Source: a virus. From it: a stretch of DNA of 15,982 nucleotides. The notes under the pieces are model-generated. The model was not told the DNA's origin. It saw only the letters and a list, made by a program, of their open reading frames with translations, and did not search any database. The stretch lies in UHGV virus genome UHGV-0177145. One strand, written 5' to 3'. The position numbers and the translations under genes are program-made. The number at the start of each line of letters is the position of its first letter. Within the stretch, counting starts at the first letter, position 1. Of this stretch, positions 1 through 15,982 are shown one piece after another.

Positions 1-2
1 TG

Positions 3-2631
<2,629 letters not shown>

Positions 2632-2633
2632 TA

Positions 2634-3806
2634 ATGGCAGTAGGTGAAATTCAAATTAGTGCCTTGCCTCAAGCAGCCTTACCAATTGACCTTAGTGATA
2701 TCTTCCATCTTAAGCAGGGTATTGAGGATAAGAGGTGTACTCTTGAGCAATTACTTGCTCCACACGCAAGCCTGAAAAATAATCCTCATGGTGTTACTAA
2801 AACACAAATTGGTTTAGATAATGTTATTAATGCTCTTCAGTTAGTTGCTGCAAATAACTTATCGGATATTGTTAATGTAGCTGAGGCAAGAGCAAATCTA
2901 CAGATTATGTCTTCAGAAGAGGTCAATAATCTTGTTCAACAGCATATTAATGATAAGAGTAACCCACACAATACAACTAAGGCACAGGTCGGTTTAAGTA
3001 ATGTTCAGAACTGGACAACATCTAACCTGTATAACGAAGATGCAGATAAGTATGCTACAGCAAGAGCAGTAAATAACTTGTACAAGGCTGTTCAGGCTTC
3101 TTATCCAGTAGGTACTATCCATCTTTCTATGAACTCTGCAAACCCTTCTACATACTTAATTTGTGGAGGTACTTGGGAGTTAGTTTCAAAAGGTAGGGCA
3201 TTGGTTGGTTATACCTCTGATGCAAGACCAGCAGGTTCTGTATTTGGTGCTTCAACTGTCACTTTGTCAGTTAATAATATGCCTCAACACTCCCACTCTG
3301 TATCTCTTAGTGGTGGTGGTCATACTCATAATGCAACTGTGTCAATCTCAGCTTTTGACTATGGAACTAAGACTACCAACTCTTTTGACTATGGAACAAA
3401 AGCTACTAACACAACTGGCAACCATACACACAATGTATCAGGTAACACAAGCACAAATGGTACTCACAACCATGATGTGTATCCTAGAGAAAATGATGGT
3501 ACTGGTAATGCTGTAGCTGACTCTGATGGTGGTGGTGCATGGAGAACATCAAGAACTTCTAGTGACGGTGCACACTCACACAGTTTTAACGTCACATCTG
3601 GTGCATCAGGTGACCACAGCCACACGGTTGGTATTGGTGCTCACAGTCATACTGTCGGTATTGGCTCACATACACACAATGGTACTGTGACAGTTTCTTC
3701 TTCTGAGCATACGCATAGTGGAAACACGAACAGTGTTGGTGGTGGACAAGCTTTCAACATTGAACAGCCATCCTTTGTACTGTATGTATGGCAGAGAACA
3801 GCTTAA
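2634..3806 (+). CDS. Tail fibre protein with tail-collar-like domain and His-x-His repeat tip
   Basis: AGGAGA ribosome-binding site before the ATG. Two N-terminal repeats of the NPH..TK.Q(I/V)GL.NV type (HASLKNNPHGVTKTQIGLDNVIN; NDKSNPHNTTKAQVGLSNVQNW). YPVGTIHLSMNSANPSTYLICGGTWEL...LSVNNMPQHSHSV resembles the phage tail collar domain. Eight HxH motifs (HTH, HSH, HNH) in a Gly/Ser/Thr-rich C-terminus ending ...VWQRTA. Confidence 0.8.
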   Translation: MAVGEIQISALPQAALPIDLSDIFHLKQGIEDKRCTLEQLLAPHASLKNNPHGVTKTQIGLDNVINALQLVAANNLSDIVNVAEARANLQIMSSEEVNNLVQQHINDKSNPHNTTKAQVGLSNVQNWTTSNLYNEDADKYATARAVNNLYKAVQASYPVGTIHLSMNSANPSTYLICGGTWELVSKGRALVGYTSDARPAGSVFGASTVTLSVNNMPQHSHSVSLSGGGHTHNATVSISAFDYGTKTTNSFDYGTKATNTTGNHTHNVSGNTSTNGTHNHDVYPRENDGTGNAVADSDGGGAWRTSRTSSDGAHSHSFNVTSGASGDHSHTVGIGAHSHTVGIGSHTHNGTVTVSSSEHTHSGNTNSVGGGQAFNIEQPSFVLYVWQRTA

Positions 3807-3815
3807 TTTCTTTAC

Positions 3816-3836
3816 AGGGGTTTTATAGCCCCTTTT
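3816..3836 (+). terminator. Short GC hairpin plus T4 run between the two fibre genes (weak terminator or attenuator)
   Basis: AGGGG(3816-3820)-ttttatag-CCCCT(3829-3833) followed by TTTT; stem is only 4-5 bp, so weak at best. Confidence 0.25.
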
Positions 3837-3852
3837 AAGAGGAAAATTTATA

Positions 3853-6417
3853 ATGGCAGATTACAAGTTGAGTGAATTAAACTCAATCGACACAATCCGT
3901 TCAGACGACCTTCTTCATGTCAGAGTTAAAAAGAGACCTGAAATGCTGGGTGATGAAGACCGTCGAATGACCTATCAAGATTTCTTAGCATCTTTTAAAC
4001 TTGAGAGATTTGTTCAGATTGCTGGTAGCACTATGACGGGCGACTTAGGGATTGTTAAGTTACTTTATGGTGGTAAAGCAGTATTTGACCCAACAGGTTC
4101 TTCTGAGATTACTATTGGGGATGTTTTAAAGACTTTTAAAATCAATGCAAATGGTCTTAGGCTAACTATTGCAGATGCTTCAAGGTCAGCAACTGTTTAT
4201 CATACCCTGAATAAACCAAGTCCTAATGAGCTTGGGATGAGAACTAATGAAGAGAATGATGCAAGATATGCAAAGCTTGGTGCTAGAAACACATTTAACT
4301 CTCAGCAGACTATTGTAGTAAACGGAGAGCAGCTAACGCTAAGAAACCCTACCAGTGGGAGTGATGCATTCTCTGCTATCGTAGGTAGAGATTCAAGCAA
4401 CGAAAAAGTTTGGGCTATGGGAAATCTAATTAGTGGTAGCCGTGATTTTCGAATCGAGAGTAAACAAGGTTCAGCCATCACTCTAGGCACAAGTGTCACG
4501 ATTAGTAAAACCCTTGCTGTCAATGGTCAAGTGCAACCTGCTGATTGGGCTAACTTAGATGCTAGATACTTTACTCAGACAGTTGCTAATCAGAGATTTG
4601 CACAGTTAGCTGCTAATAACACTTTTAGTGGTTTAAACACCTTCAGCAACTATATTAGTGTTAGTTCTAATGCTGCTGCTATCATGCTAAAAAATAAAGC
4701 TGTTAATGAGTCTTTGTTCATCCTAGCAAAAGATGTTGAAGACAATAATCTGTGGTATATTGGTAAAGGTGATGCGAACGACAATATCACATTTTATGAC
4801 TACAAAGGTGGCACTTCTATTGTCCTAAACTCGTCTGGTGCTGCATTTAACAAGAGTGTAAAAATCACTGGTCAAGTTCAACCTTCCGATTGGACTAACA
4901 TTGATTCTAGATATATTCCAGCAGAGACATTAAGTACAATTGCACGAACTAATGCAATTAACACGTTCACTGAAAAGCAGGTTATTAACACTAATGGTGA
5001 AGCTATTACGTTAAAAGGAAAAACAACTGCATCGCTTTACATTAGAGCTAAGGATTATGATGGAACGAATAGGTGGTATGTTGGCAACGACAGTAAGGGT
5101 GACACTCTTAGTGTGTATAACTATAAAACTGGTAAAAGCCTAAGCATTGGTTCCGAAGTAGCAATTAATGCAAACTTAGTAATTGGTGGTCAAGTACAAC
5201 CTAGCAACTGGTCTAACTTAGATGCTAGATACTTTACTCAAAGTTCTAGCGACGAGAGGTATTTAAGAGTAAGAAGCACAGGCTTCAATCAGGGAAACGG
5301 TGAAAAATGGGCTAAAATTGCTACTGTTGTTATGCCACAATCAGCCTCCACTGCTGTCATTGAGGTATTTGGTGGGTCAGGTTTTAATGTCAATACACCA
5401 CACCAAGCAGGTAAGTGTGAGATTGTTTTAAGAACCTCAAATAGCAATCCAAAAGGTCTAAATGTCGTGGCTTGGAGAACAGCAGATAATACTATCGTCA
5501 CTGATATCGGTCATATTAATACATCTGGTGATACTTATGACATCTACTGTAGAGTTGGTACATACCAAAATGGTACAACATCAAGAGTTCAATCCTCTAG
5601 CAACGCAAGTGTACAGTTGTTTGAAGTCCCACAAACAACTGATGATGCTCCACAAGGTATTGTGAAGGGTACTGTTGCAAAATACTACACTAGTTTGCAA
5701 AAACCAAGCCCTTCAGATATTGGTGCATATACTAAAGCAGAAACTGACCAGAAGATTGCACAGGCAATTAGTGACTCTACAGACCTTAATAAAATCTATC
5801 CAGTAGGTATTGTAACGTGGTTCAACAGTAATGTTGACCCTAACACAGCCCTTCCTGGTCTAACTTGGACGTACCTGAACAATGGTGTTGGTAGAACTAT
5901 CAGAATTGCAGCAGCAAACGGTTCAGATGTTGCTACAACTGGTGGTTCAGACTCTGTAACGTTAGCTGTTGGTAACTTACCATCACACACTCACAGTTTC
6001 TCTGCTACCACTTCATCTTTTGATTATGGTACGAAGGGCACTAATAGTACTGGTGGTCATACTCACTCTGTAAGTGGTACAACAAGTGCTGCTGGTAACC
6101 ACGCTCACCACTTAGGTCTACTATTGGTTAATGGTGGTGATGCTCAGTACGGTTATACCACTATTGGTAACAACAAGACAAGAACTCTTGACTGGCTTGA
6201 CAGAACTGATAACAAGTTCCCTAACACTAACACAACTGGTAACCATACACACACATGGTCTGGTACTACAAGCGGTGCTGGTGACCATTCCCACTCTGTA
6301 GGTATTGGTGCTCACAGCCACACAGTCAGTGGTAACACTGGTAGTACAGGTTCTGGTTCAGCATTTAGTGTTACTAACCAGTTCTACAAGTTAATGGCTT
6401 GGGTAAGAACTGCTTAA
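3853..6417 (+). CDS. Large tail fibre protein (854 aa) with internal tandem repeats and His-x-His repeat tip
   Basis: AAGAGGA ribosome-binding site. Three tandem ~106-115-aa units each ending GQVQP(A/S)(D/N)W(A/T/S)N(L/I)D(A/S)RY. C-terminus has [17 protein letters not shown] and six HxH motifs, and ends ...MAWVRTA, parallel to the upstream fibre. Confidence 0.85.
4525..5240 (+). repeat. Intragenic tandem repeat array (three ~320-345-nt units) inside the large fibre gene
   Basis: ggtcaagt(g/t/a)caacct recurs at 4525, 4870 and 5188. A 28-nt perfect direct repeat ctaacttagatgctagatactttactca lies at 4550-4577 and 5213-5240. Confidence 0.8.
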
Positions 6418-6424
6418 TCCCTTG

Positions 6425-6453
6425 TTGACTGATTGTTAAGATGGTGTTAATAT
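6425..6453 (+). promoter_or_regulatory. Putative sigma70-like promoter for the small membrane-protein genes
   Basis: TTGACT (6425-6430), 17-nt spacer, TAATAT (6448-6453). A 9-bp inverted repeat AAGATGGTG (6438-6446) / CACCATCTT (6470-6478) brackets the -10 region. Confidence 0.35.
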
Positions 6454-6496
6454 TCTTTATGGGTATTCTCACCATCTTGGCTGATGAGGTGATTAA

Positions 6497-6694
6497 ATGC
6501 CTACAATCCTAGCAATTCTTCTAAAAAATCTAGGTAGCTTCTTCTGGAAACTCATTTTATCCCTTCTAAGTGAATACATGATTGAGAAAGTGTTCTTTAG
6601 GCTTGCAAGATACCTTGCGAGTAAAACAGACACACCTATTGATGATGAGTTCGTAGATAACTTAGAAAAAGCTTTTAAGGGGGAGAATAAATGA
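6497..6694 (+). CDS. Small membrane protein, holin-like topology (hypothetical, 65 aa)
   Basis: GAGGTGA ribosome-binding site. Hydrophobic N-terminal segment (PTILAILL...FFWKLILSLL) and a highly charged C-terminus. Stop overlaps the next start (ATGA). Confidence 0.45.
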   Translation: MPTILAILLKNLGSFFWKLILSLLSEYMIEKVFFRLARYLASKTDTPIDDEFVDNLEKAFKGENK

Positions 6695-7062
6695 AGTGGC
6701 TAGAGGAAGCTTTTAAAAATAATATTGGTGCAATTGTAGTTGGTATTTTTAGTGTTATTGGGATGTATACCACCATGCAAGTCTCGGATGGTAAGCAAGA
6801 AGTGTCTATCACAACAAAGTTACAGCAGTTAGATAATTATTCCAAAAGTAATTATTCAGCTATTCGTGATTTACAGTCTGATATGAGGCTGCTTCAGCTA
6901 GGGATGGAGAACCAGAAAGTCCAGTTAGAGAATGTTAAGGGTGAGAACGCAAAACTTACTAAGACTCTTGATAAATTCTCTGATAGTGTGAACAATCTGG
7001 CTCAATCAGTATCAGCCCTCCAAGCTATTACTGAAAAGAACACAAAGAATACTGAAAAGTAA
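6691..7062 (+). CDS. Membrane-anchored coiled-coil protein (hypothetical, 123 aa)
   Basis: AGGGGGAG ribosome-binding site. One predicted N-terminal TM helix (IGAIVVGIFSVIGMYTTM) followed by a heptad-like Q/L/N/K-rich region; topology resembles an i-spanin or antiholin, unproven. Confidence 0.5.
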   Translation: MKWLEEAFKNNIGAIVVGIFSVIGMYTTMQVSDGKQEVSITTKLQQLDNYSKSNYSAIRDLQSDMRLLQLGMENQKVQLENVKGENAKLTKTLDKFSDSVNNLAQSVSALQAITEKNTKNTEK

Positions 7063-7067
7063 AGTTT

Positions 7068-7100
7068 AAGGCTCCTTTTTACGGGAGCCTTTTTTGTTTT
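7068..7100. terminator. Rho-independent terminator at the convergence of the two gene blocks
   Basis: AAGGCTCC (7068-7075), 8-nt loop, GGAGCCTT (7084-7091), then TTTTTGTTTT. Lies 5 nt after the plus-strand stop (7060-7062) and overlaps the minus-strand stop codon (7099-7101) in its T-tract. The T-run is clear only for the plus strand. Confidence 0.7.
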
Positions 7101-7998
7101 ATTTACCTACTGACAAAGGTGCTTCAATCTTTCCTGCATGTTGGTAATTGTTAATACCACCGATAAAGTCACTTGCAGTGAGGTGTTTTAAGTCACTTAA
7201 AGTGTTAAGTGGGATACCAATCTCAAAAGTTGGTGCATGGAACTCTTCATTGTTCATCAGTTCATAAACCTGCTTCATATGATTCTGATAAATCTGAGTA
7301 TCTCCAAAGACACCTATCAAGTACCGTGGAGTGTATCCAGTCATCTTACAAAGAACTTCCAGAATAAAACCGTAAGATGCAATATTAAATGGAAGTCCTA
7401 AAAAGGTGTCTACAGAACGCTGATACCATTGTAAGTCAACTTCACCCTCGTTAGTGATATAAACCTGAAACAGAACATGACAAGGTGCTAGAGCCATTGA
7501 GTTTGCTGCAATATCTGCTGCATTCCAAGCATTAATAAGCATGTAACGGTCTGTGATATCACCCTTCATCTTCGCTACTAAGGTCTCTAGTTGGTCTACA
7601 ACACAACCGTTATGACCTTCAAAGTTTCTCCACTGAACCCCATAAATCCTTCCACCTGCATCCTCTAACCAATCTTGTTCAGAAGAGTAATTAGAGCTTA
7701 ACCAGCGTTTAAAATCATCTGACCAGATAGTCCAACGTTCTCCGTCATTCTCACCCCAAGTACGGTAACGGAGTTCACCCAGCTTATTCTCACCATTCAG
7801 GAACCATAAAGCTTCCCCAATAACTTGCCGTGTAAACACCTGTTTAGATGTTAAGAGTGGGAAACCAGTACGCATATCAAAACGAAATTGTGGTGGAGCA
7901 AATGCAGAGATAACATCTCCAGTCCGTGTAGTACGCAGTTCACCAACGGATAAAACATGGTTCAGAATATTTTTGTAACTCAAATCAGCTTGTGACAT
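7099..7998 (-). CDS. thyA: Thymidylate synthase (ThyA family)
   Basis: Motifs FPLLTSKQ, EALWFLNG, YGVQWR, catalytic MALAPCH, QRSVDTFLGLPFNIASY, GDTQIYQNHM. Overall collinear with E. coli ThyA as I recall it. Immediately downstream of a DHFR gene (frd-td-like order). Confidence 0.9.
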   Translation of the reverse strand: MSQADLSYKNILNHVLSVGELRTTRTGDVISAFAPPQFRFDMRTGFPLLTSKQVFTRQVIGEALWFLNGENKLGELRYRTWGENDGERWTIWSDDFKRWLSSNYSSEQDWLEDAGGRIYGVQWRNFEGHNGCVVDQLETLVAKMKGDITDRYMLINAWNAADIAANSMALAPCHVLFQVYITNEGEVDLQWYQRSVDTFLGLPFNIASYGFILEVLCKMTGYTPRYLIGVFGDTQIYQNHMKQVYELMNNEEFHAPTFEIGIPLNTLSDLKHLTASDFIGGINNYQHAGKIEAPLSVGK

Positions 7999-7999
7999 A

Positions 8000-8545
8000 T
8001 CAAAAGTGTCCTTTTACTTGTGGAACATAAATCTCAAAGGTTGCTTTACCATCATCGGAGGGTCTTGACTGCACCTTTGTAAATACACGGTTATCATACA
8101 GCTTCTCAAAGAAGTTTTCAAAAGGTAAATACACAGTAGTCTCTTCAGTAACTTTATGGAAAACTGTATGGAAAACTACACCAGCATACGGTAAAGCATT
8201 GACAAGGACACCTGCACCACCAATTACAAAGACATCTTCATCAATAGAGCTATCAAGATACTTCAAAAATGCTCCAAATGACTCTTTACTGGCTTTAGCA
8301 TACATTACATCATCTTTGCCAAAATCTATGCCTAAATATGGTACAGAATTTGTTAAGATGAGGTTTGCACGTTCTGGTAAAGGTTTACTCCCCAGAGTCT
8401 TGAAAGTTTCATTACCCATGACTACTAAGTTATTTTTAGTGAGTCTCTTAAACTCTTGCATGTCCTGTTTATGTCGAGGCCACGGCATACCAGTTGGAGT
8501 ACCAAACTCCCCATTTTCACCACTTGCAAAGATTAGTTTAATCAT
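8000..8545 (-). CDS. folA: Dihydrofolate reductase
   Basis: MIKLIFA...GMPW...VVMGNETFKTLG..PLPER.NLILT and a VIGGAG-type glycine motif. ATG overlaps the upstream stop (ATGA). Confidence 0.88.
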   Translation of the reverse strand: MIKLIFASGENGEFGTPTGMPWPRHKQDMQEFKRLTKNNLVVMGNETFKTLGSKPLPERANLILTNSVPYLGIDFGKDDVMYAKASKESFGAFLKYLDSSIDEDVFVIGGAGVLVNALPYAGVVFHTVFHKVTEETTVYLPFENFFEKLYDNRVFTKVQSRPSDDGKATFEIYVPQVKGHF

Positions 8546-8802
8546 TTTATAAACCCTTTCTTAATGAACCAGTTGATAATATTCTTCACAGCTTTATTGC
8601 TATGGTAGATTAAGTGTGGTGTAGGTTGGTATGAACCATAAGCCCAGAATGATAGATGCTCACCACAACCCACACATGTAGTACTCTCTTCAGCTATATG
8701 ACCATTAACAATCATATGAACTTCACCTTGCAAGTCTGTACACCCACAATGTGGACAACGGATAGGTGTTCCATCAGACTCATAGCAGTGTTCAATTTTC
8801 AT
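8542..8802 (-). CDS. Small zinc-ribbon protein (hypothetical, 86 aa)
   Basis: Two CxxC pairs (CPHC ... CVGC) about 24 residues apart. GAGGT ribosome-binding site. Confidence 0.6.
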   Translation of the reverse strand: MKIEHCYESDGTPIRCPHCGCTDLQGEVHMIVNGHIAEESTTCVGCGEHLSFWAYGSYQPTPHLIYHSNKAVKNIINWFIKKGFIK

Positions 8803-9318
8803 TTATTTAACCTCAAAAACTGGTTCAAGAACCAATATAAAGTCTACACAGTCATCTTCTTCATCCAGAATACCATCAAAGTTCTTAGGAACAAAGTCGA
8901 AGAGGCTCATAGAGTAGCGGTCAGAAGTAATCCTGATAGCTCCTCCGATATTCTCTACAGTTAATATTGTACGGCTTTCTGTTACCTCACTAAGAAGATT
9001 ACTTACAAAGTCATCTAAGAAGTGCTTCATCAGTGACTTAAAGCCTTTAGGGTAGTCTGTACCAGAGTATGTTTCAATCTGAGGTACAAGCTTAACATTT
9101 ATACTAGTCTTTGCTAAGAACGTGCTAGAGAACATACTATCAGGTAACTTACAAACAGTCTTTCCAGTACCTTCATGCTCAATCTCAACAAAACCAGCTT
9201 CATCGCCACATGTAACTATTTTAAAAGATGCTTCATTCTCATACTGTGAAGCCATAAACTTTTTAAGCATGACTTTAAGGAAGTCTGCATGAGCATCTTG
9301 TAAGTAGATATCAATCAT
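8803..9318 (-). CDS. Hypothetical protein (171 aa)
   Basis: ORF with AGGTGA ribosome-binding site, packed in the operon; no recognisable motif. Confidence 0.55.
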   Translation of the reverse strand: MIDIYLQDAHADFLKVMLKKFMASQYENEASFKIVTCGDEAGFVEIEHEGTGKTVCKLPDSMFSSTFLAKTSINVKLVPQIETYSGTDYPKGFKSLMKHFLDDFVSNLLSEVTESRTILTVENIGGAIRITSDRYSMSLFDFVPKNFDGILDEEDDCVDFILVLEPVFEVK

Positions 9319-9331
9319 AGTTAATCACCTA

Positions 9332-9691
9332 TTATGGGAACAGACACTTGATGTCATCATTTTTGAAAACAAAACTTGTGTAATTGTGACCATCAACATC
9401 CAACCAAACAGCCTGAACATCTACACCATCAAGATTATGGTAAAGCTCTTTGATGAAGTGGTCTTTCACAACCTGACTGCTAGTTGTTTCCAGCTTAATG
9501 TTTGAGATTGCTGAACCTACAGCCATATAACCCATGACGCGTTTCTTCTCAGTATGCTTAATCTTACCATCTTTGTAAGCCATAATGAGGTTGGAGAGAA
9601 TCTTTACACCATAATACTTTTCAAGGTGAGTAGGTGCACCATAAAAGCCTAATGCGAAGTTTTCAGAGTGGATAATGTTTTCACGTTTCAT
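9332..9691 (-). CDS. Hypothetical protein (119 aa)
   Basis: ORF in the operon; weak ribosome-binding site; no recognisable motif. Confidence 0.5.
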   Translation of the reverse strand: MKRENIIHSENFALGFYGAPTHLEKYYGVKILSNLIMAYKDGKIKHTEKKRVMGYMAVGSAISNIKLETTSSQVVKDHFIKELYHNLDGVDVQAVWLDVDGHNYTSFVFKNDDIKCLFP

Positions 9692-9692
9692 A

Positions 9693-9992
9693 TTAATCTG
9701 CCAGCCTTAAATTAAAATTAACACCAAATTTTTCGCATACTTCCAACATAAACTCAAGAGAGACATTACCAGTGAGATTGATTATGTTGGATACACGAGC
9801 CTGAGAGATGCCACAAATTTTAGCAACTTGCTCTTGAGAAAGACCTCTGGATTTAATCTCTCTCTTAAAACGATGTGCAACGAAGTCTCTCATTTCGTCT
9901 ACATCCATTGGACAAATATAACTCTCCATTTCAGCCTCTCTGTCAGCCTCCCAATCATCTTGTGGAGCATAAGGGTCAAAAACCTCATTCAT
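9693..9992 (-). CDS. XRE-family helix-turn-helix DNA-binding protein
   Basis: C-terminal LSQEQVAKICGISQARVSNII is a classic XRE HTH. Track ORF starts at a TTG (10022); the ATG at 9990-9992 has an upstream GGAAGAAGAAAG purine tract and overlaps the upstream stop (ATGAATGA). Confidence 0.7.
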   Translation of the reverse strand: MNEVFDPYAPQDDWEADREAEMESYICPMDVDEMRDFVAHRFKREIKSRGLSQEQVAKICGISQARVSNIINLTGNVSLEFMLEVCEKFGVNFNLRLAD

Positions 9993-10197
9993 CTTTCTTC
10001 TTCCGTTTGCGTGAAGTGTCAATCAATGAATCTATGTTTGTAGCTCTAACCTTTTCACGTTCATCGTTAAGATAATCATCAAGAGCCTTTTCAATCTGTG
10101 AATCATCTTGACAGATAACTGTAAAGACTGTAAAGCCGTCTGTGTCATCAATTATCTTACCATAACCGCTTCTGGGATGTAACTTTTTAAGAGCCAT
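9985..10197 (-). CDS. Hypothetical small protein with lysine-rich C-terminus (70 aa)
   Basis: ORF ending SRKRKKKDE, translationally coupled to the HTH gene. Confidence 0.45.
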   Translation of the reverse strand: MALKKLHPRSGYGKIIDDTDGFTVFTVICQDDSQIEKALDDYLNDEREKVRATNIDSLIDTSRKRKKKDE

Positions 10198-10198
10198 A

Positions 10199-10582
10199 TC
10201 AAATACCTGTGCAGCTTCTGTTTTCTAAGAAATACTCAACACCATACATAGCTTTTTGCATCAAATCTTCTTTAAACTGAATACGATGATTGAGCATAGC
10301 CTGTGCATCAATATCATCATGGTGCTTCTCTTTAATATTTGCAGATTGCAGGAAATACTCTGCAAGAACGCGATACTGATAGTCAGTTACCTTATCAGTC
10401 ATCTCTGTTAAAGACTCTTCAGAGATTGGTTTAAGTAACTCACCATTAGCCAAAGCAACACCTTTAACAATCTGACAAGTGTCTTCTGGAACACCTGATA
10501 AGTCCACATTTGGAAGTTCTGTTGCATTGACTGGTAAATTCATTGCCATAATCATTGCAGCGGCTAATAAAATCTTTTTCAT
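10199..10582 (-). CDS. Secreted or periplasmic protein with Sec-type signal peptide (127 aa)
   Basis: MKKILLAAAMIMAMNLPVNA/TELP: positively charged n-region, hydrophobic core, AxA-like cleavage site. GAGG ribosome-binding site 7 nt upstream. Confidence 0.6.
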   Translation of the reverse strand: MKKILLAAAMIMAMNLPVNATELPNVDLSGVPEDTCQIVKGVALANGELLKPISEESLTEMTDKVTDYQYRVLAEYFLQSANIKEKHHDDIDAQAMLNHRIQFKEDLMQKAMYGVEYFLENRSCTGI

Positions 10583-10626
10583 AATGACCTCAAAGTTATA
10601 TTAAATTTTGTATTACGTTGAGTATA

Positions 10627-10674
10627 AAAATAAGCTATAACACCTGACTTGTCAATAGATTTTATAGCTTATTT
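10627..10674 (-). promoter_or_regulatory. Perfect 13-bp inverted repeat bracketing a putative proximal promoter
   Basis: AAATAAGCTATAA (10628-10640) / TTATAGCTTATTT (10662-10674), 21-nt spacer. On the minus strand the spacer holds TTGACA (10650-10655), 17 nt upstream of TATTTT (10627-10632). Confidence 0.3.
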
Positions 10675-10828
10675 GGCAGATTTTTTATAAGGCTACTGCC
10701 ATCCTTCCATACCAAACCACACCCTGCCAAACCAGAGCCTACTAGACCATACCGAACCAAACATCACTTAAAAACCCTTTTAAAAGACTCTTAAGTGATG
10801 TTGGTGAGTACCTGTTGGTTTATGCTGC

Positions 10829-10858
10829 TCAGTATACTCACCAAATTTTCTATGTCAA
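10829..10858 (-). promoter_or_regulatory. Strong sigma70-like promoter just downstream of the ligase stop codon
   Basis: Minus strand: TTGACA (10853-10858), 16-nt spacer, TATACT (10831-10836). A 10-bp inverted repeat TTGGTGAGTA (10801-10810) / TACTCACCAA (10835-10844) overlaps the -10 and the predicted start site. Confidence 0.45.
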
Positions 10859-10864
10859 CAACTT

Positions 10865-11968
10865 TTATTCGTAGTCTCGAATAACTAACCCAACAGGGAA
10901 CTGTAAAGACCCCTTACGAGTCATCTTCTGGAACTGTACCGTTAAAGGTTTCCCGATAAACTCTTCAGGGTGTTCAGCAAGATACTGTTTCTTCTCATGA
11001 GTAGTCTTCCATGAGACATCTACAAATACGTTAGGAAGAGTCTCTACAACGAACTTACCATGACCCCGCTTATCAGTCTTTACACCAGTCACTTTAAACT
11101 CTTCAGTGTGCATCTTCTTGTGCTTAATCAAGAAGTATGAACGGTGACAACACTCATAGAAGGAGTCTTCAGAGATTGAACGGTACATTGCACCTTCAAA
11201 CTTAGCTTCAACCCACTTATCATGAGCTTCATCAAACTCTTCCCAAGAATTTACACGACGAGACTTAACAGGGACAACTTTACAGCCATCTCTAAAGTCA
11301 TTCAATGGTGAAGTCTCAATGATATCTCTACGCTCAGGCCACGTCTTAGTGCTGTCACAGATATCATACCAGTAAAACTTGAGTAGGTGTCTGTCAGGAT
11401 TGTCTTCATTTTTAATCATGGAGACGATATCTTCTAAGTCCCACCCATGAGCATAAATCTCTCCATCAAATTCATCAACATCTTTGTGGAGCCTTAACAT
11501 TGCCATAATGTCAGGTATTAGTTCAGTAGGGATTTTGTAAACAGTATTCTCACGAGAATATGCTGTAAATACACTGCCAATACTCAAGTGCCTTGAAATT
11601 CTACAACGAACACCATCAAGTTTCGGTTGAGCATCAGCAGGGAACTTCAGGTACTTTGCATGGCTAACCTTTGCAGCATCATGAGCAAGCTGTACACCAA
11701 CTTTCTCAGTATTCTGTGCAGACTCTTTTGTGTAAGCATAACCTTTACGGTCAACTTGCTTTTTATACTTTGCAGCAACTTCAAAGAGAGCTTGCTGTTC
11801 AGCGTTACGCTCATTCTTTTTACCGATGTTTTTAGGTTCTGCTGTATACTCTTCAAACATCATCTTGCCATTTTCTTTACCGTAGGTTGTAATAACTTTG
11901 TCACCTACAGCGACGCATGACCAGACGTTAAAAGAGCCATCTTTATTTTGTTTGTACAGTGTTGTCAT
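10865..11968 (-). CDS. lig: ATP-dependent DNA ligase
   Basis: KLDGVR adenylation motif (KxDG, motif I); size (367 aa) in the range of T7-type phage ligases. Confidence 0.88.
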   Translation of the reverse strand: MTTLYKQNKDGSFNVWSCVAVGDKVITTYGKENGKMMFEEYTAEPKNIGKKNERNAEQQALFEVAAKYKKQVDRKGYAYTKESAQNTEKVGVQLAHDAAKVSHAKYLKFPADAQPKLDGVRCRISRHLSIGSVFTAYSRENTVYKIPTELIPDIMAMLRLHKDVDEFDGEIYAHGWDLEDIVSMIKNEDNPDRHLLKFYWYDICDSTKTWPERRDIIETSPLNDFRDGCKVVPVKSRRVNSWEEFDEAHDKWVEAKFEGAMYRSISEDSFYECCHRSYFLIKHKKMHTEEFKVTGVKTDKRGHGKFVVETLPNVFVDVSWKTTHEKKQYLAEHPEEFIGKPLTVQFQKMTRKGSLQFPVGLVIRDYE

Positions 11969-12171
11969 TTTCTCTTACCACCAATTTCTACGTCAATAAC
12001 TTGAACATCACCAGCAACATCAAACTTATGAATGATGCTTTCCACAGTGTAAGTCCAACCATCGATACGAACCAACTCACCTTCTCGTGGGACGATTGGG
12101 TTACGTTGAGCTACCGTTGTAGTAGAGTGAACAACATCATAACGGTAGATATAGTTTACTAGGACTTCCAT
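11965..12171 (-). CDS. Hypothetical protein (68 aa)
   Basis: ATG with AAGGGA ribosome-binding site; stop overlaps the ligase start (ATGA). Confidence 0.5.
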   Translation of the reverse strand: MEVLVNYIYRYDVVHSTTTVAQRNPIVPREGELVRIDGWTYTVESIIHKFDVAGDVQVIDVEIGGKRK

Positions 12172-12180
12172 ATCTTTCCC

Positions 12181-12399
12181 TTAAAAGGATAAGTCAATAT
12201 CAATACGTTCACCCTTAAGGACTCCAGTACGGTCTTTTGCAATCTTCCCTTCAACAATAAGAATGTGTGCAGACCTTAAAGTGTCACTGTTAAAGGCTTT
12301 TACGAACTTGCTAGGCATCACTACAATACACATCTCCTGAATCAACTCTGGAGTATAGCAATTGTCGTGAAGTTGCTGAATAACGTCTGAAAGTGTCAT
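12181..12399 (-). CDS. Hypothetical protein (72 aa from ATG)
   Basis: Track ORF starts at TTG (12414); the ATG at 12397-12399 has a GGAGA ribosome-binding site and overlaps the upstream TGA (ATGA). Confidence 0.5.
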   Translation of the reverse strand: MTLSDVIQQLHDNCYTPELIQEMCIVVMPSKFVKAFNSDTLRSAHILIVEGKIAKDRTGVLKGERIDIDLSF

Positions 12400-12605
12400 T
12401 TTTGATGTCTCCAATACTCAATGTCAATAAGTTCTTGTGCAATGCTTTTCAGATTACCTTTCAAGAAAACCTTCTCAGAACCTGAAAGAGATGAATTGTC
12501 AATTAGCCTGTTCATTCTCTCAAACAACTTCTGCTTACGATTCTTGATAGTTTCCTTTGAAGCACCTTTCATCATCGCTGCATGGGTTCTTCCACGGTGG
12601 CTCAT
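12396..12605 (-). CDS. Hypothetical small basic protein (69 aa)
   Basis: AGGAGGG ribosome-binding site; rich in K/R; no recognised domain. Confidence 0.5.
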   Translation of the reverse strand: MSHRGRTHAAMMKGASKETIKNRKQKLFERMNRLIDNSSLSGSEKVFLKGNLKSIAQELIDIEYWRHQK

Positions 12606-12656
12606 AAGCCCTCCTATACAAGATATTGTATAAGGTACTCTTCCATGAGCACCTTG

Positions 12657-13160
12657 TCAACTTAGTTTTGCAAACTCTCCGTGGAGTTTTATAGCAGCTT
12701 CACAGTAAGCTTTATGGGCTTCTTCAGGTGTGTCAAATAAACCAAGTGATGTCCTTTTACCTCTGCATGTTATAGCTGCCCTCCACTTATTGCAGTCTTT
12801 AAAGTAATATACACCCTTGTAACCTGATTTGTTAGTTGTCTGCTTTACTCTATTTTGAGCATTTCCGTATTTATCAGTCTCCCTAAGATTAGAAATGTGA
12901 TTATTACTTCTGTTACCATCAATGTGGTCTATCATCTTAGTGGGTTTGTAACCATGTTCGAACCACCAAACGAGGTGATGAATTTTTATTACGACATCTT
13001 TGAATTTAAGTACTTTGTAACCGTAAGCATCAGCACCTCCTGCAATCTGCCCAGCTTTAGCTTGTCTATTCCTGTCATACTTGTTGTAGAAGACCCCTTT
13101 GTCGGGGTCGTAAATAAAATTATCCTTGTAATCTTGAAGTGTTAGTGTACGGCGTACCAT
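12657..13160 (-). CDS. HNH homing endonuclease with AP2-type DNA-binding domain
   Basis: HNH core HHLVWWFEHGY...IDHIDGNRSNNHISNL plus AP2-like SGYKGVYYFKDCNKWRAAITCRGKRTSLGLFDTPEEAHKAY. Start overlaps the last 19 nt of the polymerase gene. Confidence 0.8.
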   Translation of the reverse strand: MVRRTLTLQDYKDNFIYDPDKGVFYNKYDRNRQAKAGQIAGGADAYGYKVLKFKDVVIKIHHLVWWFEHGYKPTKMIDHIDGNRSNNHISNLRETDKYGNAQNRVKQTTNKSGYKGVYYFKDCNKWRAAITCRGKRTSLGLFDTPEEAHKAYCEAAIKLHGEFAKLS

Positions 13161-15841
13161 GTCTTACCTACCTTACCAGTGCCTGTAACAAGCGTCTTAC
13201 TCTTTAATCCAAGATTTTTTGATGCTTGACCATACATTCTATCAATAATCTCCTTAACATCAGGTACATCTTTGGTTGGAACCTCTAAAGAGACCTCATC
13301 GTGGTAACTACAGACCCATCTAGCACCAATAGCGGGCTTCCTACCATTTAGAACTGTAAGCTTGCGCTCTGTTAACTCTCTGTTAGCCAAGTTAATACCC
13401 TCATTCTGCACCTGCGCCTCACTTCCCATAAGTGTGTAATTCAATAACTTATGTGGAGATTTACACCATAACCAAGCTCCAGCAACTTTGATATAACCAC
13501 CTTTGGCAATTGCAGAAGTTTTTCCAAAAACCTCTTCAAGTGCTTTCTTAGTTGCTTTGAAGTCTTCCTCTAGTCTATCAAGCAGTTTTTTAATCTTAGG
13601 TAGACGCACAAAGTAAGTTTGTTTAGTCAATGCACCCTCTTCCGTAGATGATGCCTTGATAGTTTTTGCAAACTTCTCGTCTCCGGCTCCAAATAACAGG
13701 GCGTAGATGCCATTTTTGCTCTTCTTACGACCTTTTGTAATCTCGTGGAGAAGTTCCTCATCCTGTGTCTCCCTGCAACGAACAATATCCTCTTCTTTGT
13801 TAAGACCAAAGTAAATACTGTTCAGTGTATGCGCATCAGTCCCTGTGTAGACTTCATAGAGGTCATTTTCAGCATCATAACGCAGATACTTGTCAGTTTC
13901 TGGGTTAAGATACTTGTCAAGATGTTTACAGTAATATCTACCATCATCTTGCTTAGTGAACTCTACTGACTCTTTACCCTCAGTTACCGCTTTAGTGAAG
14001 TCTTCATCACCCATAAAGTTACAAAGGAGAACTAGCTGTGCTGAGTTTTGGTCTACGGAGATGATATCTGTACCATCTTCACAAGTCCACACCTCCCTCA
14101 TAGGTGCTCCATAGACAGCAGCACCAGACGGTACGTTTACAATACCATACTGAGTCATACGTCCAGTTGAAGTACCAAACACCATTGCGCCAGCACTAAG
14201 GCGACCATCTGGACGAATCTGGTTCAACCAACCTTTTTCATCATCCTTTGAGTTCTCAATAGTTCTGCGTCGGTGCATCAAAGTATAGTACTTAGCAATC
14301 TTCTGTCCAAGCTCACCTTCAATCGTATCATAAGATGACTCAGTAAGTTTTGGTGAAGTACGGATTAAGCAAGGTTCAAGCAAATCTGTGTACTTCTTCA
14401 CAGACCAGTTATGTTCAATGTACTGGACACCTTCATGTTCAACATAACTCAAACCACACCGTTCCACCATCTCATCCCATTTAGGATGCTTTGTAATCAT
14501 CTTTTTGTTGTCTTTGAAGCGACAAACCTTAACAGGACGACCATCAGAGTCTTTCTTGTAGTTCCAGTCATCTGGAATCCAACCAACTGATTTCAAGTAG
14601 TCTTTAACAACTGCTACCTGAGTCATACGAGAAACTTCGAACTCAATTGGTGTATATGGTGCATCAATCAAACCTGTGTAGCGACTTGACTCAAGCTCAA
14701 AGTGGTTAACAACATGGCTGTTATAGTACTTCACAGTTTTAACTGTTTTTACTGGCTTCCAGTCTTTGCACTTCTTACCAATCTTTGCATTCAACTCATT
14801 GCAAATTGCACGAGCATCCTTCATTGCTACAAAACCTTCCTTGTACTCTTCACCAGTTACAGAGTTGGTTGGTGTATAGCAATTCCGCTTTTCAATGTTA
14901 AAAATCTTTGTAGTTGGTTTACCAAATGGCTTGATTTCATATGTCTGCATCTCACCGTTACGTACCTGTTGACGATACTTTGTCTTAGGGTACTTGGTAA
15001 TTCTCTTCAGTCCATCTGCATGACCAAACGCTTCAACATACTCATTCCAAGCTTTTGCAAATTCTTCTCCAGTGACTTTACCTTTGGTCTTAATAGTTGG
15101 AGGAAGATGTGGTTCAACTTCTGAAGCAAGCTCATTAGTCAACTTGTCAAGTTCCTTTACATGGAACTCCATAAGTTCTTTATCAGCTTTCCAACCATTA
15201 ATAGCCTGTTGACTCATCCAGAAAGATGTCTCTTTAGCTCGCATATAGGTTTCATAAGTGTCTATGCCACACTTCTTAAGCTTGAGATATTCATTATCAA
15301 GTGCCCGTTTAGTTTTGGCGTTAATGCGAATATCTTCTACAACACGAGTGAAGATTTCTGCATTCCACACACCCCAATGTTCAATCTCTGGTTTACGTAC
15401 ACCAACACGAGCACCCCATGCTGCCAAGCCATGAGCACCTTTATAGCCCTTTGGAGTTGGTCTATCCATCCACTGAACACGAGATTGGATAAGAGAATCC
15501 TGAAAGAAATTGCTCCACGGCTTACACTTTGGATTATCAAAGTTCCATAAATCAGGTGCAATGTGATTGAAAACCCACCAGTCATACCCCAGACCATTAT
15601 GGATGCAAAGTCGTTTTGCCTTTAACGCAAACTCAACACCTTCACGCAAGCCACCCTTAATGTACTTGGTATACTTGTGACCGAGGATAGGCTCATCTGT
15701 AAAGACCCATACAGGTGGCTCTTCATCGTCAGATTTATAGTCTGCGAAAGCCATTACGTGCACTTTAGTGAACTCAAGGAGTAAACCATCAGTTTCTGTA
15801 TCACCAACTAAATGTAAGTTTTTAAAATCTACGTTTTCCAT
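13142..15841 (-). CDS. Family A (T7-like) DNA polymerase with 3'-5' exonuclease domain
   Basis: Exo motifs DTETDG and HNGLGYD. Polymerase motif B KSKNGIYALLFGAGDEKF (T7-like), motif C SYHDEV, motif A-like VDQNSAQLVLL. Start moved from the track (15871) to ATG 15839-15841, which has a GAGGGAG ribosome-binding site 6 nt upstream. Confidence 0.9.
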   Translation of the reverse strand: MENVDFKNLHLVGDTETDGLLLEFTKVHVMAFADYKSDDEEPPVWVFTDEPILGHKYTKYIKGGLREGVEFALKAKRLCIHNGLGYDWWVFNHIAPDLWNFDNPKCKPWSNFFQDSLIQSRVQWMDRPTPKGYKGAHGLAAWGARVGVRKPEIEHWGVWNAEIFTRVVEDIRINAKTKRALDNEYLKLKKCGIDTYETYMRAKETSFWMSQQAINGWKADKELMEFHVKELDKLTNELASEVEPHLPPTIKTKGKVTGEEFAKAWNEYVEAFGHADGLKRITKYPKTKYRQQVRNGEMQTYEIKPFGKPTTKIFNIEKRNCYTPTNSVTGEEYKEGFVAMKDARAICNELNAKIGKKCKDWKPVKTVKTVKYYNSHVVNHFELESSRYTGLIDAPYTPIEFEVSRMTQVAVVKDYLKSVGWIPDDWNYKKDSDGRPVKVCRFKDNKKMITKHPKWDEMVERCGLSYVEHEGVQYIEHNWSVKKYTDLLEPCLIRTSPKLTESSYDTIEGELGQKIAKYYTLMHRRRTIENSKDDEKGWLNQIRPDGRLSAGAMVFGTSTGRMTQYGIVNVPSGAAVYGAPMREVWTCEDGTDIISVDQNSAQLVLLCNFMGDEDFTKAVTEGKESVEFTKQDDGRYYCKHLDKYLNPETDKYLRYDAENDLYEVYTGTDAHTLNSIYFGLNKEEDIVRCRETQDEELLHEITKGRKKSKNGIYALLFGAGDEKFAKTIKASSTEEGALTKQTYFVRLPKIKKLLDRLEEDFKATKKALEEVFGKTSAIAKGGYIKVAGAWLWCKSPHKLLNYTLMGSEAQVQNEGINLANRELTERKLTVLNGRKPAIGARWVCSYHDEVSLEVPTKDVPDVKEIIDRMYGQASKNLGLKSKTLVTGTGKVGKTWYAVH

Positions 15842-15982
15842 TTTTACTCCCTCTAAAATCATTAACCTCATACATTACTGCAAAAAATTATAAAAAGCAA
15901 GTTGACAATGTACTTGACAAGGTGTTAATCTTTGCGAAGTGGGTTTTTACTTAAAAGGTTACTTAACAGTTTAACTATACAG

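Follow-up and report, generated by a model that had tools for sequence, protein, structure and literature searches.

We propose that the two adjacent fibre genes in the stretch analysed here (UHGV virus genome UHGV-0177145, 15,982 nt, hereafter the window) encode the short tail fibre (STF) and long tail fibre (LTF) of a Felixounavirus, each carrying a T4 gp37-type tip with its specificity in a swappable head, a reading to which we give a probability of about 0.9. In this model the 390-aa STF would sit on wedge protein 2 and the 854-aa LTF on the gp9-like small platform protein from the gene immediately upstream. Each fibre would be a homotrimer with a T4 gp37-type receptor-binding tip as its C-terminus. 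After the collar, the chain would go out as a strand of a six-stranded needle, form the head and return to the collar. At each HxH motif the three chains would give six histidines to one metal site on the needle axis (iron in T4), so that nine sites are predicted in the STF and six in the LTF, and the thin needle, which would lack an ordinary hydrophobic core, would be stabilised by these sites. As the chain would climb the needle, make the head and return, the distal, receptor-contacting head would be the insert between the HxH blocks, and receptor specificity would be located there, between the ascending and descending blocks. The head would behave as a cassette swapped among related phages, with the collar, needle base and C-terminus near invariant, and what the two fibres have in common is the collar and needle scaffold and not the predicted receptor-contacting end. 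Finally, the two tips would now evolve in separate exchange pools, that of the LTF tip being common with T4-like gp37 and the STF head type being found in Felixounaviruses only. This analysis itself supplies the homology, the register of the motifs, the mosaic pattern and the DNA identity across families, and the trimer, domain layout and baseplate attachment are drawn from published orthologues.

Gene neighbourhood and the fibre pair

The window belongs to a Felixounavirus, a myophage of E. coli related to Felix O1, as 262 records were matched by megablast, mostly Felixounavirus genomes of E. coli and Salmonella of ~84-89 kb. The gene order of wedge 2, wedge 1, 100-aa platform, STF, LTF, two ORFs of 65 aa and 123 aa, and finally the convergent genes thyA and folA is the same in the window, Bas63, LMP34, REP8, phiWec172 and humlepung. 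Both fibre ORFs lie where the earlier note had placed them, at 2634-3806 (390 aa) and 3853-6417 (854 aa), and the features assigned are as follows.

1..1469, + strand: baseplate wedge 2 gene, 3' part (Baseplate_J-like); Pfam Baseplate_J, Bas63 gp23 orthologue
1466..2329, + strand: baseplate wedge 1, Bas63 gp24 orthologue; phrog_4017 baseplate protein, E 2e-173, and synteny
2329..2631, + strand: 100-aa protein, Bas63 gp25 orthologue; phrog_4141 and synteny with Bas63
2634..3806, + strand: STF gene, 390 aa, Bas63 gp26 orthologue; phrog_2097 tail fibre, E 3e-136, synteny and N-terminal identity
2634..3053, + strand: STF N-terminal, putatively baseplate-binding part and helical shaft, ~residues 1-140; conservation, and helices in the monomer model
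3054..3278, + strand: STF collar, ~residues 141-215; Pfam Gp10_C, alignment to the 2XGF collar and the T4 gp10 C-terminal domain
3279..3473, + strand: STF predicted ascending needle strand, 4 HxH (219, 230, 264, 278) and 2 FDYGTK; aligned to 2XGF
3474..3572, + strand: STF head insert, residues 281-313, DVYPRENDGTGNAVADSDGGGAWRTSRTSSDGA; variable cassette, predicted receptor-contacting end
3573..3716, + strand: STF predicted descending needle strand, 5 HxH (314, 328, 337, 346, 359); holds the 17-mer at 3630-3646
3717..3806, + strand: STF predicted C-terminal return to the collar, end VWQRTA, plus stop codon
3853..6417, + strand: LTF gene, 854 aa, Bas63 gp27 orthologue; phrog_4277 tail fibre, E 0, full length, and synteny
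3853..5262, + strand: LTF N-terminal, putatively baseplate-binding part and repetitive shaft; Pfam PF20744, T7 gp17 similarity
5263..5682, + strand: LTF mid-fibre beta-sandwich module, ~residues 471-610; characterised by fold
5758..5973, + strand: LTF collar, ~residues 636-707; BLASTP alignment with the STF collar, sub-cut-off Gp10_C
5974..6108, + strand: LTF predicted ascending needle strand, 3 HxH (712, 736, 750 as HAHH) and 1 FDYGTK; aligned to 2XGF
6109..6243, + strand: LTF head insert, residues 753-797; variable cassette, predicted receptor-contacting end
6244..6321, + strand: LTF predicted descending needle strand, 3 HxH (798, 812, 821); holds the 17-mer at 6301-6317
6322..6417, + strand: LTF predicted C-terminal return to the collar, end AWVRTA, plus stop codon

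The wedge 2 gene begins upstream of the window, whose first position falls inside the humlepung CDS. Among characterised phages, Bas63 (Escherichia phage JohannRWettstein) has a cryo-EM description in which gp26 is the short and gp27 the long tail fibre (Sci Adv 2025, PMC12609058). It resembles the window in genus, gene order and the first 30 residues of the fibre N-termini (100% identical), and by this synteny and these N-termini the 390-aa and 854-aa proteins are identified as the Felixounavirus STF/LTF pair. In the same study both Bas63 fibres are divided into a collar, an HxH needle and a head, and the attachment of each is given, that of the STF being on wedge 2; gp25 is named the LTF platform and compared to T4 gp9, and the baseplate-binding role that we give to the STF N-terminal part is drawn from this work (PMC12609058). 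In VpaE1, gp74 and gp75 have likewise both been reported as homologous to the T4 gp37 adhesin (Viruses 2015, PMC4690856). A gp37-type HxH tip on both fibres is already published for the genus, making that finding correct but ordinary, and it is the location of specificity that is the useful addition.

The N-terminal and shaft part of the STF is 93-100% identical among six Felixounaviruses, as are residues 1-180 in the genus comparison, and a NPHxxTKxQxGLxNVxN repeat occurs twice in it, at residues 50 and 110. Residues 1-120 of the LTF show 87-100% identity in the same comparison. NCBIfam has no model for either fibre. A T2/T6-type gp38 adhesin system was also considered, but no separate adhesin or chaperone gene lies downstream of a fibre gene: unlike in T4, a gp38 chaperone/adhesin homologue is absent from the window (tblastn with T4 and SHBML-50-1 gp38 queries, best E 9.4), and the downstream 65-aa and 123-aa ORFs carry no gp38-like annotation. 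Fibre folding may therefore differ from that of T4.

HxH motifs and the T4 gp37 tip

Both proteins close on a Gly/Ser/Thr-rich module with HxH triplets, at residues 219, 230, 264, 278, 314, 328, 337, 346 and 359 of the STF and 712, 736, 750, 798, 812 and 821 of the LTF; the earlier note had counted eight and six, of which the six for the long fibre stands and the eight for the short is corrected to nine. In 5000 composition-preserving shuffles of each whole protein, HxH averaged 1.4 with a maximum of 6 for the STF and 0.33 with a maximum of 3 for the LTF, and as the observed counts are never reached, the clusters lie beyond chance. FDYGTK is indeed present in both fibres (twice in the STF, once in the LTF), as are the near-identical W(Q/V)RTA ends that had been described, which read VWQRTA and AWVRTA. 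The two proteins align by BLASTP over STF residues 157-390 and LTF residues 649-854, with 35% identity (E 4e-26).

Both C-termini, for which the earlier note had drawn on the T4 long-fibre tip, belong to the T4 gp37 tip family by phmmer against the PDB, in which STF residues 146-362 match 2XGF 18-228 (E 1.4e-28) and LTF residues 709-834 match 2XGF 104-219 (E 1.1e-22). The two C-termini are thus not unrelated, and both fall in one family. A profile match to gp12-type tips, suggested alongside gp37, is not found: the PDB hits of the STF include no gp12 up to E 1, and its Pfam hits lack PF07484. The STF is short in position and length only and not by homology to T4 gp12. 2XGF is the crystal structure of the T4 gp37 receptor-binding tip, reportedly determined by Bartual et al. 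2010. A collar of the gp10 C-terminal/tail-collar fold precedes the needle region in both fibres, recognised in the STF by Pfam Gp10_C (residues 154-265, 63.4 bits, cut-off 27) and in the LTF by the BLASTP alignment to the STF, with Gp10_C on residues 646-755 at 24.1 bits, under the cut-off of 27. The LTF collar is kept at 93-100% in the genus. An AF2 monomer model of the STF, built from a 67-sequence alignment, has a mean pLDDT of 67 and a pTM of 0.28, with the collar at pLDDT 80-90 and the head below 50, and in Foldseek against the PDB it gives only weak gp10 C-terminal collar matches, none with E <= 0.001 (2FKK, probability 0.99, E 0.06). A single chain would be expected to model the needle poorly if the trimer is intertwined.

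The HxH motifs divide into ascending and descending sets of 4+5 in the STF, 3+3 in the LTF and 3+4 in T4. The ascending and descending spans are 41/26 in the LTF, 49/35 in T4, 59/44 in gp37 of the T4-like Shigella phage SHBML-50-1 and 62/48 in the STF, such that the first exceeds the second by 14-15 residues in each of the four length classes compared, as needed for an up-and-back hairpin. This span rule is based on these aligned cases; when applied to 120 STF homologues with the head taken as the largest HxH gap, it assigned the head wrongly in many sequences, as the widest spacing frequently falls at FDYGTK. Nine is the most frequent HxH count among those homologues (56/120), and the STF of the window is therefore not unusual.

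Like the T4 gp37 tip, the window fibres have a collar, FDYGTK and a C-terminal hydrophobic-R-x-A, and they would also have its HxH needle of six strands, its head and its chain running back. The needles would differ in length, with 9 (STF) and 6 (LTF) HxH against 7 in T4, and the heads differ too; furthermore, the window tips would be carried on a single-protein, baseplate-attached fibre, whereas the T4 tip occupies the distal quarter of a four-protein fibre. The T4 motifs are reported to coordinate iron, with one octahedral Fe site per motif (PMC12609058), and those of both window fibres line up with them. Side chains and metals are not resolved in the Bas63 fibre density (PMC12609058), so that iron binding is demonstrated for T4 only; by analogy with T4, a His-lined trimer axis and metal binding are probable in the window fibres, and the domain-level cryo-EM of the Bas63 orthologues speaks for such a trimer. 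The opposite view, that the HxH clusters reflect nothing more than a low-complexity Gly/Ser/Thr/His repeat and do not form metal sites, would fit the compositional bias of the region and the lack of metal in Felixounavirus fibre maps. We regard it as extremely unlikely, since the HxH positions match 2XGF one to one, the counts exceed all shuffles, the two HxH spans change length in step, and H219, H314, H316, H346 and H348 are at least 90% conserved in 67 homologues reaching down to 30% identity.

Head inserts, paralogy and exchange

The inserts between the HxH blocks are unrelated in sequence and length, with 33 residues in the STF (281-313) and 45 in the LTF (753-797). STF residues 271-330 show 9-41% identity to Bas63, humlepung and LMP34, with flanks at 93-100%; LTF residues 751-810 are 100% identical to LMP34 and 13-50% to Bas63, REP8, phiWec172 and humlepung, again with flanks at 93-100%. 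By tblastn the STF head is found in 26 records, every one a Felixounavirus; the LTF head is present in 35 records, none of which overlaps those 26. Among the 50,697 phage records searched, none has the pairing of STF and LTF heads seen in the window. Judging from these distributions, the two heads appear to assort independently among phages. Alignment of homologous phages, an approach put forward in the earlier note, points to heads exchanged between phages, fibre by fibre, but not between the two genes.

Could the tip module have been recently copied or gene-converted between the adjacent genes, giving the same receptor-binding tip on different shafts? Besides their adjacency, their common motifs and W(Q/V)RTA ends and the significant BLASTP match, the two genes hold an identical 17-mer, GGTATTGGTGCTCACAG, which we confirm, read in one frame in both genes, at 3630-3646 and 6301-6317, and for which the chance expectation between genes of such lengths is ~2e-4 by our own arithmetic. 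Its identity stops at both edges, with zero extra bases on either side, and it lies in the most conserved motif of all gp37-type needles, including that of T4 (VGIGAHTHTV). The tips are 35% identical in protein and their best DNA matches are 49-51 nt at 80-86% identity. As DNA similarity between them thus reaches no further than about 50 nt, nothing points to a recent exchange from one gene to the other. The head inserts are unrelated and the needles unequal (9 against 6 HxH). T4-like gp37, at 67% identity, is also far nearer to the LTF tip than the STF tip beside it is, which argues for exchange between phages, including across families, and not between the genes. In Bas63, STF and LTF show an equal divergence (33-37%), placing the split before the genus. 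Recent copying is accordingly very unlikely, and the two tips are old paralogues. What remains of the earlier idea of a common tip set on different shafts by module exchange is the scaffold alone, as the heads are unrelated.

The LTF head type also occurs in gp37 of the T4-like phages SHBML-50-1, AV122, BYEP01 and sutha, which belong to Straboviridae, a virus family other than that of the window's phage. At the DNA level the common segment is:

6011..6314, + strand: segment common to gene 37 of the T4-like Shigella phage SHBML-50-1; blastn 86.5% over 304 nt, megablast 87.2%

This segment starts exactly at the codons for FDYGTK and stops exactly at those for VGIGAH. SHBML-50-1 gp37 is 84.6% identical in amino acids to the LTF over the 52-aa head segment and 67% over the 159-aa tip; its needle is longer than that of the LTF (8 HxH, 3 DxGTK repeats), and its gene 37 collar and whole shaft are unrelated to the LTF at the DNA level. 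Elsewhere, T4 gp37 is 72% identical to the REP8 LTF tip and 54% to that of VpaE1 (PMC4690856). One tentative explanation, which we hold to be somewhat short of an even chance, is that the head and adjoining needle rungs form a cassette moving between unrelated myophage families (Ounavirinae long fibres and Straboviridae gp37), with recombination at the needle's two most conserved coding motifs, 5' at the codons for FDYGTK and 3' at those for VGIGAHxH. If true, host-range determinants would be predictable and engineerable as head cassettes portable across families. Recombination at a His box was reportedly treated by Tetart and Krisch; full-text searches found no literature on 'His box' gp37 recombination. 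The 17-mer sits at the VGIGAHxH codons, the 3' edge of the proposed cassette.

Receptors, fibre roles and comparison with Bas63

The receptor of each head is probably LPS-core sugars, by analogy with phages that have only part of the tip in common with the window. In T4, LPS is bound by the top of the head and OmpC by its flanks (PMC5221442), AV122, whose head is 82.7% identical to the LTF head, depends on the LPS outer core (PMC10844046), and the receptor of VpaE1, whose gp74 head is 94.6% identical to the STF head over 56 aa, is a truncated LPS core (PMC4690856). The LTF head of VpaE1 differs, and VpaE1 is not among the records with the window's LTF head.

As to the order in which the two fibres act, which we infer, the pair may follow a T4-like division of labour in which the LTF binds first and reversibly, and the STF, gp12-like, is then released from the sheath for irreversible binding to the LPS core, such that the fibres would not be alternative receptor-binding proteins each widening host range. 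The STF of Bas63 is fixed to wedge 2 and lies folded upward along the sheath, and its LTF, on the gp9-like platform, is often missing or mobile (PMC12609058), as this order might predict; Felixounaviruses are also regarded as LPS-dependent phages. The STF, however, is not homologous to T4 gp12, its PDB match being the gp37 tip, and its head is as variable in the genus as that of the LTF, a pattern to be expected rather of a protein that sets specificity in the first place. We consider this division of labour possible but rather less than evenly likely.

The two fibres would decide which E. coli strains the phage attaches to and therefore matter for host-range prediction and for the engineering of therapeutic Felix O1-like phages. 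Our model refines this by placing specificity in the head, the insert that separates the HxH blocks, and not in the common scaffold, which would make the head a concrete unit to swap or a marker for receptor prediction.

Bas63 is like the window in its collar, needle base and C-terminus, with a gp37-type HxH tip on both fibres, and its LTF also has 6 HxH with an extra His adjoining the head. Both heads in the window are other alleles than those of Bas63. The STF has 9 HxH in the window against 7 in Bas63, two distal ascending motifs having been lost in the latter. The LTF, at 854 aa against 784 aa in Bas63, owes its length to the larger beta-sandwich module at ~471-610 in place of a shorter unrelated stretch; the module is likewise missing, with a shorter unrelated stretch instead, from the LTFs of LMP34, REP8 and humlepung, and its sequence has no meaningful match in the PDB. 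Preceding it, the LTF shaft carries gp37_trimer (PF20744) in three stretches (E 1.6e-46) and GQVQPxxWxNxDxRY three times, starting at residues 225, 340 and 446, and resembles T7 gp17 (4A0T/4A0U). The shaft is itself mosaic, with residues 121-360 nearest to phiWec172 and residues 361-450 nearest to humlepung.

The tips of the two tail fibres

By megablast the window belongs to the genus Felixounavirus, whose members are Felix O1-like myophages infecting E. coli and Salmonella; the best-matching genomes are ~93% identical over ~90% of its length. The earlier note had proposed that two adjacent tail-fibre genes share a C-terminal module rich in His-x-His (HxH) triplets, and both reading frames proved exact:

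2634-3806 (+), short tail fibre (STF), 390 aa, tail-fibre family phrog_2097 (PHROG, E 3e-136), orthologue of gp26 of the relative Bas63
3853-6417 (+), long tail fibre (LTF), 854 aa, tail-fibre family phrog_4277 (PHROG, E 0), orthologue of Bas63 gp27

The observation holds, apart from one count: LTF has the six HxH triplets reported for it, but STF has nine rather than eight. In each protein the triplets are confined to the final ~175 residues, and shuffled proteins contain on average 1.4 (STF) and 0.33 (LTF), never reaching the observed numbers. As described, FDYGTK is present in both proteins (twice in STF, once in LTF), their ends are near-identical (VWQRTA and AWVRTA), and the shared C-terminal module is recovered by BLASTP at 35% identity (E 4e-26). 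Both genes carry the 17-mer GGTATTGGTGCTCACAG without a mismatch and in the same frame, at 3630-3646 in STF and at 6301-6317 in LTF, the match extending no further on either flank; it falls at a VGIGAHxHTV motif also present in T4, and is best explained as the result of strong conservation of that motif.

The predicted fold family was likewise correct, as both fibres match 2XGF, the crystal structure of the receptor-binding tip of the T4 long-tail-fibre protein gp37, reportedly first described by Bartual et al. in 2010. The match covers STF residues 146-362 (E 1.4e-28) and LTF residues 709-834 (E 1.1e-22). In Pfam the collar domain Gp10_C scores 63.4 bits in STF and 24.1 bits, below the cut-off of 27, in LTF, the shaft of which contains three gp37_trimer units. 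The T4 gp37 chain runs out of the collar, up a six-stranded needle, through a small head and back down, and each HxH motif, contributed by three chains, provides one axial iron site (PMC12609058). Alignment reveals the same plan in the STF and LTF tips of the window, in T4, in the T4-like Shigella phage SHBML-50-1 and in Bas63.

HxH motifs in the ascending and descending arms of four tips, with the span of each arm
Window LTF: 3 ascending, 3 descending; 41 and 26 residues
T4 gp37: 3 ascending, 4 descending; 49 and 35 residues
SHBML-50-1 gp37: 3 ascending, 5 descending; 59 and 44 residues
Window STF: 4 ascending, 5 descending; 62 and 48 residues

The ascending span exceeds the descending one by 14-15 residues in all four tips; in these alignments both arms lengthen together, as an up-and-back hairpin requires. 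Homology predicts nine metal sites in STF and six in LTF. A count of nine HxH is not unusual for an STF, since it is the most frequent among 120 STF homologues. The structure model of the STF monomer is of mediocre quality, and a fold search with it matched the collar alone, weakly; we infer the His-lined axis and its metal sites from homology to 2XGF and from the Bas63 maps, in which side chains are not resolved.

The presence of gp37-type HxH tips on both fibres is already described for the genus. In VpaE1, whose receptor is a truncated LPS core, both fibres (gp74 and gp75) were found in 2015 to be homologous to the T4 gp37 adhesin (PMC4690856). In the 2025 cryo-EM study of Bas63, STF measures 430 Å and is attached to wedge 2, and LTF measures 630 Å and is attached to a gp9-like platform; each has a collar, HxH needle and head, with 7 di-histidine motifs in STF and 6 in LTF, and the fibre tips vary from member to member of the genus (PMC12609058).

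Heads and mosaicism

The account of which part is shared, and of how exchange happens, was wrong in the earlier note, which saw a single tip carried on different shafts. The scaffold of the fold is indeed shared, but the receptor-binding part is not. Because the chain doubles back, the C-terminus is not the far end of the fibre; that position is taken by the head, an insert between the ascending and descending HxH blocks:

3474-3572 (+), STF head insert, residues 281-313 (33 residues)
6109-6243 (+), LTF head insert, residues 753-797 (45 residues)

Besides being of different length, the two inserts have unrelated sequences. In T4 the head is the receptor-binding part, with LPS bound at its top surface and OmpC at its lateral surface (PMC5221442), and therefore what STF and LTF have in common is the collar, needle and C-terminal return rather than the surface that binds receptor. 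Aligned across six Felixounaviruses, the fibres are 93-100% identical in the collar, the base of the needle and the final ~45 residues, and where the head allele differs identity falls to 9-41% over STF residues 271-330 and to 13-50% over LTF residues 751-810.

Module exchange, as had been suggested, does occur, but not between these two genes, whose tips are only 35% identical and whose best DNA matches are ~50 nt long at 80-86% identity. The STF and LTF tips of Bas63 give the same 33-37% divergence figure as the window pair, and since they are equally diverged the STF/LTF duplication is old. Identity of the LTF tip to that of SHBML-50-1 gp37 is 67%, and window 6011-6314 matches SHBML-50-1 gene 37 at 86.5% nucleotide identity over 304 nt; the matching segment starts at the FDYGTK codons and stops at those for VGIGAH, the site of the 17-mer. 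The 17-mer and its motif may act as a recombination anchor, a role that Tetart and Krisch are said to have suggested for conserved His motifs in gene 37 of T-even phages. The LTF tip of the relative REP8 is 72% identical to T4's own.

By tblastn the LTF head of the window is found in 35 records, 30 of Felixounaviruses and five of four T4-like phages (SHBML-50-1 under two accessions, AV122, BYEP01 and sutha), and the STF head in 26, from Felixounaviruses only. The STF head is the REP8/IME338-type allele, 100% identical to that of REP8, and the LTF head the LMP34-type allele, 100% identical to that of LMP34. As the two lists share no member, the pairing of heads seen here occurs in none of the 50,697 phage records searched. 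The LTF shaft, too, is mosaic, being nearest to phiWec172 over residues 121-360 and to humlepung over 361-450, followed by a diverged segment of phiWec172 type at 451-630. Residues ~471-610 form a separate module common to tail proteins of E. coli and Salmonella prophages; the LTFs of Bas63, LMP34, REP8 and humlepung lack it and carry, at that position, a shorter stretch of unrelated sequence.

Likely receptors of the two fibres

Both fibres are likely receptor-binding proteins with different heads, and the suggested relevance of both to host range is upheld. VpaE1, which is LPS core-dependent (PMC4690856), has in its gp74 a head 94.6% identical to that of STF. The LTF head type is common to the T4-like AV122 (82.7% identity), which fails on the LPS-core mutants waaR and waaC (PMC10844046). 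Given the dependence of both relatives on the LPS core, its sugars would most likely be the ligands of both heads. The fibres might act in sequence, as in T4, to which we assign slightly less than an even chance, or as parallel alternatives.

Gene neighbourhood

Window 1-7062 is a plus-strand gene block followed by convergent minus-strand genes. The order (wedge 2, wedge 1, a 100-aa protein, STF, LTF, a 65-aa ORF, a 123-aa ORF, then convergent thymidylate synthase and DHFR) is that of Bas63 (JohannRWettstein), LMP34, REP8, phiWec172 and humlepung. The window encodes no T4 gp38-like chaperone. The wedge 2 gene is cut by the window edge, since it starts upstream in related genomes. The remaining features are as follows:

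1-1469 (+), wedge 2 (Baseplate_J) gene; ORF-finder start GTG at 264
6497-6694 (+), small, conserved 65-aa ORF, phrog_402, function unknown
6691-7062 (+), conserved 123-aa ORF that looks coiled-coil; 'holin' in the humlepung annotation
7068-7091, strong terminator-like hairpin (9-pair stem and T run) separating the end of the plus-strand late genes from the convergent gene for thymidylate synthase
10865-12171 (-), ATP-dependent DNA ligase region of two ORFs, 10865-11968 (367 aa) and 11965-12171 (68 aa)
12657-13160 (-), homing-endonuclease-like gene with HNH and AP2 domains
13142-15871 (-), family A DNA polymerase gene

The ligase region may represent one gene that has been split or frameshifted; in humlepung it is likewise annotated as two 'DNA ligase' CDSs. 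The HNH/AP2 gene lies directly downstream of the polymerase gene and shares 19 nt with its 3′ end. Finally, the 147-kb GenBank record GU169904.1, 'Staphylococcus phage SA1', is 94% identical over 88% of the window, and appears to be a chimera or to contain contaminating sequence from a Felix O1-like phage.

Follow-up and report, generated by a model that had tools for sequence, protein, structure and literature searches.

The long tail fibre (LTF) encoded in the virus genome UHGV-0177145 carries three homologous units in its shaft, and comparison with relatives makes it very likely that in the genus Felixounavirus such shaft beads recombine as old cassettes at their conserved junctions, both in and out of register, while the number of units remains fixed. 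The evidence for recombination is wholly comparative and was obtained from the sequences of relatives. The whole 15,982-nt stretch of DNA analysed is referred to below as the window; the features of the fibre gene are listed in Table 1.

The fibre ORF was assigned to the Felixounavirus LTF on several grounds. It matched phrog_4277 ("tail fiber protein") over aa 1–854 with 1247 bits, and the best 120 homologues, ranked by score against this three-unit query, were 66–100% identical to it at 100% coverage. The gene order of the window agreed with the annotation of Escherichia phage humlepung (~92% nucleotide identity), in which the same slot is occupied by a "tail fibers protein." This is the Felixounavirus order, with baseplate wedge genes, short fibre, long fibre, a small gene and holin, and with thymidylate synthase and DHFR on the opposite strand. 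The Pfam family PF20744 (gp37_trimer, tail fibre protein gp37 trimerization region) was detected with 156.7 bits (E 1.6e-46; gathering cut-off 21.7 bits) in three stretches of the protein, the best of them at aa 277–357.

Table 1. Features of the long tail fibre gene and its neighbour in the window.
Feature	Position	Strand	Basis
LTF gene, 854 aa	3853..6417	+	ORF list; phrog_4277; humlepung gene order; orthologue of Bas63 gp27 (PMC12609058)
N-terminal part, aa 1–127, conserved, degenerate junction at its end	3853..4233	+	89–99% majority-residue conservation in 27 genes
Unit 1, aa 128–242, cassette type M	4234..4578	+	Unit-HMM match at 129–242; inter-unit blastp; cassette typing
Unit 2, aa 243–357, cassette type B	4579..4923	+	Unit HMM; inter-unit blastp; typing; best PF20744 stretch
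Unit 3, aa 358–463, cassette type K	4924..5241	+	Unit HMM; inter-unit blastp; typing
Junction motif copy 1, holding arm 1 of the 28-nt repeat (4550–4577)	4524..4577	+	Sequence reading
Junction motif copy 2, 76% nucleotide identity to copy 1	4869..4922	+	Sequence reading
Junction motif copy 3, holding arm 2 of the 28-nt repeat (5213–5240)	5187..5240	+	Sequence reading
Hypervariable domain, aa 464–612, degenerate junction at its end	5242..5688	+	24–49% majority-residue conservation
Collar, HxH needle and head (receptor-binding tip), aa 613–854	5689..6414	+	phmmer match to 2XGF
Neighbouring short tail fibre gene, 390 aa, related HxH needle, without bead units	2634..3806	+	ORF list; gene order

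By analogy with phage Bas63, the N-terminal part may comprise the baseplate-binding domain and a small first beta domain; its dN/dS was 0.10. The hypervariable domain, for which AlphaFold2 (AF2) gave beta strands at pLDDT 50–86, probably corresponds to beta domain five in the Bas63 study. Within aa 374–645, tblastn gave matches to several phage fibres, including T-even gp37, which was matched over residues ~374–636 at 31–38% identity. The tip is of the gp37 type: aa 709–834 matched the T4 gp37 tip 2XGF in phmmer (E 1.1e-22), and six HxH motifs were present in the translation at aa 712–823. Tip residues 751–800 were hypervariable.

The three units, each 106–115 aa long, lie in tandem at aa 128–463, and each closes with the consensus GQVQPxxWxNxDxRY. 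The spacing of this junction motif is 345 nt between copies 1 and 2 and 318 nt between copies 2 and 3. Homology of the units was established by unit-versus-unit blastp (pairwise identity 30–43%, E 3e-16 to 5e-25) together with a diagonal score scan; self-blastp of the whole protein gave the diagonal only. A sequence-only reading of this DNA had described three tandem units of about 110 aa in the fibre gene, and both the unit blastp and the threefold PF20744 match bear this out. The peptide endings that it quoted are all correct in the translation, and the periodicity extends beyond the short motif, as whole units align with one another. The span that it flagged, 4525–5240, contains genuine repeats but covers only the end of unit 1 and units 2 and 3, the array beginning at 4234.

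With regard to structure, aa 281–346 in unit 2 matched chains 4A0T and 4A0U of T7 gp17 (chain residues 52–117, E 1.4e-5), a part of the T7 fibre that we take to be the "pyramid" domain. The two chains represent the C-terminal region of gp17 (residues 371–553), and the motif that follows the matching part resembles the junction by eye. The T7 fragment has just one matching segment, which immediately precedes the tip domain, whereas the LTF has three tandem copies far from the tip. Foldseek with the AF2 model, a low-confidence monomer, also returned 4A0T (E 1.5e-4), which lends the match weak support. The model represents a monomer of a trimeric fibre (mean pLDDT 52.9, overall poor with pTM 0.29) and informs secondary structure only: beta cores with pLDDT 70–90 and short helices at residues 243–253 and 357–363. 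The low TM-scores against the T7 fragment are explained by this low-confidence monomer. A WceF tailspike-like beta-helix, which was the top Foldseek match, was disregarded at TM 0.14–0.17. In the T4 gp34 rod (4UXG, 5NXF, 5NXH), beta domains alternate with short triple-helical turns, and the authors of the Bas63 study regard this rod as a structural analogue (PMC12609058); however, its Foldseek matches to the LTF were weak (E 0.01–0.2), and the PDB search gave no significant sequence match to it.

The exact 28-mer CTAACTTAGATGCTAGATACTTTACTCA, which the sequence-only reading had already noted, was confirmed in the sequence at junctions 1 and 3; the two copies share the reading frame, lie 221 codons (663 nt) from each other and are bounded by mismatches at both ends. 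About 2e-9 chance repeats of this length are expected in 16 kb. All eight residues of NLDARYFT use identical codons in both copies (P = 7e-4 under the codon usage of the window). In the cores, codon sharing between units equalled the expectation (32/71 observed, 32.7 expected), whereas in the junctions it amounted to 27/36 against 16.1 expected (binomial P = 2e-4); the excess is thus confined to the junctions. These codon-sharing statistics rule out chance or codon bias as a full account of the 28-mer. In relatives, different junctions share exact repeats as long as 46 nt, and which junctions pair up varies among them. We propose that the perfect 28-nt repeat is both a footprint of junction homogenisation and a substrate for further events.

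A comparison of relatives showed a strong contrast between junctions and cores. Majority-residue conservation was 82–94% in the junction blocks and 42–69% in the cores, and the nucleotide identity profiles displayed conserved islands at the junctions. Conserved motifs therefore flank hypervariable segments, as in the mosaic-fibre model of T-even gp37/gp38. The 432 cores of 144 proteins fell into 31 cassette types, which were combined in 73 architectures; that of the window, M-B-K, was unique among the typed proteins. Quartets of types occurring in all four combinations numbered 66 for positions 1–2, 62 for positions 2–3 and 112 for positions 1–3. Seven types, accounting for 184/432 cores, were found at more than one position, with identity across positions of up to 100%. 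Cross-position pairs of at least 90% identity comprised 45 between positions 1 and 3, 29 between positions 2 and 3, and two between positions 1 and 2. Isolates, too, show such displaced cassettes: type D stands at position 1 in the Salmonella phages D1-2, SPJ41 and SUT_S820, at position 2 in DaR-2019a, and at position 3 in DR094 and DaR-2019b. The architectures, quartets and cross-position cassettes together show that the segments assort independently, with breakpoints at the motifs. In the five cross-position pairs displayed, homology started at the NTF motif in three and in the preceding unit in two; it ended within GQVQPSD...ARYFTQ in four and ran into the next unit in one. The breakpoints are placed inside the conserved junction and no more finely, because the sequences stop differing there.

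Two metagenome loci contained unit-sized duplications, namely a 339-nt tandem intragenic copy with 99% nucleotide identity (L031) and a 281-nt intragenic duplicate with 100% identity, 660 nt apart (L032). Both are metagenome scaffolds, in which chimeric assembly is possible; the copies in L031 differ at ~1% of positions, which argues against a simple artefact. Purifying selection acts within the cassette types: their dN/dS was 0.17, compared with 0.10 for the N-terminal domain, indicating that the variability reflects old divergence and exchange rather than rapid missense change. A diversity-generating retroelement was also considered and rejected. Each unit core occurs only once in the 16-kb window, no reverse transcriptase was found among the neighbouring annotated genes, and the differences between types affect over half of the residues and are not limited to adenine-coded sites.

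It might be argued that the repeat is purely structural, the junctions being kept identical by purifying selection and codon bias while the cores diverge vertically. The Bas63 paper puts such tolerance of the cores to substitutions first among its hypotheses (PMC12609058). The junction does surpass every other shaft peptide in conservation, and conserved parts of the fibre gene generally show higher codon identity between phages. We nevertheless regard this explanation as very improbable. Vertical divergence does not fit the many quartets with all four combinations, the same cassette at different positions with 90–100% identity, or the dealing of the 31 types into so many architectures. The within-type dN/dS of just 0.17 shows that the cores are not drifting freely, and the codon sharing of the junctions exceeds what codon usage predicts.

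The number of units was constant in the genus. Three units, delimited at the same residues, were present in 147/147 genus-level proteins and loci and in 12/12 further metagenome loci, i.e., in about 155 genus-level genes overall. The 120 best proteins had been selected by score against a three-unit query, by which other unit numbers could be under-sampled; the loci collected with short peptide patterns are less biased in this respect but few. A second scan of viral contigs yielded the same loci as the first, a scan of genome contigs found no fibre loci, and querying a protein database with the 140 conserved residues of the N terminus gave just eight fragments. The gene spans of the GenBank Felixounavirus records, among those listed, also fit three units. 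The total length of the fibre ranges from 777 to 871 aa, and this spread is located downstream of residue ~465 or arises from the choice of start codon. Only two orthologues departed from three units, both on uncultured, syntenic contigs with ~70% nucleotide identity: ERZ28599557 scaffold_93 with four and SRR22802239_169 with five. A tblastn search of GenBank phages with these two proteins revealed no isolate with more than three.

These counts bear on the suggestion of the sequence-only reading that fibre length varies by whole units. In its strong form, this would mean that the junction repeats drive frequent in-frame loss and gain of units, so that, as at a contingency locus, length differs between close relatives and also inside populations. 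The repeats are real and in frame, and their length is near the reported minimum for efficient recombination; Shen and Huang reportedly found in 1986 that efficient homologous recombination in E. coli needs about 23–27 bp. The longer exact repeats of relatives, the unit-sized duplicates and the four- and five-unit orthologues are also in keeping with it. However, every genus-level gene examined has three units, and the listed GenBank spans point the same way. A crossover joining the 28-mers would delete two units at once, and a one-unit fibre was not seen among the relatives examined. The Bas63 study likewise reports a constant repeat number across the Felixounaviruses recognised by the ICTV (PMC12609058). 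A contingency-like mechanism is thus very unlikely. As the genus-level relatives examined all have three units, the length claim fails within the genus; the idea of the repeats as a substrate for rearrangement survives as junction recombination over evolutionary time, with no length variation among close relatives.

Under cassette exchange, each unit would form one trimeric, beta-structured bead of the LTF shaft, belonging to the gp37_trimer family of Pfam and akin both to the gp17 part in 4A0T and to the gp34/gp37 rod of T4. The connector between beads would consist of GQVQPxxWxNxDxRY and the next ~15–20 residues, up to the NTF motif; it is called "triple alpha helix and turn" in Bas63 (PMC12609058). 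Strong structural constraint on the connector would preserve it as near-identical DNA islands of 30–60 nt, recurring both inside one gene and between different Felixounaviruses. Homologous recombination at these islands would swap the bead cores as cassettes, mostly in register between co-infecting phages; some exchanges would occur out of register, by which a cassette is moved or duplicated. Products with a unit number other than three would be lost within the genus, presumably, as we conjecture, because fibre length has to match the other parts of the tail. We infer this pathway, as well as the cause of the length constraint and any function of the cassette diversity.

The closest known system is gp27 of Bas63 (JohannRWettstein), an orthologue from the same genus that was studied by cryo-EM (Sci Adv 2025; PMC12609058). 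That study found repeats 2–5 to be unexpectedly variable and their number constant across the genus, and put the variability down to sequence variation under three hypotheses; its text nowhere uses the word "recombination" (PMC12609058). Five beta domains are counted there, whereas here the middle three alone are detectably homologous by sequence. In the distal fibre locus of T-even phages, exchanges at conserved motifs of gp37/gp38 shuffle hypervariable segments by the same logic (Tetart 1996, 1998, as cited in PMC3157838), and short repeated motifs can mediate internal duplications (PMC3157838). The shuffled T-even segments lie in the adhesin or tip and alter receptor specificity, and duplications in T4 expanded the host range; in the LTF, by contrast, whole shaft beads are shuffled, fixed in number and moving between positions. 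The Ig-like repeats of Hoc and of Bas63 Hex-Dec are likewise tandem domains of a protein on the virion surface in these phages, but those of the capsid decoration vary in copy number among Felixounaviruses, unlike the fibre units.

Selection may also maintain the cassettes, the cores contacting variable host glycans or facing defence sensing, and shuffling creating new specificities. This idea matches hypotheses two and three in the Bas63 paper (PMC12609058) and complements cassette exchange rather than excluding it. As many as 31 deeply diverged types (about 30–45% identity) persist in one genus, in which the remaining structural proteins reportedly diverge from Bas63 by only slightly over 5%. 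Purifying selection within types is expected of functional alleles, and the receptor of the genus, LPS, is highly variable. On the other hand, Foldseek matches to sugar-binding proteins were insignificant (E 0.1–0.2), the homologous T4 and T7 fibres bind their receptors at the tip, and interchangeable spacers would fit equally well with cassettes that work at any of the three positions. We therefore consider maintenance by selection a tentative possibility, rather unlikely on balance. It is more speculative, and in our view unlikely, that the bead positions form a combinatorial surface array, in which each of the ~31 types has its own putative interaction and the junction DNA is kept partly for re-dealing. 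If so, the candidate interactions would be weak lateral binding of LPS or O-antigen, or escape from a fibre-sensing system of the host, and the shaft, besides the tip, would contribute to the host range of Felix O1-type phages.

The repeat architecture, its unexpected variability and the constant repeat number are already published for Bas63 (2025), and the analysis reveals no new kind of system; the addition made here, namely combinatorial, position-shifting cassette exchange together with the dN/dS result, is modest. Felix O1-type phages serve in diagnostics and biocontrol of Salmonella and E. coli, and how they recognise their hosts is little understood. The GQVQP...RY and NTF motifs offer natural, tolerated splice points for the engineering of chimeric fibres. 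The Bas63 paper left the cause of the variability of the shaft repeats open, and cassette exchange provides a concrete, testable answer.

The 16-kb window comes from the genome of a Felixounavirus, a myovirus of the Felix O1 type. A nucleotide search gave ~90-93% identity over ~90% of the window to many Escherichia and Salmonella Felixounavirus genomes, and comparison of the ORF map with the annotation of Escherichia phage humlepung showed the same gene order (see table). The 854-aa product of the large fibre gene matched phrog_4277 ("tail fiber protein") across its full length and is orthologous to gp27, the long tail fibre (LTF) protein of phage Bas63. The 147-kb GenBank record GU169904.1, "Staphylococcus phage SA1", was 94% identical over 88% of this enterobacterial window; the record looks mixed or mislabelled. 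In the DNA ligase region, two overlapping ORFs, both with humlepung counterparts annotated "DNA ligase", may represent a split gene or a frameshift. The humlepung annotation also has a homing endonuclease corresponding to the ORF that the DNA polymerase gene overlaps at its 3' end, and a repeat_region in the gap corresponding to that of a near-perfect hairpin.

The sequence-only reading had described three tandem ~110-aa units with an in-frame 28-nt repeat, proposed as a substrate for deletion or duplication that would vary fibre length; the observation was confirmed, and the interpretation was supported in part. Copies of the junction motif GQVQPxxWxNxDxRY, the conserved unit end, were read at three sites, and translation reproduced the three peptide endings that had been quoted. 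The exact 28-mer is present in two copies 663 nt apart and in frame, with mismatches directly outside both. The periodicity exceeded the short motif, since homology between the units extended from end to end (30-43% identity, E 3e-16 to 5e-25). This homology, together with three matches of Pfam PF20744 (gp37_trimer) in the LTF, places the start of the array at 4234, upstream of the flagged span 4525-5240. Two degenerate junction motifs, one closing the conserved segment preceding the units and one closing the variable domain following them, agree with the Bas63 description of five beta domains. The unit core at aa 281-346 matched the T7 gp17 fragment (4A0T/4A0U, E 1.4e-5), and the tip at aa 709-834 matched T4 gp37 (2XGF, E 1.1e-22). 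The AF2 monomer model, poor overall (mean pLDDT 52.9), predicted beta strands with confidence for each core and placed short helices at the junctions; Foldseek with this model again retrieved 4A0T (E 1.5e-4) and, weakly, T4 gp34.

Features of the window and of related fibre loci (window coordinates unless a locus is named; conservation is that of the majority residue in a codon alignment of 27 LTF genes)
Feature	Position	Remark
Baseplate wedge genes, short fibre, large fibre (LTF), small gene, holin	short fibre 2634-3806; LTF 3853-6417	in this order
Thymidylate synthase, DHFR, ligase, DNA polymerase	polymerase 13142-15871	after holin, opposite strand
Ligase-region ORFs	10865-11968; 11965-12171	minus strand; 367 and 68 aa
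ORF overlapping polymerase	12657-13160	minus strand; 167 aa
Hairpin	10760-10802	21-nt arms, 1-nt loop, 81% complementary; in intergenic gap 10582-10865, downstream of minus-strand ligase ORF
Units 1, 2, 3	aa 128-242, 243-357, 358-463	
Junction motif copies	4524-4577, 4869-4922, 5187-5240	
Exact 28-mer	4550-4577, 5213-5240	
Degenerate junction motifs	aa 121-139, 617-635	
N-terminal segment	aa 1-140	89-99% conservation
Unit cores		42-69% conservation
Junction blocks	aa 221-260, 341-360, 441-460	77-94% conservation
Domain following units	aa 461-610	24-49% conservation
Collar and first HxH motifs	aa 621-740	81-100% conservation
Tip head	aa 751-800	26-38% conservation
LTF C-terminus		84-97% conservation
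HxH patches, short v long fibre	3609-3659 and 3636-3686 v 6280-6330; 3405-3452 v 6226-6273	
Unit-sized tandem duplicate	L031 1669-2307	339 nt, 99% identity
Unit-sized repeat	L032 1436-1716, 2096-2376	281 identical nt, 660 nt apart
Interrupted or truncated LTF frames	L043 2306-4710; L014 2318-3943; L021 2250-4593	
Five-unit LTF	L029 6001-9048	Logan SRR22802239_169
Four-unit LTF	L030 5911-8706	ENA ERZ28599557 scaffold_93

Conserved and variable blocks alternated along the LTF, and nucleotide identity to individual relatives was 30-50% in a core and returned to 70-90% at each junction. The most variable fibre domain (5242-5688, aa 464-612) had relatives of 40-50% identity in unrelated phages (T-even gp37, Salmonella phage ST64B, a Yersinia phage), and this distribution points to horizontal sharing on a wide scale; a 1.8-kb "Enterococcus phage" record that also matched it may be contamination.

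A random 28-mer repeat is expected ~2e-9 times in the window; given the shared residues NLDARYFT, the probability of the same codon at all eight under the window's codon usage is 7e-4. In the unit cores, 32 of the 71 identical residues used the same codon (expected 32.7), exactly the codon-usage expectation, so the triplication is an old one, with its silent sites saturated. Codon sharing was in excess at the junctions (27/36 vs expected 16.1, P = 2e-4). Relatives carried exact inter-junction repeats of up to 46, 44 and 43 nt between junctions 1 and 3 and of 30 nt between 1 and 2 or 2 and 3, and the partner junctions differed between relatives. The codon excess and these repeats mean that the junction DNA is undergoing homogenisation or has recombined recently.

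Clustering of 432 unit cores from 144 full-length proteins at 70% identity yielded 31 cassette types and 73 architectures (types at positions 1-2-3); that of the window, M-B-K, was shared by none of the 144 proteins apart from the exact database copy of the window's own. All four combinations were present for 66 type quartets at positions 1-2, 62 at 2-3 and 112 at 1-3 (for example, E-B-A, E-C-A, D-B-A, D-C-A), which requires recombination, since the types are only ~30-45% identical. Seven types, covering 184 of the 432 cores, occurred at more than one position; the counts at positions 1, 2 and 3 were 16, 16 and 15 for type C and 39, 1 and 6 for type D. Cross-position pairs from different phages at 90-100% identity numbered 45 (1 v 3), 29 (2 v 3) and 2 (1 v 2). 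Cultured isolates showed the same shift: type D occupies position 1 in Salmonella phages D1-2, SPJ41 and SUT_S820, position 2 in DaR-2019a and position 3 in DR094 and DaR-2019b. The DaR-2019a fibre carries a D-J block, found at positions 1-2 in other phages, displaced by one position. In the five cross-position alignments displayed, homology began at the NTF motif, ~15-20 residues beyond the unit end, or in the preceding unit, and in four of them it ended inside GQVQPSD...ARYFTQ. The unit-sized repeats within the fibre genes of two ~89-kb metagenome scaffolds, L031 and L032, stem either from recent duplication or gene conversion or from a chimeric assembly. The broken LTF frames of three relatives may reflect a frameshift, sequencing error or a real pseudogene. 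The HxH needle repeats are common to the short fibre gene and the LTF (80-81% nucleotide identity over ~50 nt), and exchange between the two tips could be possible.

Within a cassette type, dN/dS was 0.17 (120 pairs), and that of the conserved N-terminal domain was 0.10. The cores are subject to purifying selection; therefore, the "unexpected" Bas63 variability is mainly old divergence between types redistributed by exchange, not rapid missense accumulation.

The anticipated variation in fibre length did not hold within the genus, where the outcome was the one that the sequence-only reading had named as refuting it. An HMM built from the window's three units matched exactly three, at the same residues, in 147/147 sequences (the 120 best-scoring protein homologues plus the fibre ORFs of IMG/VR loci); 12/12 further metagenome loci likewise had exactly three, and the gene spans of the listed GenBank records were compatible with this number. 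The range of LTF lengths (777-871 aa) has two sources, the region downstream of residue ~465 and the use of alternative start codons. Constant repeat number, variability and repeat architecture have already been published for Felixounavirus (PMC12609058). At greater distance, however, four and five units exist: a search of the unit profile against 1.84 billion representative proteins revealed one fibre in which five units matched (P0121, 1015 aa) and one in which four did (P0122). Both are encoded in the same gene order, on two contigs of uncultured origin (77 and 87 kb) with ~70% nucleotide identity to the window. The gene call of the four-unit fibre omits 30 N-terminal codons, and the protein has 931 aa from the true start. 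Units 2-5 of the five-unit fibre were 70-78% identical to Felixounavirus cassette types. A search of the GenBank phage collection with both proteins found no cultured phage with more than three units.

We infer a recombination pathway and a length constraint. The junction peptide is under structural constraint, and its DNA therefore persists as short homology patches, which one gene has in several copies and co-infecting phages have in common. Through recombination at such patches, bead cassettes would be exchanged, for the most part in register but at times out of it, and products with a changed bead number would not survive within the genus. This loss is probably due to a need for the fibre to fit the tail in length, as the retracted LTF of Bas63 is aligned with the sheath.

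Two processes are established for T-even phages (Tetart 1996, 1998, as cited in PMC3157838): recombination at conserved motifs flanking variable fibre or adhesin segments, and internal duplication mediated by motifs. A literature search for cassette shuffling in Felixounavirus fibres found no paper, and recombination is absent from the text of the Bas63 paper (PMC12609058). LTF shuffling is thus a further example of known fibre mosaicism, to which the Felixounavirus LTF adds one detail, bead cassettes that are not tied to a position but are fixed in number.

Follow-up and report, generated by a model that had tools for sequence, protein, structure and literature searches.

A translationally coupled pair of small membrane-type proteins in a Felix O1-like phage as a possible two-component holin module

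Felix O1-like phages are used in the typing of Salmonella and E. coli, in biocontrol and in therapy. The DNA analysed here, a stretch of 15,982 nucleotides of the virus genome UHGV-0177145 (the window), belongs to a Felixounavirus, i.e., a Felix O1-like coliphage, and shows 99% identity to published genomes. At the end of its tail-fibre operon, two small genes are located, flanked by the last tail-fibre gene on one side and a bidirectional terminator on the other; their products are the equivalents of gp78 (65 aa) and gp79 (123 aa) of Felix O1. In 2010, the larger protein was put forward as a candidate holin, and numerous GenBank and UniRef records name it “putative holin” or “holin”; this database name rests solely on its TM helix.

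The 65-aa protein is encoded at 6497–6694 on the forward strand, with the Shine-Dalgarno sequence GAGGTG at 6486–6491, and the 123-aa protein at 6691–7062 on the same strand, with GGGGAG at 6680–6685. The stop codon of the first and the start codon of the second ORF overlap in the sequence ATGA, confirming the original prediction of two coupled small ORFs. An overlapping or abutting gene pair is kept in Felixounavirus, Mooglevirus, Suspvirus, Kolesnikvirus and Zyzzx. Downstream, a bidirectional rho-independent terminator at 7068–7100 (7068–7091 in the scan), comprising a 9-bp stem with five G-C pairs and a T-run, is common to the pair and the convergent thymidylate synthase gene (7099–7998, minus strand). 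It is identical to the Felix O1 terminators t79/t80 and is annotated on both strands in the record of AYO145A, which also notes one TM domain in each of the two proteins.

The 123-aa protein, a member of phrog_4038, consists of a short N-terminus, one Gly/Ser/Thr-rich TM helix (residues about 11–29), a flexible linker, and a long helix; residues 30–123 include 13 basic and 12 acidic residues. The best 19-mer (residues 11–29) has a borderline Kyte-Doolittle value of 1.62. The tail is modelled as a single 83-residue helix (residues 40–122; AlphaFold2 pLDDT 82), which shows a significant hydrophobic periodicity of 3.5 residues (2/1000 shuffles), i.e., of heptad type. These results agree with the expectation of one TM helix followed by a coiled-coil-like tail. 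No Pfam or NCBIfam family matched the protein above threshold, the scans returning only sub-threshold coiled-coil noise, and a weak full-length match to phrog_19043 (E 3.6e-4) was obtained.

The 65-aa protein belongs to the family of Dc5 of phage RB49, as indicated by its match to phrog_402 (E 4e-22), which is also matched by Dc5 of GEC-3S (E 5.5e-20) and by the protein of locus L024 (E 4.3e-12); membership in this PHROG was tested on these three proteins, and the other loci discussed below were found by tblastn. All close homologues carry the precomputed tag PF26925, while NCBIfam and a copy of Pfam without PF26925 gave no match. In a phmmer search of the whole library, only 17 cluster representatives were found at E <= 1e-3, so short a query being of limited use for detecting remote relatives on its own; a second IMG/VR scan added no new loci, and comparing the model with viral structures by Foldseek yielded nothing beyond uncharacterised members of the family and generic helical proteins. 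In the literature searched, no functional study on PF26925, on Dc5 or on a tested Felix O1 holin was found.

Three helices are predicted for the 65-aa protein (AlphaFold2 pLDDT 81): a hydrophobic one (residues 2–23) with the conserved lysines K10 and K18, an amphipathic basic one (26–43), and an acidic one (47–64) preceded by a conserved T-x-T-x-x-D-D cap. The core of the Dc5 family, F-G-x-K-L-L ... S-E ... F-F ... T-x-T-x-x-D-D, is present; in the family alignment, F34, D49 and D50 are invariant and L19, E26 and T44 are conserved to 90% or more. As in the larger protein, the hydropathy of the best 19-mer (1.56, residues 3–21) is borderline; across the family, the N-terminal helix exceeds 1.6 in 28 of the 37 members, with a median of 1.77. 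Residues 44–65 include seven acidic and three basic residues. Hydropathy and residue counts are thus consistent with the hydrophobic N-terminus and charged C-terminus described originally.

As the original prediction had stated, no endolysin or lipoprotein partner is located here. The Pfam scan detected no peptidoglycan hydrolase domain in the ten unassigned ORFs of the window, and the remaining ORFs match genes with non-lytic annotations of phage JohannRWettstein (Bas63), which, being 98% identical, served as a stand-in for the whole genome. A search of the three forward frames of 6400–7110, which also covered an embedded o-spanin, revealed no lipobox ORF. In Bas63, the pair is located at 23.1 kb, an i-/o-spanin pair of the Rz type at 61.8–62.3 kb, and the endolysin gene (0123) at 76.4 kb, i.e., the endolysin and the spanins are encoded about 53 kb and 38 kb away from the pair, respectively. 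These positions agree with the suggestion that the lysis genes are split across the genome, a dispersal that is already documented in the papers on Felix O1, Moogle and Meda. The endolysin is soluble and has no N-terminal TM or signal-anchor segment, and a holin is therefore required. None is annotated in Bas63, and the authors of the Meda paper found none. Four other holin candidates were listed for Felix O1 by Whichard et al., and the genome encodes other small TM proteins, e.g., a 68-aa protein with two TM helices and a 110-aa protein combining a TM helix with a coil.

The gene neighbourhoods of the Dc5 family in other phages associate it with lysis. Its members adjoin endolysins of four Pfam families and of one PHROG endolysin family: the Dc5-like gene directly follows an endolysin gene of the GH108 type in L008, L012, L042/43 and L049, of the Phage_lysozyme type in L011, of the Peptidase_M15_4 type in L014, of the Peptidase_M15_3 type in L024/L056 and L061, and of phrog_465 in L040; in L044 and L051, Peptidase_M15_3 is encoded one to two genes upstream. 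On the 3' side, Dc5 of Krischvirus is directly followed by the gene of a T4-type T holin (PF11031, E 4.5e-61), and the Dc5-like gene of L052 by that of a LydA-type holin (PF16083, 38.1 bits at a cut-off of 28.4; phrog_785 holin, E 1.5e-11). A 147-aa neighbour in L052 received no family assignment from the scans.

The arrangement seen in the window recurs in L024/L056 and L051, where the gene directly 3' of the Dc5-like gene codes for a protein of 106–109 aa with an N-terminal TM helix and a coiled coil; the start of this gene and the stop of the Dc5-like gene overlap in L024/L056 and are directly adjacent in L051. An M15_3 endolysin is encoded upstream. The L051 partner weakly matches phrog_19043 (E 5.2e-4), the same PHROG as the 123-aa protein, which is only a hint at a relationship between the two sequences. 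For the 123-aa family and the TM-plus-coil partners of L024 and L015, hhalign gave no significant result, and we do not claim common descent. In the T7-like contig L021, a TM protein gene and the Dc5-like gene fill the slot between fibre and terminase genes, which in T7 is occupied by the gene of holin 17.5. The partner adjoining the Dc5-like gene in L022 and L048 is a coiled-coil protein with a C-terminal TM helix, and tiny TM peptides of 26–31 aa are encoded ahead of the endolysin gene in L008 and in L011. L011 also has, about 2 kb away from its Dc5-like gene and on the other strand, an ORF for a 109-aa coil protein with a C-terminal TM helix and a sub-threshold XhlA match. DUF5675 neighbours in L015 and L048 were not counted as endolysins, since Pfam and PHROGs give no function for them. 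In 7-11, LAh_6 and podophages of the Privateervirus type, members of the 65-aa family are encoded inside the structural module with no adjoining lysis gene.

The pair itself is an ordinary, already annotated feature; the association with lysis at the level of the Dc5/phrog_402 family is a new, modest lead. The company of endolysins and holins is the first independent, context-based reason to favour the pair as holin candidates over the remaining small membrane proteins of the genome. Our best explanation, which we put forward tentatively, is that the pair is the holin-type, membrane-permeabilising part of the dispersed lysis system. The module would be a two-component holin that is not homologous to any characterised holin, and the assignment of roles to its two proteins is uncertain. 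Both proteins would be expressed as the last products of the late tail-fibre transcript, from the conserved promoter of the pair, or in both ways, with the ATGA coupling fixing the proportion of the 65-aa to the 123-aa protein, and each would become inserted into the inner membrane. Encoded in the “holin slot”, the 123-aa protein may be the hole-former, with a class III-like architecture as in T of T4, while the 65-aa Dc5-family protein may be its membrane partner, acting either as antiholin or timing regulator or as an obligatory co-holin. Triggering of the module would let the soluble endolysin, which is of the T4 lysozyme type, reach the murein, and the separately encoded Rz/Rz1-type spanins would then break the outer membrane. 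The sequence analysis itself establishes the coupled gene structure, the helical architecture, the conserved regulatory elements, the positions of endolysin and spanin genes across the genome and the repeated occurrence of the 65-aa family in lysis cassettes; membrane insertion, topology, hole formation, division of roles and timing of expression are what we infer for the pair.

Both proteins resemble holins in being small, in having at least one TM helix (albeit of borderline hydropathy) and in their charged, hydrophilic C-terminal region, and neither of them matches a Pfam Phage_holin family, any NCBIfam family or a holin-annotated PHROG in the scans made. The suggested “holin plus antiholin” is hence supported by context, as members of the 65-aa family are encoded beside endolysins and holins, but not by homology. 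Several observations count against a holin module: neither gene adjoins the endolysin gene in this genome, the host-type promoter and the Felix O1 transcript times discussed below are ill-suited to a strictly late holin, there are the other small TM proteins and the other listed candidates, the hydropathy of both hydrophobic helices is borderline, profile comparison gave no significant similarity between the 123-aa family and the other TM-plus-coil partners, and the family of the 65-aa protein also occurs in structural modules.

It is conceivable, with slightly more reserve, that the Dc5/phrog_402 family is an unrecognised, widespread class of modular holin partners (antiholins or timing subunits, or co-holins), swapped among phages along with or beside unrelated holins, and that the pair is a coupled two-component holin whose larger subunit represents a new single-TM coiled-coil type. 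The holins concerned would be of the T type, the LydA type and the TM-plus-coiled-coil type, and the endolysins are likewise unrelated. If the family were a general holin partner, “hypothetical” genes for proteins of about 60 aa could receive an annotation in many phage genomes, and holin regulation would gain an example beyond RI/RIII of T4 and S107 of lambda.

The same module with the roles exchanged, i.e., with the 65-aa protein as hole-former and the 123-aa protein as accessory protein or antiholin (compare XhlA, or Gp5 of Ms6), is rather unlikely, yet it accounts for several observations. The 65-aa protein is the conserved component (48–52% identity between Felixounavirus and Kolesnikvirus, versus 27% for the 123-aa protein), and its relatives are the only sizeable membrane-type proteins adjoining the soluble endolysin in L011, L012, L014, L040 and L049. 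With a single putative TM helix at the N-terminus, in which a conserved basic stripe is present and acidic residues are absent, an interfacial amphipathic helix and a charged C-terminus, a protein of this size fits small holins; moreover, the partner in L022 and L048 has an XhlA-like layout. However, the relatives of the 65-aa protein in Krischvirus and L052 have a member of a recognised holin family as their immediate neighbour and are thus not the sole holins there, and the 26–31-aa TM peptides of L008 and L011 could be the holins of those cassettes. One to two conserved Lys/Arg residues inside the putative TM helix and the lack of homology to characterised holins also speak against this assignment.

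The timing of expression bears on a further explanation. Upstream of the pair, a sigma-70-like promoter is present at 6425–6453 on the forward strand, with TTGACT (6425–6430) and TAATAT (6448–6453) separated by a 17-nt spacer and an extended -10 motif, TG, at 6445–6446 (consensus scan). Window-wide, promoter-like sites with a 9/12 match are not above chance (29 observed, 44.7 expected); within the 79-bp intergenic gap, this is the only one. The -35 and -10 elements and both arms of an overlapping inverted repeat show no variation among Felixounavirus, Mooglevirus, Suspvirus and phage vB_SflM_004, whereas 33 of the 58 other intergenic columns vary (Fisher p about 2e-7, for lineages that are few and related). 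One further, near-identical TTGACT-N17-TAATAT occurs in the related complete genome, just 5' of bas63_0098, which is the first of a run of separately spaced small genes. Conservation thus supports the claim that the pair has its own promoter, and the segment 6425–6453 probably acts as such.

A 9-bp palindrome said to bracket the promoter (6438–6446/6470–6478) is real, but its size had been understated: it belongs to an imperfect inverted repeat of 15 nt (arms 6438–6452 and 6464–6478) and of a larger hairpin (6435–6481, forward strand) that contains the -10 element rather than flanking it. Folded as RNA, this segment forms a 19-bp two-tier hairpin (stems 6435–6446:6470–6481 and 6449–6455:6461–6467) of -28.2 kcal/mol (z = -3.8; 0/200 shuffles equally stable), and its 19 consensus pairs include one compensatory change and three one-sided changes that keep pairing. 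No Rfam family matched the hairpin, and no further copies of the repeat, as expected for the operator of a regulon, were detected in the complete related genome; the distant relatives Zyzzx and phiEa21-4 have a terminator-like hairpin at the equivalent spot. The repeat may be an operator or an RNA element.

A host-type promoter with an overlapping operator-like repeat would suit an early inner-membrane function unrelated to lysis, for instance superinfection exclusion or protection of the membrane, comparable to Imm, Sp and rII of T4, the end of the fibre operon being merely a parking place for a pair driven by its own promoter. In RT-PCR experiments on Felix O1, ORF79 was detected at 5 min and ORF78 at 25 min, before the fibre ORFs 76/77 at 60 min, and together with the conserved promoter these times argue for earlier or independent expression; the missing sequence link to known holins also agrees with an early role. 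However, the position of the pair as the last genes of the late structural unit argues for late expression, and the RT-PCR series is internally odd in that it also scores major capsid and tail genes at 5 min. PADLOC defence models gave nothing useful, only a weak coiled-coil match, and members of the 65-aa family are, in unrelated phages, repeatedly linked to endolysin and holin genes, which would be unexpected for an exclusion gene. We therefore regard an early membrane function as quite improbable.

A role of the 65-aa protein, possibly together with the 123-aa protein, as fibre-assembly factor or minor virion component is more doubtful still. Its gene directly follows the distal fibre gene in Ounavirinae and Krischvirus, i.e., it takes the place that the chaperone/adhesin gp38 has after gene 37 in T-even phages, and is drawn among fibre genes; it directly precedes tail or fibre genes in 7-11, LAh_6, 3H10_20, L015 and L057, and the PHROG of a 78-aa TM-plus-coil protein of 3H10_20 bears the annotation virion structural protein. 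However, a strongly hydrophobic N-terminal helix is a trait of the family and is atypical for a soluble chaperone. Members are also encoded directly behind endolysins and in regions of early or recombination genes (L008, L040); in L042 the gene lies ahead of a large non-fibre ORF, and in L008, L040 and L042 there is no fibre gene in the transcription unit. Moreover, gp78 and gp79 were not among the proteins found by mass spectrometry of Felix O1 virions.

The i-spanin option of the original prediction can hardly be upheld: a 123-aa protein acting as a second, stand-alone i-spanin-like or outer-envelope-disrupting factor would agree with the layout of N-terminal TM helix and long helical domain and with a marginal match to the Rz-like spanin phrog_739 (E 0.0097, no stretch passing alone), but no lipoprotein ORF is embedded, overlapping or adjacent, a complete Rz/Rz1-type pair with a true i-spanin (phrog_1152, E 9e-42) and an overlapping lipoprotein gene is present elsewhere in the genome, hhalign of the 123-aa family against that i-spanin was null, and the single unbroken, cysteine-free helix is unlike typical Rz, which has two helices with a linker, and cysteines.

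Among known systems, a two-component holin module as favoured here resembles the lysis system of T4, which comprises the class III holin T and the antiholins RI and RIII. In both phages, the gene in the holin slot is the last one after the tail-fibre cluster and before a terminator, endolysin and spanins are encoded far off, and rIIA and rIIB are present in the genome (as found in Bas63); the 123-aa protein would share with T a single TM helix and a large domain of the non-cytoplasmic type, and in the Krischvirus relatives of T4 Dc5 is encoded directly upstream of t. Unlike T, the 123-aa protein is outside PF11031, which the Krischvirus protein in the equivalent position clearly matches, and its extramembrane part is predicted to be a single coiled-coil helix instead of a globular domain. 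No homologue of RI or RIII was identified here, the translational coupling of the partner gene has no counterpart in rI and rIII, and to our knowledge lysis inhibition is not known for the Felix O1-like group.

Size and layout of the pair are almost identical to those of Gp4 and Gp5 of mycobacteriophage Ms6. These small membrane proteins, of about 77 and about 124 aa, are encoded side by side; the larger one is charged except for its only TM domain, which is N-terminal, and both are needed for correct timing of lysis, as Catalao et al. reportedly found in 2011. However, the sequences are not similar, two TM domains are present in Gp4, the Ms6 genes are within a compact lysis cassette adjoining the endolysin gene, and the host is Gram-positive-like with a mycolate envelope. 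In the Bacillus element PBSX, the coiled-coil membrane protein XhlA is encoded beside the small holin-type protein XhlB, and both contribute to endolysin release. The pair shows the same juxtaposition, and in L022 and L048, too, the Dc5-like gene has a coil-plus-TM partner beside it; in contrast to XhlA, the TM helix of the 123-aa protein is N-terminal rather than C-terminal, and Pfam gave no above-threshold match to XhlA or XhlB.

Rz of lambda is of similar size and likewise combines a TM helix at the N-terminus with a helical coiled-coil domain behind it, but differs from the 123-aa protein in its o-spanin partner gene, its cysteines, and its two helices with a linker in place of one uninterrupted helix. 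The single small holin gp17.5 of T7, which has no coupled partner, is encoded directly behind the tail-fibre gene and at a great distance from the endolysin gene, and the gene of the SP6 holin gp39 also directly follows the tail-fibre gene. The pair lacks sequence similarity to these holins and is coupled; like them, it is a case of small genes placed directly after a tail-fibre gene and distant from the endolysin gene, and it is in this slot that the T7-like contig L021 carries its Dc5-like gene.

The 901 bases around the coupled gene pair share 97–99% identity with more than 140 published genomes of Felix O1-like myophages (Felixounavirus), the best match being Escherichia phage vB_EcoM-LTH02 (99.4%). 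On the plus strand of the window, baseplate and tail-fibre genes are followed by a convergent leftward block coding for thymidylate synthase, dihydrofolate reductase, small proteins, DNA ligase, a homing endonuclease and DNA polymerase. The two small coupled ORFs of the original prediction are present at 6497–6694 (+, 65 aa) and 6691–7062 (+, 123 aa), each preceded by a good Shine-Dalgarno site, the start of the second sharing ATGA with the stop of the first. A scan placed a terminator, the t79/t80 terminator of Felix O1, at 7068–7091. A direct 10-nt repeat, AAGCTTTTAA (6669–6678 and 6707–6716), lies on either side of the gene junction, so that the 65-aa protein ends ...LEKAFK... and the 123-aa protein begins ...LEEAFK...; the motif is kept in phage Mordin and missing from Zyzzx and phiEa21-4. 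The tail-fibre proteins encoded by 2634–3806 and 3853–6417 (+) both end in G-x-H-x-H runs and have a C-terminal module in common, which resembles the iron-binding needle of T4 gp37. In the leftward block, a gene for a 167-aa HNH/AP2-type homing endonuclease (12657–13160, –) directly adjoins the DNA polymerase gene (13142–15871, –) at the latter's 3' end; the syntenic gene of phage JohannRWettstein (Bas63), which follows the polymerase gene in the same way, carries the annotation putative homing endonuclease. A 127-aa protein without Pfam match (10199–10582, –) has a cleavable-looking signal peptide (MKKILLAAAMIMAMNLPVNA/TE). The 280-bp gap ahead of its gene (10583–10864) holds the window's two best sigma-70-like promoter matches (10858–10831, –, 11/12; 10655–10627, –, 10/12), and a 48-aa two-TM ORF which Bas63 has in the 10199–10864 region is missing from the window.

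The 123-aa protein corresponds to Felix O1 gp79, encoded by the last rightward gene ahead of t79. Its model comprises a Gly/Ser/Thr-rich hydrophobic helix at about residues 11–29 (Kyte-Doolittle hydropathy, KD, 1.62), a linker of low model confidence, and one 83-residue helix whose heptad periodicity is significant. The 65-aa protein, a member of the Dc5 family of phage RB49, is modelled as three helices (2–23, 26–43 and 47–64; pLDDT 81): the first is hydrophobic, with conserved basic K10 and K18 and no acidic residues, the second amphipathic and basic, and the third acidic and preceded by a conserved T-x-T-x-x-D-D cap. The KD of its N-terminal 19-mer is 1.56; among 37 family members the median is 1.77, with values >1.6 in 28. 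In the PHROGs database, the 65-aa and 123-aa proteins fall into phrog_402 and phrog_4038, respectively, both of unknown function, and neither matched a family in the local Pfam and NCBIfam libraries. In a 101-aa fusion protein of another phage sequence (L023, 4821–5126), the Dc5 domain is preceded by a signal-like segment and an additional TM helix, which could be useful for working out how the family is oriented in the membrane.

Whichard et al. (2010) listed gp79 among five small TM proteins that "could be the holin", and noted that, as in T4, no holin adjoins the lysin gp35. Many GenBank and UniRef records, including that of Citrobacter phage Mordin, label the protein "holin" or "putative holin", and many others hypothetical. 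Our literature search retrieved no study in which a holin candidate from Felixounavirus had been tested experimentally. The locus is thus an annotated putative holin locus of a well-known phage group; what is added here is context evidence linking the unannotated 65-aa partner family to lysis cassettes in many phages.

By tblastn, the 65-aa family is far more widespread than the 123-aa protein, with matches in Kolesnikvirus (52% identity), T4-related Krischvirus, Vibrio phages, and podophages of the 7-11, LAh_6 and Privateervirus types. In Krischvirus, Dc5 occupies the gene 38 position between the distal fibre gene 37 and holin gene t, whose product matches PF11031, the T holin family (E 4.5e-61). 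Among IMG/VR and metagenome contigs, and in Vibrio phage 1.039.O, the family member directly follows, and often overlaps, an endolysin gene, the enzyme being of the GH108 (loci L008, L012, L042/43, L049), Phage_lysozyme (L011), Peptidase_M15_4 (L014), Peptidase_M15_3 (L024/L056, L061) or phrog_465 (L040) type; in L044 and L051 an M15_3 peptidase lies one to two genes upstream. In L052, the gene that follows codes for a holin of the LydA type (PF16083, exceeding the gathering score; phrog_785, annotated as holin, E 1.5e-11). Downstream of an M15_3 endolysin, L024/L056 and L051 reproduce the window's gene order: the small gene is followed by one that encodes an N-terminal-TM plus coiled-coil protein of 106–109 aa and whose start overlaps (L024/L056) or abuts (L051) the small-gene stop. 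The L051 partner and the 123-aa protein both gave weak full-length matches to phrog_19043 (E about 4–5e-4); direct profile comparison of the 123-aa protein with the L024 and L015 partners was not significant, so these partners share an architecture rather than proven homology. The L022 and L048 partners are coil plus C-terminal-TM proteins, the fibre-terminase slot of the T7-like contig L021 is filled by the small gene together with one for a TM protein, and in L054 (262–1191) the two genes directly after the Dc5-like gene, coding for a lipoprotein of 78 aa (lipobox LAAC) and a TM plus coiled-coil protein of 113 aa, resemble a spanin pair. In the 7-11, LAh_6 and 3H10_20 group the small gene lies within the structural module with no lysis gene adjoining; as a caution, a 78-aa TM plus coil protein of 3H10_20 belongs to a PHROG annotated as virion structural. 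Single-TM peptides of 26–31 aa, both ending GGL, are encoded upstream of the endolysin in the Vibrio-phage-type cassettes L008 (2602–2682) and L011 (228–323) and could be mini-holins. In L015 (4606–5001) and L048 (3607–3987), a DUF5675 protein (phrog_1501, unknown function) is encoded next to the Dc5-like gene, with a gene for a holin-like TM protein or a fibre on its other side; since other cassettes have an endolysin in that position, it may be a cell-wall hydrolase. The adjoining fibre in L015 also carries HxH motifs.

Across these otherwise unrelated cassettes the Dc5-family protein is constant and is combined with a different enzyme and a different second membrane protein from one cassette to the next, a pattern expected of a holin-system component. 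Recognised holin families lie directly 3' of the Dc5-family gene in two independent lineages, and the 123-aa gene has the same position and is translationally coupled; we therefore favour the 123-aa protein as the putative hole-former, with the 65-aa protein as its conserved partner, antiholin or co-holin. The coupled pair is conserved through five Ounavirinae lineages. Nearly as good is the reverse assignment, with the 65-aa protein forming the hole: it is the better conserved of the two, and in some cassettes where its family adjoins a soluble endolysin, no other sizeable protein of membrane type is encoded alongside.

That the lysis genes are split across the genome, as had been suggested, is correct and already on record: the Moogle and Meda announcements describe scattered lysis genes in Felix O1-like phages, the Meda authors finding no identifiable holin. 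In the 98% identical Bas63, the pair lies at 23.1 kb, far from rIIA and rIIB (56.4–59.9 kb), an overlapping i-spanin/o-spanin pair (61.8–62.3 kb) and the endolysin (76.4 kb, opposite strand). The endolysin is devoid of an N-terminal hydrophobic segment and therefore needs a holin, and none is annotated. Other small TM proteins of the genome are possible holins; in Bas63, possible rivals are the 68-aa product of a gene within the nrd cluster (L025, 46375–46581), which has two TM helices and a charged C-terminus, and a 110-aa N-terminal-TM plus coil protein among early small genes (L026, 16578–16910), both in PHROGs of unknown function.

The promoter proposed for the pair was recovered by consensus scan (TTGACT, 17 nt, TAATAT, extended –10 TG), but the scan alone proves nothing, because the window has no excess of 9/12 matches (29 sites against an expectation of 44.7). 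In an intergenic alignment of Felixounavirus, Mooglevirus (Mordin), Suspvirus (SUSP1, PC79-13) and phage vB_SflM_004, however, neither hexamer and neither repeat arm shows any change, nor does most of the ribosome-binding site, whereas 33 of 58 other columns vary, which adds weight to the predicted promoter. The 9-bp palindrome reported to bracket it is present within a larger, 15-nt imperfect inverted repeat, found once in a related complete genome. As RNA, the repeat folds into a 19-bp two-tier hairpin (6435–6481; –28.2 kcal/mol, z = –3.8) enclosing the –10, whose pairing is maintained through one compensatory exchange (C-G/U-A) and three changes on one side only; no Rfam family matched. Because the –35 is not part of the hairpin, its conservation cannot be due to RNA structure. 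Zyzzx and phiEa21-4, distant relatives, have a terminator-like hairpin at the equivalent position. At the DNA level the element may be an operator; alternatively, in fibre mRNA that reads through, it may form a hairpin for attenuation or processing. A 109-aa HTH_3 (Cro/C1-type) protein encoded in the leftward block (9693–10022, –) is the window's only recognisable candidate binder of the repeat (6438–6478), a purely speculative link.

The conserved host-type promoter would also suit an early membrane function such as superinfection exclusion, as would RT-PCR of Felix O1, with times of 5 min for ORF79 and 25 min for ORF78 versus 60 min for the fibres; the RT-PCR series is weak, because capsid genes also scored at 5 min. 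A fibre-assembly role of the 65-aa gene would fit its position beside the fibre genes, but conflicts with the hydrophobic helix, with cassettes where the gene follows an endolysin and no fibre gene shares its transcription unit, and with the absence of gp78 and gp79 from the Felix O1 virion proteome. The 123-aa protein as i-spanin, an option originally considered, is discarded: the locus has no lipoprotein ORF in any frame, and the protein shows no profile similarity to the Bas63 i-spanin, a solid Rz-type protein (phrog_1152, E 9e-42) with a lipobox partner.

The original observation is thus confirmed and slightly extended, and its interpretation partly supported. Because of the cassette context of the 65-aa family, the coupled pair is the leading candidate for the holin system in Felix O1-like phages; the same evidence makes it a simple experimental target. 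Where membership could be tested, the two proteins fell outside the families of T4 T, Ms6 Gp4/Gp5 and PBSX XhlA/XhlB; in function, T4 T with its antiholins and the latter two pairs are the closest analogues of the putative two-component system.

Follow-up and report, generated by a model that had tools for sequence, protein, structure and literature searches.

Enzymes of the thymidylate synthase (TS) fold also hydroxymethylate dUMP in SPO1 and ViI-like phages, so the TS homologue encoded in the window (the whole stretch of 15,982 nucleotides of phage DNA analyzed here), in which two conserved ligand-binding residues are replaced, raises the question of whether it supplies dTMP or a precursor of modified DNA. 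We argue that the gene very probably encodes a functional, homodimeric, folate-dependent TS of the ThyA type from a Felixounavirus, which is paired with dihydrofolate reductase (DHFR) in a phage whose DNA contains ordinary thymine. Its membership of the TS family, the conservation of its catalytic machinery, the order of the two genes and the purifying selection acting on the gene were established in this analysis. The coordinates of the features are given in Table 1.

Table 1. Features of the window around the TS gene. Positions are those of the window and residue numbers those of the window protein, unless E. coli or L. casei is named.
Feature	Position	Strand	Remarks
Two small ORFs following the baseplate and tail-fibre genes	6497-6694, 6691-7062	+	
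Second of these small ORFs	6691-7062	+	Holin by annotation in relatives; convergent with the TS gene
Hairpin	7068-7091		G+C-rich, 9-bp stem, A-run on one side and T-run on the other; from the terminator scan
TS gene	7099-7998	-	299 aa, ThyA (folate-dependent) type; ATG 7996-7998, TAA 7099-7101
Gly298-Lys299	7102-7107	-	Sole residues past the canonical end; ...APLSV/GK against ...APVAI in E. coli
Codon CAG, Gln235	7294-7296	-	At E. coli His207
Codon TAC, Tyr152	7543-7545	-	At E. coli Arg127 (L. casei Arg179)
Main internal insertion, residues 81-111	7666-7758	-	Variable region after the neighbourhood of the W80 equivalent
DHFR gene	8000-8545	-	181 aa; PF00186 6.5e-22; phrog_316 1.5e-52
ORF with match to Lar_restr_allev	8542-8802	-	Pfam E=0.077, sub-threshold; PHROG 2993, no function
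Sigma-70-like promoter match	10627-10655	-	TTGACA-17-TATTTT
Sigma-70-like promoter match	10831-10858	-	TTGACA-16-TATACT (11/12)
HNH and AP2-domain homing endonuclease ORF	12657-13160	-	Directly downstream of the DNA polymerase A gene, overlapping its end
DNA polymerase A gene	13142-15871	-	

The source genome of the window is a Felixounavirus, a Felix O1-like myovirus of the Ounavirinae, and the 2.2 kb around the TS gene showed 96-97% identity to numerous records of Escherichia and Salmonella phages. In the annotated records among the listed matches the gene is named 'thymidylate synthase' and its neighbour 'dihydrofolate reductase', and the closest protein cluster (97% identity, 862 member sequences) carries the NCBI name thymidylate synthase as well. 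The identity of the gene as a TS is already annotated in public records and is not new. We also noticed that a segment of GU169904.1, the 147-kb record of 'Staphylococcus phage SA1', is 95.9% identical to this Felixounavirus region; the assembly behind that record is probably chimeric or contaminated.

The ORF indeed occupies the place given for it in the original prediction, which had left its strand unstated; it lies on the minus strand. On the plus strand, the baseplate and tail-fibre genes and the two small ORFs run towards it. The minus-strand set comprises DNA polymerase A, the HNH/AP2 homing endonuclease, an ATP-dependent ligase, small ORFs, an HTH regulator, DHFR and, as the last gene, TS. 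The hairpin stands between the convergent plus-strand ORF and the TS gene, and its stem and flanking runs suggest that it is likely a bidirectional intrinsic terminator. Both strong sigma-70-like promoter matches fall in the gap upstream of the run of minus-strand ORFs which ends with DHFR and TS, and the total of promoter-like sites in the region was no higher than the shuffled expectation. The arrangement of homing endonuclease and DNA polymerase A recurs in a distant 81-kb relative.

Family membership and active-site residues

The ORF product matched PF00303 with an E-value of 1.2e-72 and 244.8 bits (cutoff 24.3), and the match ran from end to end, residues 7-297 of the protein being aligned to positions 2-266 of the 266 in the model. 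With the NCBIfam equivalog model TIGR03284 the window protein scored 201.2 bits against a cutoff of 108.35, E. coli ThyA scored 455 bits and three relatives from the clade described below 218-232, while SPO1 gp29, a proven dUMP hydroxymethylase, fell below the cutoff with 58 bits. Similarly, among the PHROG families the window protein matched phrog_160 (4e-95, 319 bits), which also holds E. coli ThyA, and reached only 57 bits with phrog_5131, the family of SPO1 gp29. The best sequence matches in the PDB by phmmer were all TS (top E-value 2e-48), with 30-40% identity to solved TS structures. An AlphaFold2 (AF2) model, computed as a monomer, had a pLDDT of 91 and a pTM of 0.92; its best 50 PDB matches by Foldseek were all TS, and it superposed on E. 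coli TS with a TM-score of 0.94 and an rmsd of about 2.0 A.

To place individual residues, two independent alignments were made, one by phmmer against PDB chains and the other by MAFFT L-INS-i with E. coli K-12 ThyA (NC_000913) and 120 homologues. The motifs MALAPCH, LGLPFNIASY, DITDRYMLINAWN and GDTQIY are all present in the ORF product. As had been read by eye from the sequence, the nucleophilic cysteine (Cys146 of E. coli, C173 here) and the uracil-specifying asparagine (Asn177, N205 here) are kept, and in both alignments R151-Y152 stands opposite E. coli R126-R127 and Q235 opposite H207, which bears out both of the proposed replacements. In E. coli numbering, the window protein is canonical at R21, K48, E58, W80, Y94, R126, L143, C146, H147, Q165, R166, S167, D169, G173, F176, N177, D205 and Y209. 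The nucleophile motif L-x-P-C-H and the acid/base network are thus kept (L170, C173, H174, E62 and Y119 of the window protein), together with D197 (Asp169) and W92 (Trp80); the equivalent of Trp83 is ambiguous owing to the adjacent insertion. Besides the two replacements mentioned, Asp20 of E. coli is a threonine (Thr24).

The phosphate-binding arginine cluster therefore retains three of its four members (R25, R194 and R151), the fourth, Arg127, being Tyr152, and of the pair of 3'-OH ligands Tyr237 (Tyr209) is present and His207 is Gln235. Arg127 of E. coli TS is the fourth phosphate-binding arginine and is contributed by the partner subunit. It is a non-essential phosphate ligand, highly substitutable and nearly neutral in E. 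coli. In L. casei the corresponding R179 is permissive, and replacement sets at this position stay active (PMC6005164); moreover, ThyA of Vibrio and related bacteria has a natural glycine there and is an active TS, with a raised Km and reduced efficiency (PMC6005164; PMC6514825). Since Arg127 is replaceable and the natural glycine variant is active, the four-arginine cluster is not strictly defining for TS; the lower efficiency of the glycine enzyme means, on the other hand, that the kinetics of the window protein may be altered. His207 makes, together with Tyr209, hydrogen bonds to the 3'-OH of dUMP (PMC6514825). Our search of the literature on His207/His259/His256 returned descriptive mentions only, with no mutagenesis data for the His207-to-Gln replacement.

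The original prediction had also described a C-terminal extension of about 35 residues, which turned out to be absent: PF00303 is aligned from end to end, and the protein runs only two residues past Ile264 of E. coli. The 35 extra residues are instead dispersed: the N-terminus accounts for 4, the variable region between E. coli residues 74 and 90 for a net 21, small internal insertions for a further 2, 1 and 5, and the C-terminus for 2. The main internal insertion contains a clade-specific Arg98-Trp99 and a predicted helix at residues 93-103, and the AF2 model has low pLDDT at 110-112. The segment at the C-terminus (E. coli 261-264) which in TS covers the folate on closure is present, ...GKIEAPLSV being aligned to ...PGIKAPVAI, and the terminal carboxylate is displaced by one to two residues by Gly298-Lys299. 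This segment of TS is important in the hydride-transfer step (PMC6514825).

Read onto the known reaction, these residues suggest the following scheme. The enzyme would reductively methylate dUMP to dTMP with 5,10-methylene-tetrahydrofolate, and the dihydrofolate formed would be recycled by the DHFR encoded directly upstream in the same operon. The phosphate of dUMP would be held by R25, R151', R194 and Ser195, with Tyr152' taking the place of the dispensable fourth arginine. Gln235 could make a hydrogen bond to the 3'-OH of the kind made by His207, and with Tyr237 would supply the bond that normally comes from that histidine. The product would serve a phage that makes ordinary thymine DNA.

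A mostly phage or metagenomic clade and its residue at position 127

Two homologue searches gave 231 sequences, and in a neighbour-joining (NJ) tree of these the window protein belongs to a clade of 96 members, which come mostly from metagenomic or phage contigs. Position 127 in this clade is Tyr (75), Asp (16), Asn (5), Glu or Lys, and is Arg once. The C-terminus reads ...L-[S/L/T]-V-G and is often extended further; some members carry long acidic tails, e.g. GDEDEGKSGTD. Further traits specific to the clade are a threonine for Asp20, a residue of the loop that carries Arg21 at the dimer interface, and, within the insertion, an Arg98-Trp99 that does not vary. In an alignment of 26 sequences of the clade Tyr152, Val297 and Gly298 were invariant. 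The bootstrap support of the 96-member clade was, however, only 57%. To our knowledge this clade, with Thr20, a residue other than Arg at 127, Arg98 and the ...V-G end, has not been described.

Loss of Arg127 and gain of the C-terminal glycine go together nearly perfectly among the 231 sequences, and we considered strict co-evolution of the two. We rejected it, as the correlation comes essentially from one clade and is looser at 50% identity, where among 150 representatives the features uncouple partly, 18 having the added glycine with R-R and three having R-Y without the glycine. The combination is therefore regarded, from the alignments, as a subfamily signature and not as a proven compensation.

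Could the window protein then be a true TS which is nevertheless functionally distinct, with a phosphate site and lid remodelled in such a way that its kinetics, half-sites behaviour or sensitivity to inhibitors are unlike those of canonical ThyA? We consider this possible though rather improbable. The replacement of Asp20 by Thr and of Arg127 by Tyr, Asp or Asn, the presence of Arg98 and the ...V-G end occur together in the 96-sequence clade, where Val297-Gly298, Tyr152, Arg98 and Thr24 are invariant or nearly so, and the natural Gly127 enzyme of Vibrio, with its raised Km and lower efficiency, offers a precedent. Against this, the uncoupling at 50% identity and the weak NJ support indicate that the correlation is largely a single phylogenetic event, and position 127 is nearly neutral in E. 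coli. Still more tentatively, one may imagine an undescribed, mostly phage-borne ThyA subfamily whose active-site edge was rebuilt by Thr for Asp20, the loss of Arg127', the new Arg98 and an obligatory Gly past the canonical end, and to which the branch of Felixounavirus and Mooglevirus adds the change of His207 to Gln; we hold this to be rather improbable. If it were true, dTMP would still be made, with substrate binding, lid closure or inhibitor sensitivity measurably unlike those of canonical TS.

Gln207 is restricted to an inner clade with an NJ bootstrap of 100, which contains Felixounavirus and Mooglevirus, and to which a Hafnia phage was added by separate alignment. Kolesnikvirus and Pectobacterium phage Arno18 keep His207 (CAT/CAC). 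Across the Ounavirinae both TAC and TAT are used for Tyr152 and both CAG and CAA for Gln235; His is one transversion from Gln, and none was found in the inner clade. The dN/dS against the Mooglevirus orthologues was 0.08-0.11, a range to be read with dS near saturation. The TS gene and its residues Tyr152 and Gln235 are under purifying selection. In a single record, that of Shigella phage vB_SflM_004, a Felixounavirus-like TS reads Q-N at 126-127 and ends in a C-terminus that is divergent and truncated, which suggests a frameshift, a sequencing error or a decayed copy.

For enzymology the clade is of minor interest, as a second and much larger natural example (Tyr, Asp or Asn) of TS without the fourth phosphate-binding arginine, along with a rare natural replacement of His207 by Gln; strong purifying selection acts on these proteins. 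That there is a sizeable subfamily of phage TS without the fourth arginine is the sole mildly novel aspect of this analysis.

Methylation versus hydroxymethylation of dUMP

We further compared the window protein with SPO1 gp29, with orf073 of the ViI-like phage CBA120, with the dCMP hydroxymethylase gp42 of T4 and with T4 td, the last spliced from its two exons. Cells infected with CBA120 are known not to incorporate labelled thymidine. Were the window protein a dUMP hydroxymethylase, water and not the folate hydride would resolve the exocyclic methylene, giving 5-hmdUMP for a modified DNA. Such activity is known for enzymes of TS fold in SPO1 and ViI-like phages, and some features of the window protein would fit it: both dUMP hydroxymethylases examined also have a residue other than Arg at 127 (R-Q), the TS C-terminus is altered here by the added Gly-Lys, and a dNMP kinase is encoded in the genome. 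We nevertheless hold this reading to be very unlikely.

At position 147 the three hydroxymethylases have Asn, Asn and Thr and the window protein has His; at position 165 both dUMP hydroxymethylases have Asn and the window protein has Gln. The hydroxymethylases lack Trp80, have changed AWN and PFNIAS motifs, and carry an unrelated sequence in place of the C-terminal lid of TS. The window protein, on the contrary, is TS-type at every discriminating column, viz. H147, Q165, W80, L143 and the whole C-terminal lid, and it passes the TIGR03284 cutoff which SPO1 gp29 fails and falls in a different PHROG. In a metagenomic association study (PMC8670742), phages with modified and unmodified DNA were best told apart by positions 147 and 177. 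The cytosine-specifying Asp at 177 is present in T4 gp42 and absent here, where it is Asn205; this retained asparagine does not fit a dCMP hydroxymethylase or dCMP methylase.

The formal alignment with the TS and hydroxymethylase families thus confirmed that both positions are truly replaced and at the same time that the protein is of TS type, and the meaning implied for the two replacements was not supported. T4 gp42 has Arg at position 127 and both dUMP enzymes have Gln, so this position alone does not discriminate. His207 is kept by all three hydroxymethylases examined, so a glutamine there is not their signature. With R127 highly substitutable and His207 kept by the hydroxymethylases, neither replacement points to hydroxymethylase chemistry. 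We would add the caution that residues called 'invariant' after model enzymes are unreliable signs of changed chemistry in the TS superfamily, in which the discriminating positions are 147, 165, 177, Trp80 and the C-terminal lid.

The neighbouring gene carries further weight. Its adjacency had been taken to argue for a true TS, and this is strongly supported: DHFR was confirmed directly upstream of TS in the same orientation. Its TGA stop is separated by 1 nt from the ATG of TS, and a Shine-Dalgarno-like AAAGGA precedes that start. Hydroxymethylases release THF and have no need of DHFR (PMC5175136). As only the formation of dihydrofolate calls for a DHFR, an adjacent, co-oriented DHFR makes sense with a synthase and favours TS. 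The same order, DHFR and then TS, is found in T4, Mooglevirus, Kolesnikvirus vEam_W_28, the Hafnia phage, Bas63 and the distant 81-kb metagenomic relative; in Kolesnikvirus SB18 the ORF at the position of DHFR is annotated 'hypothetical protein', and the record of Arno18 has no product names. DHFR was absent within 8 kb of TS on two phage-like contigs of roughly 150 kb which carry distant members of the clade, and the DHFR argument is therefore limited to the Ounavirinae.

Other homologues gave a few further observations. On a 152-kb phage-like contig an NT5C-family deoxypyrimidine 5'-nucleotidase (12654-13268 of that contig) lies about 4 kb downstream of a TS of R-D type which has no DHFR within 8 kb. 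In six TS homologues of 408-541 aa, about 150-250 inserted aa interrupt the TS domain near position 105 of the Pfam model. DHFR-TS fusions, which would prove TS function, were considered for the long representatives of the R-Y clade in this size range and rejected, as Pfam found the TS domain only, split by the large insertion; the insertions may be inteins or translated intron or homing-endonuclease insertions.

The wider gene content agrees with dTMP synthesis. The genome paper of Felix O1 and the complete annotation of Bas63 list one TS, DHFR, dNMP kinase, aerobic and anaerobic ribonucleotide reductases, PRPP synthetase and nicotinamide phosphoribosyltransferase. The accessory enzymes of the hydroxymethyluracil pathway, dCMP deaminase, dUTPase/dTTPase and dTMPase, are not annotated in Felix O1 or Bas63, where many ORFs are hypothetical, and this too stands against a hydroxymethylase. 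Bas63, a close relative, is sensitive to restriction-modification systems, which argues against a protective base modification. A literature search for an enzyme assay, a complementation test or a nucleoside analysis of a Felixounavirus returned none, and the main text of the PhageMaP preprint, consulted for gene essentiality in Bas63, makes no mention of its TS and DHFR genes.

Finally, that the gene is a decaying or non-catalytic TS homologue kept for another role, e.g. as a scaffold of a dNTP-synthesising complex, is extremely unlikely, for although two conserved ligand-binding residues are replaced and an aberrant TS occurs in vB_SflM_004, the catalytic residues are all intact, the dN/dS is about 0.1, the replacements are kept across genera with synonymous codon turnover, and the high-confidence AF2 model has the TS fold. 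A functional TS paired with DHFR is our preferred reading. For phage biology it carries little weight, being the expected dTMP-supplying enzyme of a well-known genus which gives no sign of base-modified DNA.

Comparison with known systems

The dUMP hydroxymethylases of the SPO1 gp29 and CBA120/ViI orf073 type belong to the same superfamily as the window protein and share with it Cys146, Asn177, Arg126, Arg166, Glu58, Tyr94 and a residue other than Arg at 127 (Gln in these enzymes). They differ from it in having Asn147 and Asn165, no Trp80, a longer and different C-terminal region and a retained His207, in their assignment to phrog_5131/3676, and in failing TIGR03284 (58 bits). No DHFR is annotated beside the gene of SPO1 gp29 or CBA120 orf073 in the stretches examined.

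The frd-td pair of T4 resembles the locus in gene order, in strand and in the near-abutting stop and start, which overlap by 4 nt in T4 and are separated by a 1-nt gap here, and in both phages the TS encoded is of the ThyA type. T4 td is unlike the window protein in keeping R-R and His (NDRRQIVSAWN, GNTHIY), in its canonical C-terminus and in its group I intron. T4 also encodes a separate dCMP hydroxymethylase, gp42, whereas Felixounavirus has one TS homologue only.

The nearest parallel for the missing arginine is ThyA of the VAAP clade, represented by TS of Vibrio parahaemolyticus (PMC6005164), in which Arg127' is naturally lost and the enzyme is an active TS. There the replacement is Gly, the clade is of cellular Gammaproteobacteria, and it is accompanied by K48R and by Met at H147; the window protein belongs to a phage clade, has Tyr at this position and keeps both K48 and H147.

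With E. coli ThyA (EC 2.1.1.45) the window protein shares the fold, the nucleophilic cysteine, the residues for base recognition, proton abstraction and folate binding, and the C-terminal lid motif ...I-x-A-P-L/V-x-V/I. It departs from the E. coli enzyme in the replacement of Arg127 by Tyr, of His207 by Gln and of Asp20 by Thr, in a net insertion of about 21 aa after position 74 and in the added Gly-Lys.

What the first reader, a model, noticed from the sequence alone, without database searches (positions are those of the whole stretch)
8542..9691. Cluster of unassignable small proteins between DHFR and the HTH regulator
Three tightly packed genes (86-aa zinc ribbon with CPHC...CVGC; 171 aa; 119 aa) have no motif I can place. 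Small early proteins in this context are often host-takeover or anti-defence factors, but nothing in the sequence shows which.
Basis: inference. Interest (0 to 1): 0.35.

Follow-up and report, generated by a model that had tools for sequence, protein, structure and literature searches.

The report
Three uncharacterised Felix-O1-type phage genes
The three small genes are real, conserved genes of Felix-O1-like phages whose functions are still unknown; published knockout data on a near-identical phage suggest one helps only in certain host strains, one matters in every strain tested, and one is dispensable, so they are not a single takeover or anti-defence module.

Summary
Three tightly packed minus-strand genes (86, 171 and 119 aa) lie between the DHFR gene and an HTH regulator, and all are under purifying selection (dN/dS 0.12, 0.14, 0.03).

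The window comes from a Felixounavirus, about 96% identical to Salmonella phage ph2-2 and E. coli phages JH2 and Bas63. None of the three proteins has a confident match in Pfam, NCBIfam, PADLOC or PDB. Foldseek found nothing for the two that were modelled. They are PHROG families 2993, 4422 and 4116, all of unknown function.

Published screens on orthologues separate the three:
- **Zinc ribbon (Bas63 gene 32, 97% identical).** Its knockout costs fitness in MG1655, BW25113 and S17-1 but is near neutral in DH10B. This fits a host-specific or counter-defence role. Its "Lar" label is sub-threshold.
- **119-aa protein.** It is the most constrained gene of the operon, and its knockout is costly in all four hosts. 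It has a confident orphan fold. This looks like a core accessory factor, not anti-defence.
- **171-aa protein.** It is acidic (pI 4.5), confined to three of the Ounavirinae genera, and near neutral in every host tested.

The cluster is not a functional module, and the finding is ordinary.

A more interesting by-product lies 0.9 kb upstream: an orphan VIPR guide RNA (vrRNA) with no vipr or vap gene.

The parts
8542..8802 (-). 86-aa four-Cys zinc-ribbon protein (phrog_2993). Core signature: CPxCG ... CxxCG ... (Y/F)WAYGSYxP. Orthologue of Bas63 gene 32 and SUSP1 agp031.
   Evidence: ORF. PHROG match E 2.9e-40. 97% identical to bas63_0032. W53, G56 and P60 are invariant and A54 and Y58 nearly invariant across Ounavirinae, Krischvirus, Nonagvirus, Plaisancevirus, Autographivirales and Okubovirus homologues. 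Matches to Lar and ECs_2282 are sub-threshold only. Host-dependent knockout fitness.
8803..9318 (-). 171-aa acidic protein (phrog_4422), found only in Felixounavirus, Mooglevirus and Suspvirus. Orthologue of Bas63 gene 33 and SUSP1 agp032.
   Evidence: ORF. PHROG match E 6.5e-89. pI 4.54, net charge -13, with the acidity conserved in distant orthologues. Only Ounavirinae homologues found. AF2 pLDDT 77.5, pTM 0.66. No PDB fold match: best E 0.03, TM 0.2. Knockout near neutral.
9332..9691 (-). 119-aa strongly conserved alpha/beta protein (phrog_4116), present in Felixounavirus, Mooglevirus, Suspvirus and Kolesnikvirus plus an unclassified member, always inside the replication/nucleotide module. 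Orthologue of Bas63 gene 34 and SUSP1 agp034.
   Evidence: ORF. PHROG match E 1.3e-70. dN/dS 0.026. AF2 pLDDT 91, pTM 0.85. No PDB fold match. In BFVD, only uncharacterised phage proteins match. Only 5 true cluster representatives among 1.84 billion proteins. Invariant polar residues: N5, Y17, T21, E24, R51, S60, S63, N64, K66, D113. Knockout costly in four hosts.
9693..9992 (-). HTH_3 (Cro/CI-type) regulator. It forms the upstream boundary and sits in the same operon. The annotated ATG start gives 99 aa; the mechanical ORF extends to a TTG at 10022.
   Evidence: Pfam PF01381 E 5e-11. Annotation in JH2 and Bas63.
8000..8545 (-). Dihydrofolate reductase. It forms the downstream boundary, and its start overlaps the zinc-ribbon stop (ATGA).
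   Evidence: Pfam PF00186 E 6.5e-22. Sequence.
10627..10655 (-). Sigma-70-type promoter-like site, TTGACA-17-TATTTT. It probably heads the operon 127aa-70aa-HTH-119aa-171aa-Zn-DHFR-ThyA.
   Evidence: Consensus scan, 10 of 12 matches. Every base is identical in the window, SUSP1, Sf17, Bas63, JH2 and an IMG/VR Felixounavirus. Function is inferred, not shown.

Best explanation
The three ORFs are genuine but unrelated accessory genes of an Ounavirinae (Felix-O1-like) phage. They are co-transcribed with an HTH regulator, DHFR and thymidylate synthase from a host-RNA-polymerase-type promoter. They do not form one functional module.

1. **86-aa zinc ribbon.** I read it as a host-genotype-dependent fitness factor. 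It most likely uses its zinc ribbon and the conserved WAYGSYxP tail to bind and neutralise a host-encoded nuclease or other restriction factor that is present in MG1655, BW25113 and S17-1 but missing in DH10B. The authors who measured this suggested Type IV restriction (McrA, McrBC, Mrr). It is Lar-like in size and metal-site layout but is not a demonstrable member of the Lar family.
2. **119-aa protein.** I read it as a conserved, fitness-relevant helper of phage DNA, nucleotide or gene-expression metabolism. It has an orphan alpha/beta fold. A cluster of invariant polar residues lies around a G-S-A-x-S-N helix N-terminus, together with R51 and K66, and looks like a small-ligand or phosphate-binding site.
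3. **171-aa protein.** It is a dispensable, fast-evolving, strongly acidic lineage-specific protein. The best guess is a decoy or inhibitor of a host protein that matters only in natural hosts.

**Shown:** gene reality, conservation patterns, absence of known homologues, and the published knockout and knockdown phenotypes of the orthologues.

**Inferred:** every molecular mechanism, the host target, early timing, and the ligand site.
For: **Identity and operon.** The window is 95-96% identical in nucleotides to Felixounavirus genomes. Gene order is the same in JH2, Bas63 and ph2-2. The promoter upstream of the 127-aa gene is invariant.

**Independence of the three genes.**
- The families have different ranges. 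The 171-aa family is in three genera, the 119-aa family also occurs in Kolesnikvirus (Erwinia phages), and the zinc ribbon also occurs in T4-like, 9g-like, T7-like and SPO1-like phages.
- An unrelated 166-aa gene sits between the 119-aa and 171-aa genes in Suspvirus, Mooglevirus and IME338.

**Zinc ribbon.**
- PhageMaP knockout of Bas63 gene 32 (97% identical) gives betaML of about -1.2 in MG1655, -1.0 in BW25113, -0.8 in S17-1 and -0.14 in DH10B. The authors note this host dependence.
- Knockdown of the SUSP1 orthologue in the DH10B derivative NEB10beta scored 'Not Fit', which agrees.
- It has the lowest amino-acid identity in the operon (91%; dN/dS 0.118).
- Similarity to Lar and ECs_2282 is weak but recurs in 4 and 7 of 10 family members respectively.

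**119 aa.**
- Knockout fitness is -0.9 to -1.3 in all four hosts (same calls).
- dN/dS 0.026.
- AF2 model pLDDT 91.
- Invariant polar residues.
- It is always found next to ligase, CCA-adding-enzyme, HTH or nucleotide-metabolism genes.

**171 aa.**
- Knockout fitness is about 0 to +0.3 in four hosts and in two defence-panel sheets.
- pI 4.5, conserved in distant orthologues.
- dN/dS 0.136.
Against: - No biochemical or structural datum exists for any of the three proteins.
- DH10B differs from the other strains in many loci (mcrA, mrr-hsdRMS-mcrBC, recA1, endA1, relA1 and others; genotype from general knowledge). The host factor is therefore unidentified and need not be a defence system.
- The Bas63 data come from a preprint and from pooled barcoded knockouts. 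Genes 34 and 35 are 1 nt apart and have similar scores, so a cis or polar effect between them cannot be excluded.
- SUSP1 knockdown scored agp034 and the HTH as 'Not Fit'. This conflicts with the Bas63 result. Those authors report false negatives.
- The zinc-ribbon matches to Lar are far below the curated cut-offs (18.6 bits against 39.6; 13.7 against 28.6), and similar generic zinc-ribbon families score alike.
- The 171-aa model is only moderately confident, and acidity alone is weak evidence for mimicry.
- I could not examine model coordinates, so the clustering of the conserved 119-aa residues in space is not verified.
Confidence: 0.5

Rival explanations
1. The zinc-ribbon protein is a true Lar-family restriction-alleviation protein that blocks Type I (EcoKI-like) restriction, as the 'restriction alleviation protein lar*' label in the Bas63 data set implies.
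For: - It matches TIGR03655 (E 0.0018) and PF14354 (E 0.077) over the two CxxC knuckles, and 4 of 10 and 3 of 10 family members do the same.
- It has the same small size and the same CPxCG...CxxC layout as Rac RalR/Lar.
- The Bas63 authors annotated gene 32 this way.
Against: - All scores are less than half the curated cut-offs.
- BLASTP against RalR aligns only 9 residues.
- The C-terminal half differs. This family has WAYGSYxP plus a basic helix, whereas RalR has ...EALERWNKR.
- The fitness cost is equally strong in BW25113, which is hsdR-deficient (one search gives the genotype hsdR514; one search gives the fitness). EcoKI restriction therefore cannot be the target.
- No database source names the protein Lar among the 40 cluster members read.
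Confidence: 0.12
2. All three proteins are early host-takeover or anti-defence factors acting on the host, which is the first reader's reading applied to the whole cluster.
For: - They are small and have no known enzymatic domain.
- A promoter of the host-RNA-polymerase type lies upstream.
- Most of this region is dispensable for SUSP1 in a laboratory strain.
- The zinc ribbon shows host dependence.
- The 171-aa protein is acidic like the known DNA mimics Ocr and Arn (pI; the comparison is from general knowledge).
Against: - The 119-aa gene is costly to lose in every host tested, including DH10B, which is restriction-deficient (genotype from general knowledge), and it evolves as slowly as thyA. 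This pattern is unlike an arms-race gene.
- No PADLOC or anti-defence-like match exists.
- The 171-aa knockout showed no change in the two defence-panel sheets read.
- None of genes 32-34 is among the counters or triggers validated in that study.
Confidence: 0.15
3. The genes belong to phage DNA and nucleotide metabolism. They act as accessory subunits or regulators of the adjacent DHFR/ThyA/ligase/polymerase machinery, and the zinc ribbon is a nucleic-acid-binding factor whose requirement depends on host physiology rather than on a defence system.
For: - They are embedded between polymerase/ligase and DHFR/ThyA, with translational coupling to DHFR.
- Zinc-ribbon homologues lie right after the DNA polymerase in Autographivirales and right before a helicase in an SPO1-like phage.
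- The 119-aa homologue lies next to the ligase or the tRNA nucleotidyltransferase in other genera.
- The 119-aa knockout is costly everywhere.
- One GenBank/UniProt entry calls the 119-aa protein 'nucleoside triphosphate hydrolase'.
Against: - DHFR and ThyA knockouts themselves are nearly neutral, so the phenotypes are not explained through those enzymes.
- No Walker or other NTPase motif and no Pfam, NCBIfam or PDB support for the NTPase label.
- The 171-aa gene is dispensable.
Confidence: 0.23

Closest known systems
Lar / RalR restriction-alleviation protein of the Rac prophage (Pfam PF14354, TIGR03655), and the ECs_2282 family of prophage zinc-binding proteins (NF047912)
   Same: Each is a small protein of a phage or prophage. 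Each has a four-Cys zinc ribbon with a CPxCG first knuckle and a CxxC second knuckle at similar spacing. Weak profile matches cover exactly that region.
   Different: - Scores are well below the curated thresholds.
- The C-terminal half is unrelated (WAYGSYxP plus a basic amphipathic tail, against the Lar ...WNKR helix).
- The Bas63 phenotype persists in an hsdR-deficient host, so the classical Lar target, EcoKI, is not implicated.
Bas63 (JohannRWettstein) genes 32, 33 and 34, and SUSP1 agp031, agp032 and agp034: orthologues screened by PhageMaP and CRISPRi-ART
   Same: The gene order is the same and so are the PHROG families. The zinc ribbon is 97% identical to Bas63 gene 32. SUSP1 identities are 65% (zinc ribbon), 36% (171 aa) and 66% (119 aa).
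   Different: Nothing essential differs. The window is another allele of the same three families. SUSP1 and Mooglevirus carry an extra unrelated gene (phrog_9143) between the 119-aa and 171-aa genes.
Acidic DNA-mimic anti-restriction proteins (T7 Ocr, T4 Arn, ArdA), considered for the 171-aa protein
   Same: Strong net negative charge (-13, pI 4.5), conserved across divergent orthologues. The gene is dispensable in laboratory hosts.
   Different: No sequence or fold similarity to any solved structure. The predicted fold is a mixed beta-rich fold, and no restriction phenotype is known.
VIPR system of phage SUSP1 (Vipr RAMP-like protein, Vap1 and YNNGG-repeat vrRNAs)
   Same: It occupies the same genomic neighbourhood. 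A vrRNA with the SUSP1-type 3' tail lies 0.9 kb upstream of the cluster in the window.
   Different: The three proteins are not Vipr or Vap homologues. They also occur in Ounavirinae genomes that have neither vipr nor repeat arrays.

Membership tests
Lar family restriction alleviation protein (TIGR03655 / PF14354) | Score at or above the curated family cut-off (39.6 bits for TIGR03655; 28.6 bits for PF14354) | tested here: not met
   18.6 bits (E 0.0018) and 13.7 bits (E 0.077) for the window protein. No member of a 10-sequence family alignment had a better E-value than 0.0018 (TIGR03655) or 0.035 (PF14354).
Lar family restriction alleviation protein (TIGR03655 / PF14354) | Four-Cys zinc ribbon, CPxCG ... 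CxxC, in a protein of about 55-65 aa | tested here: met
   C16, C19, C43 and C46 are invariant across the family and align with the RalR cysteines. The protein is longer, at 86 aa.
Lar family restriction alleviation protein (TIGR03655 / PF14354) | Conserved C-terminal helix after the second knuckle (in RalR ...EALERWNKR; that this motif is general to the family is from memory) | tested here: not met
   The window family instead has an invariant W53, G56 and P60 within (Y/F)WAYGSYxP. BLASTP against RalR aligns only 9 residues at the first knuckle.
Lar family restriction alleviation protein (TIGR03655 / PF14354) | Alleviates Type I (EcoKI) restriction | not testable with these tools
   Indirect evidence argues against it. 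The fitness cost of the Bas63 gene 32 knockout is the same in hsdR-deficient BW25113 as in MG1655.
ECs_2282 family putative zinc-binding protein (NF047912) | Score at or above the curated cut-off (37 bits) | tested here: not met
   20.3 bits, E 3.7e-4. 7 of 10 family members match, best E 2.8e-5.
VIPR system components (Vipr RAMP homologue, Vap1) | Sequence similarity of any window protein to SUSP1 Vipr (agp039) or Vap1 (agp038). That assignment is my own inference from locus layout and a G-rich loop. | tested here: not met
   tblastn of agp039 and agp038 against the window finds nothing at E below 1e-3. The closest complete genome, ph2-2, has no hit better than E 0.88.
P-loop / nucleoside triphosphate hydrolase (the label attached to the 119-aa protein in one UniProt entry and in the Bas63 table) | Recognisable NTPase domain or Walker motifs | tested here: not met
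   No Pfam or NCBIfam hit at E up to 1 other than noise. No PDB sequence or fold match. No GxxxxGK[ST] in the sequence. The label traces to a single source name.
DNA-mimic anti-restriction proteins (Ocr, Arn, ArdA), for the 171-aa protein | Strongly acidic surface together with a fold or function mimicking DNA | tested here: inconclusive
   Acidity is met (pI 4.54, net -13; conserved). There is no fold match to any solved mimic. Charge geometry and function could not be tested.

The most novel reading that the evidence does not exclude
The zinc-ribbon family (phrog_2993, CPxCG...CxxCG...WAYGSYxP) is spread across Felix-O1-like, RB49-like, 9g-like, T7-like, phiPMW-like and SPO1-like phages. It could be a new, broadly distributed counter-defence family that disarms a chromosomal factor present in E. 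coli K-12 but absent from DH10B.

The neighbouring 119-aa protein could be a previously unrecognised fold that acts as a near-essential replication or expression factor specific to Ounavirinae.
Probability: 0.3. Interest if true: 0.55.

Novelty: already known. Interest (0 to 1): 0.27.

Why it matters
Felix-O1-like phages are used for Salmonella and E. coli typing, biocontrol and therapy, yet most of their early-region genes have no assigned function.

This work shows that the cluster is three separate problems. That tells experimenters where to look:
- **Zinc ribbon.** It is a tractable candidate for a host-specific counter-defence. The phenotype already exists, and only the host locus has to be mapped among the DH10B lesions.
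- **119-aa protein.** It is a small orphan fold with a fitness phenotype, which makes it a good structural and biochemical target.
- **171-aa protein.** It probably needs natural hosts before any phenotype appears.

None of this changes current understanding. It mainly corrects two loose database labels ('Lar' and 'NTP hydrolase').

Tried and rejected
- **Family libraries.** Pfam, NCBIfam, PADLOC and PHROGs scans gave only sub-threshold zinc-ribbon matches and PHROGs of unknown function.
- **PDB sequence searches.** Profiles of all three families returned only noise or C2H2 zinc-finger artefacts.
- **Structure.** AF2 models of the 171-aa and 119-aa proteins followed by Foldseek against PDB gave no match (TM 0.38 or less). 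Foldseek against BFVD for the 119-aa model found the Erwinia-phage orthologue, a fragment of a close relative, and two uncharacterised phage proteins at TM 0.64-0.70.
- **Homologue searches.** Word-indexed searches, single and profile, found only Ounavirinae. An exhaustive HMM search of 1.84 billion representatives with the 119-aa profile found 5 true hits plus one spurious eukaryotic repeat protein.
- **IMG/VR scan for the 171-aa family.** It found only Ounavirinae-sized genomes.
- **Paralogy.** I tested whether the extra 166-aa gene of Suspvirus and Mooglevirus is a paralogue of the 171-aa gene. It is not.
- **RalR and YdaE.** Direct comparison with these Rac-prophage proteins showed no meaningful alignment. 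A tblastn with RalR gave too few phage homologues to build a Lar profile.
- **VIPR membership.** I tested whether the three genes belong to the neighbouring VIPR locus and rejected the idea.
- **Literature.** Two other phage-essentiality preprints, a stringent-response paper and the Bas63 cryo-EM paper contain nothing on these genes. I read only two of about ten stored sheets of the Bas63 defence-panel supplement.
- **Rfam.** The whole window has no hit.
Full report
**What the window is.** A megablast of 7000-11000 finds 278 phage records. 214 of them cover at least 80% of the query at 90-96% identity. Nearly all are Felixounavirus (Ounavirinae) phages of Escherichia, Salmonella and Shigella. 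The closest complete genome, Salmonella phage ph2-2, matches about two-thirds of the window at 93-96% identity; the tail-fibre region matches less well (83-91%) or not at all. On the plus strand the window holds baseplate and tail-fibre genes and two small genes that Bas63 and related records annotate as holin-like. On the minus strand it holds a long replication and nucleotide-metabolism block: DNA polymerase, a homing endonuclease, small ORFs, ligase, an intergenic region, then genes of 127 aa and 70 aa, the HTH regulator, 119 aa, 171 aa, the 86-aa zinc ribbon, DHFR and ThyA.

**Checking the observation.** The zinc-ribbon stop overlaps the DHFR start (ATGA). The 171-aa stop codon is followed directly by the zinc-ribbon ATG, with a GAGG upstream. 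13 nt containing GGTGA precede the 171-aa ATG. 1 nt separates the HTH stop from the 119-aa ATG. The 86-aa protein has CPHC at 16-19 and CVGC at 43-46.

I extracted 23-24 distinct Felixounavirus alleles of every gene in the operon from IMG/VR and GenBank loci and computed Nei-Gojobori dN/dS:

| Gene | dN/dS | Mean aa identity |
|---|---|---|
| Zinc ribbon (86 aa) | 0.118 | 91% |
| 171 aa | 0.136 | 95% |
| 119 aa | 0.026 | 98.6% |
| thyA | 0.033 | |
| DHFR | 0.083 | |
| HTH | 0.054 | |

All three are therefore real, selected protein-coding genes. The 119-aa gene is the most constrained gene in the operon, and the other two are the least constrained.

**Searches for known relatives.**
- Pfam, NCBIfam and PADLOC give nothing above their cut-offs. 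PHROGs places the proteins in phrog_2993, phrog_4422 and phrog_4116, all 'unknown function'.
- Profiles of each family find no solved structure by sequence.
- The 171-aa protein was modelled from an 18-sequence alignment: pLDDT 77.5, pTM 0.66. The fold is beta-rich with a few helices. Foldseek against PDB gives nothing better than E 0.03 and TM 0.2. The weak top hits are OB-like TOBE, ModE and EF-P domains, which I do not regard as meaningful.
- The 119-aa protein was modelled from 14 sequences and is confident: pLDDT 91, pTM 0.85. Its topology is beta-beta-alpha-beta-alpha-alpha-beta-beta-alpha. It has no PDB match.
- In BFVD the 119-aa model hits its Erwinia-phage orthologue (TM 0.85), a fragment of a close relative (79% identical), and two uncharacterised phage proteins at TM 0.70 and 0.64 with 14% identity.
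- An exhaustive HMM search with the 119-aa profile over 1.84 billion cluster representatives found five true members. The sixth hit is a 2,092-aa leucine-rich-repeat protein that matched through its repeats and is spurious.
- Source names for cluster members are 'hypothetical protein' or 'phage protein' throughout. One UniProt entry calls the 119-aa protein 'Nucleoside triphosphate hydrolase'. Nothing in my searches supports that label, and the sequence has no Walker A motif.

**Distribution and synteny.**
- The 171-aa family occurs only in Felixounavirus, Mooglevirus and Suspvirus, at 33-42% identity between genera.
- The 119-aa family also occurs in Kolesnikvirus. In Erwinia phage phiEa21-4, gp80 lies immediately upstream of a tRNA nucleotidyltransferase and the ligase. 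The family also occurs in the unclassified Ounavirinae phage LPML1, directly after the ligase.
- The zinc ribbon has the widest range. Recognisable homologues, all sharing an invariant W, G and P in a (Y/F)WAYGSYxP motif after the second CxxC, occur in:
  - RB49-like Krischvirus, near alt;
  - Nonagvirus;
  - Pseudomonas phage phiPMW;
  - Cronosvirus-type Autographivirales, directly after the DNA polymerase;
  - SPO1-like Okubovirus, directly before a helicase.
- In Suspvirus, Mooglevirus and IME338 an unrelated 166-aa gene (phrog_9143) is inserted between the 119-aa and 171-aa genes.
- Three families with three different ranges and a breakable gene order argue against a single functional module.

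**The 'Lar' lead.** The zinc ribbon gives weak hits to the Lar family (TIGR03655, 18.6 bits against a cut-off of 39.6; PF14354, 13.7 against 28.6) and to the prophage ECs_2282 zinc-binding family (20.3 against 37). In a scan of ten diverse family members, 4, 3 and 7 of them respectively repeat these weak hits, and none approaches the cut-offs. TFIIB, Elf1 and other generic zinc-ribbon families score in the same range.

I fetched RalR/Lar from the Rac prophage of MG1655. BLASTP aligns only 9 residues around the first knuckle. In a joint alignment the four cysteines line up, but the C-terminal halves are unrelated. The protein is therefore Lar-like in metal-site layout and size, but family membership is tested and not met.

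**Experimental data on orthologues.** Two published screens cover these genes.

1. *CRISPRi-ART on SUSP1 (PMC11879866).* agp031 (zinc ribbon), agp032 (171 aa), agp034 (119 aa), the HTH, DHFR and ThyA are all 'Not Fit' in NEB10beta, which is a DH10B derivative.
2. *PhageMaP on Bas63 (bioRxiv 10.1101/2024.10.10.617714).* Bas63 is phage JohannRWettstein, MZ501086. Its locus tags bas63_0032, 0033 and 0034 are the three orthologues, and 0032 is 97% identical to the window protein. The paper's gene numbers equal the locus tags: 39 is the ligase, 47 the polymerase, and 79 and 80 the NAD genes.

Supplementary fitness values (betaML, three replicates; clearly dispensable genes score about +1) are below.

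| Gene | S17-1 | MG1655 | BW25113 | DH10B |
|---|---|---|---|---|
| 32 (zinc ribbon) | -0.78/-0.70/-0.82 | -1.24/-1.19/-1.25 | -1.04/-1.01/-1.08 | -0.12/-0.17/-0.14 |
| 33 (171 aa) | about 0 | about 0 | about 0 | +0.16 to +0.31 |
| 34 (119 aa) | -1.00 to -1.16 | -1.19 to -1.34 | -1.06 to -1.27 | -0.87 to -1.02 |
| 35 (HTH) | -1.2 to -1.5 in all hosts | | | |
| DNA polymerase | about -1.3 | about -2.5 | about -2.3 | about -4 |

DHFR and ThyA score roughly -0.8 to +0.4.

The authors note that gene 32 is less essential in DH10B. [quoted passage not shown] In the two defence-panel sheets I could read, genes 32-34 behave as in the controls. None of them is among the validated counters or triggers.

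The SUSP1 'Not Fit' call for the zinc ribbon agrees with the Bas63 DH10B result. The SUSP1 'Not Fit' calls for the 119-aa gene and the HTH do not agree with Bas63. Possible reasons are incomplete knockdown (those authors report false negatives), a genus difference, or a cis effect in the Bas63 knockouts. Genes 34 and 35 are only 1 nt apart.

**Interpretation.**
- *Zinc ribbon.* I read it as a conditional, host-genotype-dependent fitness factor. The host factor is unknown. EcoKI is excluded by the BW25113 result. DH10B lacks mcrA, mcrBC and mrr but also differs at recA, endA, relA and elsewhere (genotype from general knowledge).
- *119-aa protein.* Its extreme conservation, host-independent fitness cost, fixed residence in the replication/nucleotide module across four genera, and set of invariant polar residues point to a core accessory function with a ligand-binding or catalytic pocket. 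The invariant residues are N5, Y17, T21, E24, R51, S60, S63, N64, K66 and D113, including a G-S-A-x-S-N segment that the model places at a helix N-terminus. The nature of that function is inference only.
- *171-aa protein.* It is acidic (pI 4.54, net -13, conserved in 35-41%-identical orthologues), the fastest-evolving by dN/dS, and dispensable. A decoy or inhibitor role in natural hosts is the best guess, with low confidence.

**Transcription context.** The 282-nt ligase-to-127-aa intergenic region carries two near-consensus sigma-70-type promoters on the minus strand. They are TTGACA-16-TATACT (10858-10831) and TTGACA-17-TATTTT (10655-10627). The second is identical base for base in six phages from three genera. 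It probably drives the eight-gene operon that includes the finding. The only terminator-like hairpin lies after thyA, at 7068-7091, and its T-run is on the plus strand. Early or middle timing is therefore plausible but not measured.

**An unexpected by-product.** While looking for SUSP1 literature I found a 2026 preprint describing VIPR systems (10.64898/2026.04.26.720920). A VIPR system has a RAMP-like Vipr protein, an accessory Vap protein, and vrRNAs of about 100 nt. Each vrRNA consists of 9-16 YNNGG repeats plus an invariant 3' tail. SUSP1 is the type example.

- Between the two promoters the window carries eleven in-phase pentamers, nine of them YNNGG: TTTGG TTCGG TATGG TCTAG TAGGC TCTGG TTTGG CAGGG TGTGG TTTGG TATGG. 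The tail GGAAGGATGGCAGTAGCCTTATAAAAAATCTGCC... follows. In the alignment the whole stretch from the tail onward is identical to the last SUSP1 repeat array but for one base.
- Most GG (and many following Y) columns are invariant, while the NN columns vary between phages.
- The presumed Vipr is SUSP1 agp039 (195 aa, G-rich loop CGVGDWRPRFGRF) and the presumed Vap1 is agp038. This assignment is my inference from the locus layout. Neither has a homologue in the window, JH2, Bas63 or IME338, nor anywhere in the complete ph2-2 genome, which still keeps one array and tail at the same site.
- Of 23 IMG/VR Felixounavirus loci, 14 carry vipr and vap at 97-99% identity to SUSP1. Nine lack them within the sequence fetched, and seven of those nine still have YNNGG arrays.
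- About 118 Ounavirinae records in GenBank carry vipr.
- The three genes of the finding are present regardless, including in loci with no array at all. They are not part of VIPR.
- Rfam has no family for this RNA.

**Verdict.** They are already-catalogued conserved hypothetical families of Felix-O1-like phages, and phenotype data exist for near-identical orthologues. No new system is revealed. The interest of the finding itself is modest. The orphan vrRNA next door deserves its own follow-up.

Noticed in passing
window 10655-10775, minus strand (repeats about 10775-10707, tail about 10708-10660); flanking promoters at 10858-10831 and 10655-10627: This is an orphan VIPR guide RNA (vrRNA). It has eleven in-phase pentamers, nine of them YNNGG, followed by a 3' tail. 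From the tail onward the sequence is identical, but for one base, to the last vrRNA region of phage SUSP1. Most GG(Y) columns are invariant and the NN columns vary among relatives.

No vipr or vap gene is in the window. Neither gene occurs anywhere in the complete genome of the closest relative, ph2-2. About 60% of sampled Felixounavirus loci do carry vipr and vap at this exact site. A guide RNA retained without its effector might be a remnant, or it might be used in trans during co-infection.
   Followed up: partly
window about 10762-10800, minus strand: A strong hairpin (CATCACTTAAGAGTCTTTTAAAAGGGTTTTTAAGTGATG) lies between the first promoter and the YNNGG repeats. The 176-nt region folds at -52.8 kcal/mol, z = -3.2 against shuffles. 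It could be a processing signal, an attenuator or an operator for the vrRNA transcript.
   Followed up: partly
window 9693-10022, minus strand: The mechanical ORF for the HTH regulator starts at a TTG (109 aa). Annotated orthologues in JH2, Bas63 and SUSP1 start at the internal ATG (99 aa, MNEVFD...), which overlaps the end of the upstream 70-aa gene. The shorter form is probably the real one.
   Followed up: no
window 10199-10582, minus strand: The 127-aa protein is the first gene after the conserved promoter. It has an N-terminal signal-peptide-like hydrophobic segment (MKKILLAAAMIMAMNLPVNA) and two conserved cysteines. It is probably exported, and its function is unknown (phrog_4332).
   Followed up: no
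window 12657-13160, minus strand, between the DNA polymerase and the small ORFs upstream of the ligase: This is a 167-aa homing-endonuclease-like gene, annotated as 'HNH endonuclease motif protein' or 'putative homing endonuclease' in relatives. Its start overlaps the end of the polymerase gene. It is a mobile element inside the replication module.
   Followed up: no
L002 2845-3345 (SUSP1 agp033), L004 1990-2493 (Sf17 gp102), L006 1987-2490 (IME338): An extra gene of about 166 aa (phrog_9143) is inserted between the 119-aa and 171-aa genes in Suspvirus, Mooglevirus and IME338. It is absent from the window and unrelated to its neighbours. This marks the spot as a hotspot for gene insertion.
   Followed up: partly

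What the first reader, a model, noticed from the sequence alone, without database searches (positions are those of the whole stretch)
9693..10197. XRE-type HTH protein with an acidic N-terminal extension, coupled to a lysine-tailed small protein
The HTH gene has an N-terminal half rich in D/E (DPYAPQDDWEADREAEMES) and its start overlaps the stop of the upstream 70-aa gene in ATGAATGA. It is the only evident DNA-binding regulator in the window and a candidate binder of the nearby palindromes at 10583-10864.
Basis: inference. Interest (0 to 1): 0.35.

Follow-up and report, generated by a model that had tools for sequence, protein, structure and literature searches.

The report
Felix O1 phage HTH regulator pair
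This is the already-annotated but untested "transcriptional regulator" gene of Felix O1-like phages, always paired with a small partner gene. The nearby palindromes proposed as its binding sites mostly belong to a guide-RNA gene of the recently described VIPR system.

Summary
A 99-aa XRE/Cro-type helix-turn-helix protein (9693-9992, minus strand) has an acidic N-terminal 28 residues. Its ATG overlaps the stop of a 70-aa gene (9985-10197) in ATGAATGA.

The window is a Felixounavirus, and the gene is Felix O1 ORF85. It is restricted to enterobacterial Ounavirinae and always occurs with the 70-aa gene. The SUSP1 homologue showed no fitness effect in a knock-down screen.

- **Conserved termini:** The acidic N-terminus of the HTH protein and the basic C-terminal tail of the 70-aa protein are the most constrained parts of both proteins. 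Both are predicted disordered, so a tail-to-tail interaction is the best guess. It is untested.
- **Palindromes:** The idea that the protein binds the palindromes at 10583-10864 is largely superseded. That spacer is a vipr-less VIPR locus: promoter P1, a leader hairpin, 12 GGY/NN repeats, a 3' pseudoknot tail, then a hairpin that contains promoter P2.
- **Remaining operator candidate:** Only the dyad around P2 (10628-10674) remains. Its perfect conservation is better explained by recent horizontal exchange of the VIPR cassette.

The HTH gene is an ordinary, uncharacterised member of a known family. Interest is modest.

The parts
9693..9992 (-). HTH protein gene, 99 aa from ATG 9992 (Felix O1 ORF85 / Felix01p155 homologue)
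   Evidence: ORF list. Pfam HTH_3 at 43.1 bits, PHROG phrog_1373. 96-100% identical to annotated 'transcriptional regulator' genes in Felixounavirus records. The ATG start is supported by 99-aa homologues and a conserved SD.
9909..9992 (-). Acidic, aromatic N-terminal extension (residues 1-28, net charge -8); motif FDPYAPxDxxE..EM is invariant
   Evidence: Alignment A1. pN 0.06-0.16 against 0.16-0.29 for the HTH domain, with pS 0.43-0.56. AF2 pLDDT 53-58, with only a low-confidence helix at 13-23. No relative outside Ounavirinae in 1.84e9 representatives.
9726..9902 (-). Five-helix XRE/Cro-C1 DNA-binding domain (residues 31-89). Helix 2-turn-helix 3 (residues about 51-72) is nearly invariant
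   Evidence: AF2 helices 31-48, 53-60, 64-72, 79-89 with pLDDT 86-91. Foldseek PDB top hits are 2a6c, HipB, DdrO, C.BclI, SinR and HigA2, probability 1.0, TM 0.6-0.75 normalised to the target. Invariant residues Q53 A57 C60 I62 S63 Q64 V67 S68 N69 I70.
9985..10197 (-). 70-aa partner gene (Felix O1 ORF86; phrog_4473, unknown function)
   Evidence: Found in the same 259 enteric phage records as the HTH gene. AF2 gives three strands plus one helix at pLDDT about 72, with the tail below 50. No fold match in PDB, E >= 1.
9988..10050 (-). Conserved, predicted-disordered basic C-terminal tail of the 70-aa protein (VRATN[I/L]DSLIDTSRKR[K/R]KKDE). Its last codons carry the SD of the HTH gene
   Evidence: pN 0.041 with pS 0.29-0.83; the preceding 26 codons have pN 0.26-0.42. 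Synonymous changes are visible in A4.
9985..9992 (-). 8-nt start/stop overlap ATGAATGA (translational coupling)
   Evidence: Conserved in five diverged phages.
10199..10582 (-). First gene of the operon: 127-aa protein with a predicted signal peptide and two conserved Cys (Felix O1 ORF87; phrog_4332)
   Evidence: Syntenic in all relatives examined.
10627..10674 (-). Promoter P2 (TTGACA 10650-10655, 17 nt, TATTTT 10627-10632) embedded in a dyad/hairpin with 13-nt perfect arms AAATAAGCTATAA / TTATAGCTTATTT. This is the only remaining operator candidate
   Evidence: Promoter scan 10/12. Inverted repeat I4. Hairpin dG -15.9, z -3.95. The arm sequence occurs nowhere else in the window at <=2 mismatches. 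No other copy of the P2 block in Felix O1 (14-mer scan at <=2 mismatches).
10675..10712 (-). VIPR vrRNA 3' tail: stem GGCAG/CTGCC plus pseudoknot AAGG:CCTT
   Evidence: Lies within the 93-nt block that is identical in Felix O1 and SUSP1 and invariant in the window and four relatives except one G/A position in the P2 part. Structure counts: 95.6% of cells paired, 9 of 10 pairs compensatory, 0 of 500 shuffles. The published vrRNA has an invariable tail with a pseudoknot (bioRxiv 10.64898/2026.04.26.720920).
10710..10769 (-). 12 in-phase pentamer units N-[G/A/T]G[T/C]-N, the GGY/NN repeat tract of an orphan vrRNA
   Evidence: The only such array in the window, and the orthologous array is the only one in the 86-kb Felix O1 genome. 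Five Felix O1 shuffles scanned at a stricter threshold gave 0 hits. Published vrRNAs have 9-16 YNNGG repeats.
10760..10802 (-).
   Evidence: dG -22.5 on the sense strand against -16.5 antisense. Across 15 copies, G-U at 3 pairs in 13-15 copies and 6 pairs with compensatory changes.
10803..10858 (-). Promoter P1 (TTGACA 10853-10858, 16 nt, TATACT 10831-10836) with overlapping palindrome GGTGAGTA..TACTCACC (10803-10842). Same position and sequence as the promoter upstream of SUSP1 vrRNA1
   Evidence: Promoter scan 11/12..

Best explanation
The gene encodes a small XRE/Cro-C1-type sequence-specific DNA-binding protein. It is made in fixed proportion with the 70-aa protein encoded just upstream, because the two genes are translationally coupled.

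The most likely mechanism is as follows. The HTH domain binds DNA, presumably as a dimer. Its conserved acidic, aromatic N-terminal peptide is a protein-interaction segment. It either docks onto the conserved basic C-terminal tail of the 70-aa partner or masks the HTH until the partner binds.

The most likely target is the promoter of its own accessory operon, P2, through the dyad around the -35 element. This would give negative feedback, as in antitoxin-type and Aca-type HTH autoregulators.

The cassette is an accessory, non-essential early/middle module of enterobacterial Felix O1-like phages. It is not the master temporal switch.

**Shown:** the fold, the conservation pattern, the gene coupling, the distribution, and no fitness effect for the SUSP1 homologue.
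**Inferred:** DNA binding, dimerisation, the tail-to-tail contact, and the target.
For: - **Fold and family:** Pfam HTH_3 above its cut-off. AF2 five-helix bundle with pLDDT 86-91, and Foldseek matches to 2a6c, HipB, C-proteins, SinR and HigA2.
- **DNA-reading part conserved:** Helix 2-turn-helix 3 is nearly invariant while helices 1, 4 and 5 vary.
- **N-terminus constrained:** The N-terminal 28 residues have pN 0.06-0.16 against 0.16-0.29 for the domain. The partner's tail has pN 0.04 with pS up to 0.83. Both are predicted disordered, with charges -8 and +3/+4.
- **Coupling and co-occurrence:** The 8-nt overlap and an SD inside the partner's tail codons are conserved in five diverged phages. 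The two genes occur in the same 259 enteric phage records.
- **Accessory status:** The 127-aa/70-aa/HTH trio is absent next to the 119-aa homologue in Erwinia phiEa21-4 and Pectobacterium Wc4. The SUSP1 homologue agp035 and its neighbours agp034, 036 and 037 were 'Not Fit' in CRISPRi-ART (PMC11879866, supplement file 16).
- **Expression timing of neighbours:** Felix O1 ORFs 83, 84, 87 and 88 peak at 25 min (PMC3185647).
- **Candidate operator:** P2 lies 45 nt upstream of the first gene of the operon. It carries a perfect 13-bp-arm dyad over its -35 and -10 elements.
- **Precedent:** Aca2 is an HTH homodimer that represses its own operon through inverted repeats in the promoter (PMC6765145).
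Against: - No binding data exist.
- The dyad arms are 34 bp apart centre to centre, which is unusual for a single XRE dimer.
- The same sequence is a stable sense-strand hairpin followed by a U-rich run, so it may act as RNA.
- The perfect conservation of the P2 block is not evidence of operator constraint. Vipr and Vap1 are 97-100% identical across genera in which the HTH protein is only 63-79% identical. The whole P1-to-P2 cassette has therefore been exchanged recently.
- No second copy of the dyad arm exists.
- The tail-to-tail contact rests only on conservation, predicted disorder and charge. No complex prediction could be run.
- Part of the basic tail is forced by the SD of the downstream gene.
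- Aca1 loss is reported to be harmful to its phage (my recollection of Stanley et al. 2019). Knock-down of the SUSP1 homologue had no fitness effect, although that screen has false negatives.
Confidence: 0.4

Rival explanations
1. The HTH protein, with or without its partner, acts in trans on foreign DNA. It would repress or de-repress promoters of a competing phage, a satellite or a host defence locus. On this reading the cassette is part of an inter-phage conflict island next to the VIPR locus.
For: - The cassette sits immediately downstream of the VIPR vrRNA array in every genome examined.
- SUSP1 vrRNAs are reported to target a satellite that parasitises the phage (bioRxiv 10.64898/2026.04.26.720920).
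- The cassette had no fitness effect on a laboratory host and is confined to one clade.
- The invariant recognition helix implies a target shared across genera.
- Weak similarity to control-protein and antitoxin-type HTHs in PADLOC and NCBIfam.
Against: - No target was identified.
- No similarity to Vap1 or to any solved Aca protein.
- The VIPR authors define the locus as vipr + vap + vrRNAs only.
- The cassette is present whether or not vipr is present.
Confidence: 0.2
2. The protein binds RNA rather than, or as well as, DNA. The target would be the hairpin formed by the P2 dyad or the vrRNA leader hairpin. It would then control termination, processing or translation, as reported for Aca2.
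For: - The palindromes in the spacer are demonstrably RNA-type structures, with G-U pairs and compensatory changes.
- Hairpin C is more stable on the sense strand, -15.9 against -11.7 kcal/mol.
- From memory, not checked here: Aca2 binds both promoter DNA and an mRNA stem-loop (Birkholz et al. 2024).
Against: - XRE domains are overwhelmingly dsDNA binders.
- Hairpin C shows no variation, so no covariation test is possible.
- Nothing links the HTH protein to these RNAs except proximity.
Confidence: 0.1
3. It is the general temporal regulator of Felix O1-type phages, driving early shut-off or middle/late activation. The acidic N-terminus would contact host RNA polymerase.
For: - It is the only gene annotated as a transcriptional regulator in the Felix O1 genome.
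- The Felix O1 paper states that temporal regulation is unexplained and that no polymerase modifiers were found (PMC3185647).
- The acidic, aromatic N-terminus resembles an activation peptide. This is an inference.
Against: - The SUSP1 homologue showed no fitness effect on knock-down.
- It is absent from other Ounavirinae that share the same core genome.
- No recurrent palindromic motif was found at phage promoters.
Confidence: 0.08
4. The 70-aa and HTH genes form a toxin-antitoxin-like pair with HigB/HigA gene order. The disordered acidic N-terminus would neutralise the upstream protein.
For: - The gene order, the overlap and the disordered-extension-plus-XRE layout fit this.
- The best sequence and structure neighbours include HigA2, HigA3, HipB and PezA.
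- From memory: V. cholerae HigA2 has an N-terminal disordered neutralising segment.
Against: - The 70-aa protein matches no toxin family in Pfam, NCBIfam, PADLOC or PHROGs.
- It has no PDB fold match, E >= 1.
- Its most conserved part is a disordered tail, not a folded active site.
- NCBIfam antitoxin scores are far below their cut-offs: 25.7 against 290, 24.9 against 71.65, and 20.7 against 47.7.
Confidence: 0.07

Closest known systems
Small XRE/Cro-C1 (Pfam HTH_3 / HTH_37) regulators, such as NE_1354 (PDB 2a6c), HipB and HigA2
   Same: The five-helix HTH fold. Pfam HTH_3 scores 43.1 bits and HTH_37 27.8 bits. Foldseek TM is 0.6-0.75 normalised to the target. The protein is small.
   Different: A 28-residue acidic, aromatic N-terminal peptide that is conserved more strongly than the domain itself and has no relative outside Ounavirinae. 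There is no recognisable toxin partner.
Anti-CRISPR-associated (Aca) HTH autorepressors, such as Aca2 (PMC6765145)
   Same: A small HTH gene at the distal end of a run of small, fast-evolving genes of unknown function. These lie behind a strong sigma-70 promoter that carries an inverted repeat. The predicted role is negative feedback.
   Different: No sequence similarity to any solved Aca protein. The upstream genes are not known anti-defence genes. No fitness effect on knock-down of the SUSP1 homologue. The inverted-repeat arms are 34 bp apart.
Restriction-modification controller (C) proteins, such as C.BclI, C.AhdI and C.Esp1396I
   Same: Similar fold and size, and weak PADLOC 'Control_protein' hits at E 2.6e-5. 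From my own knowledge, C-protein operators are about 35 bp and bind two dimers, a length comparable to the 47-bp P2 dyad.
   Different: No restriction-modification genes nearby. Each P2 arm lacks the internal symmetry that a dimer per arm would need.
VIPR type II locus of phage SUSP1 (bioRxiv 10.64898/2026.04.26.720920 and .720927). This concerns the palindrome-bearing spacer, not the HTH gene
   Same: The same P1 promoter and leader hairpin, 12 GGY/NN repeats, and a 3' tail identical to that of the last SUSP1 vrRNA. It sits at the same position, immediately upstream of the 127-aa/70-aa/HTH operon.
   Different: The window has no vipr or vap1 gene. Only one vrRNA is left, and 8 of its 12 units are strict GGY.

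Membership tests
XRE / Cro-C1 HTH (Pfam PF01381 HTH_3) | Profile match above the curated gathering score | tested here: met
   43.1 bits against a cut-off of 23, residues 43-93. HTH_37 is marginal at 27.8 against 27.
XRE / Cro-C1 HTH (Pfam PF01381 HTH_3) | Five-helix bundle with helix 2-turn-helix 3 | tested here: met
   AF2 helices 31-48, 53-60, 64-72 and 79-89 at pLDDT 86-91. Foldseek probability 1.0 to 2a6c, HipB, SinR and C.BclI.
XRE / Cro-C1 HTH (Pfam PF01381 HTH_3) | Sequence-specific binding to dyad-symmetric DNA | not testable with these tools
   Needs EMSA, footprinting or ChIP.
Type II toxin-antitoxin antitoxin (HigA / HipB / PezA) | Score above the NCBIfam family cut-off | tested here: not met
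   PezA 25.7 against 290, Y4mF/HipB 24.9 against 71.65, HigA 20.7 against 47.7.
Type II toxin-antitoxin antitoxin (HigA / HipB / PezA) | Adjacent gene belongs to a toxin family | tested here: not met
   The 70-aa protein has no significant hit in Pfam, NCBIfam or PADLOC, only the unknown-function phrog_4473 in PHROGs. Foldseek against PDB gives E >= 1.
Anti-CRISPR-associated (Aca) proteins | Homology to a described Aca family | tested here: not met
   A profile search of all PDB chains at E <= 10 returned no chain named as an anti-CRISPR-associated protein. PMC8434428, PMC8633003 and PMC9410881 report solved Aca1, Aca2 and Aca10 structures. Aca families without structures were not tested.
Anti-CRISPR-associated (Aca) proteins | Operon with an upstream anti-CRISPR gene | not testable with these tools
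   The upstream 127-aa and 70-aa proteins have no known function.
VIPR vrRNA (spacer 10675-10858, not the HTH gene) | Tandem YNNGG (GGY/NN) repeats, 9-16 units, kept in phase | tested here: met
   12 in-phase units, 11 fitting the pattern N[G/A/T]G[T/C]N and 8 with strict GGY. It is the only such array in the window.
VIPR vrRNA (spacer 10675-10858, not the HTH gene) | Invariable 3' tail with a conserved structure and pseudoknot | tested here: met
   The tail lies within the 93-nt block that is identical in Felix O1 and SUSP1 and invariant in the window except one position in the P2 part. Nine of 10 pairs are compensatory across 9 distinct tails.
VIPR vrRNA (spacer 10675-10858, not the HTH gene) | Adjacent vipr (RAMP) gene | tested here: not met
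   tblastn with SUSP1 Vipr and Vap1 gives no hit in the window or in Felix O1. It gives 97-100% hits in 12 sibling loci.
VIPR vrRNA (spacer 10675-10858, not the HTH gene) | Expressed as an RNA of about 100 nt that loads onto Vipr | not testable with these tools
   Shown for SUSP1 by sRNA-seq and pull-down in the preprint. Not known for vipr-less phages.

The most novel reading that the evidence does not exclude
The 127-aa/70-aa/HTH cassette is a functional arm of the VIPR inter-phage conflict locus, to which it is always attached. The HTH protein and its partner would set expression from P1 and P2, and hence vrRNA and accessory-gene dosage, or would counter rival phages or satellites.

Separately, the single hypervariable vrRNA kept by vipr-less Felix O1-type phages may be functional rather than a remnant. 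It could load onto Vipr supplied in trans by co-infecting relatives or satellites, or it could act as a decoy for a rival's Vipr.
Probability: 0.12. Interest if true: 0.7.

Novelty: new member of a known kind. Interest (0 to 1): 0.3.

Why it matters
Felix O1-like phages are widely used for Salmonella and E. coli typing and biocontrol. Their transcriptional control is still unexplained (PMC3185647). This is the only transcription-factor-like gene annotated in Felix O1, so knowing its target would be useful.

The evidence here argues that it is an accessory, clade-specific regulator rather than the master switch.

The practical value of this check is a re-annotation. The 'operator-like' palindromes next to it belong to a VIPR guide-RNA locus. 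Felix O1-type genomes are polymorphic for the vipr-vap genes but always keep at least one vrRNA and the HTH cassette.

If the conserved acidic N-terminus and the partner's basic tail do interact, that would be a compact new way of gating an XRE regulator.

Tried and rejected
1. **A shared operator among the three palindromes.** The derived half-site GGTG[AT][GT][AT]A.. occurs as inverted pairs only at the two sites it was derived from, in the window, Felix O1 and SUSP1. The count is 17 against about 9.6 expected in Felix O1. The test is circular and the idea was rejected.
2. **Further copies of the P2 block or its dyad arm.** None in Felix O1 or in the window.
3. **Invariance of the 93-nt P2 block as evidence of operator constraint.** It is the longest exact intergenic match between Felix O1 and SUSP1. 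I withdrew the argument once Vipr and Vap1 proved 97-100% identical across the same genera, which means recent cassette transfer.
4. **Toxin-like or other known fold for the 70-aa protein.** The model has pLDDT 63.6 and no PDB match.
5. **PDB top hit 8vd6 'CAP repeat' (E 3e-12).** This looks like a tandem repeat protein that matches the query four times over. I treated it as an artefact.
6. **Rfam.** Nothing significant between 9000 and 11500.
7. **My interim ideas for the GGT pentamers.** These were a TRAP-like ring protein site, a primase-site array or origin, an R-loop, G-quadruplexes, and a Rho-proof leader. All are superseded by the VIPR identification.
8. **Natural target of the window's vrRNA under the published 1-nt-skip rule.** No exact match in 185,579 representative genomes or in IMG/VR.
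9. **Targets of 46 related vrRNAs.** None matches the window, Felix O1 or SUSP1 clearly above the shuffled-order control. The best was 0.90 on a 10-dinucleotide array against a null maximum of 0.82.
10. **Similarity of the HTH protein to Vap1.** None.
11. **Literature on Felixounavirus transcriptomes.** Nothing useful found.
Full report
**What the window is.** It is 96-97% identical to Felixounavirus genomes, that is, Felix O1-like myoviruses of Salmonella and E. coli. Its minus strand carries the replication and nucleotide-metabolism transcription unit. In order this runs: DNA polymerase, an HNH-AP2 homing endonuclease, small ORFs, DNA ligase (10865-11968), a 282-nt spacer, then genes for 127-aa, 70-aa, 99-aa (HTH), 119-aa, 171-aa and 86-aa proteins, then DHFR and thymidylate synthase. 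The HTH gene is Felix O1 ORF85 (Felix01p155). Its neighbours are ORF86 (70 aa), ORF87 (127 aa) and ORF84 (119 aa).

**Observation.**
- The conserved start is the ATG at 9992, giving 99 aa. The stop of the 70-aa gene is at 9985-9987, so the genes overlap in ATGAATGA.
- The overlap is conserved in Suspvirus, Mooglevirus and the unclassified phage pEC-M719-6WT.1, where it reads ATGAATAG.
- Residues 43-93 match Pfam HTH_3 at 43.1 bits against a cut-off of 23.
- The N-terminal 28 residues have net charge -8, and the partner ends in TSRKRKKKDE.
- The purine-rich Lys/Arg codons of that tail also form the Shine-Dalgarno region of the HTH gene (GGAAGAAG or GGAGGAAG, 6-9 nt upstream of the ATG). Part of the 'lysine tail' is therefore forced by the downstream gene.

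**The protein.**
- AlphaFold2 with the family alignment gives a confident five-helix XRE domain at residues 31-89. The N-terminus is low-confidence, with one weak helix at 13-23.
- The closest solved folds are generic small XRE proteins: 2a6c, HipB, DdrO, C.BclI, SinR and HigA2.
- Full-length relatives exist only in enterobacterial Ounavirinae. There are 259 enteric phage records, plus two weak Zymomonas hits to the HTH domain only. Only three 50%-identity clusters score better than 1e-27 among 1.84 billion representatives.
- All other hits match the HTH domain only.
- The family alignment shows two conserved islands. One is the N-terminal motif FDPYAPxDxxE..EM. The other is helix 2-turn-helix 3 (L51-I70), which is the DNA-reading part.
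- Non-synonymous divergence in codons 1-28 is about half that of the domain. Synonymous sites there are well diverged (pS 0.43-0.56), so the constraint acts on the peptide and not on the nucleotides.

**The partner.**
- The 70-aa protein (phrog_4473) occurs in the same 259 enteric records.
- Its body evolves fast, with pN 0.26-0.42. Its last 21 residues are almost frozen, with pN 0.04 and pS up to 0.83.
- The body is modelled as three strands and a helix at moderate confidence. The tail is modelled as disordered.
- It has no PDB fold match and no family hit beyond its unknown-function PHROG.
- So there are two strongly constrained, oppositely charged, disordered termini, encoded on either side of a translationally coupled junction. 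The simplest reading is that they bind each other or a common partner. This is an inference that I could not test.

**How important is the gene?**
- The trio of 127-aa, 70-aa and HTH genes is missing next to the 119-aa homologue in Erwinia phage phiEa21-4 and Pectobacterium phage Wc4. These belong to the same subfamily.
- In the CRISPRi-ART screen of SUSP1, the homologue agp035 scored 0.37 with p = 0.20 ('Not Fit'). So did agp034, agp036 and agp037 (PMC11879866, supplement file 16). That screen has false negatives; ligase was also 'Not Fit'.
- Felix O1 RT-PCR placed neighbouring ORFs 83, 84, 87 and 88 at the 25-min maximum. ORFs 85 and 86 are not listed (PMC3185647).
- Together this points to an accessory early/middle cassette. 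It does not look like the missing temporal regulator that the Felix O1 paper says is unidentified.

**The palindromes.** The spacer 10583-10864 carries two near-consensus sigma-70 promoters on the sense strand.
- P1 is TTGACA, 16 nt, TATACT (11 of 12 positions).
- P2 is TTGACA, 17 nt, TATTTT (10 of 12 positions).

Between them I found a strong hairpin, then 12 in-phase pentamers N-GGT-N, then a second hairpin. The pentamer array is the only one in the window, and the orthologous array is the only one in the 86-kb Felix O1 genome.

The same module is repeated two to five times in pEC-M719, SUSP1, SUSP2 and Moogle. In the last three it flanks two extra genes. Similar heterogeneous GGT-pentamer arrays occur in many unrelated viral contigs. 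In at least 11 of the 21 such contigs I inspected, the adjacent gene encodes a protein of about 190 aa with shared N- and C-terminal motifs; six were scanned and all are phrog_4652.

A profile of that family matches PDB 36pp, 'SUSP1 Vipr protein', at E 7e-56. This led to two 2026 preprints on VIPR systems. In these, Vipr is a RAMP protein that polymerises on vrRNAs made of 9-16 YNNGG repeats, capped by an invariable 3' pseudoknot tail. The complex silences DNA targets that are read through the NN dinucleotides (bioRxiv 10.64898/2026.04.26.720920 and .720927).

In SUSP1 the locus runs: P1, vrRNA1, vipr (agp039), vap1 (agp038), vrRNA2-4, P2, agp037 (127 aa), agp036 (70 aa), agp035 (HTH).

**What the spacer in this window is.** It is the vipr-less allele of that locus.
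- tblastn finds Vipr and Vap1 (97-100% identical) in 12 of 24 related loci.
- It finds no hit in the window, Felix O1 or pEC-M719, nor in seven other loci.
- In the window, P1 lies 154 nt from the tail, which leaves room for a single vrRNA.
- The tail (10675-10712) shows the published stem-plus-pseudoknot. Nine of its 10 pairs have compensatory changes across nine distinct tails. 95.6% of cells are paired, against 30-44% when the partners are slid. None of 500 shuffles reaches the observed values.
- The leader hairpin (10760-10802) has G-U at three pairs in 13-15 of 15 copies and six compensatory pairs. It is 6 kcal/mol more stable on the sense strand. It is therefore an RNA structure and not a duplex operator.
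- The NN positions of the P2-proximal vrRNA differ in almost every genome, while the phase and the tail are kept.

**Consequence for the finding.**
- 10801-10844 overlaps the vrRNA promoter P1.
- The remaining palindromic elements of the 10583-10864 spacer, the leader hairpin (10760-10802) and the tail stem (10675-10700), are vrRNA structure.
- 6438-6478 is a separate hairpin over a promoter upstream of the holin-like genes. It shares no recurrent half-site with the others.

Only 10628-10674 remains a plausible operator. It has perfect 13-bp arms flanking the -35 of P2, and the 3' arm overlaps the -10. This is the position where a repressor of the 127-aa/70-aa/HTH operon would sit.

Three things weaken it. 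The arms are 34 bp apart. The sequence is also a good hairpin followed by a U-rich run. Its total invariance is explained by recent horizontal exchange of the whole P1-to-P2 VIPR cassette, because Vipr is 97-100% identical where the HTH protein is only 63-79% identical.

I therefore rate autoregulation at P2 as the best available mechanism, but only at about 0.4. It is modelled on antitoxin-type and Aca-type HTH autorepressors (PMC6765145). The rivals are a trans-acting role in inter-phage or host conflict, RNA binding, global temporal control, and a toxin-antitoxin pair.

**Family membership.** The protein is a member of XRE/HTH_3. It fails the tests for HigA, HipB and PezA antitoxins, because scores are far below cut-off and no toxin partner is recognisable. 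It has no detectable relation to the solved Aca proteins or to Vap1.

**Verdict.** This is a real, conserved, already-annotated but functionally untested XRE regulator. It has an unreported, strongly constrained acidic N-terminal peptide and an obligate small partner. As a regulator it is ordinary, and interest in it is modest. The more notable result of the check is contextual: the adjacent 'palindromes' are an orphan VIPR guide-RNA gene.

Noticed in passing
window 10675-10858 (minus strand): An orphan VIPR guide-RNA (vrRNA) gene with no vipr or vap gene in the window. It consists of promoter P1, a leader hairpin, 12 GGY/NN pentamers and a 3' pseudoknot tail. I found the repeats independently and then identified them through PDB 36pp and two 2026 preprints.
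   Followed up: yes
loci L003, L006, L038, L132-L149 (the region between ligase and the 127-aa gene): Felix O1-like genomes are polymorphic at this locus. Twelve of 24 loci carry vipr + vap1. The others keep one or two vrRNAs without vipr. Vipr and Vap1 are 97-100% identical across Felixounavirus, Suspvirus and Mooglevirus, while the neighbouring HTH protein is 63-79% identical. This implies recent horizontal exchange of the cassette. The main VIPR preprint has no occurrence of the word 'orphan'.
   Followed up: partly
same loci, last vrRNA before P2 (window 10710-10769): The NN dinucleotides of the P2-proximal vrRNA differ in nearly every genome, while the 5-nt phase and the tail are kept. 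[quoted passage not shown]
   Followed up: partly
window 6425-6478 (plus strand): A very stable hairpin (dG -23.7, z -8.2) with arms AAGATGGTGTTAATA / TATTCTCACCATCTT. It overlaps an extended -10 promoter (TTGACT, 17 nt, TGtTAATAT) upstream of the 65-aa and 123-aa holin-region genes. The arms are identical in Felix O1 and SUSP1. Its function is unknown.
   Followed up: partly
Felix O1 genome (L002 + L003), intergenic regions: The motif CTTAAAAG and close variants is about 6-fold enriched in intergenic DNA, with 24 of 43 copies in 9% of the genome. Copies cluster in the two divergent promoter regions (21.4-21.7 kb and 63.5-63.7 kb) and in the 1.6-kb non-coding stretch at 12.3-13.9 kb. It may be a phage-specific regulatory or terminator-stem motif.
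   Followed up: partly
window 10199-10582 (minus strand): The 127-aa first gene of the operon appears to have a cleavable Sec signal peptide (MKKILLAAAMIMAMNLPVNA/TE) and two conserved cysteines. It is probably a periplasmic protein of unknown role and is always found with the 70-aa/HTH pair.
   Followed up: no
window 12657-13160 (minus strand); L001 6889-7707: An HNH-AP2 homing endonuclease gene sits directly downstream of the DNA polymerase gene and overlaps its end. In Salmonella phage RPN213 the polymerase is annotated as two separate CDSs, so the polymerase region is variable among relatives.
   Followed up: no
GenBank records GU169904 (Staphylococcus phage SA1), MG065664 and MG065668 (Campylobacter phages A132 and A126): These records carry Felix O1-like sequence that is 95-99% identical to the window. 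For those hosts this looks like contamination or chimeric assembly rather than real biology.
   Followed up: no
IMG/VR loci L017, L024, L070, L022 and others: Other phages carry long tandem vrRNA arrays of 7-10 units, separated by short conserved spacers. Examples are AAGGCTAATG in L017 and AAGGAATGGTTTAATGAATTTAATTT in L024. They lie next to vipr homologues, and some are adjacent to what look like Sak4-like ATPase or terminase genes (judged by eye, not scanned). This fits the diversity of VIPR types described in the preprint.
   Followed up: partly

Follow-up and report, generated by a model that had tools for sequence, protein, structure and literature searches.

The 282-nt gap behind the DNA ligase gene of a Felix O1-like phage encodes, as far as its sequence can tell, a vrRNA gene of the VIPR type, complete with promoter, leader, repeats, and 3' cap. 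The letters of its guide agree with vipr of sister phages much better than chance would allow. Such a match is seen in three independent lineages that carry a single array and in no other array. Both vipr and its partner vap have apparently been lost from this phage lineage, which leaves the vrRNA an orphan (for the genome as a whole, the absence rests on a close relative, ph2-2). Our preferred reading, to which we give a probability of roughly 60%, is that the gap holds an orphan SUSP1-type vrRNA with an anti-vipr guide, which would borrow the Vipr protein of a co-infecting rival. Throughout, "the window" is the whole stretch of DNA that was analysed (15,982 nt), and positions are given within it.

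VIPR (Viral Interference Programmable Repeat) was described in 2026 as a system of non-contiguous RNA-guided DNA recognition and as a possible ancestor of the CRISPR RAMP effectors. It consists of Vipr (a small RAMP protein), Vap, and vrRNAs (bioRxiv 10.64898/2026.04.26.720920, 10.64898/2026.04.26.720927). A vrRNA, as described there, has 9-16 YNNGG repeats in which GGY is conserved and NN is hypervariable, followed by an invariant 3' pseudoknot tail. The companion cryo-EM work shows one Vipr protomer per repeat, with GGY sequestered. The NN pairs read double-stranded DNA, with every third target base skipped; the complex blocks transcription, and silencing is abolished when GGY is perturbed (bioRxiv 10.64898/2026.04.26.720920, 10.64898/2026.04.26.720927). 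The model phage is Escherichia phage SUSP1, and the SUSP1 clade is type II. Its vrRNAs are expressed as ~100-nt RNAs that co-purify with Vipr, and small-RNA sequencing found one array upstream and three downstream of the genes. The preprint's guide set for this clade comprises 41 guides; 18 of 20 SUSP1-clade guides are reported to converge on a satellite with which the phage has a baseplate gene in common, and some vrRNAs of the P. fulva clade target other VIPR systems. The pipeline was seeded on Vipr proteins, and targets were sought in E. coli chromosomes and plasmids, not in lytic phage genomes. The main text of the VIPR preprint makes no mention of orphan vrRNAs, Felix O1, Felixounavirus, or phages without vipr (bioRxiv 10.64898/2026.04.26.720920, 10.64898/2026.04.26.720927).

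Results

The gap and its promoters and hairpins

The source phage belongs to the genus Felixounavirus, and the region has matches of 80-99% identity in 260 phage records. The original prediction, made from the DNA letters of this phage, had singled out the gap for its length, for a near-consensus promoter, and for three inverted repeats, and we recovered all of these. The gap spans 10583-10864, between the ligase ORF and a 127-aa ORF. The promoter (TTGACA-16-TATACT at 10858..10831) agrees with sigma-70 at 11/12 positions and is the top match of the whole window. Inverted repeats were detected at 10801-10810/10835-10844, 10760-10780/10782-10802, and 10628-10645/10657-10674. The features of the region, from the ligase gene onwards, are:

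10865-11968, minus strand: DNA ligase ORF, with Pfam ligase domains
10831..10858, minus strand: promoter P1, TTGACA-16-TATACT, the best match in the window, with a predicted start near 10823
10801..10844, strand-neutral: perfect 10-bp inverted repeat, TTGGTGAGTA / TACTCACCAA (10 nt, 100%), from the -10 box to about +22 of P1
10760..10802, minus strand: leader hairpin of about 20 bp, outer stem CATCACTTAA / TTAAGTGATG, from the repeat finder and the MFE fold
10704..10768, minus strand: tandem GGYNN tract of 13 units with a 5-nt period, behind P1 and the leader hairpin
10763-10709, minus strand: guide of 11 units, NN = TT TC AT CT AG CT TT AG GT TT AT
10724..10763, minus strand: eight in-register guide units whose NN match vipr nt 362-384 of sister phages (TTaTCtATgCTaAGtCTgTTaAG) with a 1-nt skip
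10675..10708, minus strand: H-type pseudoknot tail of 34 nt, GG-AAGG-AT-GGCAG-TAG-CCTT-ATAAAAAAT-CTGCC
10623..10674, minus strand: perfect 13-bp inverted repeat, AAATAAGCTATAA / TTATAGCTTATTT, then a U-run, from the repeat finder (fold z = -3.6)
10627..10655, minus strand: promoter-like P2, TTGACA-17-TATTTT (10/12), which putatively serves the 127-aa ORF and the following genes
10199-10582, minus strand: 127-aa ORF, from the ORF list, which bounds the gap on its other side

P1 is invariant across five aligned relatives, and its sequence also precedes the first array (vrRNA1) and vipr in SUSP1-type loci that have vipr, including the SUSP1 contig (L016). The perfect repeat at 10801-10810/10835-10844 has a single substitution among five aligned sequences with and without vipr. 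It would act at the DNA level, because only its downstream arm would be transcribed, and Vap or a nearby XRE-type regulator (9693-10022) might use it as an operator. More generally, the two palindromes that lie across promoters (10801-10844 and 10628-10674) may serve as operators or as a terminator.

The leader hairpin has z = -3.5 (MFE), its 3' arm holds the first two pentamers (AGTGA and TGTTT), and arrays in relatives are preceded by the same leader sequence; we consider it a candidate processing site. At the other end, the hairpin at 10623..10674 looks like a terminator or a processing hairpin of the vrRNA. A consensus terminator scan of the window made no call there, and the 10628-10674 hairpin encloses the -35 box of P2. 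Both P2 hexamers are unchanged in the aligned relatives. A tRNA scan and Rfam found no tRNA in the gap and no family at the gathering threshold (the single Rfam match, with E = 0.78, is a chance one).

Two relatives, JK55 (L002) and Bas63/JohannRWettstein (L003), have an extra insert of ~150 nt between the ligase stop and P1 (alignment columns 25-175). The Bas63 annotation places a 48-aa ORF (bas63_0038) there. The insert is missing from the window and from most relatives.

A tandem array of pentamers

On the minus strand, 10768-10704 reads AGTGA TGTTT GGTTC GGTAT GGTCT AGTAG GCTCT GGTTT GGCAG GGTGT GGTTT GGTAT GGAAG. The units of this tract have the form (G/A/T)-G-Y-N-N, and two of the 13 are junction units that flank the 11 guide units. 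The word GGTNNGGTNNGGT, at no more than one mismatch, has 7 overlapping matches in the gap and 9 in the window, versus 1.8 expected, and 0/200 shuffles reach 9. The C+A-rich repeats that had been described on the plus strand are present, but their description as words of 8-13 nt does not hold: the true regularity is the 5-nt GGYNN period of the minus strand. The earlier reading had overlooked this period, along with the pseudoknot tail (10708-10675) and two genes that relatives carry within the gap.

We compared 76 distinct arrays from 29 loci (24 IMG/VR contigs, public records, and the window). The unit consensus of the raw arrays is G 77% (never C) / G 98% / T 82% + C 10% / N / N, and the third position is 99% pyrimidine once the constant junction units are trimmed. 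As scanned, with junction units counted, the arrays have 8-21 units with a mode of 12-14. Among relatives that are 95% identical, the array is hypervariable: NN are wholly different and the number of units differs too, between flanks that are nearly invariant. The window tract has what the published vrRNA repeats have, namely the conserved GGY, the hypervariable NN, and a number of units within 9-16. In the 86-kb genome of the closest relative, ph2-2, this locus is the only one with a GGYNN array.

The non-canonical units of the window are UGU, AGU, and GCU, and C at G2 (as in GCU) is seen in ~2% of units. GCTCT (10734-10738) and AGTAG (10739-10743, minus strand) are common to all nine members of the guide family that is described below, so these two deviations are old and are not recent lesions.

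Several other readings of the tract were tried and rejected. Against a protein-coding role stand 5-nt indels among relatives and stop codons inside the repeats. A CRISPR array would have direct repeats of 24-48 nt and unique spacers of similar length; the repeat finder gives only a 5-/15-nt periodic family and short chance pairs. (The tandem repeat finder reported nothing at the gap.) The 5-nt unit, its variable content, and the lack of an Rfam family also speak against an iteron origin, which would have sites of 17-22 bp, and against a leader or riboswitch that is known to Rfam.

A covarying pseudoknot caps the repeats

The repeats run into a tail (10708-10675) that corresponds to the invariant 3' pseudoknot tail of published vrRNAs. 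Its first stem (S1) pairs AAGG (10706-10703) with CCTT (10692-10689), its second (S2) pairs GGCAG (10700-10696) with CTGCC (10679-10675), and loop 3 is A-rich. Four natural versions of the tail share one geometry across relatives. The S1 versions are GTAG/CTAC, GTGG/CCAC, and AAGG/CCTT; the S2 versions are AGTCTCA/TGAGACT, AATCGGA/TTCGATT, GGTAG/CTACC, and GGCAG/CTGCC.

Covariation in related phages had been named as a check on the structure of this region, and it came out positive: both tail stems are kept, with compensatory changes. Across 15 distinct tails, 9/9 pairs are formed in 100% of cells and 8 pairs have compensatory changes, while sliding the tail partner by 1-3 columns, as a control, lowers pairing to 31-42%. 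These 15 tails were first collected with a pairing filter, and the geometry was re-checked on the 76 arrays without the filter. It lies directly 3' of 73/76 arrays; two of the three arrays without a clean tail are artefacts of array splitting, and the third has a single mismatch.

We identify the element as a vrRNA because of its GGY/NN period with a number of units in the published range, its covarying tail, and its promoter, leader, and tail of SUSP1 type. One of the roles first proposed for the gap, a small non-coding RNA from a strong promoter, names the correct class of element: a vrRNA's promoter, leader, and repeat body are all there, and the SUSP1 homologues are reported to be expressed and bound to Vipr. 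The other proposals, a regulated structured leader of an mRNA and iterons or an origin, are unsupported in view of the 5-nt GGY/NN period, the dinucleotides that bear a target, and the covarying pseudoknot. Our search of the literature on the origins and transcriptomes of Felix O1 turned up nothing useful.

We also set aside a TRAP-like platform for a ring protein, an origin of the R-loop or switch-region kind, two-tier G-quadruplexes, a primase landing pad, and a Rho rut site on the plus strand. The VIPR architecture accounts better for the period, the variable NN, and the cap. It likewise accounts better for the tract than do leader motifs that resemble boxA or bind cold-shock proteins (GTCTTTTAA).

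Relatives have vipr and vap at this locus

Relatives carry 1 to 5 GGYNN arrays in the gap, and in 17/24 IMG/VR contigs (18/25 with one added contig), genes for proteins of 195 and 146 aa lie between the arrays. We take the 195-aa protein to be Vipr because it is 97% identical to the phiSUSP1 protein and because the residues with functional roles in the cryo-EM work (H17, K33, R138, and R179) are conserved columns of the Vipr alignment. Its RAMP fold was confirmed. The 146-aa partner gene, vap, is phrog_5926. In the SUSP1 contig (L016), one array is upstream and three are downstream of the two genes. Of ~260 phage records with this locus, 118 encode a protein that is at least 90% identical to Vipr.

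A complete type II system would include vipr next to the vrRNA, and vap. The gap of the window is too small to accommodate genes. Neither the window nor ph2-2 has vipr, in the gap or elsewhere, and both also lack the 146-aa gene. In tblastn searches of the window and the full ph2-2 genome, the Vipr and Vap proteins had nothing better than E ~1, and for a profile HMM of Vipr against all six-frame ORFs of the window and ph2-2, the best E was 0.11. The window is only 16 kb, so the absence of vipr from this phage rests on ph2-2, which is the closest complete relative (86 kb; in the 1-kb stretch that was compared, its identity to the window is 96%). Seven IMG/VR contigs have loci that lack both genes, and these are not among the contigs that encode Vipr.

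Some relatives have 2-3 arrays in a gap without vipr or vap: BPS17W1 (L001/L025), JK55 (L002), Bas63/JohannRWettstein (L003), UAB_Phi87 (L007), L010, L015, and L021. The IMG/VR contigs among these multi-array loci are missing from the list of Vipr-encoding contigs.

The reading rule and the satellite in yecE

By way of the phage baseplate gene, we found an ~11-kb element integrated in yecE (the yecE/DUF72 locus) in 474/5426 complete E. coli genomes. This is evidently the satellite of the VIPR preprint.

L031 6170-17365, also L032, L033, and L034, in E. coli chromosomes: yecE satellite, four variants compared

The genes of the satellite encode a Dam-type methylase, an HTH protein, small ORFs, a tape measure protein, a baseplate protein, and a serine recombinase, and its baseplate gene is 91-94% identical to the phage gene at the nucleotide level over 544 nt. 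The four copies contain neither vipr nor vrRNA arrays.

We scored the 76 arrays against the four satellite variants with the NN spaced by 0-3 skipped bases and a cut-off of at least 80% NN match. The numbers of arrays that reached the cut-off at skips of 0, 1, 2, and 3 were 0, 19, 0, and 1. With 19 matches at a skip of 1 and 0-1 at other skips, the rule of a 1-nt skip holds independently.

Perhaps the window guide would direct a borrowed Vipr against the Felixounavirus satellite, as the majority of its relatives' vrRNAs do, with a 93-aa gene next to an HNH gene as its target. The guide's best satellite score is in this gene (18/22, at L032 5988-6019), with the wobble bases as the skipped ones, and the same site in L033 (6100-6131) scores 17/22. 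Also, the unit deletion that is specific to the window raises the match relative to the guides of sister phages. But NN-order shuffles reach 18/22 on the satellite in 1.5% of trials, and the matched units are non-contiguous. Five other alleles, one of which represents the most common band of identity (90-95%), score 15-17/22, and the sister guides score 14-15/24 on four alleles. We give a satellite target hardly any credence and treat the match as chance.

The satellite does appear among the targets of the multi-array loci without vipr, where several guides match it strongly (24/26 in L007 and 28/34 in L021). Guides directed at the satellite in phages without the effector are not accounted for by the anti-vipr idea.

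The guide matches vipr of sister phages

Over 8 consecutive units, the window guide matches 16/16 bases of sister-phage vipr. Overall it matches 18/22, which is above the preprint's threshold of 80%, with the 1-nt skip of a vrRNA target. Among all the loci compared, the guide reaches 18/22 at this vipr site (nt 362-384) and at the 93-aa gene of the satellite. The guide family consists of the window and eight other phages (nine records). The guides of ULIM9, LNA1, and DE7 have one more unit (GGTTT), which gives 10 units and 20/20 on vipr nt 362-390. Those of ph2-2, D1-2, NJ12, and RPN213 have two NN mismatches to vipr, and the guide of L27 has one mismatch and an extra unit. In the window guide, the deletion of one unit puts the last three units out of register, leaving 8 in-register units instead of 10. 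The window copy is the most degraded of its family and may be weakened even if the family is active.

The exact 10-unit pattern is present in 8 of 2.9 million IMG/VR contigs, all of them from Felixounavirus with vipr, and in the five of these contigs that were also scored for guide matches, it falls at the vipr site. Across prokaryotic genomes that total 596 Gb, the pattern turns up once, which is the chance level. The full 11-unit pattern of the window has no exact match in IMG/VR. If vipr were borne by hosts, those copies might be the real target; no nucleotide-level match to vipr was found in 5426 complete E. coli genomes.

Could the orphan RNA be a decoy that soaks up the rival's Vipr protomers regardless of its NN letters? 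The strong promoter and the intact GGY scaffold and cap would suit such a role. A decoy has no need of a target, but in three lineages the agreement of the NN letters with vipr is far too good for chance, and we consider this idea very improbable.

Three single-array lineages match vipr

We compared every array to the satellite variants, to the vipr-vap cassettes, and to the ph2-2 genome, using a local score and a control in which the order of NN was shuffled. All four single-array loci without vipr (the window, ULIM9, L006 of the EC6 type, and L013 of the Si3/Felix O1 type) match vipr, with scores of 16-20 versus a shuffled maximum of 10-12, and none of these four orphan guides matches the satellite variants above the control. 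No other array matches vipr (0/72, made up of 0/57 from phages with vipr and 0/15 from multi-array phages without it); many of these 72 match the satellite. The ph2-2 genome is matched by no array above the shuffled controls, including the arrays of relatives with vipr. The three families of anti-vipr guides are:

vipr nt 362-390, sense: window/ULIM9 guide, 9 records, 16/16 (window) and 20/20 (ULIM9), skipping codon position 1
vipr nt 469-497, sense: Felix O1/Si3 guide, 35 records including Felix O1 itself, 20/20, skipping the wobble position
vipr nt 34-65, antisense: EC6 guide, 3 records, 18/18, skipping the wobble position

These families, with 47 records in total, are unrelated in sequence and are aimed at different sites in vipr.

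A quite different history is that the orphan is a non-functional relic. Recombination between the upstream array and the last downstream array would have deleted vipr, vap, and the other arrays, and what was left would still be transcribed since P1 serves downstream genes. The window unit is indeed a hybrid: its P1 and leader are those of the upstream vrRNA in relatives with vipr, and its tail is of the type found on their last downstream vrRNA. Units have been gained and lost and NN have drifted within the guide family, the array has diverged roughly as much as the genome around it, and the fraction of canonical GGY units is slightly lower in orphans, though not significantly (65% versus 77% in phages with vipr, p = 0.10). 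On the other hand, chance retention does not predict that vipr is matched by each of three unrelated guides, from three lineages with one array apiece (20/20, 20/20, and 18/18), and by 0/72 others. Furthermore, the orphan lineages are widespread and old, as the 47 records with Felix O1 among them attest, and the pseudoknot and the GGY period are intact. We regard the relic as the chief rival of our reading but believe that it is unlikely.

Self-targeting spacers are associated with degraded CRISPR-Cas loci, and something similar might have happened here: in an ancestor with vipr, an anti-vipr guide would have shut off the phage's own vipr, which then decayed and was deleted, and the guide would be the footprint of this event. 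Such self-silencing would account for the exclusive link between anti-vipr guides and missing vipr. However, none of the 57 arrays from the sampled genomes with vipr has an anti-vipr guide, three independent self-targeting events would be required, and it gives no account of why the anti-vipr guide alone was kept while the other arrays were lost. This scenario seems quite improbable to us.

Discussion

Our preferred reading remains that of an orphan RNA that works on a rival's Vipr. The P1 transcript would consist of the leader hairpin, then 11-13 GGYNN repeats, and then the 3' pseudoknot cap. In a co-infected cell, this RNA would be loaded onto Vipr supplied by a rival that carries vipr, and the loaded Vipr would be directed onto the rival's own vipr-vap operon, so that the operon is repressed and the system is shut down.

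Several observations sit poorly with a weapon. The window guide has lost a unit, its sisters have NN mismatches or an extra unit (which are compatible with drift), one unit has GCU, two units have A or U at G1, and the guide skips codon position 1. Also, as no array of the relatives matches the ph2-2 genome, this reading does not explain what the owner gains from silencing a rival's vipr.

It is tempting to generalize. The solitary vrRNAs of Felix O1-like phages without vipr could all be counter-weapons that act through the rival's Vipr on the rival's vipr, with guides acquired independently in three lineages, which would imply a process that writes NN from encountered DNA. We advance this only tentatively and would bet slightly against it. 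In any case, three independent anti-vipr guides sharpen the question of where vrRNA guides come from.

The element resembles the vrRNAs of the SUSP1 clade in its GGY/NN pentamers, whose number is in the reported range, in its 3' pseudoknot cap, in its homologous promoter, leader, and tail, and in having a target that is read with a 1-nt skip. It differs in that the window has a single vrRNA with no vipr or vap, at the locus or in the closest genome, and in that its target is the vipr of sister phages instead of the satellite.

Three other systems are worth comparing. Medvedeva et al. 2019 reportedly found mini-CRISPR or orphan arrays that are borne by viruses, use Cas in trans, and target related viruses. 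These too are guide-only viral loci without effector genes, and their guides match close relatives of the carrier, but the chemistry of the guide and the protein family are different; in our case it is presumably the rival virus that provides the protein, and the guide is directed at the gene for the effector. RNA anti-CRISPRs (Racr) are phage-encoded mimics of repeats that sequester Cas proteins, and they are decoys without a programmed target. Like a Racr, the orphan vrRNA is non-coding, comes from a phage, and would occupy an effector of the RAMP type and so subvert it; unlike a Racr, it carries a specific guide sequence. Finally, the RNA that binds Bacillus TRAP has triplets spaced by 2-3 nt that wrap around a ring protein, and its spacers carry no information. 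It shares the conserved triplet with a 2-nt variable spacer, the ~11 units, and the single protein subunit per unit. The protein is unrelated, and TRAP served only as a working analogy.

This kind of element is already known from the two 2026 preprints. What the text of the VIPR preprint does not mention is the orphan state and the specificity for vipr, that is, a guide-only locus, in genomes without the effector, that is aimed at close relatives' gene for the effector. Should the guide be active, guide RNAs alone would be selectable as weapons against such a system, and they would be RNA-guided counterparts of anti-CRISPRs that re-program the enemy's effector rather than block it. About 47 sequenced Felix O1-like phages would carry one, including a classic phage for typing and biocontrol, and this would influence how phage cocktails that combine Felixounaviruses with and without vipr turn out. 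The anti-vipr idea can be tested directly with the published Vipr reporter assay.

Variation at the vipr site

The guide of the window and ULIM9 does not skip the usual wobble position, and because it skips codon position 1, it reads the wobble base. We compared vipr nt 362-396 across 18 copies (L035-L052; 16 distinct alleles), and 10 of the 18 copies differ from this guide. One of the 10 matches the guide better elsewhere. In the nine whose best match is at nt 362-396, all of the changes are synonymous changes at the third codon position (TTT>TTC, AAG>AAA, GCT>GCG, TAT>TAC, and GGT>GGC), and this pattern of substitutions would be compatible with escape.

Follow-up and report, generated by a model that had tools for sequence, protein, structure and literature searches.

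The window (the whole 15,982-nt stretch analysed here, from UHGV virus genome UHGV-0177145) carries, directly behind its DNA polymerase gene, a gene that we designate type A. We put at roughly 80% the probability that it is a free-standing HNH-AP2 homing endonuclease, situated between the polymerase stop codon and a conserved block before the next gene and operating by the mechanism set out below. The window comes from a Felix O1-like myovirus of the genus Felixounavirus; the best public genomes matched ~90% of it at ~93% identity, and none was identical. The gene is already known, having been annotated in Felix O1 since the deposit of that genome, and is an ordinary example of a known selfish element. 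Felix O1 ORF95 (Felix01p176, NP_944955.1, 'HNH endonuclease') is the same gene in the same position, directly after the ORF96 polymerase and with the same 19-nt overlap. The genes annotated as 'homing endonuclease' in momo, skuden, humlepung, pinkbiff and other phages are likewise the same gene and differ in nothing of substance. The type A gene was 99% identical in nucleotide sequence to the Felix O1, FO1a and skuden copies, and in protein sequence it was identical (100%) to the homing endonuclease annotated in Escherichia phage momo. Homologs at less than 60% identity were found in more than 3,000 phage records, and the family is very widespread. Coordinates of the features discussed are collected in Table 1.

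Table 1. Features in and around the polymerase/ORF94 junction, in window coordinates.
Feature	Coordinates	Strand	Remarks
Candidate HNH-AP2 homing endonuclease gene, type A	12657..13160	(-)	ATG start, TGA stop, 167 aa
HNH_3 nuclease core, aa 60-98	12867..12983	(-)	D78-H79 and N91 inside; N100 just downstream
AP2 DNA-binding domain, aa 112-161	12678..12827	(-)	Pfam PF00847
Polymerase/endonuclease overlap, 19 nt	13142..13160	(-)	two ORFs in different frames
Shine-Dalgarno-like AAGGTAGGT	13166..13174	(-)	5 nt before endonuclease ATG, within polymerase CDS
Family A DNA polymerase gene, 909 aa, Felix O1 ORF96 homolog	13142..15871	(-)	Pfam DNA_pol_A 2.7e-15; phrog_17 1e-112
First downstream gene, 69 aa, Felix O1 ORF94 homolog	12396..12605	(-)	phrog_5180; function not assigned
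ATP-dependent ligase	10865..11968		two more small ORFs between ORF94 homolog and ligase
Shared 3' tail of endonuclease gene	12657..12762	(-)	last 69 to 106 nt by lineage, 90-99% nt identity with the other three
G+C-rich inverted repeat GACCCC-N6-GGGGTC	13092..13109	(-)	codes D-P-x-x-G-V of N-terminal YDPxxGV motif
Polymerase 3' tract, ~960 nt, variant strictly linked to type A	13151..14108	(-)	215 diagnostic sites spanning 14108-13151
Conserved intergenic block TTGACAAGGTGCTCATGGAAGAGTACCTTATAC	12628..12660	(-)	endonuclease TGA stop inside its TTGACA

The preliminary description had named an HNH-AP2 endonuclease, and both domains were recovered well above the Pfam cut-offs. HNH_3 (PF13392) matched residues 60-98 with 44.8 bits against a cut-off of 24.8 (E 9.9e-12), and AP2 (PF00847) matched residues 112-161 with 44.0 bits against a cut-off of 33.3 (E 2.8e-11); in PHROGs the protein fell in phrog_99, 'HNH endonuclease' (3e-63). 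The HNH nuclease precedes the AP2 domain within one polypeptide, which is the arrangement of the HNH-AP2 class. A phmmer comparison aligned residues 56-111 with residues 51-108 of I-HmuI (PDB 1U3E, E 3.4e-4), placing DHIDGN..NNHISNLR..NAQN of the endonuclease opposite DHKDGN..NNLSTNLR..NVEN of I-HmuI. In this alignment D78-H79, N91 and N100 correspond to the conserved DH...N...N positions of I-HmuI, and following the structure work on that enzyme we take them to be the catalytic (metal-binding and general-base) residues. The nuclease domain is of a class found in homing endonucleases, with its catalytic motif intact. The AP2 domain, in a sequence search of the PDB, matched the plant AP2/ERF proteins WRI1 (7wq5, 1.7e-4) and ERF096 (5wx9, 5.4e-3).

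The gene had also been called free-standing, with a start 19 nt inside the polymerase coding end, and both statements were borne out. The polymerase gene is uninterrupted in the window and lies upstream of the endonuclease on the same strand; the endonuclease ORF begins 19 nt short of the polymerase stop, in a different frame, and continues beyond it. Because its frame differs from that of the polymerase and it extends past the polymerase stop, the gene is not an intein, and because Rfam detected no group I intron in the window, though relatives yielded one, it is not intron-encoded. The endonuclease ATG arises in the polymerase codons ..ACA TGG.. (T-W), where other alleles have AGC TGG (S-W) and no ATG. 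The Shine-Dalgarno-like AAGGTAGGT within the polymerase coding sequence presumably functions as the ribosome-binding site of the endonuclease.

One correction applies to the junction itself. The endonuclease had been placed at a polymerase-to-ligase junction, but the site is the polymerase/ORF94 junction, and three small ORFs intervene between endonuclease and ligase in the window. The ORF94 homolog was 92-99% identical across all junction classes. The intergenic stretch 12606-12660, between this gene and the endonuclease, hardly varies within the genus or between genera. Its TTGACA is followed by an 8-bp hairpin (AGGTGCUC-AUGGAA-GAGUACCU), which lies shortly before the ORF94 ribosome-binding site, and a 136-nt region around the conserved block folds with z = -2.1. 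The TTGACA block was not called as a sigma-70 promoter, as the -10 element failed in the scan. The scan found no terminator either at this block or between the polymerase and endonuclease genes. A second hairpin before the ORF94 ribosome-binding site was considered and dropped, since by inspection its stem is not kept in fjerdesal.

The junction was compared in a sample of 25 loci, consisting of the window and 24 related loci (6 GenBank records and 18 from IMG/VR; individual loci are given as L numbers), by the distance from the polymerase stop to the conserved block. Ten of the 25 junctions were empty, with the polymerase stop followed by 5-6 nt and then the conserved TTGACAAGGTGCTC... block. 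Six had the 481-nt insert of type A, and the remainder had inserts of 508, 519/531 or 533 nt. Such a comparison had been proposed beforehand, with the expectation that a mobile gene would be missing from some relatives, and endonuclease-minus alleles do exist (fjerdesal, KhF1 and eight further loci), so that not all relatives carry the gene. In fjerdesal and KhF1 the polymerase stop is followed by TTAGTA and then by the same TTGACAAGGTGCTCATGGAAGAGTACCTTATAC block that stands 3' of the endonuclease in the window. Presence and absence are thus precise alternatives at one site among close relatives. The empty junctions are not explained by simple deletion between the short ACTAA repeats flanking the insert, because they carry TTAGTA or TAGTG, which are absent from occupied sites.

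A wider search of public records gave a similar picture. A 120-nt probe spanning the empty fjerdesal junction was matched at 90% identity or more by ~96 of 291 records; among the matches listed, the upper-ranked ones were single uninterrupted 120-nt alignments, and those interrupted by an endonuclease first appeared at 88% and below. An endonuclease gene with the shared 3' tail was present in 156 public records, and 18 records had the full type A gene. Roughly half of the relatives therefore have an occupied site, which in about 6% of relatives holds type A, and the site is empty in about a third or more.

Four divergent HNH-AP2 lineages were found to occupy the site, with inserts of 481 (A), 519/531 (B), 508 (C) and 533 nt (D). 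Types B, C and D encode HNH-AP2 proteins of 170-177 aa. Outside the last 24 residues the four lineages share 30-49% pairwise protein identity; within those residues (..EEAHKAYCEAAIKLHGEFAKLS) they are 83-100% identical. In all four the stop is a TGA that forms part of the TTGACA in the conserved block. The start positions vary, type A overlapping the polymerase by 19 nt and type C by 1 nt, and B and D beginning 3-10 nt past the polymerase stop. Partial matches of the type A gene to public records fell into the classes 1-69, 1-79 and 1-106, at 90-100% identity, and nucleotide identity in the shared tail was at the same level as in the downstream flank. This is most simply read as recombination between occupied genomes often being resolved within the shared tail. 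On matched polymerase ends, compared over the last 300 nt, type C was present in one member of a pair and absent from the other (L007 versus L012, 92%; L022, phage Michonne, versus L023, 94%), a pattern that documents recent gain or loss at the site. The junction is a hot spot for HNH-AP2 endonucleases. The earlier proposal of a mobile-element insertion point was accordingly supported as to mobility, given the empty alleles and the four lineages at the site, and had to be changed as to place, polymerase/ORF94 instead of polymerase/ligase.

The endonuclease gene also contains the inverted repeat GACCCC-N6-GGGGTC, and no other G/C-rich element lies nearby. The repeat occurs once in the window (0 expected by chance) and was found exactly once in each of the 14 endonuclease-bearing loci, covering all four lineages, and in none of the 10 empty loci. 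Its RNA fold was calculated at -13 kcal/mol (z = -2.25), and the element may be a hairpin in the RNA or a G/C-rich site for protein binding. The repeat uses the rare codons CCC and GGG in a phage of 39% G+C, and its stem is invariant.

The type A gene is strictly linked to a variant of the polymerase 3' end. From position 15982 down to ~14130, the window was 93-100% identical to nearly all Felixounavirus genomes, whatever their junction class. Identity to non-type-A genomes then fell to 67-85% over 14130-13430 and to 45-62% over 13430-13200, and downstream of the junction it was 92-99% to Felixounavirus of every junction class. Identity to the other type A genomes over the tract was 82-100% per 60-nt bin, and mostly at least 90%. 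Taken by gene segments, the first 1700 nt of the polymerase were 95-99% identical across all Felixounavirus junction classes; over the last 300 nt the type A genomes were 92-99% identical to one another and 59-66% to all others, which is below the 73-85% found between Felixounavirus and the sample's more distant members.

The 18 public records with a type A polymerase end are exactly those with the type A gene, and in each of them (18/18) the two are contiguous; the closest other polymerase end was 70% identical in nucleotide sequence. The C-terminal 110 aa of the polymerase were 95-100% identical within the type A group (at least 99% in 16 of 18); no other phage exceeded 73.6%, and Erwinia and Pectobacterium phages reached 63-65%. 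The distance of the tract from other Felix O1-like polymerases is about that of the polymerases of other genera, and the tract has the look of sequence imported from a relative not yet sampled. A search for the donor lineage found none, the best other matches (70% nt, 73.6% aa) all being ordinary Felix O1-like phages. One type D locus (L017) carries the distal part of the tract only.

The left tract boundary near 14108 is common to 11 of the 12 type A genomes, with Felix O1 switching six sites later. Because the boundary is shared, repeated homing and a single acquisition fit the linkage equally, and one ancestral acquisition followed by ordinary recombination fits just as well as repeated homing. 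The uniform boundary also speaks for a rival explanation that we consider unlikely, in which a formerly mobile endonuclease entered once with a foreign polymerase 3' end, became a vertically inherited passenger, and was scattered by ordinary homologous recombination. The occurrence of type A at this one site only, and in Felixounavirus only, points the same way, as does the search for an empty allele with a type A polymerase end, which found none among public records, all empty alleles being only ~60% identical there. The relationships of the genomes tell against such a passenger: upstream of the tract the window was closest to the empty-site locus L015 (98%) and Felix O1 to the type C locus L007 (99%), so that backbone relationships do not follow junction class and the type A cassette sits on different backbones.

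The state of the gene weighs further against the passenger. The 12 type A copies were all intact 167-aa ORFs (12 distinct DNA sequences, 10 distinct proteins), and their mean pairwise dN/dS was 0.08, with the lowest value, 0.04, in the HNH core. A functionless gene should gain frameshifts and replacements; since all copies are intact and dN/dS is low, type A is a maintained, probably active protein, and not a decaying remnant. Such strong purifying selection is also expected of a protein useful to the phage, and we weighed whether an HNH-AP2 protein has been domesticated here, as a DNA-binding regulator of the downstream early genes or as a nuclease weapon against co-infecting relatives. The strict co-inheritance with one particular polymerase C-terminus and the embedding of the endonuclease stop codon in the conserved block before the next gene agree with domestication, as does the G/C-rich inverted repeat in all four lineages, given that AP2 domains of HNH-AP2 proteins are reported, in a paper citing Magnani 2004, to bind poly(G)/poly(C) (PMC6781369). 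However, viable isolates without a gene at the site make up about a third or more of the close relatives, and lineages of 30-49% identity can stand in for one another as its occupant; because of this absence and this exchangeability a dispensable selfish element fits better than an integrated function, and we regard domestication as very unlikely.

As a free-standing homing endonuclease, the reading that we favour, type A would be expressed from the polymerase transcript, using for translation a ribosome-binding site of its own within the last polymerase codons. During mixed infection with a non-carrier Felix O1-like phage, the enzyme would nick or cut the DNA of the rival within or close to the 3' end of the polymerase gene, and repair would copy the endonuclease gene and the adjoining ~1 kb of the carrier polymerase gene into the rival. 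The carrier would be spared by the strong divergence of its own polymerase 3' end. Enzymes of the I-HmuI type make single-strand nicks and are able to cut the genome that encodes them as well, so the simple picture of a double-strand break combined with self-immunity may not apply. Since no empty allele with a type A polymerase end was recovered, recent invasion by type A itself is not documented.

A more elaborate version of the homing reading is possible, and we offer it tentatively, as it is on balance doubtful. The endonuclease and the ~960-nt tract might form one co-inherited cassette, an inter-phage weapon that replaces the polymerase C-termini of rivals; the GACCCC-N6-GGGGTC hairpin and the last 69-106 nt of the gene might then be its cis-acting parts (serving, for instance, as a site for binding or regulation and as an anchor for recombination), enabling the lineages to displace one another.

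Among known systems, I-HmuI of Bacillus phage SPO1, an HNH_3 nicking homing endonuclease, resembles the endonuclease of the window in the core DH...N...N positions and in its association with a phage DNA polymerase gene. The SPO1 enzyme is the product of an ORF within a group I intron, and its C-terminal domain is a helix-turn-helix. The endonuclease of the window shares the core similarity, but it is free-standing instead of intron-encoded and has an AP2 domain in place of the helix-turn-helix. The T4-type free-standing endonucleases SegG, SegF and MobE are like type A in lying between essential genes, in being absent from close relatives and in having a linked flanking tract. The Seg proteins, in contrast, are GIY-YIG enzymes and MobE is an HNH enzyme without AP2, whereas type A combines HNH and AP2. 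Cleavage at a distance and co-conversion were shown experimentally for the T4 enzymes, according to the references given in PMC10448857, and for type A we infer them.

The HNH-AP2 class goes back to Magnani, Sjolander & Hake (2004) and Wuitschick et al. (2004), who, as cited in later papers, described it from Trichodesmium, Tetrahymena, RB49 and Felix 01 (PMC6781369, PMC10448857, PMC2993671). According to these citing papers the class has an N-terminal HNH and a C-terminal AP2 domain, as in the endonuclease of the window, and Felix 01 is a founding example. Felix O1 itself has six HNH homing-endonuclease-like genes, none of them in frame with its neighbours (PMC3185647), and the content of endonuclease genes varies among Felixounavirus genomes (PMC8300805).

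Barth et al. (2023, PMC10448857) described different endonuclease genes at one location in related phages, and endonuclease genes at the boundaries of genetic exchange. Their islands are like that of the window, with swapped occupants beside a DNA polymerase gene at the boundary between conserved and divergent sequence. The IPA-HNH proteins of the same study have an HNH too divergent for Pfam HNH_3; the endonuclease of the window matches HNH_3 and does not belong with them. We found no mention of Felix O1-like phages in that paper, and our literature search found no paper analysing the polymerase/ORF94 junction or the linked polymerase tract in particular. The observations on junction and tract do fit established concepts, namely marker exclusion and co-conversion as in T4 Seg and Mob, and endonucleases at exchange boundaries.

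As the HNH-AP2 class was defined two decades ago with Felix O1 among its examples, the gene by itself matters little. The empty alleles, the four exchangeable lineages and the bounded, xenolog-like polymerase tail together make a clean natural data set on how endonucleases shape an essential gene, to which a nearby intron site adds its own apparent short co-conversion tract, and which could guide simple phage crosses. For the engineering and typing of Felix O1-like therapeutic phages, it matters that polymerase-based phylogenies are distorted at the 3' end.

The intron site lies in the polymerase gene of relatives at window position 13700|13701 (codons ..KNGIYA|LLFGAGDE..), and the intron is absent from the window. 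Rfam RF00028 scored this group I intron at 61.3 bits in tootiki and 59.9 bits in fKMPT1; it is 267-268 nt long and has no ORF. Among the sampled loci it was placed at 3736-4019(-) in L030 and 3737-4019(-) in L025, and in Si3 (L007) and L012 it is longer, 801-804 nt, and contains a Cys-rich ORF of 160-179 aa. In L025 and L030, which are type A with the intron, the diagnostic sites flanking the intron (window ~13690-13760) switch to non-type-A, with the tract otherwise type A; the patch looks like a short co-conversion tract from homing of the intron. The intron probably explains many 'DNA polymerase (x2)' annotations. Phage Mushroom was described with two polymerase genes and a 383-bp ORF-less spacer, which was not called an intron there (PMC4392139), and the same polymerase intron is probably the explanation of that spacer.

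The small ORFs between the ORF94 homolog and the ligase differ in number and identity among close relatives (window 11965-12605 compared with L001 3144-4390, L006 and L025-L030). Small ORFs number 3 in total in the window, 6 in Felix O1 and 2 in P219, so that variability in the polymerase-to-ligase interval extends well past the endonuclease site. Downstream of the ligase, a 282-nt non-coding stretch contains three imperfect direct repeats of CCATACCAAACCACAC (window 10707-10762), with several inverted repeats close by, and in humlepung the equivalent intergenic stretch has an annotated repeat_region.

Four public records assigned to other hosts, GU169904 (Staphylococcus phage SA1) and MG065664, MG065668 and MG065669 (Campylobacter phages A132, A126 and A123), contain Felix O1-like polymerase and endonuclease sequence that is 92-98% identical to the window; these are most likely mixed or mislabelled assemblies, rather than cases of cross-phylum transfer.
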